Source of the DNA: Octopus bimaculoides
Lineage: Eukaryota
Direction: 5' to 3'
Assembly (NCBI RefSeq): GCF_001194135.2
Contig: NC_068991.1
Span: 17,446,996 to 17,498,694, forward strand
DNA length: 51,699 nt
The position numbers and the translations under genes were made by a program. This document shows, one piece after another, positions 1-51,699 of this stretch (positions are counted from its first letter, which is position 1; each line of letters begins with the position of its first letter). The notes below the pieces were generated by a model. That model was not told the origin of the DNA. It did not search any database and worked only from the letters and a program-made list of their open reading frames with translations.

Positions 1-44
<44 letters not shown>

Positions 45-420
45 CATGTATATAATATATATATATATATATATATATTTGTATGGATGTATATATATAT
101 ATATAAATTTGTATGCATGTATATATATATAAATTTGCATGCATGTTCATATATATATATAAATTTGCATGTATATATATATACACACATGAATATACAT
201 ACTTACGTGTATATTCATATATAAATATATGCATATACATATGTATATATAAATGTGTGTGTATACATATATACATATGCAAAAATATATATGTATATGC
301 TTATACATACTTATGTAACTATGTATATGTGTATATACAACTATATACACATATACATATATCTATTGACACACCTACAAACGTGTGCTCTAATAAATGC
401 ATGTATGCATGTATGTATTT
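1..420. repeat. (TA)n / (TACA)n / (TG)n compound microsatellite
   Basis: Directly visible low-complexity tract; source of the YIYI/HTHT-type ORFs. Confidence 0.95.
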
Positions 421-1021
421 ACATACATATGTTCACATCATCACTGTAAGGGACATGCATGTACTTTATATACTCAACCTTATGTTCCCATATGCTCATT
501 TAGTATCAGCATCCATACTCATCTTCACTATTTATCAATTCCATGAACTCACTTCATTTTCTCAACTACAGTCTATCCAGTGCAGTTTGGTGTCAAGAGA
601 AGGCATAACTACCTTGCCATAAAAATAAGCATCCAGAGTGTGCTCCCTGCAGAGTGGTTGGTGTCAGGTAGGACATCAAAACATGAAATCTACAAGTGGG
701 ATGTGGTTCTGCAACCCCACCCAGTTGTTTATCAGGGATCCTTTGAACATTATGGAGTCTTGATTTCTTTCAGTACAGTATTAGACAAAACCAGACTAGT
801 TAAGGCAAAATAGCTGTGTTACTTTATACTTAAGTGCTTTGAGTTTCATTTGTGTAATGGGGGTGTTAGGTACAAGGTCCTAACCTTGGGTGATTTTTAA
901 ACATGATGTTAAGATCATCTGGTCAATGTTGTTGGCATACTGATCATAAACATACATGTATTATAATATATATAATATACATATTACATATATTATATCA
1001 TGTTATACATATGTATGTACA

Positions 1022-1076
<55 letters not shown>

Positions 1077-2835
1077 CACACACAAAGTAGATGACATACA
1101 GTCAAATGATTAAGCAGTTCACTTCACAACCACAAGGTACACGGCTCAATCTCACCTTAAACAAGTGTAATTTTCTATAGCCTGAGGTCAACCCATATTT
1201 GGGGGAGACAGAGACTGTATACAAGCCTGTAAGATAGATTGTAACAGTAAGCAAAGGTTTGTCATACAGTGTCTTGACGATTCTATGGGAGAATTACATT
1301 AGGAGTACATGTCTGTGGAATGCTCAGCCACTTACACATTAGTTCAATAATCCTGTTTAGCTGATTGAACAACTGAAAACTGTTGATTGGAAATTCTGAC
1401 AGACACTTCCATTTTAAACATTTATACAAGGACCTTACACACAAAAAAGTGTGATGCATCTGATAATCTTACCATAAGGCTTATGGATAAAGGCCCCTTG
1501 TTTTGTTTTATTTATCTGGCTTACTATAGCCAGAGCATTAACTATTTCTGCATTTCATTACCAGGTCCTTGTTCTTTCTTTGCTATTATTGTCAATTGTA
1601 TTGTGGTTGAACTCTTAAATAACAGAGCAAAAGTAGTGCACATGGAATAGAATTTAACTTTTTCTCTTTCCATCATGTTACCTTCTTCAGTTTCTGGGAA
1701 GTATTAGTATACTGAGAACTTTTCCTTGTGTGTGGTGTCTTTCAGAGTGATAATAAGTATGACAAAACTAAGCTAGATATTTGCAATATAATTACTGAAA
1801 TATAACTCATAGCAGGAGATAAGCGATGCTACTGCTCAGAAATACCGATTCTCATACTGAACGTGGAAAAATACTCGTACAGCCTGCAAGTATAATTGAA
1901 TATTTTTTACACATGATTGTAAGTGGTAGGTCATAATTGAATTAATTCAAAAGCGGTCGAGTACACCACACACAAACATGTACCCGTAACGTAATTCGTT
2001 TACAAAATCAGTGTGACACAGCATGATAAAACTAGACCTTTGAATTTTAAGTGGAATCAATCTCACGGACTTCTACAGTTTCAACTCAACCAAATTTCTC
2101 ACAAAACGTAAAGCTCCATCCATATACTCAAGATATCACAGTGTAGCATCAAGCCCAGTTTCTTGTGATTGTAAAGTAAACATGTTAAACATTCAGCCAT
2201 ACTGCACATCATACTTGTATTATCCAAACAGACCTACATAAGAATTCACACCATTCCAGCGACTCCAGCGAGATTGGCTTAGCACATAGTCATCAGGGGC
2301 AGATAATTAGGAGGCATACGGTGTATGCATGGACACATGTTTGGTTTCCACCGGATAGCTATGCATTGTTGGCAGCACATTTATTCAAGTTAATTAGTAT
2401 GTGTTAGTCCATTTGTGTATCTAAGGATGTCGATGAGGTGCGGGGAATGTGATAGGTAGACGGGTATGGTTTGATGAGAATAACACTGAAGAGCCCCTAT
2501 ACAGTATATATATACAAAATATTTATATATATTAATTTTACATATACCATAAATGTATTTTATACACACATATATATGTAATCTATCTCATAAAGTTATA
2601 TAAATCGACAAAATATGATCTATATCTTTATATAAAGTCTATATTATATATATCATATATCTTACATGTATATATCACATGTACATAACATTATATGTAT
2701 TATATATATCATGTATATGTTATATGCATATAAACCCCACCCTCTCTAATGTGTGTGTGTTTGTGCGCGTGTATGTGTTACCTTTTAATAAAATATAAAT
2801 ACAAATATATATATATATATATTATGAGGTGGGAG

Positions 2836-3046
2836 CGCTAAGCAGTCACGTGTATAAAAGCAATGTTATTACCAGTTCAAATATGCTAGTGGCACGTTCG
2901 AACTCGTAAGCAAGCCGTTCACTGTGTTTTGTCATAACATTGCATTTCTACAAGAACAGCGAGAAATTTTCTCCATCACAATACACAGCGAATGGCTTAC
3001 TTACGGGTTCGAACGTGCCACAAGCATATTTGAACTGGTAATAACA
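2836..3046. mobile_element. Palindromic (foldback) non-autonomous element, family P, copy 1
   Basis: Arms tgttattaccagttcaaatatgct.gtggcacgttcgaac.cgtaag.aagcc.ttc.ctgtg at 2864 onward, and their reverse complement ending at 3046. One-sided leader cgctaagcagtcacgtgtataaa (2836-2858) recurs inverted at 40326-40348. Confidence 0.75.
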
Positions 3047-3394
3047 CTGCATATATTCATATGTGTTTCTTCTTCATAGAATATAAATACAACACATATA
3101 ATTATAAAAAAAAACAAAGTATTATATATGTATCTATATATATTCCTCTGAAATATTCCACACACATATATATATAACGTGTATATGACGATATATATAT
3201 ACATATGTATATATATTGCCTCTGCCTGTGTATGTGCATAATTCCATATGTGATGTAAAAATTGTTAAGGTGTAACGTTAATAAAATGAAATACACCGGA
3301 CCGTAGAGACAGCTGTGAGACAGACATGACACACGGAAACGAAGTGGAAGAGGGGAGGGTTCAGAACTTGACACATACACTTATAAAACGAAAC

Positions 3395-3427
<33 letters not shown>

Positions 3428-3466
3428 ATAGATAAGTCATTAGTTTATATGATATACATATGTACA

Positions 3467-3503
<37 letters not shown>

Positions 3504-3839
3504 ATTAGATTAGATTACAATTCATTATATTATATGAATTAGATTACAATTCATTACATACATGTACATAAATTCGATATTACATTTATAGATTNNNNNN
3601 NNNNNNNNNNNNNNNNNNNNNNNNNNNNNNNNNNNNNNNNNNNNNNNNNNNNNNNNNNNNNNNNNNNNNNNNNNNNNNNNNNNNNNNNNNNNNNNNNNNN
3701 NNNNNNNNNNNNNNNNNNNNNNNNNNNNNNNNNNNNNNNNNNNNNNNNNNNNNNNNNNNNNNNNNNNNNNNNNNNNNNNNNNNNNNNNNNNNNNNNNNNN
3801 NNNNNNNNNNNNNNNNNNNNNNNNNNNNNNNNNNNNNNN

Positions 3840-3879
<40 letters not shown>

Positions 3880-3949
3880 TCACACACACACACACATACA
3901 TAGAAACAAACACGCGTATAGAAATAGAGGGATATGTCTATATACTTAC

Positions 3950-4134
3950 TCCGATGTCTTCCAGGTCAATGAGAGACGTAGGTGATGGGGCATCGCGGCT
4001 TTTCTCCAATAGCTTATTCTTCCATTCCAACCAAAGGCTCGGTTCCGAATGGAATCTTTTAAACAGTAACAGTTCGTAACCATGGAATATGTGAGCCATG
4101 GTGAACCCAGCACAGAGGCCAAGGCTGGCATGCT
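3950..4134 (-). CDS. Exon of an unidentified protein-coding gene (gene X); preferred frame (E)HASLGLCAGFTMAHIFHGYELLLFKRFHSEPSLWLEWKNKLLEKSRDAPSPTSLIDLEDIG
   Basis: Acceptor ctctttcccccag and donor GGA|gtaagt; 185 nt, open in a phase-1 to phase-0 frame; complex sequence amid low-complexity DNA. Family not recognised. Confidence 0.7.
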
Positions 4135-4242
4135 CTGGGGGAAAGAGATAGACTTAAATTTTTTCTTCTTTATGCTTTTTCCTTGTATGATATTTCTGCT
4201 TTGGTTTGGGTCTTACAGTGAAAAGTTTCAAATCTGTTGACA

Positions 4243-4283
<41 letters not shown>

Positions 4284-4593
4284 CGTGTATATGATTCTTC
4301 TATAACTAGTGATATTGCATTCCTTCCCTGTTACATCTCTTCATTCATCAAAGAAAACTGGCTTGCAGCTAGCTAACTAGCTATGCTGACTCTCTTTCTC
4401 CCTCGCTCGCTCTGTCTCTCTCTCTCTCTCTCCCTAATATATGACGATGTTGACGAGACGGACATCAAAAACACAAAACACTCACATAGCACACCACTAT
4501 TTAGTTCGGAATTATTGTCAATGGAATTAATTAATTATTACTATAATTATTATCCTTGTTAATTATTGCTCCTGTAAATCTGCGCTTGGTTAC

Positions 4594-4666
4594 CATTCCC
4601 AGCGACCGCCACACCACACGATTGCCCGTCGTCGTCGATGACGGCTGCGGCGGTTTGCGTACATGT
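4594..4666 (-). CDS. Candidate upstream exon of gene X (TCTQTAAAVIDDDGQSCGVAVAGN), coding or 5'UTR
   Basis: Acceptor ttgttttgtcag and donor AATG|gtaacc; 73 nt ending in phase 1, which splices in frame to 3950-4134; CpG-rich. Confidence 0.5.
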
Positions 4667-5568
4667 CTGACAAAACAATCCAAGCTGGGATGGTCGCCAT
4701 CATCACTGCACGTCTCCCTCACTCTCTTTGTCAGTCTCTTATTCGCTTACCTTGTATCTTTTTTTCTCTCTCACACATACACTCTCTCCATCTCTCTCTC
4801 ATTCATTTATTCTTTCTTTCTTCTTTAAATTATACATATATGTATATACATGTATAAATATATAAAACTTGTGCAAACATTATCTCCCCTGGTAAGCGGG
4901 TTGTTCTCCGATAGATGAGGCGCACTTCCTAGGCTAAAATACAAAGCACTCGTAGGGAAAAGAAAAGGACTGGATAATAAGAGAGAGGGAGATATAAAAA
5001 GGCACTTTTCCTCTCTTTGTCTTTCTCTTTCTATCTATTTACCTACTTTTATTTTCTCTCTCGTACTTGACTAAATCAGTCTTCGTTCACTCCTCTTACT
5101 CTCCCTCACTTAATCCTTCTCATACAGTCTCTCTCTCTCTCTCTCTCTATCTATCTACTTATTTCTCTCCTTTGCTTCTTATTATACCTTTATGTTTCTT
5201 TATTTCTATACTTTCTCCTACTACATGCACCCTTACAAAATAGATGATAATCCCTGATGAAAAATGTTTTATTTTTAGATTGCAAGACAAAATTATTACA
5301 TATTTACGTACAAAATAAATAAATACATATACACGTAAGAAAGCAGAGATAGAGAGATGAGTATAGGAAAGAGAGAGAGAGAGAGAGAGAGGGTGTGTGT
5401 CTAAATGTGTGTGTTTGTTTCCATAAAGCATGTGATTCTTTTAACATAAAAACAAACATATGTATAATAATGTATGCATACGTGTATGTTTCTATGTGTA
5501 TATACGTGTGTGTATGTATGTATTCATATATGTGTATATACATATGTCTGCATATATGCATTATATAC

Positions 5569-5615
<47 letters not shown>

Positions 5616-5745
5616 GGTGTGTGTATGTGTGTATATATATATGTGTATATATATATGTAAGTACGTTATATATATGTGTATATATGTGTGTGTGTATATA
5701 TATATATGCAAGTGTACGTTATATATATGCTCACTCATATGTGTG

Positions 5746-5778
<33 letters not shown>

Positions 5779-6909
5779 TTACACATACATAAGATTGTAT
5801 GTATGTATGTATGTATGCACGTATGCATGAAATATGTGTAGGTAACCAAAATATTTAACTTCGTACGCCGAAACAATTCTTAGAAAAATCAGTAAAATAG
5901 GAATATACATTAGTGGTTTATTAATTTTATTTCTTGAAAGGAAAAAAAAAAAATAAGGATAATCCAGCTTTTATTTCTTTGTATATAACAATAATTTGTC
6001 AAAGACTATGTTTTCGTAAAGAAAAGAAGAAAAAAAACTGGATCATATGACATGCATGACATTCCGAAAGGCATTGGAACAAGGTGGCAGAGTATAGAAT
6101 ATAAAGAGAATTGAAAGGGTTCAAGATGAGGATTGAAACTAGGATAGGCATCTCGGATTATATGCTCTCTCGGCGCTCTCTGCACTACAGTACTCGTCAC
6201 ATCATAGTACTCAATATTCTGAACACGCGTGTGACGGGTAGAACTTCACAGCTATAATTATTTAGTTCGAACAATTGAGATTTCTCATAGGCATGTACAC
6301 GTGCACCTGAGTGTGTATGTTTGTAAGTGTGCACATATTTACATTTAAGGCGAGCGATAGAGGAAGTCAGTTTGCTAACGGGTTTCGATCCTCGGTTGAA
6401 GCTAATACGCTTCTCAAATATGAAAATCGTGTCTCATCCCTCATCTTCTCGATAATTTTGCAGACATGTACCTGCACGCCTCTGCGAGGTTGCTTGACTT
6501 GCTAGATAAAACAGTCATATATCTCCGTCTTATAACATACTCCACGTCTTAAACAAAGGACACATTAGTTAATGTGGTCCCACAATTCCCTAAAAAAAGG
6601 GCGATAGGATCATAGCTGGAATGCCTTTGATCAGAGTTCTGCTCGATCACGGTTGCCCTATATCAGTCGATCAATTTTTGCAAAAGGCAACCCCGGGTAA
6701 TTCCCCTCACATACATCAAATTTGTTTATTTATCCTTATATCTATTTGTTTATGTATAGCCAGCATTTGGTTAGATAGATATTGTATGTCTCTTTTTAAT
6801 ATTTGGAGGGACGAGGGTGGTTTATTTCTAACAAAACAGAGTTCTGTGTGTGTGTGTGTGTGTAGCTAGCTAGTGAGACAGACAGACAGACAAACGGACT
6901 GGCGGGCAG

Positions 6910-6910
<1 letters not shown>

Positions 6911-6975
<65 letters not shown>
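6911..6975. repeat. (GATA)n microsatellite
   Basis: Directly visible perfect tetranucleotide run. Confidence 0.95.
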
Positions 6976-6976
<1 letters not shown>

Positions 6977-7059
6977 GATTGGCTAGCTGCATGGATGGAT
7001 GGGTGGATGGATGGGTGGATGATGGGCGGGTGGGTTGCTTCGGTCGGTCGGGGTGTGAG

Positions 7060-7220
7060 CAAGCGAGCGTTTGTCTGCTGCTGCTACTATTTTATAAGGC
7101 ACAGTAACAGAACAAGGTACGCTTGGTTGGCTGATTGGCTGGCTAGTGTAGGGCTCGTGATTGATGGGAATCGATGATTGGCTGAAAATGTGAACCTTTC
7201 GAATTTTGCTTCGATTGGTT
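7060..7220 (-). promoter_or_regulatory. Candidate Pol II core promoter: TATAAAA plus three CCAAT boxes, firing on the minus strand
   Basis: TATAAAA at 7096-7090 (-); CCAAT at 7138-7134, 7181-7177 and 7218-7214 (-); locally CpG-rich; oriented toward the gene X exons. Confidence 0.5.
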
Positions 7221-7749
7221 CCGAGGAAACTTGCCATAGTTTATGGTTTTATTTTTCTTTTATTTGTTGTTTCTTTGTCTCCTTGTTTCCACCTGAATTA
7301 ATTTTTCCCTATTTTTTTATTTTTTAAAGCTATTATTTAGATGCGATGGAATTTATGGACATTAAAGACTTAGAAATACAACTAGAAATTCGAATTATGT
7401 ATAGATAAAAGTTTGGAGATAATAGGGGGAAAGTACGGTGGCGAAAATAAAAAAAATAAATAGATGGATAAACAGACATACAGATAGCTAGCTCGATGAA
7501 TAGATCGATAGATGGAACAGTCAGACGGGTATACTTAAATAAAATGCATACACACACACACACACACACATATATATGGGTACTCACACACAAACGGACT
7601 GAGAAATAGATAATTGTGTGAATGTGTATAAATTATATAACGCACGTGTATGTGTGTTTATATAACATTTGCATCCGCTCACATGTACCTCCATCCATAC
7701 ATACATGCTTTTCATGTATCCATGCATGCATGCAAATGCAGTGGTACAT

Positions 7750-7817
7750 ACATGAATGGTTAAGAAGTTAACTTCGCAAACTTGTGATTCGCAGTCAATC
7801 CCACTACATGGCAGTGG

Positions 7818-7870
<53 letters not shown>

Positions 7871-8095
7871 GTCGGTCTGTCTATCTTTCTGTATACTTGT
7901 GCATTATGCTTACGATCTAAAAGCTGCTATAGTTTGTCTCAGTATCATCTTAAATCTAGCAGTCCGACAAATAGATCTCGACAAAATAAACAATAAACTA
8001 AATATATAAAATAAATACTGGTACTGAGATCGCTATGATCGACTCAGTACTTGCCTTAAAGACGTTGAGCCCAGCATGGCCGCAGAAGAATGAAA
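7750..8095 (+). mobile_element. Degenerate tRNA-derived SINE (family A) with internal (TATC)n
   Basis: Head tggttaagaagtt...caatcccactacatggca and tail ...cccagcatggccgcag...aatgaaag resemble the family A copies. Confidence 0.55.
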
Positions 8096-8615
8096 GTGAG
8101 AAGAGCAGAGAGAGAAAGAGTGAGGAAGTGAGAGGTTGAGTGCATAGATACGCGTGCTATTATCTGCGCGTGCGAGTGTGTTTGTGTGCATGTACATGTG
8201 TGCGTGCGTGTGCGCGTGTGTGTGCGTGTTGGATAGGAATGCTTTGAAAGAATGATGCAGGAGAACGGCATTTCTGCTGTCTGTTGAAAAAAAAAAAAAA
8301 GAAAGGAAAACGTTACAAATATATTTTATTATTTTAAAGCCCTAAAAATGTCTGGCCTTGTGCCAATGTTTGAAATCATTATTCGAAACATTTTTAATAA
8401 AAACAAATAAATAAATTATAGTCAGAAACTAACACATTCCTGAAATCTTTAACTAAGTCAAGATGTCCAGATTTCTCAATTACTTGGCTGTTGGTATTTG
8501 TGGCATGTGATGTTATAGAGCGAATTGGTAAACTATATTACGCCTGCCTCTTCAAACTAGCAAATCAGTGGTTTCTAAGTGCAGTGTGTGTGTGTGTGTG
8601 TGTGCATGCATGTTT

Positions 8616-8679
<64 letters not shown>

Positions 8680-9431
8680 TATACCTATCTATACATACAT
8701 GTGTGTGCGTATGTATGTGTGTATATGTATATATATACTCACATATATTTATATATATATATACACACTCATTTTAATGTATTTTATATCATACTACCCA
8801 CACATATATATGAGTGTGTGTGTGTGTGTTTGTGTGTGTGTTTGTGTGCGTGTGTGTGTGCGTGTGTGTGTGTGTGTGTGTGTATGTGTGTGTGCGTGCG
8901 CGTGCGAGTGTTGGTAATTTCATGAGTGTTAAAACTCATAAAGCTGTTACTAACGATATGTTAGTTCATGCAGTGACTATACATATAGATACTTACACAT
9001 GCATATATACATAGACACATACATTTCATGTACACAAATGCGCACATACTCAAATACATATATACATACATGCATACACACATAAATATACACACATTCA
9101 TACATAAATACACACATACACACACATATATACATACATATATACATACATACACACACTACAAATACATATACATACATACACACATACATACATACAC
9201 ACATACGTACATACAAGCATACATACATATACACACATGCACATACATACATACATACATACATACATACATACATACATACGTACAATATTCTATTGAA
9301 ACATGATTTTTTAATGAAGATTTTTTTATTAAAACGATCTTTTTTCTGTCCACGAAGAAATACAATCAACTATATTTACTTAGCACATCAAATCTAAATT
9401 GTTTATTAATAGGTATACCTTATATTCTAGG

Positions 9432-9911
9432 CACTAGCGTAGCTAGTGGGGGATGGTAGGGGCGGCACTTTTTGGTCTGCTGTAGGTAATATGTGCTTTT
9501 TGTGGGGACTTGGGTCGTTAAACGGAAAGGCCAACCCGGATACGAATTTTTTTCCCACGAGAGTTCCGGACTCCAGTTATGAACTCATTTGCATACAGCC
9601 AATCAGAGTTCAACTATCAAACTAATGAGCGCATAACAAGTGATGGGCGATAAGATAAGGTCATTTGTTAGGCATAATCTGAGAGCTGAACGATACCTTT
9701 CCTTTCACATTTTGCAAACAATCCTTCAACGGCCCGCCAGCACCAATGCGGTTTCTGCCACCAGCAACAACCTTTGTTAACTTGACACTTGACAACAAAG
9801 TCAAAGCGAGCTTTAATTGGCTGTATGCAAATGAGTTCATTACTGGGGTCCGGAACTCTCGTGGGGGAAAAATTCGCGCTCCGGACGGCACACACACTAG
9901 TTACGCTAGTG
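9432..9911. mobile_element. hAT-type MITE, 480 bp, with a second internal ~60-bp inverted repeat
   Basis: TIR cactagcgtagctagtg vs cactagcgtaactagtg (16/17); 8-bp flanks attctagg / atttcagg (6/8); internal inverted arms 9543-9603 and 9816-9876. Confidence 0.8.
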
Positions 9912-9984
9912 ATTTCAGGGTTAGACTACACTTTACTAACAAATGACTTGATTTAAGACTTTGTGTTGAATCACACTGAAGCAA

Positions 9985-10060
9985 TTATATATCGTGAAAG
10001 TGCTCTTTTGACTATCACAAAAACTATCACAACTGAGCGACGAACATCTTAGCACCTCAA
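9985..10060 (+). pseudogene. Possible remnant of a hAT (Charlie/SPIN-like) transposase C-terminus
   Basis: Frameshifted YRESAL.TITKT / QLSDEHLST resembles the Y.CES.FS..K..RS.L.DEHL dimerisation motif; very short. Confidence 0.3.
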
Positions 10061-10664
10061 GAAATAAATTTAATAGGGGATTTAACTGTTTATATGTGTT
10101 GTTAGATGGTTAAAATAATTCTGTCATCTGATTGCTTCGTTTCCAACATTACGTTCTCAAATCAAATCACTTCTTCGACAAGTACATCTTCAAAGTTTCG
10201 AAAGTGTCAACCTGGTTACAAAATCACCGAAAGATGCACAAAGAAGGTAACTTTGCAGCAACTTCACTTTATAAATCATTGCATCTTACATTTCAAATTA
10301 CCAAAACAAAGCAAAATAAAACAGAACTACTGTGTACTGCATTATAAATTAATCCATATTGTCAGTGTATGCAGTTACGCAAATTAGATGGGCCAGTTTA
10401 ACTGAATCCAAGTTTGTATACGCTATAAATAGCAATAACCTACAGATCTTTCTCTGGACAGAAGATGGGCGTTCTTTCTCTGAAGATTGTACAACATGGT
10501 TAAAATGTCAATTCTGCAGATGGATTGACTGAATTGCTTGAATAAGAAGTTGGAAGAAAAACCGCATAAGACATTGTTTCGAATGTTTTCGTCTTGAGTT
10601 CAAATCCCGACGAGGTCAATTTTGCCTTTTGAGTCGATAAATCAAATTACCAGAATATGAAAAA

Positions 10665-13500
10665 TACCTTACCTGCCTGGTTAAAGCAGGGCGGCGAGGT
10701 AGTCATCACTATGTACTCGGCTGAAAGACGGATCCTTCTAACGCGTGACAGCAGCTGTTCTACATAACTCCACAGGTCAACAATGCTCAGACAGCGAACA
10801 AGTGCATGCAGAACGGTTTCGTAGCTCTACGCTCATCTCATACAAGCCCGTCTGACGGTTCATCCGTGCTTGTAGAGTATATCTCGAACCGGTAGCGCCT
10901 CTTGATAGAACTGCCAGGCCAAGGACTCCTGGAAATTATCTATGATAGTCCCTAGCCTGAAAGGACTCCGAAACAAACTAGCCAATTCGTTTTTATCGAC
11001 GTTCAGAGACTCGTCGAGAACGTCATCATACTTCCCTGTTACTATTCTTCTACAGATTTCTAAAGTGGAACATCCATCAATCCCATTGCCCGACTCGTAG
11101 AATGTGGTGAGCGACTGGTGATACTGTAAGTGTCAGGCACCCAGTTTCAGTCTTTGCTTCACCAAAGACCTGCAGCTCAGTCAAGGACACGAGCTTCAGA
11201 AAGACGTACGTACCTCACGAATGGTGCCGACACAGGTTCCTCGTCCAAGAATTGTTGCAGGTGGTGCAACCTCAATGCGTGTCTGAGCATCAACAGCTAC
11301 CGCATACCTAAGCTGCCACTCTGAGGGTACTGGCAACAGACTGACCACTTGACCAATGGAACGCGTCCCTTCCACGGGAAACTGAATACAGACGCTTCAA
11401 CCTGATCCGATGGTAGCTAGGGCAAGGCACAACGATCAGGCGTCCTTTCAGTGACAGTTTCGTCTCTGCCAATTTCTGGGTAAGTTTGGCCATCTTGTTC
11501 ATCACCTCCTCCCAGTTCTTACCCACCTGGAGGTCGGAACCAAACCAGACTCTGAGCTGTTTAACCGATCCCTCAGTTCAGCGTCCGATAACGCCGTCCG
11601 ACAATATGGAGCTACATCTCCAAGTCCCTAGCTGCAAGTGTCCCGATTTGTTGGTTTTAATCTTGGCACCTAACACTGATTTGTATTCCTTTAGAACGGT
11701 CCAACCGTCTCTACTTCGGAGGCGTCCGACACCATTACGATGACGTCGTCCGTGTACGTCGGCACTACCCTCCCGGGTCCTAGTTCGAATGGGATACCCC
11801 TCAGCTGTCCCAACCTCCGCAGCAGTGGTTCGAGAACCAGTACATACAGAAGAGGCAAGAGCAGGCAGTTCTAACGGACCAAGTGTGCATTGCGAAACGG
11901 TTCCGATTGGTAGCTATTTATTTTGAGCATTAAGTAGCGACCGAGTTCAAAATGACTTCCAAGTAACGATGGTCGACCGTATCGAATGCCTTCGACTGAC
12001 CCAAATTGATCAAAGCCACACTGACGCACAAAGTAGGAGTTGCTGTGAATATATCTGTTCGGGATTGCGCACGTTTGCGCTTCCTCACCCTGCCCACCAA
12101 CGACAAGCACCAGTCTTTTCGCTAAAACTGGTCAGTCTTAAACTCTGTGTTTAGCAGAGTTATAACCCGACGTCCTTCCTCAGCCGCACTGTCACAGCTG
12201 CAGGAATTCTTCCTTTCTACTGCCAGTTGTCAAACAAATTTCGAGTTAACTTTCCCAAAATTTGAAGCAGAGACTTTTCAGCACTCGCTCATGTCTATAT
12301 TTAACGACCTGAAGTTATTGAGTAAGTGACCGTGCTTCCAAGCTGACCCCGAAATCACGCACATTTATACATCCGACTCTGAGGACAGCTATGCTAGCAG
12401 GAGAAAAATATGGGAGGTCACTAAATTTAGCTCTCAAGGAGGTCGATTGATTCAGAATCCTGATTGGTTGAGCGAGAAGTTTTGAAAGGTCTTTGCAAAA
12501 CATTTCTATTAGGCATTTTTCTAAACTAACATAAAATGGAAAACTTTCACCTTTAAATCTAAGTATTTTTGTAGATCTGTCTATATTAAGAGTCTATCTT
12601 TGGGAATATTGGGGGGTGAGCCTTCCCCATTAGTAGCTATGCATTTGTTATTTAAAACTTCTTTGAATTCAATGTTGCTCTTTAAAACTAGAGTAAAGCT
12701 GATGTGACTTTTCTTGTGAATTTTCACTGTTGTTTTTATTAATCTTGTGATTTGTTTTTCCTGTGATTGTGGTTGAAATAGTGTTTGCGATTAACTTGAT
12801 TTTCACAGAACTCCATAGTTGGATATCTCGCCTCAACTTCGTCGCTTGGAGAAGTCTCTAGTCTAGGGCGGTTTGTAGTAGTCGAAGAAGAGAGTCTGTA
12901 ATTGTGCATATTTGTGTTTTTCTGTGGTGAGTTGTAAGTGTTAGGGGCTTTTATTTTGAAGTGAGTTTGATATTGTAGTTTGCTGTTGTTTGGAGATGTC
13001 TATTGTTGTTGTTCTTACTGCTGCTGCAACAGCAGATACTTCAGTTTTTAATTACTTTTCTAATGTTTCTGCGATGATTTTTGCTGTTGCCAGCTTTGTT
13101 GTAGTTGTTGTTGATGCTGTTTTGTACGTGGCATTGGCAGGAACGCAGTATTTTTCCCGCTACTTTTTGTTGCTGCGGTTGGTACTATTACAAAAGTAGC
13201 TGTGGTTGGCGCTATTCCCCTCTGCCACCGTAATATTCAATTTTTGTCGAATTGGGAGTTCTGCATAATCCAGGATTTTGTCCAGATTTTTTTTTAGCTT
13301 GGCTTGAATGATGACTTCCAGCTCAATTTCTGATCACTTTTCCACTCGGATGCAAGTCATCATTCTCTTCTCTCGTACTTGGACGATAACTTCTGAAAAA
13401 AAAAAACATCACCCGTTTTGTTGATATAATGTCTCAAAGCAACTATTCTCACTTTTAAATGCTCCATATCAAATATTTACAAAGAACGAATCTTAACTAG
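10665..13500 (-). mobile_element. Decayed Tx1-clade LINE: ORF1 remnant, start of APE, large internal deletion, RT and C-terminus
   Basis: Minus-strand motifs LRVGCINVR (~12390-12360), ITLLNTEFK, AQTCAIPNRYIH, VALINLGQSKAFDTVDHRYL (~12030-11965), YTDDVIVMVSD (~11757-11725) and KNWEEVMNKM..KLSLKGR. Degenerate CCHC knuckle S-YF-C-NSTN-R-SNKK-* near 13200-13160. Many stops and frameshifts. Confidence 0.85.
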
Positions 13501-27115: not shown

Positions 27116-28197
27116 CTGAAGTAAAGAAGAAAGGTATATGTTTAGTTTTTATTGAAGCAAACAGATAGAAATTAAAATTACACACAAAACAAGCAACTAT
27201 AGTTACACTTACATATACAGTTTATTGACTGAGGTTGTACAGGTAATATACTGTACTAGAGTGTTATCTGTCCTATAACAGGTGATGTTATATAGGTAAC
27301 AATTATAATTATACAGTTTTTCAAATTTCTTGGTGCATACAAACTAACAAAATAGAAACTAATTTTCAAAATTAAAATCAAATCAAATAAAATATAACAT
27401 TCTCATCAGTATTCTTTTATTTGTTTCAGTCAATTTGACTGCGACCATGCTAGAGCACTGCCTTTGAGGGTTTTAGTCAAAGAAATCACTCTCCGGACTT
27501 ATTCTTTGTAAGCCTAGTACTTATTCTATTTAGCTGCTCTTTCTGGCAGGTCACACAACTATGCGGAACCTTTCTTGCTGGTTTAGTTGGTAAAGGTGAA
27601 AAGGTTAAGTTTTATATATATATATATATATATNNNNNNNNNNNNNNNNNNNNNNNNNNNNNNNNNNNNNNNNNNNNNNNNNNNNNNNNNNNNNNNNNNN
27701 NNNNNNNNNNNNNNNNNNNNNNNNNNNNNNNNNNNNNNNNNNNNNNNNNNNNNNNNNNNNNNNNNNNNNNNNNNNNNNNNNNNNNNNNNNNNNNNNNNNN
27801 NNNNNNNNNNNNNNNNNNNNNNNNNNNNNNNNNNNNNNNNNNNNNNNNNNNNNNNNNNNNNNNNNNNNNNNNNNNNNNNNNNNNNNNNNNNNNNNNNNNN
27901 NNNNNNNNNNNNNNNNNNNNNNNNNNNNNNNNNNNNNNNNNNNNNNNNNNNNNNNNNNNNNNNNNNNNNNNNNNNNNNNNNNNNNNNNNNNNNNNNNNNN
28001 NNNNNNNNNNNNNNNNNNNNNNNNNNNNNNNNNNNNNNNNNNNNNNNNNNNNNNNNNNNNNNNNNNNNNNNNNNNNNNNNNNNNNNNNNNNNNNNNNNNN
28101 NNNNNNNNNNNNNNNNNNNNNNNNNNNNNNNNNNNNNNNNNNNNNNNNNNNNNNNNNNNNNNNNNNNNNNNNNNNNNNNNNNNNNNNNNNNNNNNNN

Positions 28198-28346
28198 GTT
28201 AGGAAGGACATCCAGCTGTAGAAACTCTGCCAAATCAGATCGGAGCCTGGTGTAGCCACCTGGTCCACCACTCCTCAGTCAAATCGTCCAACCCATGCTA
28301 GCATGGAAAGCGGATGTTAAACGACGATGATGATGATGATGATGAT
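28198..28346 (+). mobile_element. SINE family B 3' part after gap
   Basis: gttaggaaggacatccagctgtagaaac...gttaaacgacgatgatgat. Confidence 0.85.
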
Positions 28347-29185
28347 AAACACATAAGTATTGCTAGTGATGGAAAACGGTAGTGAGGGAGGGGGGGATAC
28401 ATTAGGACATTTTAATATATACGATATAATATACAAATAAGCCTGGGTAAATGTAAAAGATTCAAGTGAGTCATTATAAAGCTTAAGTGATCCTTGCCTT
28501 ACAGAATCCTCTCAATATAGCATCTATTCAAGTGACAGCTCACAGCGAGTAAGGGAAAATATATCTATGAAAACATTTGGTTGTATTATGTGGGCATTTT
28601 GGAGGAAAACACAAATTTGAGAGAAAGAAAATGCAAGAATCAACAAGCAAATAATTGAAATCTTATTAGATTCAGTACAGATGGTATTATGTTTTCTCTT
28701 TATAACCATCTGGAATCTATAAATGGAAGTTGTGTATCAGCACCGATTTTAATAAACTTTTTCTTTGTTCTTTTTGGCTAATCATATGCCAATTCTGTGC
28801 TTTTGAATATCTCTAGAATGAAAAAAAAAATCCCTTACTTGAGAAAGAGGTAAGAGTTCGTGACAGGAAGAGCATATGTATGGCTTCAAAAAATCCTACC
28901 TTAAATACACTCTGCCCCCACTACCATCTAACCCATGTTAGTATGGAAAAATGGATGTTAAACGGACAAACAAAAAGTAGCTATGATTAATAATTTACAG
29001 TAAATAAATATTTAGTAACAAGTGAAACAATTCTACCTTCACCAAACCATAAAAGAAGTTACATTTTCCTTAGTTCGTCCATTTTTTTGTCATTTATATA
29101 AATACATCATCATACATCTATCACCATTAGTTTTATGAATGTAAGAATCCTAAAGTAATATAGTTTGATGAAATATCCATCTTAC

Positions 29186-29229
29186 CTATCAGCAGTTTTG
29201 ATAAAATCCCAACTCTTTGCCTCACCATT
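29186..29229 (-). CDS. NUDT14: NUDT14 exon 2b: NGEAKSWDFIKTAD(S)
   Basis: Acceptor actttttttctatag, donor AG|gtaaga; 44 nt, phase 0 to 2; aligns to human NGAQKSWDFMKTHDS. Confidence 0.92.
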
Positions 29230-30525
29230 CTATAGAAAAAAAAGTTTTATATATCAATATTATAAAATACAATTTATCGTACATATGACAAACCTTTGAT
29301 ATCTTTAATTTTATTTAATTTAAATAAGCTCTAAGCAGAAACAAGATAGTAATTTCTATTCACAAAGTACAATGCTAATTGTTCTACTGTAGATACTACA
29401 ATTGACTAAATTGACTATATATGTATCTTACCATATTACTGGTGCTTCATCAACGAGGAAGTCTCTAGTACAAATAGCAGGCAAATCTTCCACAAATCAC
29501 ACCCTAATGCCTTAAAAAAGACAGACACATTAAATAATGTAGTCACAAATACTTCCAAAAAAGTCAGGAAGGCCCCTGCTAGACTCACCTTGATCATAAA
29601 TTTGCTCAATCAAAGTTGACCTGGGGCTAAACAACATGACCAACTAATGATTTATTTACCAAACTCTGAGAGGATGGCAAGCAAAATTTCTTTGGTGGAA
29701 TTTGTACAAAGGTGGCCAATTTGGCAAAATTGTTAGAGTGCTGGAACTAATAACTTGCATTTGTTTCAGCTTTTATGTTCTGAGTTCAAATCCTACCAAA
29801 GTCAACTTTGCCTTTCACTATTCTGGGTTTGATAAAATAAAATACTAGTCCTAGGAAAGATTTTTTGGAGAACTGAACAAAAAAATCTTGGGGTATTTAT
29901 ATCCAGTTCTATAAGATCTGTCAACCAGGATATTTGTGAGAAACATGTCTGTATCTTGTTGACAGAATGGCGTCAGGAAGGCAAACTACTTTTGTATTCT
30001 TCTATTAAAGAAGTCACCATGGGTTGTTGCTTAACCTGATGTGCTCAAAAGAAATTAACGCATCGCATCCAGTATATATATATACACATAAAAATGAAAG
30101 GGAGTAAAAATTGCTTGGATTTTTCTAACTAAATATTTGGACGGAAATCAAACCACTGTCTCCTCTCTCTGCCTTTTCTACCACTACTACCCCCATTTCT
30201 GACTATAACTCACTCTCCCCACACAATTGTGCAACCTCTACCCCTTCCCCATCCTCTTCTCTCACTTTCCTAGTCTCCTTCTTGTACTTTAAGGGCACAC
30301 TCTAACATCTTGTCACCAACATCTTTATCTCTCTCTTCCCAGCTTCAACCTGTTTATTCCCAGCCATCATCATATAATACAAGGTAGCCATGTGTCTCCT
30401 GTAGAGCAAGGAACCTGTTCATGTCCCTTCTTTCGTACTTTAACCTCTCAACACTTAGCATTAAGCTACCTCCTTCTCTATGAATTTGGAAATGTTGATC
30501 CAGTTACCCTTCCAAAATACTTTCC

Positions 30526-30697
30526 AGAGAGAGAGACAGAGAGAGACAGAGACAGAGAGAGAGAGACAGACAGACAGACAGAGAGAGAGACAGACAGACA
30601 GACAGAGAGAGAGACAGACAGACAGACAGAGAGAGAGAGACACAGAGAGAGAGAGACACAGAGAGAGAGACACAGAGAGAGAGACACACACAGAGAG
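30526..30697. repeat. (GA)n/(GACA)n compound microsatellite
   Basis: Directly visible; source of the RETDRQ-type ORFs. Confidence 0.95.
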
Positions 30698-31298
30698 AAT
30701 GTGTGTGTGTGTGTCTGTGATGATGAGAATGTAAGTAACTTATGACNNNNNNNNNNNNNNNNNNNNNNNNNNNNNNNNNNNNNNNNNNNNNNNNNNNNNN
30801 NNNNNNNNNNNNNNNNNNNNNNNNNNNNNNNNNNNNNNNNNNNNNNNNNNNNNNNNNNNNNNNNNNNNNNNNNNNNNNNNNNNNNNNNNNNNNNNNNNNN
30901 NNNNNNNNNNNNNNNNNNNNNNNNNNNNNNNNNNNNNNNNNNNNNNNNNNNNNNNNNNNNNNNNNNNNNNNNNNNNNNNNNNNNNNNNNNNNNNNNNNNN
31001 NNNNNNNNNNNNNNNNNNNNNNNNNNNNNNNNNNNNNNNNNNNNNNNNNNNNNNNNNNNNNNNNNNNNNNNNNNNNNNNNNNNNNNNNNNNNNNNNNNNN
31101 NNNNNNNNNNNNNNNNNNNNNNNNNNNNNNNNNNNNNNNNNNNNNNNNNNNNNNNNNNNNNNNNNNNNNNNNNNNNNNNNNNNNNNNNNNNNNNNNNNNN
31201 NNNNNNNNNNNNNNNNNNNNNNNNNNNNNNNNNNNNNNNNNNNNNNNNNNNNNNNNNNNNNNNNNNNNNNNNNNNNNNNNNNNNNNNNNNNNNNNNNN

Positions 31299-31701
31299 TC
31301 TCTTTTACTCTTTTACTTGTTTCAGTCATTTGACTGCGGTCATGCTGGAGCACTGCCTTTAGTCGAGCAAATCGACCCCAGGACTTATTCTTTGGAAGCC
31401 TAGTACTTATTCTATCGGTCTCTTTTGCCGAACCACTAAGTTGCGGGGACGTAAACACACCAGCATCGGTTGTCAAGCGATGCTGGGGGGACAAAAACAC
31501 AGACACACAAACATATATATATATATATATATATACATATATACGACAGGCTTCTTTCAGTTTCCGTCTACCAAATCCACTCACAAGGCTTTGGTCGGCC
31601 CGAGGCTATAGTAGAAGACACTAGCCCAAGATACCATGCAGTAGGAATGAACCCGGAACCATGTGGTTGGTAAGCTAGCTACTTACCACACAGCCACTCC
31701 T
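31299..31701 (-). mobile_element. SINE family A, full length, between exons 2a and 2b
   Basis: High identity to 41616-41995 and 18428-18813. Confidence 0.9.
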
Positions 31702-31907
31702 ACTAAATGAAGAATTTAGTAAAATAACCTTGTTGTTATTAAGAGGGTGTTTGGAACATGAATTAACATGAAATTCTGGTGGAAGATTTTAGTTCAGATT
31801 ACTTTAACCCTTCAGTTATCATATTTAGTTATCAGATTGTTGGAATACACTACCTTTATTTTTTGAAAATAATGATGAATTTAGTATAAAAATAAACTTA
31901 TTATTAA

Positions 31908-32184
31908 CCCATTACCTCCCATAATTCTATTAACTGGAATTTTTTTTTACGAAACTTTGATTTCTAGCATAAAACAGCCTTAGAAACACGCTGGAATGAT
32001 TAAAATAACATTTCAAAATAACATTTTAAATAGAAATAAGCGAGATATTGGGTGAAAAATTAGCAAACCTCATTTGAATATCAGAGATATAGCAAAAAGT
32101 TTAGATATGTGTAAATATTGACAGATAATTACGAAATTTGTAATCTTTAAGTGATCTCATATGAGATCACTGGTAGGGAATGGG
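31908..32184. mobile_element. piggyBac-like MITE
   Basis: TTAA at 31904-31907 and 32185-32188; ends cccattacctccc vs cccattccctacc (reverse complement). Confidence 0.6.
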
Positions 32185-32921
32185 TTAAGCTGGTGTCTGG
32201 GTCATAAATTAATATGGAATTTTGATGGAAGATTTTGATTTGAAACAAGAAGTTTTTATCATTGAACCAGAGGTGGTCTCAGGCAGATTGGTATCAAAAA
32301 AAGTTAACTGAAAAGTATCCTAATTATAGAGAGGATGAATGTATCATAAAAAACAAAACAAAACACAACACATATATTACTTCAAACTACAAATTAGTAG
32401 TAAAAATATGGTTACAAAAATACAGTAGAATATAAAGCCACTTTGTCAACAAAGAACAAGGCTGCATAGTCACAGAATATACACAGGCAACCAATGTGTT
32501 ATACACATTTCAATAAAAAAAACATAGAAGCTTTAAACTTCATGGTTAAAACTGTTACATCTGTCACACAAGTATGGCCCTTTCTTGTTGGCTGATCATT
32601 CATTTTGCAACAAAGAGCCATTGCAATGCATTACAATACAGATCAAAAAACCAAATTAGATATAAAACTATTAGTTCTTAACACAACTATCTAATATGAA
32701 TTACAAGCATAGAGAGAAAAAAAAAGCAACAGAATCTTTATTAACAACAGAATACAAGCCAAAACTAACACAGAGACACACCACAGTATTTAAAAACTAA
32801 CAACAGTTACTGATTGCTGAAAGTAACTTTGGAGTTAACAGTTAAAATTTTAAACTTGGTGATAATGATGTCATCAGTATCAACAACATTCCCATTATCC
32901 ATGCTGCCTACTATCAACTGC

Positions 32922-33366
32922 GTGGAGGAGCAATGGCCCAGTGGTTAGGGCAGTGGACTCGTGGTCATAGGATTGCGGTTTCGATTCCCAGACCGGGTGT
33001 TGTGAGTGTTTATTGAGCGAAAACACTTAAAGCTCCACGAGGCTCCGGCAGGGGATGGTGGCGAACCCTGCTGTACTCTTCCATTACAANNNNNNNNNNA
33101 CGAGGCTCCGGCAGGGGATGGTGGCGAACCCTGCTGTACTCTTCCATTACAACTTTCTCTCACTCTTACTTCCTGTTTCTGTTGTGCCTGTAATTCAAAG
33201 GGTCAGCCTTGTCACACTGTGTCACGCTGAATATCCCCAAGAGCTACGTTAAGGGTACATTTGTCTGTGGAGTGCTCTGCCATTTGCATGTTAATTTCAC
33301 GAGCAGGCTGTTCCGTTGATCAGATCAACTGGAACCCTCGACGTCGTAAGCGACGGAGTGCTAACA
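32922..33366 (+). mobile_element. tRNA-derived SINE family C with 12-bp TSD
   Basis: A box tggcccagtgg, B-like ggtttcgattccc; TSD actatcaactgc at 32910-32921 and 33367-33378; the internal duplication at the 10-N gap is an assembly artefact. Confidence 0.9.
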
Positions 33367-35000
33367 ACTATCAACTGCACCAGAAAAATATTGCCACAGA
33401 TACTTGTACCCTTAATGTAATTCTCATGCAAATCAGCATGACACTGTGTGAAACAAGGCTGGCTCTTTGAATTACAGGTAGAGCATACCTCACAGGCTTC
33501 CATGCAGTTTCTATCCTACACAATTTCACTCACAAGACTTGCATTGACATGAGGCTATGATGGTAGAAACTATCTGAACCTTATGATTGGAAAGTGAAGT
33601 TTTTAGCCCTTTACCTATCTCTGTATATTATTACAAAACATTTTAATTTTATAGGTTAAACATTGTGGATTGTCCACGGCACCCATGTGTGTGTCTGTAT
33701 ATACACACACACACAGATTTCACATATGTACACACACACGTTTGAATTTAAACAAGGGGTTGGTATAGAGTAATCCATGTCCTCTTTCTCCTCCTCTCCA
33801 CCACCATCAACATCTTATATTTGCTTTCCATGAGTTGGATGGATTGTTGTGTTCTGAATTATTTTTTATCTGTAGTTACAACTTTCCTCGATGGGTCAGA
33901 GGACCATACCTTGCATATACATTTCATTCATGGCTCAGTTTCTATGGCTGGGTTCCCTTCCTGAAACTAATCACTCTACAATGACTGGTGGTAGGATGTC
34001 AATACATATAACAGAGTTAACTTTCATTTGAAGTTGAAGATTCACAACTGAGTTTTGGACTTCAGTTTTTCACTTCAACTGGAATTCAAAATTTTAAGGA
34101 TCAGACTTTGGCATTAGGAAAGCAGGAAGGGTATCCTGTCACAGAAACCATCCAATCTCTGCCAGCATGGATGGTGGACATTAAATGATGATGATAATGA
34201 CACTTTTATGACATCTCAAGGTCAGAGGCCAATAGCTTATAGCTTTATAAATTTGAACACAAGTATTTGAGATATAGCAACGTGATGGAAAATGGAAAGA
34301 GAGAGAGTGATGAAATGAAAGTGAGTGCGATGGTAACATATGATGTGAAATGCTCTGCCTAAATCCATCATACTGGGTAGTTGGGATTTTTTTCATATAT
34401 AAATTCTTGTATATACATGCATAAAGATATGTACAAACATGGAACTTTTTCTTTTATTATGGCTTAATTAGATGAGGAAGAGTTTAATCTATAGTCTTTG
34501 ATGATAGTGGTGGTGGTGGTGGTGGTGGTGGAATTATGATTCATAGATTACTGCAGCAGGAAGCAACACAACTCAAGCTATAGAGCTAGCCATCACACCT
34601 GAGACCAGGTGTGAATACGTGCAACAGACAAGTTCATTAAATAATATCTGATGCAATTTTGATGCAATTACTTTTGCATCAGATGTCCCTTAATTTACAA
34701 GGACATTACTCATGCACATGTATTTTTCAAATTCTAAAAACATAAAAGCTATGTCACATGTGCATATATTTTAATATTGGGATAAAGAATCTTTTTCGTG
34801 AGTCATTTCTCGGTGAACCTGCTGACTCTGATGACTCATTGCTTCTTGGCTGTCACCAGTATGCTTCATCAATCATACATTTGCACATGTGAACACTTCC
34901 AATATCTACCTGCAACACCATGCAAATAACAAAGAAAAAAAAACACAAATATGCACACAGGTAGACACACACAAGAAAAAATATTAGTGAAATTACCTAC

Positions 35001-35044
35001 CTATCGTGTTCTTTTAAAACATCTATGACTTTCTCTCGGTTATT
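35001..35044 (-). CDS. NUDT14: NUDT14 alternative exon 2a: NNREKVIDVLKEHD(S)
   Basis: Acceptor tttttaccccccactccag, donor AG|gtaggt; exactly 44 nt, phase 0 to 2, open frame; gap-free alignment to exon 2b and human exon 2 (N28, K32, D35, K38, D41, S42; H40 shared with human). Confidence 0.8.
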
Positions 35045-35399
35045 CTGGAGTGGGGGGTAAAAATTTATAATTATAATCTAGTCGTTCATGATGACGCAGA
35101 CAAGATTTCATCATACAACAACGATTTATTTGTTCTACAAACTACAACTGTTATGGCACATCCCACTATGGCCGAGCCAATGAGAGAGAGAGAGCTATTA
35201 TACTGTTACTTGACTTGTTAGATATGATAGCTAAATGTTCCTTAAAATCACACATTTGTCTTAAATAGAAAAAAAGGACATATTGGACAACGTAGCCTCT
35301 GACATACAAAAAGACTAGTGGGTCATGGTTGGAACATTTATGATGGTAGGTCTGCTCAACCAGGGCTGACTTTGAGCTAAACAACACTGCTGCAGCACT

Positions 35400-35740
35400 A
35401 TGCCATTTTAATCACTACAACATCACTACTATCTCAAAACCATGCATTGTTAACCACTACTATAAACATCACCACCACACTATGTTAACCACTATATTCC
35501 ACCACAACCATCACCACTATACCATGCCAATTACTGCAACAACCATCAGCATCACACCATGTTGCCTACTACAACATCAATACCACATTATGTCAACTAT
35601 TACAAAACCACTACAACTATCATCACCACACAATGCTAACCACTACAATACCAATACATCATATAAACCTACTACCGCACTCCATCATGTTAACCATTAC
35701 AAAACCACTATGTCAACATCACATCACTATTAACCACTAC
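35400..35740. repeat. CAC/TAC-rich degenerate trinucleotide low-complexity tract
   Basis: accactac/catcac reiterations; source of His/Thr-rich ORF 35482-35733. Confidence 0.7.
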
Positions 35741-36284
35741 AATACAACAGGAAAAAAAACATATATGTCTCCTTAGTTGCAGGTATAGATGTGGTTAAGT
35801 TTGTTATTCAACCACATGGTTCGGGGTTCAATTCCACTGTGCAGTACATTAAGCAAGTTTCTCTTATCATGATTCTGAGTCACTAATAGTTTGGTAGTGG
35901 ATAGGAATGAGAAGCTGGCTCTGGCCAATTTAAGCATAAACCCTTAAGCATCCAGATTACTTTGTCAAATGTATTAATTATTTATCCACATTGTTTTGAA
36001 TTAATCAAGTATTATCTTGCAACTTTGAGATTTCAATAATGTGATTGTATATTTTTTAGAATGGCATTATAGGACAGGTGTGAGAGGCAAGATCTGGCCA
36101 GTTTGAACATAAAACAGGTAGAATATTTGGGCCAGATATGGCTGTTTTAAATGCCTTTCCTGTCACCAACCCTCATAGGTTCCTAAGCAAGGCAATATTT
36201 CCCCATGGCCAGACATTCTAGTAGAATATTGAAAATTAACACTGCTTGTATGACAGTGATAATCATGTACAATTATGTTGTGAT

Positions 36285-36525
36285 GTCAAGACAAGGAGAC
36301 ACAAACACACAGACAGACACACACACACACATACACACTTACAAATACAATAGACTTTTTTTCAGTTCCTGCCGATCAAATCCACTCAGAAGGCTTTGGT
36401 TGGCCTGGGACCAAAGTAAAAGACACTTGCCTAAGGTTCCATGCAGTGGGACTGAACCCAGAACCATGTGGCTGGGAAGCACATGGTTCTGGGTTCAGTC
36501 GAACTTCTTACCACACAACCACACA
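36285..36525 (-). mobile_element. Degenerate SINE family A (5' part)
   Basis: aaatccactca.aaggctttgg...gacacttgcc.aagg...cagtgggactgaaccc. Confidence 0.7.
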
Positions 36526-36889
36526 CACACTACACACATATAATTGTGATTATTACCTGTGTGAGCATGTGCAGAACGCATGATTGACATGAGTGAGACA
36601 ATCACGAATACAGAAATCAAGATGGGGGAAAAAGAGAGAGAGAGAGACATAGCCGGAGACTGAGAGAAAGAGAAGGGAGACAGAAGACGGGAAAGAGTAG
36701 AAGTAGGAGAGATATAGGACAATTGTATATAGTACATGTTCGTGCATGCATGTATGGATGTGTAAATGTTTCATGTCATGTGTGTGTGTTTGTATGAGTA
36801 ATAGTGTATGCATTTGTGTATGTGTGCACTGATATATTTAGTCATGTAAACACATACAGTGTTCCAGCTTATATGACCATACATATGAA

Positions 36890-37210
36890 TATATCTTTTA
36901 TCTGTTTCAGTCATTAGACTGTGGCCATGCTGGGGTACCGCTTTAAAGAATTTTAGTTGAATGTATATCGAGTACTTATTTTTTTAAAAGTCTGATACTT
37001 ATTCTATTGGTCTCTTTTGACAAACTGCTAAGTTACAGGGACATAAACACACTAGCATTGGTGGGGGTAAAATAGACACAAAGACACACACACATAGATA
37101 TATGCACATACATATGACAGGCTTCTTTTAATTTCCTTCTGCCAGATCCACTCACAAAGCTCTGGTCAAACCAAGGCTATAGTAGAAGGCACTTGCTCAA
37201 GGCACCATGC
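36890..37210 (-). mobile_element. Degenerate SINE family A
   Basis: tgtttcagtcattagactgtggccatgctgg...ccactcacaaagc...ggctatagtagaagg. Confidence 0.75.
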
Positions 37211-37911
37211 ATACACACACACACACATTCATGTATGCATGCACATATAGTCCCCTCGCACTCTCTCCTGCTTGCTACTGTGGTTGCTTTGAGAATAGTC
37301 AGCAGAAATACTTGGCATTTGTTTAAGGACTTCCTAAAGTTTTAAGGTTGATATTTTTAGATCTTATATTTAAATCATCATCGTACCACCTGCCCCTCTT
37401 CCTCATCACCTAGCTTTCTCTCCTCCTCATCACTACCACCATCATCATAATATGCCTGCTTTCCATATTGTCTAAGGTGGACAAGTTATCATGATCTGAA
37501 TCAGTTCTTCAACAGGTCAGGGGATTACATCTTGCTAGTAGTTTCCAATTTTGACAGGATTTTTAATGCTGGATACCTTTGCTAACTAACACCAGTAACT
37601 TCACAGAATGTACCAAGTGCATTTTATTATAAAACCAACACCAGATAGGTTGGAATGCTCTTGATAAAACTAAAGGGCTCTCTTGACTCTGTGGTATCTC
37701 TATTTGCTCAAGGCAATATGACCAAAAGGAAGTGAACAGCGGATTGATGACAGTTGGGTCAAATGAGAGTGGGTGAGAGGAGCAAAAGAATGATGGGCAA
37801 AACAGTGTGATTTGGAGAGTGAAGGTGGAGTAATGGAAGAGTCATAGGGCAAGAAGGGGTAATGGAAGAGAGATAGTAAAGGCAGCTATATTTGCTGGTG
37901 TGTGTGTGTGT

Positions 37912-37950
<39 letters not shown>

Positions 37951-37991
37951 TGTAATTTTACCAACAAGAGATGGCCTAAGGAAGAGGGAAT

Positions 37992-38223
37992 TACGGTGGC
38001 GACCTGGCAGAAACGTTAGCTCGCAGAGCGAAATGCTTAGCGGTAATTCGTCTATCTCTACGTTCTGAGTTCAAACTCTGCCGAGGTCGACTTTGCCTTT
38101 CATCCTTTCGGGGTCGATAAATTAAGTACCAGTTAAGCACTGGGGTCGATGTAATCGACGTAATCCCTTTGTCTGTCCTTGTTTGTCCCCTCTATGTTTA
38201 GCCCCTTGTGGGCAATAAAGAAA
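37992..38223 (+). mobile_element. tRNA-derived SINE family D with 15-bp TSD
   Basis: gagttcaaac..gccgaggtcgactttgcctttcatcctttcggggtcgataaa core; TSD taaggaagagggaat at 37977-37991 and 38224-38238; older relatives near 10590, 29780, 44750, 47570 and 50870. Confidence 0.85.
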
Positions 38224-38605
38224 TAAGGAAGAGGGAATAATGGTAGAGCATGTCAGCTATGGACAAATCAGAGTCTACCACTCGTACATGTGTCTTGATA
38301 AGAGAGAGAGAGAGAAATAGAATGAATTTGGGTGCAGTAAAATACACAAAGGTCCAATACTATCGCTCATTACACGGTGTAATTCTTGAGTGTAAGAGAG
38401 ATGAGAAGGCCAGACAGATCCAATGCTGTTCACAGTTACATGGTAGCATAGAGGAATGAATTGGACTGGGAGTGAGTAGAAAAAGTGTAGGTGATGGACA
38501 GATGAATGATAGAGGAGAGGGTACAACGGGGCAAGGAAACGGCAGATCTGGGTTTAACAGGGATGTATTTGGTAAGAGAACTCTCTCCCTCTTTCTCTCT
38601 CTATA

Positions 38606-38682
<77 letters not shown>

Positions 38683-38789
38683 ACAGGCTAGTCAGTTATT
38701 TACCGTTGTCTCTTCAATCACAACAAAAGACACCCATTGCCAGGCACACTTTGTAGTTGTGCAATCCCCGAGTTACGCCAGTCTTATAT

Positions 38790-39085
38790 AATGTGGTTAA
38801 GAAGTTCACTTCACAACCATGTGGTTTGGAGTTCAGTTTCACTGTACGACACTGTAGACAAGTAACTTCTAACTAGATGTGTGTATGAGCGTGCCTGTGT
38901 TTTCATGTCTCTCACAGCTTCGACAATCGGTGTTGGTTTGTCTACGTTTCTATAGTTAGCGATTTGGCACAATAGGATAACGATAGTGCCAGACGTAAGT
39001 ACTGAGGTAAACTTGATCGACTAAACTCTAAGGTGGTGTCCCAGAATGGTCACAATCCAATGACTGTAATAAGTAAAAGAATAAT
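38790..39085 (+). mobile_element. Diverged SINE family A in + orientation, in NUDT14 intron 1
   Basis: tggttaagaagttc..caaccatgtgg...gagttcagt head and ...gatcgactaaa...ccagaatggtcacaatccaatgactg..aagtaaaaga tail. Confidence 0.65.
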
Positions 39086-39341
39086 ATAGAGTGACTATGA
39101 GAGTAAGGAGTAAAACGATATATATGAACAGGGTCGAAATAGGGAGAGAGAGAGAAAGAAACATGTTGATGCAAAGCTATACACAAATAAACAGAAATCG
39201 ATCTAGTCAATCTTATGTAAACGAGAAATACAGAGATAGCAGGGGCGAGTAAGAACGAGGTAGTTAATAAAAGAGGCCGTGACAAGAAACACTTTCAAGT
39301 AGATAGAATAATAAGGTGATCTATGTGTTCTATTTACGTAC

Positions 39342-39422
39342 CTGTTTGTAATGTAACCTAATGGGTTTAATATATTTGGATTTGTCGAACGTCGACACAG
39401 TCACGTCACTAATGTTCTCCAT
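39342..39422 (-). CDS. NUDT14: NUDT14 exon 1 (coding part): MENISDVTVSTFDKSKYIKPIRLHYKQ
   Basis: ATG at 39422-39420, donor CAG|gtacgt; 81 nt, phase 0; aligns to human [27 protein letters not shown]. Confidence 0.93.
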
Positions 39423-39650
39423 TTGTAATTGACTTCTAACGCGGTCTCTTTCTTGGAAAACTGGGATTAATCAGTTCCTTCCTTTTTCTTTTATCTCTTC
39501 TTCTCACAATTCATTTCACTTTCTGTTTTCTCTTGCTTTCCGGGAGTTATGCCACTCTCCCAACTCTGAGTACAATAACTCTCCACGCAAAGGTCATTTC
39601 GCACCCCCCATCCTACCATCGTTTTCGAACACAGTTGTTATCTCTCTCCC

Positions 39651-40013
39651 AGTGGAGGTGCAATGGCCCAGTGGTTAGGGCAGCGGACTCGCGGTCATAG
39701 GATCGCGGTTTAGATTCCCACACCGGGCGTTGTGAGTGTTTATTGAGCGAAAACACCTAAAGCTCCACGAGGCTCCGGCAGGGGGTAGTGGCGAACCCTG
39801 CTGTACTCTTCCACCACAACTTTCTCTCTCTTACTTCCTGTTTCTGTTGTGCCTGTAATTCAAAGGGTCAACCTTGTCACACTGTGTCACGCTGAATATC
39901 CCCGAGAACTACGTTAAGGGTACACGTGTCTGTGGAGTACTCAGCCAGTTGCACGTTAATTTCACGAGCAGGCTGTTCCGTTGATCCGGATCGACTGGAA
40001 CCCTCGACAACAA
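39651..40013 (+). mobile_element. SINE family C with 11-bp TSD, about 230 bp upstream of the NUDT14 ATG
   Basis: TSD atctctctccc at 39640-39650 and 40014-40024; lacks part of the 3' end seen in the other copies. Confidence 0.9.
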
Positions 40014-40084
40014 ATCTCTCTCCCGTTCCATTCCTCTCTTCTCACTGTAACAGGAATGTCTTAACCTTGTATATTGTTAATTCT

Positions 40085-40348
40085 AAATACAAACTTGTTA
40101 CCAGTTCAAAAGTGTTTCAAGTATATTCGAACCTGGAAGAAACCATTTTTCACTATATTTTGCCATGAAGAAAATTTCTCGCTGGGGACAGGTGGGTGGA
40201 GTAAACACACCGAGTCAGTTCGCTGTGAACCTATCTATCTGCAGCGAGGAATTTTCTCCGTGACAAAATATAGTGAATGGTTTATTGTGGGTTTCATGCA
40301 TTTTTGAACTGGTAACAAGTTTGTGTTTATACACGTCACTGCTTAGCG
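40085..40348. mobile_element. Palindromic (foldback) element, family P, copy 2 (inverted relative to copy 1)
   Basis: Outer arms aaa.acaaacttgttaccagttcaaaa (40085 onward / ending 40328); inner arms aaccat..tcactatattttg.ca.g.agaaaatt.ctcgctg; tail tttatacacgtcactgcttagcg. Confidence 0.75.
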
Positions 40349-40935
40349 ATTTCGTCCCGTATTGTTAATTCTAGTCACGTCCAAGGCGTTCCATCGACCT
40401 CAGGAGTATGGAATGCAGAGTTGACCTCGATCGGCATATTATTGTTATTATTGTTCTCAAGCTAAGAAATTTAATGCTCTCCACTACAAAGAAAAAAAAA
40501 ATGAATTGTATGTCCTCAGTATTTTAAAAGGAAGGCAAACTGGAATTTGCCTTCATATAATTCTTTCTACTGCGGGGGTGGGGGGCATCTTAGATTTATT
40601 AGAAATGGCTATGTTTTTCCCCCTACACACTTATCTATAATGGACTATGAGCGTCGATTGTCGAAAGATAGCTTCAACCTTTTACCTGTACTATGTATCA
40701 CATATGATACATATTTCCCTGATGTCTATGGATCATATATTATACACATTACTAATTTTTTTCAGCCGTTAGTGCAGTGTTTCCTAATCTACTTTTCCCC
40801 AAGTTCCACTACAACTTCCCAGAAAAATGTATGCCCCACCTGTCGTTGGAAAAAAAGAAAAAAAACTATATTTTTAATATTTCATGATTATATACTTTCC
40901 TTAAGAAATATTCACACTAGAACATTAGAATAGTG

Positions 40936-41496
40936 GGATCTATTTTAAAACGGGGGCCACATTTTTCATTAATGTTTTACGTAGTGTTTTTGGTACGGAA
41001 AGACTTTCAAACTTCGTATACTTATCTATTTTGTGTTATAGAACAGAAAAATATTTTTATATTCGAATTTATTTCATGTAAAAAATTGTCTTATTTTGAT
41101 AATTTCAACCAATCACTGACAAGTATTCAGTTGTTTATATTTACTCCTTTGGCTGATTAAGCGATGTAAAGCGTATTTAATCTCCATACCTTCGTTTTAT
41201 TTGCTTTTTTCATTTTAAATTTGCTTTAACCCTAACCGTAGGGTTAGGGTTAGGGTTAATTGTTTCAGAATCGTTTGTTTATGTAGTCGGCACTTAATGT
41301 ATATCGGCTGAATGGACGTCAGTGATTGGTTGAAATTACAGAAATACGACAACTTTCCCATGGAATAACTTATGGATTTCTTTTTTTAAAAGAAGACTAA
41401 GAGAAAAAAATGTTTTATATGACACATTCTACCAGTGTTCCAAGTTTCAAAGTGTTTCGTAAATGAAAAATGTGGCCCCCGTTTTAAAAAAGATCC
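40936..41496. mobile_element. MITE with 35-bp GG-starting TIRs, 8-bp TSD and an internal (TTAGGG)n hairpin
   Basis: TIR ggatctattttaaaacgggggccacatttttcatt vs ggatcttttttaaaacgggggccacatttttcatt (34/35); TSD gaatagtg / gaatagcg. Confidence 0.85.
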
Positions 41497-41615
41497 GAAT
41501 AGCGCCATACAGTAGCAGTCTTCACACAGTATGCTTGGCTAGAGGGATTGGTTTGGCTACGCTCAGTACTGGTGTACTATGGTTGCTGGGGAAAAAAAGA
41601 TTTTCACAATTCCAT

Positions 41616-41995
41616 ATACTCTTTTACTTGTTTCAGTCATTTGACTGTGGCCATGCTGGAGCACCGCCTTTAGTCGAGCAAATCGACCCCAGGACTTATT
41701 CTATCGGTCTCTTTTGCCGAACCGTTAAGTTACTGGGACGTAAAGACACCAGCATCGGTTGTCAAGCGATGTTGGGGGAACAAACACAGACACACAAACA
41801 TACACGCACACACACACACATATATATACATACATATATACGACGGGCTTCTTTCAGTTTCCGTCTACCAAATCCACTCACAAGGCTTTGGTCGGCCCGA
41901 GGCTATAGTAGAAGACACTTGCCCTACGTGCTACGCAGTGGGACTGAACCCAGAACCATGTGGCTGGTAAGCAAGCTACTTACCACACAGCCACT
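41616..41995 (-). mobile_element. SINE family A, full length
   Basis: Same bipartite structure with internal (CA)/(TA)n. Confidence 0.9.
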
Positions 41996-43660
41996 AAAAA
42001 ATTGGATCCCACACTCCCACCACAATTTTCCCAGACCTCACCGGTGGGGCGTATTCTCCACATTGGGAATCACTGTGTTAGAGTAACTTGTAACTTATGA
42101 AAAAAAAGCTTTATATTATTCAATGTATGAAACAAGGGCTAACTAGAAATCTGAAAGCAAGCATGGACGTTAAGGGCAAACCTATGAAAATGTTTTGGAC
42201 AGGTAAAGGGTCAACGAGGTTAAGTAGTTTAACCTCTATCTGTCGAATAGATTATCTGGTGAGTGTTATAGAAGGATGACAACTTTTCTAATACTGTCCC
42301 GTTTAGCAATACCGCCTAGGCCTTAGGTAAACCTTTAGAAAAGTTACCTCTGTGGCAAGTATTTCGATCAAATGTTTAGTTCCTTTTTCATCCATGTTGT
42401 TGTCCGCCCTCTCTTCAATCAAACATGATTAAACAGACCTATGATCAAAAACATTTCAATCGTTACCAACTCATCTTTTCTCAAACTTAGTATACCTTGG
42501 ACTGCGTTATCCGATTGTTTTTTAAGACGTTAGGGTATGAGAAGGATTTAGCAGCTTGAGATGCCATTTAGAAGCTCTGTCCCTGGCTCAGCCTCGACAA
42601 TATATTTCCGGCAGATATTCAGTCTCCGCATCAGCCACATTAATCTCGCTAGTTTGGAAGGGCTTCTAGAAGTCATTGATGGCCATTTTACTGTCGCTAA
42701 TAAATCATTCGGTGGGGTGTGTCACACATAGTTATCACCGTGTTATGGAGTGACAGAAGTAAAGAGAAATGACGCATGCAGGAGAAACTTGTCAAAATAT
42801 ATGGGATAATCTATGTAACAATCCGAGGGCGAAAGTTTATTAACTCATAAAAAAAAATGTTGCTATGTTGCGTTTGAGTTCTCTCCAGGACAGATGGTTG
42901 AACAAGTGCGGTTTTCATAACTTGGCCAGCATCGTAGAAGAAAAAGTATCTGGTGATCTGAGTTCAAATTCACCAGAAGATTTCGATTCTCGACAAAATC
43001 ATTTTATTCCGCTTATGTCTTAAAAGACCTTTCAGAAATGTAAAAGTACGTCACGATTACTTTCGCTCAATGGGAAAACTTGATTTATAAATACTAAGGG
43101 CTGATAACTCTGATCAAACTGCTCAACTATATATACAGAGATGATGAAGCAGCGGAAAAAATTAGTCAAATTAAATGCCTTACCATATCTAGTTTGGGTT
43201 CCGAGTTGTTCGTCAATCTCAATTCGAAATAGTAATCAGGAATATTATTTGGTCAAGTTTTATGTTTTGTTTCATTAAGGATTATTTAGAAAAAAAGTGC
43301 AAAACAATGGAAGAATAAAATTAACCCATAAAGCTCTGGGATTTGGACTTACATAGCATGGACTGCTGAGCACATTTTATGAAAATGAGACTTCTATGCA
43401 CACATAAAAAAAACAAAAAAAAAATAGTTAAAATGGTGGAAAGTTTTACATCATCTGAAAAGTTATTAGTTGTACTATCTCTTGACAGACATTTCAACAA
43501 ACGCTCATAAATTAGATGTGTCTATCTGAGCCACGATTGTGACCTGTCGACCACGATCGTGACCCGTCGTGTTTTATGTCTTAAGCGCTCAGAGATAATA
43601 AAGTGATAAAATGATGAACACTGATACATGTATGTGTGCATATATATATATATATATATC

Positions 43661-44200
43661 ATGTAATTTAGATTCAGTTGAATTAGGTACTTAAATTGAG
43701 ACACCTTGTTATGACGAACTTATTTGCACACTCAAACAATATTAGATGATTAATTATCGCCATTTCGAGCGATTCCTTTAATTAATCAATAAAAGCATTA
43801 CATCGTTACAAAGCAAACCGTTCTCATCAGATGACCGTATATCATCAATAGAGAGCACATATTTACATTGTAAATATTTGCTCTCTGTTGATAATATGAA
43901 TATGTTTAAATATCTAATTTGTCCTTTATGCTTGCAATCTATGCGGTCATCTGATGTTATAACTGAATTGATTATTATATATACAAACCACATCTAGTCT
44001 CAGGTATTTTCTTTACCCAAAAACAACGTATTCAAAAATGTGTGTACGAAAAAAAAAAGAACATAATCGAAAGCTGTTTGGTATTATGAAACTCTATGTA
44101 GAGTTTGATAACCATCTAATATTGTCTGAGTGTGCAAATAAGTTCGTCCTAACAAGGTGCCTCAATTTAAGTACCTAATTCAACCGAATCTAAATTACAT
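43661..44200. mobile_element. Non-autonomous element with ~90-bp terminal inverted repeats
   Basis: atgtaatttagattc.gttgaattaggtacttaaattgag.caccttgtta.gacgaacttatttgcacactca.acaatattagatg at 43661 onward, with reverse complement at ~44110-44200; TA-rich flanks. Confidence 0.85.
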
Positions 44201-45959
44201 TTTATATATCAGATGTACACGACAGACTTCTTTCACTTTCCATCTCCTAGATCCTCTCACAAGGTTTTGGTCGGCCGGAGGCTATAGTAGAAGACACACA
44301 GTGGGACTGAACCTGAAACCATATGTTTAGGCATCAAGCTTCTTACCACGCCCGCGCGCAATTTGCCAAATAGAATTAAGATGGTTTAACTCTCTGGCGA
44401 AGAAAAAAGTATTACAGAGATAAAAACTCTATTTTGTTTTCTTCTTAATAAAAGGACGAATGGAAACACGTTCACTTAATATTAGGTGAAGATTTGCGAG
44501 CTAGATAGTTGTTAGTGGTCAAGTGCAAATAACTCTGTTTCCTTGCAAATAGCAATTACTTCCCTTGATATTTACATTTCGTTCTTTAACACATTATCTT
44601 TCGACTACGTTTTTTTTTTTTCGTACACATTTTTGAATGCATTGTTTTTGGGAAAGGAAAATACCTGAGTTACTGACACTCTAGAGACTAGATGTGGTTT
44701 GTGAATATAATAATCAATTCAGTTATTTTTCTTTTATTTTTAAGTTCTCAGTTCAAATACCTCCGAGGTCAACTTCGTCTTTCATCCTTTCGGGATCGAT
44801 AAAATAAAGTATCGATCAAGTACTAGGGTCGATGTAATCGACTTACAATCCTCCTCTCAAAAATCCCTGACACAAAGTCTAAATTAGAAACCATTCTAAC
44901 CGCTTTGCCTGCAGTTTTCTGGTCTAATACGAGTGAGGTGGTCCCATTTTGATGTTGCGCATTTTTTTTTTTTTTACTATTGATTGCTGGCGTGAATTAA
45001 GAGCTAGTTACAATGGAACGGTCATGTGATATATTCAGGTCCAATCAACAATGACTTTACGGAAAAATTTTAACTCAAAACCAAGAGGTCGTTAATCACA
45101 TACCTGAATCTCATGAGCCATTGTCGAAGCCTGTACGTGGACGTGCGTCCTGCTAGAAATAGCAACTAAATCCCCAACTCTTTGCCTGTCCTATGTATCA
45201 CATGCATATTTCCTAGGCATATTTCCTAGGACATATTTCCTAGGCGTACATGCATCATATATGATAAACATTACCAAATTTTTCAAGCATTAGAGTAACT
45301 TTATATTATTCAGAATGTATGAAACAAGATCTAACAAAAAGTCTGAAAATAAGCATTGGCGTTTAGGACAAACGTATGAAAACCTTTTGATAGGCAAAGG
45401 GTTAAATTACACCCTACTGTCTTATAAAAATAAACATATATTAGGTGTCATGGCCTTTATGCAGTATGCTTGAGAAAATAAAAAAAAAGAAAGACAAAAA
45501 CTAATGATTAACATGTGATCATAGATTCTTTAAGAATCTTCTGATTCCAGCCCATGAATTACAGAGACATCTCATCTCTAAGAATACTTGACAGTATTCC
45601 TTAATTTTGGGTGATAGTCTGAGTAAATATTGAAAACTTACCTTCAATTTTGGCAATAATCATTAAAAGTAACAGGAAAATTCCTTAAACATCTGACGAT
45701 ATGGCATTTCTAAAAATTCTTGGAAATATTTCTTTAAGCTACTAGAAGACATAACTAAAATATCTGGATGCATTCCTTAAAATGTTGGCATCACCTTAGT
45801 CATATTTCCTTTGGCATCACCTTAATCATATTTTCTAGCTCATCATAGGAATTTTCACAAGGAGAATCACAGCTTACCATGTTAATAGCCAAAGAATTTT
45901 GTTGGTCTATAGGTCACTAAAATTTTATTGTTTATAACCAAGGTATATTTATAACTCTG

Positions 45960-46331
45960 TGGAGGCGCAATGGCCCAGTGGTCAGAGCAGCGGACTCGCG
46001 ATTGTAGGATCGCGGTTTCGATCCCCAGACTGGGCATTGTGAGTGTTTATTGAGCGAAAACAACTAAAAGCTCCACAGGGTGGCGAACCCTGCTGAACTC
46101 TTTCACCACAACTTTCTCTCACTCGTTCTTCCTATTTCTGTTGTACCTGTATTTCAAAGGGCCAGTCTTGTCACACTCTGTATCACGCTGAATTTCCCCA
46201 AGAACTATGACAATGGCTCATGAGATTCAGGTATGCTCAGCCACTTGCACGTTAATTTCACGAGCAGGCTGTTCCGTTGATCAGATCAACTGGAACCCTC
46301 GTCGTCGTAACCGACAGAGTGCCAACCAACC
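45960..46331 (+). mobile_element. SINE family C with 13-bp TSD and internal deletion
   Basis: TSD atttataactctg at 45947-45959 and 46332-46344. Confidence 0.9.
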
Positions 46332-47770
46332 ATTTATAACTCTGGTGCTTCAATCTACCTAACAAGTAAATAGGGACAATGAGCTGGTATGGCTCATTGC
46401 GAGTAACAGTAGCAGTGTCATATAACTGATGAGTATATCATTAGCTTGCATTGCTAAGTTCAAATCTTGCACTGGATATATCGGACATGGAAATAGACTC
46501 TAAGTTAGTCCAGATATGCTACATGGAGATGAATATTCAGTGGCTCCTCAATGACTCAGTGAGTCACTAGGCTTACTATACTTGTCAGACAGACAGAAGT
46601 ATCCCCATGGTTTCTACATGAATCACCCTAGTAGGTTCCAGTTAAATTCATCAGCAACCCAAAATTGCTATACCATCGAATCACATGATTTCAACCATCC
46701 TTGGACTTGTCAATGATGGACGCTCAATTGCTAGAGATAGCTATACTTACCCTCTTAAAATTCTATCGTCTAACCCACCTAAGATAATATAGTATGAAGG
46801 AAATAGCAGCCTCGTTCTTGTGTTTCCTCGGTTTGTTTCAGTAACTGTCTCCTTTCTGTGTTGAGTAGACATGACAACTGACACACTCACACATATAAAC
46901 ATCATAACTTTTATAACACATGAAAGTACAGTAGTAAGATAATAAATATATGACACTGTAAAATTAAGAAAATATGAATTTATTAAATTCAATGATTTTA
47001 AACAAATGTTTTGATAAAAATATCAACAAAGTTAACATATATTATTCCCTTTCATTATATTTGATTAGTGTTTGGATTTTTTTTATTCATTCTATCAAAA
47101 TGCTAAAACAAAACAATCACTGACTCTCTTTTTAGTTAATTTACCTCTTAGAAGATGCTGCTGCAGAATACTAAAGGTAGTAGAGAAAATAGAAGACAGA
47201 GTCTACTGCAATTTTAAAGTTGGATGCTGAATAGTAGGAAGGCCAATGGTATTATCATGATCCTTGTTGTTGTCATCATTTTACATCTGCTTTTTGTACT
47301 GTCATGGGCTGAACAGATCATCGTGGATCAAGTTAGTTCTTATTTGGAGTCACAGCTCTCTTAGACAAGTCTGAAGAAGATGTCTCACTCATACATTCCA
47401 GCTATAAAAAACTAATTGGCCTAATAAGAAAAAAGAGAAACATCAGATTCATGCTCGCAGCAAATATTAGATATAAAACAAAAAGAATAATTATTTCCTT
47501 GTTCTTCGGTTTATTATTACGATGGACAAAATGTTTAGCAGCATTTCTCCCAGCTTTACATTCAAATTCCACTGAGATCAACTTTGCCTTTCATGGTTGA
47601 TAAAGTAAGTACCAGCAGAGCACTGGAGTTGATATTGTCAACTTCCCCGCTCTCTGAGTGAGATAAAAATGACTTGGGGATGATAGATAAGTGAGGGATA
47701 ATGAGCAAGGCATAGGAGTTAAAGGGAAGGGAGATGTTGAGGTAAATAAAGGTTACTATAATGGATGAAG

Positions 47771-48030
47771 GAGCATGGCTTAGTGGTTAGGTTGTTGTAC
47801 TCAATCACTAGATCATGGGTTCGATCTCCAGACCAGGTGGTGAGTTGTGTTCTTGAGCAAAACATTTTATTTCACGTTGCTCCAATCCCCTTTTTGATCG
47901 GGGGGGGGGATGTTGGCCTGCTCGCCTAGCCAGTGGGGTGGCATCATTTGAAGTCTAAAATGATGCAAAGCGCATTGTGACCAGTGATGTGTAACAACAT
48001 CTGATAGCCTGAGTGGTCACATGATCACCT
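47771..48030 (+). mobile_element. tRNA-derived SINE family E
   Basis: A box tggcttagtgg, B box ggttcgatctcc, then ttgtgttcttgagcaaaaca; single copy in the window. Confidence 0.7.
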
Positions 48031-48649
48031 AATAATGAGTAGGAATGGTAGCAGATATAAGAGGGCATTGAGAAAGGCAGCAGATATGCAGTGTTAAGAT
48101 AAAGTACAGTAATACCTCATTTTACGAGGACCTGCTTTAAGAGACCCCAGGTTTGCGAGTTTTATTTTATAATAAATATAAAAGGTTAAACAGCCATTTT
48201 GTGCATGTGGCAACAGCACAACATGTGGCATCACTGGTTCTTATATGTCTACACAACAGTGGAATAAAATAATGGTATGGAATTCCATTGTTATTATGGG
48301 AAATTATTGCTCTGCTTTATGAGTTTTCGCTTTAGAAGCAGTCTCTGGGAACAAATTAACTCGTATACTGAGGCATTAGTGTATGGTAGAGAAGGGGAGA
48401 TAACTGGAGACACAAAGGTGGTAATCAATCATCATGGTGTGGGAAAGAATGTGAATGTGGGATAATGAGAACGGAGGTGGGGAGGAGGCAGTTACTTGTA
48501 ATGCAAAAAGTTAGAGGATATATGTGGCAAGGAGGGATGACTGTTGGGGGTTAGGGAGATAAGATGTGGGGAATATCTGATGGAGCAAAACGGTAGTAGG
48601 GACAGAGTCCAACATGAACGAGAATAGACAAAATGTTTTAGAACTTCAT

Positions 48650-50700
48650 TTTTGTTGTGATGGACAGGTCTTTGCAAGCATAGTAAATCGCAAATCATCT
48701 TGGTGCTTTATCACTTCCTCCATGAGGTTCAGCATCTTCAGATCAGCCTTCACTGCTTCATTTCATCCTTTCCTGGGTCTCCCTCTTCTACAAGTCCCAT
48801 CCACTTTAAGTGTCTGGCACTTCTTTAAGCAGATGTTCTCATTCATAAACATCACATGAGTAAACCAGTGCAGTCCTCTCTTGCAAGCATCTTATTCCTC
48901 TTATGCCAAATTTTTCTCTCATTAGCACTTAGTCATACATGCATACTGACATTTCACATCCAACAGACTATATCGGCTTCATTACCCTCTAGTCTTTGCA
49001 TGTCCTCTGCATGAAGTGCCCACCATCTAGCATTGCTGTTCATACACCAGCATCATACAGTCTGCCTTTCACTTTGAGAGACATCTTTTGTTACCATCAG
49101 TGGCAATAACTCTCTGACCTTCCTCCAACCTATTCTTATTTTAGCAACTATACTTTCAGAGCATCCTCCCCCTACTTCTAGTTATGTGCCAAGGTAACAG
49201 AAACTCTCTACTACCTCCAGGGAGCCTTTAAGGCATTGGAAAGAATCTACTGTCCTGAGTGATCATTGTTCTCATGCACCTTTCACATATAAACACTATT
49301 TTCTCCATTAGTTCCCCTGTGATTCTACATCTTTTTTTGTGTCCATAGCTTGCACTATGTACACCATATGGAATCCCTGCCTACACCCTTCCTACATATC
49401 AAGTAAGGCCATTTACCTGAAGGGAGTAGAAGAATCCTGCCTGTTTTCCTGCTTACTAGAATTTTGGTCTTTGCTTAAGACTCTTTGATTCCAGGTTTTA
49501 CTGCAACACCTGTAATTTCTAATTTTATTAAAGATTCTTCCACAAGAATGAGATCATCATATAGTAGTTCCTAGGGGCAGCCTGTCTTAAATGGAATGAA
49601 AGTCAATAATGAATAGAAAGGGACTGAGAATAGAGCCCTGGTGAACTCCTACCTGTACTCTAAATTCAGTGCTGAACTTATAGCTAATCATCATCATCAT
49701 CATTTAACGTCCGCTTTCCATGCTAGCATGGGTTGGACGATTTTACTGAGGACTGGCGAACCAAATGGCTGCACCAGGCACCAATCTGATCTGGCAGAGT
49801 TTCTACAGCTGGATGCCCTTCCTAACGCCAACCACTCCGAGAGTGTAGTGGGTACTTTTACATGCCACTAGCACAAGGGCCAGTTAGGCAGTACTGGCAA
49901 CGGCCATGCTCAAGTGGTGTTTTTCATGTGCCACCTGCACAGGGGCCAGTCCAGCGGCACTGGCTATGACCTCGCTCGAATGTCTAACTATCACCTTACT
50001 AACAGCACCCCTGTACATGGCTTGTATGACTTTTGCAAGCCATTTGTTTGCAACCTAACTTCCCCAGAGAGTATCAGATCACAGAGCAAGGAATTCTGTT
50101 GAAGGCTTTCTCCAAGTCAACAAATGTACAATAATTTACTCTGAGCTAAATACTGCAGTTGTCTAAGGTGGCATCAATAGTAATTCCTGGCACAAAATTA
50201 AATTGCATCTTATCTAGCCTAATTCTGTTTCTCTCTATAAACTCTTCTCTCTTTCATGACCTGGCACAACAATTTGATACATCTGTAATTACTTCTACCA
50301 AAGGCATCTCTTTTGGTCTTGTAACATCTGACTAGGATGTTGCTATACCAGTCATTGGGTATGACACCTGATTAACCTGGTTTGCTATATAGGTGATAAG
50401 GCACCCATAAAAACTGTCAACTAGGATAGCTGAGTTCCTCTATAGAATCAACAATGAGGAGACTCTTTCTACCATGTATTCTCCATATTTAATACCCTTT
50501 CATAGTTAGCATTTTCCTGCCAGTTTGTTTTCAGAATCACAAAGTGCAAGCATACCATTATCCATCCATACACACTTCTCTCCCATGCCTTGATTATCTG
50601 TTATACACTGTCATGCAATCCAGAACACCTCATGCTGTAAGACATTGGCAAACTTTCCTTCATGCTTCAGCCCTTGCTAAACAAACCTGCCCTTTCTGAG
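48650..50700 (-). mobile_element. Decayed RTE-clade LINE (RT plus C-terminus), interrupted by a SINE
   Basis: Minus strand: VDLEKAFNRIP (~50120), ELLY-DDLIL (~49570-49545), CRQGFHMVY (degenerate C-rich motif), GGCSESIVAKIRIGWRKVRELLPL and LKVKGRLYDA. Confidence 0.85.
49687..49978 (-). mobile_element. SINE family B nested inside the RTE LINE
   Basis: (CAT)n then ttaacgtccgctttccatgctagcatgggttggacg...; reverse complement of 24080-24340. Confidence 0.85.
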
Positions 50701-51472
50701 TGTACTGGATTTTTTTTTTATGGTTCCAGCACTAGTGAGATCGCAGGTTCAAATATGGTGATAAGCTTAATCTGTTACCCCGACTTAGCACTACAACATG
50801 GTCACTGGCAGATTTGAAGAGTCAAACAAAATGTTTTGTGGTATTTATTCCAGCTCCTTATGTCTAGATCAGATCTCACCAAGATCAACTTTGCTTTTCA
50901 TCCAACTGGGGTCAATATATTAAGTACCAATCGCTACTTAAACCAATATATAATTGATTACATCCTCTGGTCAAAATCTATAGCCTTGTGCTTACATTAG
51001 AAACATCATTTACAAAACAGCTTGTTTTACATATACATATATATATCAATATATATATATATATTTTATTTATATAATTTTTACATTTTATTTTACATTT
51101 CTCATATTTTTTATTTTACAATTTCGCTTTTAATTTTAGCAATTTTTCTCTTGATTTTTTTTCAAAATTTTATTTACAACAGTTAAAATTAAAAAAAAAC
51201 ACAACAAAAAACAAATAACATAAATTATTAGTTCTTTCTTATGGCAATAACAGCAACAACAGAGTAGAAATAGTAAGTAGTAACAAAGCCATGGCGTAGT
51301 AGCAGTAGCAAGTAGTAGTAGCAGCAGCAGTGGCGGTATGTAGTGATAGTGTGGTAGTAGAGATTGTTAAAAACGGATGACAAATATTTCTTACACACAC
51401 GTGCACATATACAGTTGTGTGTATGTGTGTGTTTATACATAGGTATGTATATATACATATATATACATGCAC

Positions 51473-51507
<35 letters not shown>

Positions 51508-51650
51508 TACATATCTATGCATGTATATACATATCTATATATATGCATACATATACATACGTATATATATGCATATACATACATATGTAAACATTTATAC
51601 ATACATATACATACGTATATATATGCATATACATACATATGTAAACATTT

Positions 51651-51699
<49 letters not shown>

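What the first reader, a model, noticed from the sequence alone, without database searches (positions are those of the whole stretch)
35001..35044. The two exon 2 variants split conserved active-site residues (W34 vs H40), suggesting a substrate-specificity switch
Seen: numbering matches human exactly through residue 42. Exon 2b keeps W34 but has A40; exon 2a has I34 but keeps H40 of the human HDS motif; Y17 in exon 1 is shared. Known (from memory, verify): in human NUDT14 structures W34 and Y17 of the partner subunit stack on the ligand heterocycle, like the W28/W46 pair of NUDT5. Inference: the isoforms may differ in preference among UDP-glucose, ADP-ribose and other NDP-sugars, or 2a may be a low-activity subunit that tunes the dimer through heterodimerisation. 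The reciprocal loss pattern looks like subfunctionalisation at the exon level.
Basis: partly seen in the sequence, partly recalled or inferred. Interest (0 to 1): 0.7.

Follow-up and report, generated by a model that had tools for sequence, protein, structure and literature searches.

The report
Octopus NUDT14 mutually exclusive exon 2a
This 44-base stretch is one of two interchangeable versions of exon 2 of the octopus NUDT14 (nucleotide-sugar hydrolase) gene; the exon pair is conserved from corals to molluscs, it swaps the strand that holds the nucleotide base, and in octopuses each version has lost a different near-invariant residue.

Summary
Window 35001-35044 (minus strand) is exon 2a of Octopus bimaculoides NUDT14. 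It has AG/GT splice sites, is 44 nt long and encodes NNREKVIDVLKEHD(S). Exon 2b (29186-29229) has the same length and phase and encodes NGEAKSWDFIKTAD(S). Using one exon gives a 210-aa protein. Using both or neither shifts the frame. Both isoforms are already RefSeq models (X1 = 2b, X2 = 2a).

New here: the same a-then-b pair of 44-nt exons is present in Argonauta, Mytilus, Haliotis and the coral Pocillopora. It is absent from a shark locus and a Lingula locus. Ancestral a and b exons both carry W34 and H40. The I34/H40 versus W34/A40 split is an octopod overlay, shared by Octopus and Argonauta.

Published structures show that W34 and D35 reach into the partner subunit's site, opposite Y17. 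W34 and H40 are each about 95% conserved across the family, but H40's contact with ligand is unverified. A change in substrate recognition is plausible and untested.

This is a new example of a known kind of feature (mutually exclusive exons from tandem duplication), of moderate interest. A speculative extension: only an a/b heterodimer would rebuild one fully canonical active site.

The parts
39342..39422 (-). NUDT14 coding exon 1 (M1-Q27; contains Y17). It ends in phase 0 at CAG|gtacgt.
   Evidence: identical to XP_014787558/9
35045..35073 (-). 3' splice region (polypyrimidine tract and AG) of exon 2a. It is conserved between Octopus and Argonauta although the rest of the intron does not align.
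35001..35044 (-). Exon 2a, the a-type and upstream member of the mutually exclusive pair. 44 nt; NNREKVIDVLKEHD plus the first two bases of S42; I34, D35, E39, H40.
   Evidence: RefSeq isoform X2; 81.5% nt identity to Argonauta, the highest of all exons
29186..29229 (-). Exon 2b, the b-type and downstream member. 44 nt; NGEAKSWDFIKTAD plus the first two bases of S42; W34, D35, T39, A40.
   Evidence: RefSeq isoform X1
27051..27115 (-). Exon 3 (65 nt). Its first base T completes codon 42. It encodes the first strand of the Nudix domain, VCVLLFN...KQFRP.
25415..25628 (-). Exon 4 (214 nt). It contains the Nudix box ...ELCAGIVDK...EILEECGY.
22848..23076 (-). Exon 5, coding part, including the TGA stop codon.

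Best explanation
Shown: the finding is exon 2a of Octopus bimaculoides NUDT14. It is the upstream member of a tandem-duplicated pair of mutually exclusive 44-nt exons. Because 44 is not a multiple of 3, a transcript that keeps both exons or neither is frameshifted with early stops, so only one-exon mRNAs encode the enzyme.

Shown: the same a-then-b pair exists in Argonauta, Mytilus, Haliotis and the coral Pocillopora. The most economical reading is a single duplication before the cnidarian-bilaterian split, with loss in some lineages (shark, Lingula).

Shown by model and literature: exon 2 encodes a turn, beta-strand 30-38 and the loop 39-41 that joins the N-terminal sheet to the Nudix domain. 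In human NUDT14, W34 and D35 on this strand reach into the partner subunit's active site. There they stack on and hydrogen-bond the ligand heterocycle, opposite Y17.

Inferred: splicing therefore exchanges the nucleobase-recognition strand while leaving the catalytic Nudix box untouched, which gives two kinds of active site. In octopods the a strand has an aliphatic Ile in place of the stacking Trp, and the b strand has lost the near-invariant His40. The two isoforms most likely differ in nucleotide affinity or preference, with 2b closer to the canonical base-binding mode.
For: - Gene model, splice sites and frame logic.
- Not a chance match.
- Both isoforms are RefSeq models in O. bimaculoides and O. 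sinensis, and both are annotated in O. vulgaris.
- Purifying selection on 2a: Octopus and Argonauta align only at exons, and 2a is the best conserved (81.5%, with its 3' splice region). It keeps 10/14 residues, against 64% identity for the whole protein. O. sinensis differs by one synonymous base.
- Orthologous a/b pairs, same order, 44 nt each: Argonauta L001, O. sinensis L002, Mytilus L003, Haliotis L004; Pocillopora L005.
- Each of the six a-type exons scores higher against an a-type exon of another class than against any b-type exon.
- Coral transcripts carry a alone (P0033, P0038, P0204), or a plus b with a frameshift (P0206, P0207).
- W34/D35 of chain A and Y17/L107 of chain B contact the ligand: PMC11089510.
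- The AF2 model of the 2a isoform has pLDDT 93.5, with strand 30-38, loop 39-41 and strand 42-49. It superposes on human NUDT14 9GZV_A with TM 0.92.
- Nudix-box glutamates are invariant and lie in the shared exon 4.
Against: - No enzymology and no RNA-seq junction counts were available, so the expression level of 2a in octopus rests on annotation models.
- H40's role is unknown.
- Ancestral a and b exons differ mainly at positions 29, 36-39 and 42. The original purpose of the pair may therefore have nothing to do with W34 or H40.
- The similarity signal separating a from b is modest on 15 residues (mean BLOSUM62 34.5 for a-a against about 30 for a-b). Independent duplications with convergence are not excluded.
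- The Pfam NUDIX score is just under its cut-off for both isoforms.
Confidence: 0.5

Rival explanations
1. Down-tuning isoform. 2a gives no new specificity. Without the stacking Trp it simply yields weakly active sites, so the a:b splicing ratio sets total NUDT14 activity. The two exons are a rheostat, not a switch.
For: W34 is 95% conserved and is a main stacking residue. NUDT5 work links stacking strength to Km (PMC3203587). Mytilus also lost W34 in its a-type exon.
Against: Gastropod and coral a-type exons keep W34, so the ancient a-type exon was not a crippled copy. 2a is under strong constraint, and its H40 and E39 are invariant in all a-type exons.
Confidence: 0.22
2. Heterodimer complementation. 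W34 acts in the partner's site, and residue 40 sits next to its own subunit's site. An a/b heterodimer would then have one fully canonical site (W34 from b, H40 from a) and one doubly altered site. Both homodimers would lack one near-invariant residue in every site.
For: In NUDT5 the base site combines Trp46*/Glu47* of the partner with Trp28 and Arg51 of the own subunit (PMC3203587). In NUDT14, W34/D35 are chain A and Y17/L107 are chain B. H40 lies in the loop where NUDT5 carries R51 plus a 7-residue insertion, and in loop 39-41 that leads into the chain's own Nudix domain. The reciprocal losses are shared by Octopus and Argonauta.
Against: The position of H40 relative to the ligand was not checked on coordinates. 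Co-expression of a and b in the same cells is unknown. H40 may be purely structural.
Confidence: 0.13
3. The exon choice affects something other than catalysis, such as stability of the swapped N-terminal sheet or dimer, a protein partner, or localisation. Positions 36-39 and 42, not 34 and 40, would be the functional difference.
For: The columns that separate a from b in all phyla are 29, 36-39 and 42 (E39 and D42 in a; V/T39 and S42 in b). The segment is a beta-strand in the intertwined dimer interface.
Against: The same strand carries the two ligand-contacting residues, W34 and D35. No partner or targeting signal is evident in 15 residues.
Confidence: 0.12
4. 2a is a decaying or noise exon. 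It would be a relic duplicate that is spliced in occasionally and annotated by automated pipelines, with no function.
For: For octopus, only model-based isoforms were available. No Logan transcript contig encodes either full-length isoform.
Against: It is the best-conserved exon between Octopus and Argonauta, while the introns do not align. Frame and splice sites are intact in four octopod species. Orthologous a-type exons are expressed in corals and annotated in bivalves and gastropods.
Confidence: 0.03

Closest known systems
Human NUDT14 / UDP-glucose pyrophosphatase (PDB 8OTV, 9GZV, 9GEM, 3Q91)
   Same: Full-length homologue (E 1e-46, gapless numbering through residue 68). The model superposes on it with TM 0.92. 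Y17, D35, the Nudix-box glutamates and the five-coding-exon layout fit. Exon 2b matches the human peptide at 10/14 residues.
   Different: No second exon 2 was seen in the one vertebrate locus examined (shark); the human locus was not examined. Octopus has two alternative exon 2 copies, and neither has the full W34 plus H40 set.
NUDT14 isoform pairs in Mytilus, Haliotis, Babylonia and Pocillopora (RefSeq X1/X2)
   Same: Same exon, same 44-nt length and phase, and the same a-upstream, b-downstream order where loci were read. The a-type signature is acidic residue 39 plus H40.
   Different: Gastropod and coral a-type exons keep W34, and their b-type exons keep H40. Mytilus a-type has V34. The octopod a-type ends AG|T (S42) instead of GA|T (D42).
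NUDT5 base sandwich (Trp28 / Trp46*, Glu47*, Arg51)
   Same: Domain-swapped dimer in which an N-terminal strand of one subunit supplies the stacking Trp and a base hydrogen bond to the other subunit's Nudix site. W34 aligns with W46 and D35 with E47.
   Different: NUDT5 has a 7-residue insertion carrying R51 where NUDT14 has T39-H40. I found no report or annotation of alternative exons for this strand in NUDT5.
Classical tandem-duplicated mutually exclusive exons in enzymes and channels (from my own knowledge: PKM exons 9/10; in the searched literature: ATE1 7a/7b, SCN-alpha 5a/5b)
   Same: Homologous adjacent exons of equal length, of which exactly one is used. The isoforms are identical except for one structural element at a functional or subunit interface. 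The pair is ancient.
   Different: How the exon is chosen here is unknown. Only the reading-frame (and presumed NMD) constraint is shown. No competing RNA structures or regulators were examined.

Membership tests
NUDT14 (UGPPase) subfamily of Nudix hydrolases | Full-length sequence similarity to characterised NUDT14 | tested here: met
   phmmer E = 1.2e-46 to human NUDT14 chains, residues 1-204. All the closest named metazoan homologues are annotated NUDT14.
NUDT14 (UGPPase) subfamily of Nudix hydrolases | Nudix fold with the N-terminal beta-sheet domain of the ADPRase-like group | tested here: met
   AF2 model pLDDT 93.5. Foldseek top hits are all human NUDT14 (TM 0.92), followed by NudK and ADPRases.
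NUDT14 (UGPPase) subfamily of Nudix hydrolases | Nudix-box catalytic glutamates (…E x2 E E x G Y) | tested here: met
   E114, E117, E118 and G120 are invariant in a 58-sequence alignment and present in the shared exon 4.
NUDT14 (UGPPase) subfamily of Nudix hydrolases | Pfam NUDIX (PF00293) at gathering score | tested here: inconclusive
   19.6 bits (2a) and 18.6 bits (2b) against a cut-off of 21.1. Most homologues also carry no precomputed Pfam hit.
NUDT14 (UGPPase) subfamily of Nudix hydrolases | Base-stacking pair Y17 / W34* and D35* in one polypeptide | tested here: not met
   This is not met for isoform 2a, which has Y17 and D35 but I34 in place of W34. It is met for isoform 2b (Y17, W34, D35).
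NUDT14 (UGPPase) subfamily of Nudix hydrolases | Hydrolysis of UDP-glucose, ADP-ribose and ADP-glucose; homodimer | not testable with these tools
   Needs recombinant protein.
Mutually exclusive exons from tandem exon duplication | Adjacent exons that are homologous, with the same length and phase | tested here: met
   Both are 44 nt and span the phase-0 to phase-2 boundaries. Both align to human residues 28-41.
Mutually exclusive exons from tandem exon duplication | Each exon has functional-looking splice sites | tested here: met
   2a: polypyrimidine tract, cag| and |gtaggt. 2b: t-rich tract, tag| and |gtaaga. Both are conserved in O. sinensis and Argonauta.
Mutually exclusive exons from tandem exon duplication | Including both or neither destroys the product | tested here: met
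   Both the 88-nt and the 0-nt versions frameshift with early stops. Coral a+b transcripts show the predicted frameshift.
Mutually exclusive exons from tandem exon duplication | Mature mRNAs with exactly one of the two exons | tested here: inconclusive
   RefSeq X1 and X2 models exist in two Octopus species, with matching O. vulgaris models. Single-exon a-type transcripts exist in corals. No octopus read-level junction data could be examined.
Mutually exclusive exons from tandem exon duplication | Conservation of both copies across species | tested here: met
   Octopoda, Bivalvia, Gastropoda and Cnidaria. Absent in shark and Lingula.

The most novel reading that the evidence does not exclude
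In octopods the two exon-2 variants have each lost one of two near-invariant residues that the dimer contributes to the same active site from opposite subunits (W34 in trans, H40 in cis). Only the a/b heterodimer would rebuild one fully canonical site, paired with one doubly altered site. This would make an ancient splice pair into an obligate, asymmetric heterodimer system produced from a single gene.
Probability: 0.13. Interest if true: 0.7.

Novelty: new member of a known kind. Interest (0 to 1): 0.45.

Why it matters
NUDT14 is poorly understood. Its N-terminal substrate-recognition domain was seen in a crystal only in 2024. I found no paper that mentions alternative exons for it.

An exon pair kept from corals to octopuses, which swaps exactly the strand carrying the base-stacking Trp and the base-binding Asp, is a natural experiment on how this enzyme class reads its nucleotide. 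It gives ready-made variants for specificity studies: I34, V34, or W34 combined with E39/D42. It also adds a rare example of a mutually exclusive exon pair that seems to predate Bilateria.

The octopod state, in which neither isoform has the full conserved residue set, makes a clear, cheap and falsifiable prediction about homodimers versus heterodimers.

The existence of the two isoforms themselves is not new, because they are already RefSeq models.

Tried and rejected
- Chance ORF: rejected.
- Repeat-derived sequence: rejected. The 44-mer is single-copy and no Rfam or tRNA features were found.
- A third exon-2 copy hidden in the assembly gaps of the introns: unlikely. The gap-free O. sinensis locus has only two candidates.
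- The low-GC block at 16-22 kb is not biology. It consists of runs of N.
- Fetching loci through X2 isoforms or some X1 or representative proteins failed, because only one product per gene is indexed. As a result echinoderm, annelid and arthropod loci were not examined.
- A profile search with eight a-type N-termini returned only four short coral proteins. No decapodiform a-type exon was found, and squid-like transcripts show only b-type with H40.
- Literature: nothing on H40, nothing on NUDT14 mutually exclusive exons, and no newer NUDT14 structure paper in the library.
- A-to-I RNA editing cannot restore the lost residues. I34 is ATA, which editing could read only as Val or Met, and A40 is GCT, which has no A (sequence plus general knowledge).
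- Competing-RNA-structure control of exon choice was considered but not tested. Only AT-rich palindromes were seen by eye, and the introns are full of interspersed repeats.
- tblastx for the UBR1-like neighbour seen in Mytilus and Lingula found nothing in the window.

Full report
**What is at the coordinates.**
Window 35001-35044 read on the minus strand is AATAACCGAGAGAAAGTCATAGATGTTTTAAAAGAACACGATAG. It is preceded by a pyrimidine-rich tract ending in cag and followed by gtaggtaa.

A tblastn search with human NUDT14 places the whole gene on the minus strand. My recalled human sequence is identical to PDB 9gem_A. The exons are:

| Exon | Window coordinates | Length | Notes |
|---|---|---|---|
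| 1 | 39342-39422 | 27 codons | M1-Q27 |
| 2a | 35001-35044 | 44 nt | the finding |
| 2b | 29186-29229 | 44 nt | |
| 3 | 27051-27115 | 65 nt | |
| 4 | 25415-25628 | 214 nt | |
| 5 | 22848-23076 | 229 nt | includes the stop codon |

All exons have AG/GT boundaries. Exon 1 plus either 2a or 2b plus exons 3-5 gives an open 210-codon frame. Using both copies or neither shifts the frame and gives early stops.

- 2a encodes N28-N-R-E-K-V-I34-D35-V-L-K-E39-H40-D41.
- 2b encodes N28-G-E-A-K-S-W34-D35-F-I-K-T39-A40-D41.
- Both end in AG, which joins the T of exon 3 to make S42.
- Y17 lies in exon 1.

**Is it more than chance?**
There are 229 AG-[44-nt open frame]-GT candidates on the two strands of the window. 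Scored against the human peptide, 2b and 2a rank first and second (57 and 32; the next best is 11). The 44-mer occurs once in the window.

**Identity of the locus and prior annotation.**
The 2b protein is identical to XP_014787558.1, and the 2a protein to XP_014787559.1. These are NUDT14 isoforms X1 and X2 of Octopus bimaculoides. O. sinensis and O. vulgaris carry the same two exon-2 peptides. The pair of isoforms is therefore already in public annotation. I found no paper that mentions it.

**Constraint on 2a.**
- In the gap-free O. sinensis locus, 2a differs by one synonymous base (CAC to CAT).
- In Argonauta hians, only isoform X1 turned up in the protein searches, yet an intact a-type exon lies between exon 1 and the b-type exon. 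It is L001 4443-4486, with AG/GT, 44 nt, encoding NNRSRVIDVFTEHD.
- Octopus and Argonauta DNA aligns only at the six exons. 2a is the best conserved of them (81.5% over window 34994-35073, including its 3' splice region). The other exons are 70-78% identical.
- 2a keeps 10 of 14 residues, against 64% identity for the whole protein.

This rules out a decaying pseudo-exon.

**Age of the pair.**
RefSeq isoform pairs that differ in exactly this segment exist in several other animals:

| Species | a-type | b-type |
|---|---|---|
| Mytilus | NLKKKTVDLIWDHED | NGIKKIWDAMKVHDS |
| Haliotis rubra | NNEIRSWDIIKEHDD | NGIQKAWDAMKVHDS |
| Babylonia | NDEKKSWDLISEHDD | NGIQKAWDAIDVHNS |
| Pocillopora (coral) | NGLPREWDYVKEHDD | NGQERKWDYLTVHDS |

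- In every locus I could read, the order is exon 1, a, b, exon 3, with two 44-nt AG/GT exons. These loci are O. sinensis, Argonauta, Mytilus trossulus, Haliotis rubra and Pocillopora verrucosa.
- The a-type copies share an acidic residue 39 and an invariant H40. Outside cephalopods they also share D42, made by a GA|T split codon. The b-type copies share G29, V/T39 and S42.
- Each of the six a-type exons scores higher against an a-type exon of another class than against any b-type exon. The margins are small, as expected for 15 residues.
- Coral transcript assemblies carry a alone (P0033, P0038, P0204). Some carry a plus b with the predicted frameshift (P0206, P0207).
- A shark locus and a Lingula locus contain only the b-type exon.

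The simplest reading is one duplication before the cnidarian-bilaterian split, followed by losses. Independent duplications with convergence are not excluded.

**What the swapped segment is.**
An AlphaFold2 model of the 2a isoform is confident (mean pLDDT 93.5). It shows strand 19-27, a turn at 28-29, strand 30-38, loop 39-41 and strand 42-49. Exon 2 is therefore one whole beta-strand plus the loop that leads into the Nudix domain. The model superposes on full-length human NUDT14 chains with TM 0.92 and rmsd 2.1 A.

The first NUDT14 structure with an ordered N-terminal domain is 8OTV. In it, the inhibitor's heterocycle stacks between W34 of chain A and Y17 of chain B. It hydrogen-bonds D35 of chain A and touches L107 of chain B. 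The N-terminal sheet is intertwined with the other subunit's Nudix domain (PMC11089510).

In NUDT5 the equivalent site combines Trp46*/Glu47* from the partner with Trp28 and Arg51 from the own subunit (PMC3203587). A pairwise alignment puts W34 on W46, D35 on E47 and K38 on K50. H40 falls just after the point where NUDT5 inserts seven residues beginning with R51 (NUDT5 sequence verified).

**Conservation of the two residues.**
Among about 190 family members, including Campylobacterota proteins, W34 is present in 175 of 185 aligned sequences and H40 in 183 of 190.
- The W34 exceptions are the octopod a-type (I), the Mytilus a-type (V), two fungus-gnat paralogues (A) and one other sequence.
- The H40 exceptions are the octopod b-type (A in Octopus, S in Argonauta) and three others.
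- Squid-like transcripts keep H40 in their b-type exon.

Ancestrally, then, both exon types had both residues. W34 was lost in the a-type exon before Octopus and Argonauta split, and independently in Mytilus. H40 was lost in the b-type exon of octopods. RNA editing cannot restore either residue, given codons ATA and GCT.

**Interpretation.**
- Shown: a real, constrained and ancient pair of mutually exclusive exons. It exchanges the strand that carries the base-stacking and base-hydrogen-bonding residues, while the catalytic Nudix box in exon 4 is shared.
- Inferred: the isoforms differ in nucleotide binding. Whether that is a change of preference, a simple reduction of activity, or something about the dimer cannot be decided here.
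- W34/D35 act in trans, and the 39-41 loop belongs to the chain's own Nudix domain. An a/b heterodimer would therefore combine W34 (from b) with H40 (from a) in one site, and I34 with A40 in the other. This is an attractive but unverified extension. H40's distance to the ligand was not measurable with the tools at hand, and no paper in reach mentions H40.

**Verdict.**
- It is a new, undescribed member of a known kind (mutually exclusive exons from tandem duplication) in an enzyme family where none had been discussed.
- The isoforms themselves are already annotated.
- Interest is moderate.

Noticed in passing
window 3595-3839, 16021-16120, 17059-17763, 19015-20008, 21393-21986, 27634-28197, 30747-31298, 33090-33099: Eight runs of N (assembly gaps, 3764 bases in total). 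Three lie inside NUDT14 introns. They cause the apparent 16-20% GC block at 16-22 kb.
   Followed up: yes
window 31300-31703 (reference copy); also 41617-41995, 18429-18813, 20009-20227, 36894-37211, 36301-36480, 44203-44349, 27410-27529: An interspersed repeat of about 400 bp is present in many copies in the window, 72-86% identical and mostly in one orientation. It also occurs many times in the O. sinensis NUDT14 introns. No tRNA or Rfam match was found.
   Followed up: partly
L007 (Lingula anatina) and proteins P0009, P0013, P0182: Lingula NUDT14 isoforms X1 and X2 differ in the last coding exon, not in exon 2. P0182 reads through both copies, so the same gene has a different tandem exon duplication in a brachiopod. 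Its exon 2 is single.
   Followed up: partly
L004 (Haliotis rubra) 12156-13758: A tandem array (period about 66 nt, about 20 copies) lies in the intron after exon 4. It is built from the 3' end of exon 4 plus its donor site (…KVPLDSIEKVASYR|gt).
   Followed up: partly
proteins P0128, P0132, P0136 (Mytilus isoform X3, 179 aa): These isoforms start at M37 inside the b-type exon. They therefore lack the whole N-terminal recognition domain, including Y17 and W34.
   Followed up: no
proteins P0048, P0049 (Pseudolycoriella hygida): Two NUDT14 paralogues on one contig both have Ala at position 34. This is a further independent loss of the stacking Trp.
   Followed up: no
proteins P0054, P0062-P0069, P0099, P0112 (Helicobacter, Sulfurimonas and relatives): Campylobacterota Nudix proteins are about 40% identical to the octopus protein over the full length. 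The match includes the N-terminal strand with W34 and the HDS motif, which is unusually close for bacteria versus animals.
   Followed up: no
L003 1-2816 (Mytilus) and L007 1-713 (Lingula): A UBR1-like E3 ligase gene lies head-to-head with NUDT14 in both species. tblastx with those stretches found nothing in the octopus window.
   Followed up: partly
window 34507-34531 (plus strand) and the (GGT)n run, read on the minus strand, a few tens of bases downstream of the exon 3 donor (about 27000-27030): (GGT)n microsatellites lie in the NUDT14 introns, one of them about 30 nt after the exon 3 donor.
   Followed up: no
proteins P0121 and P0001: Pfam NUDIX scores fall just below the gathering cut-off (19.6 and 18.6 against 21.1 bits), although the proteins are clear NUDT14 orthologues. 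Domain-based annotation would miss the family.
   Followed up: yes
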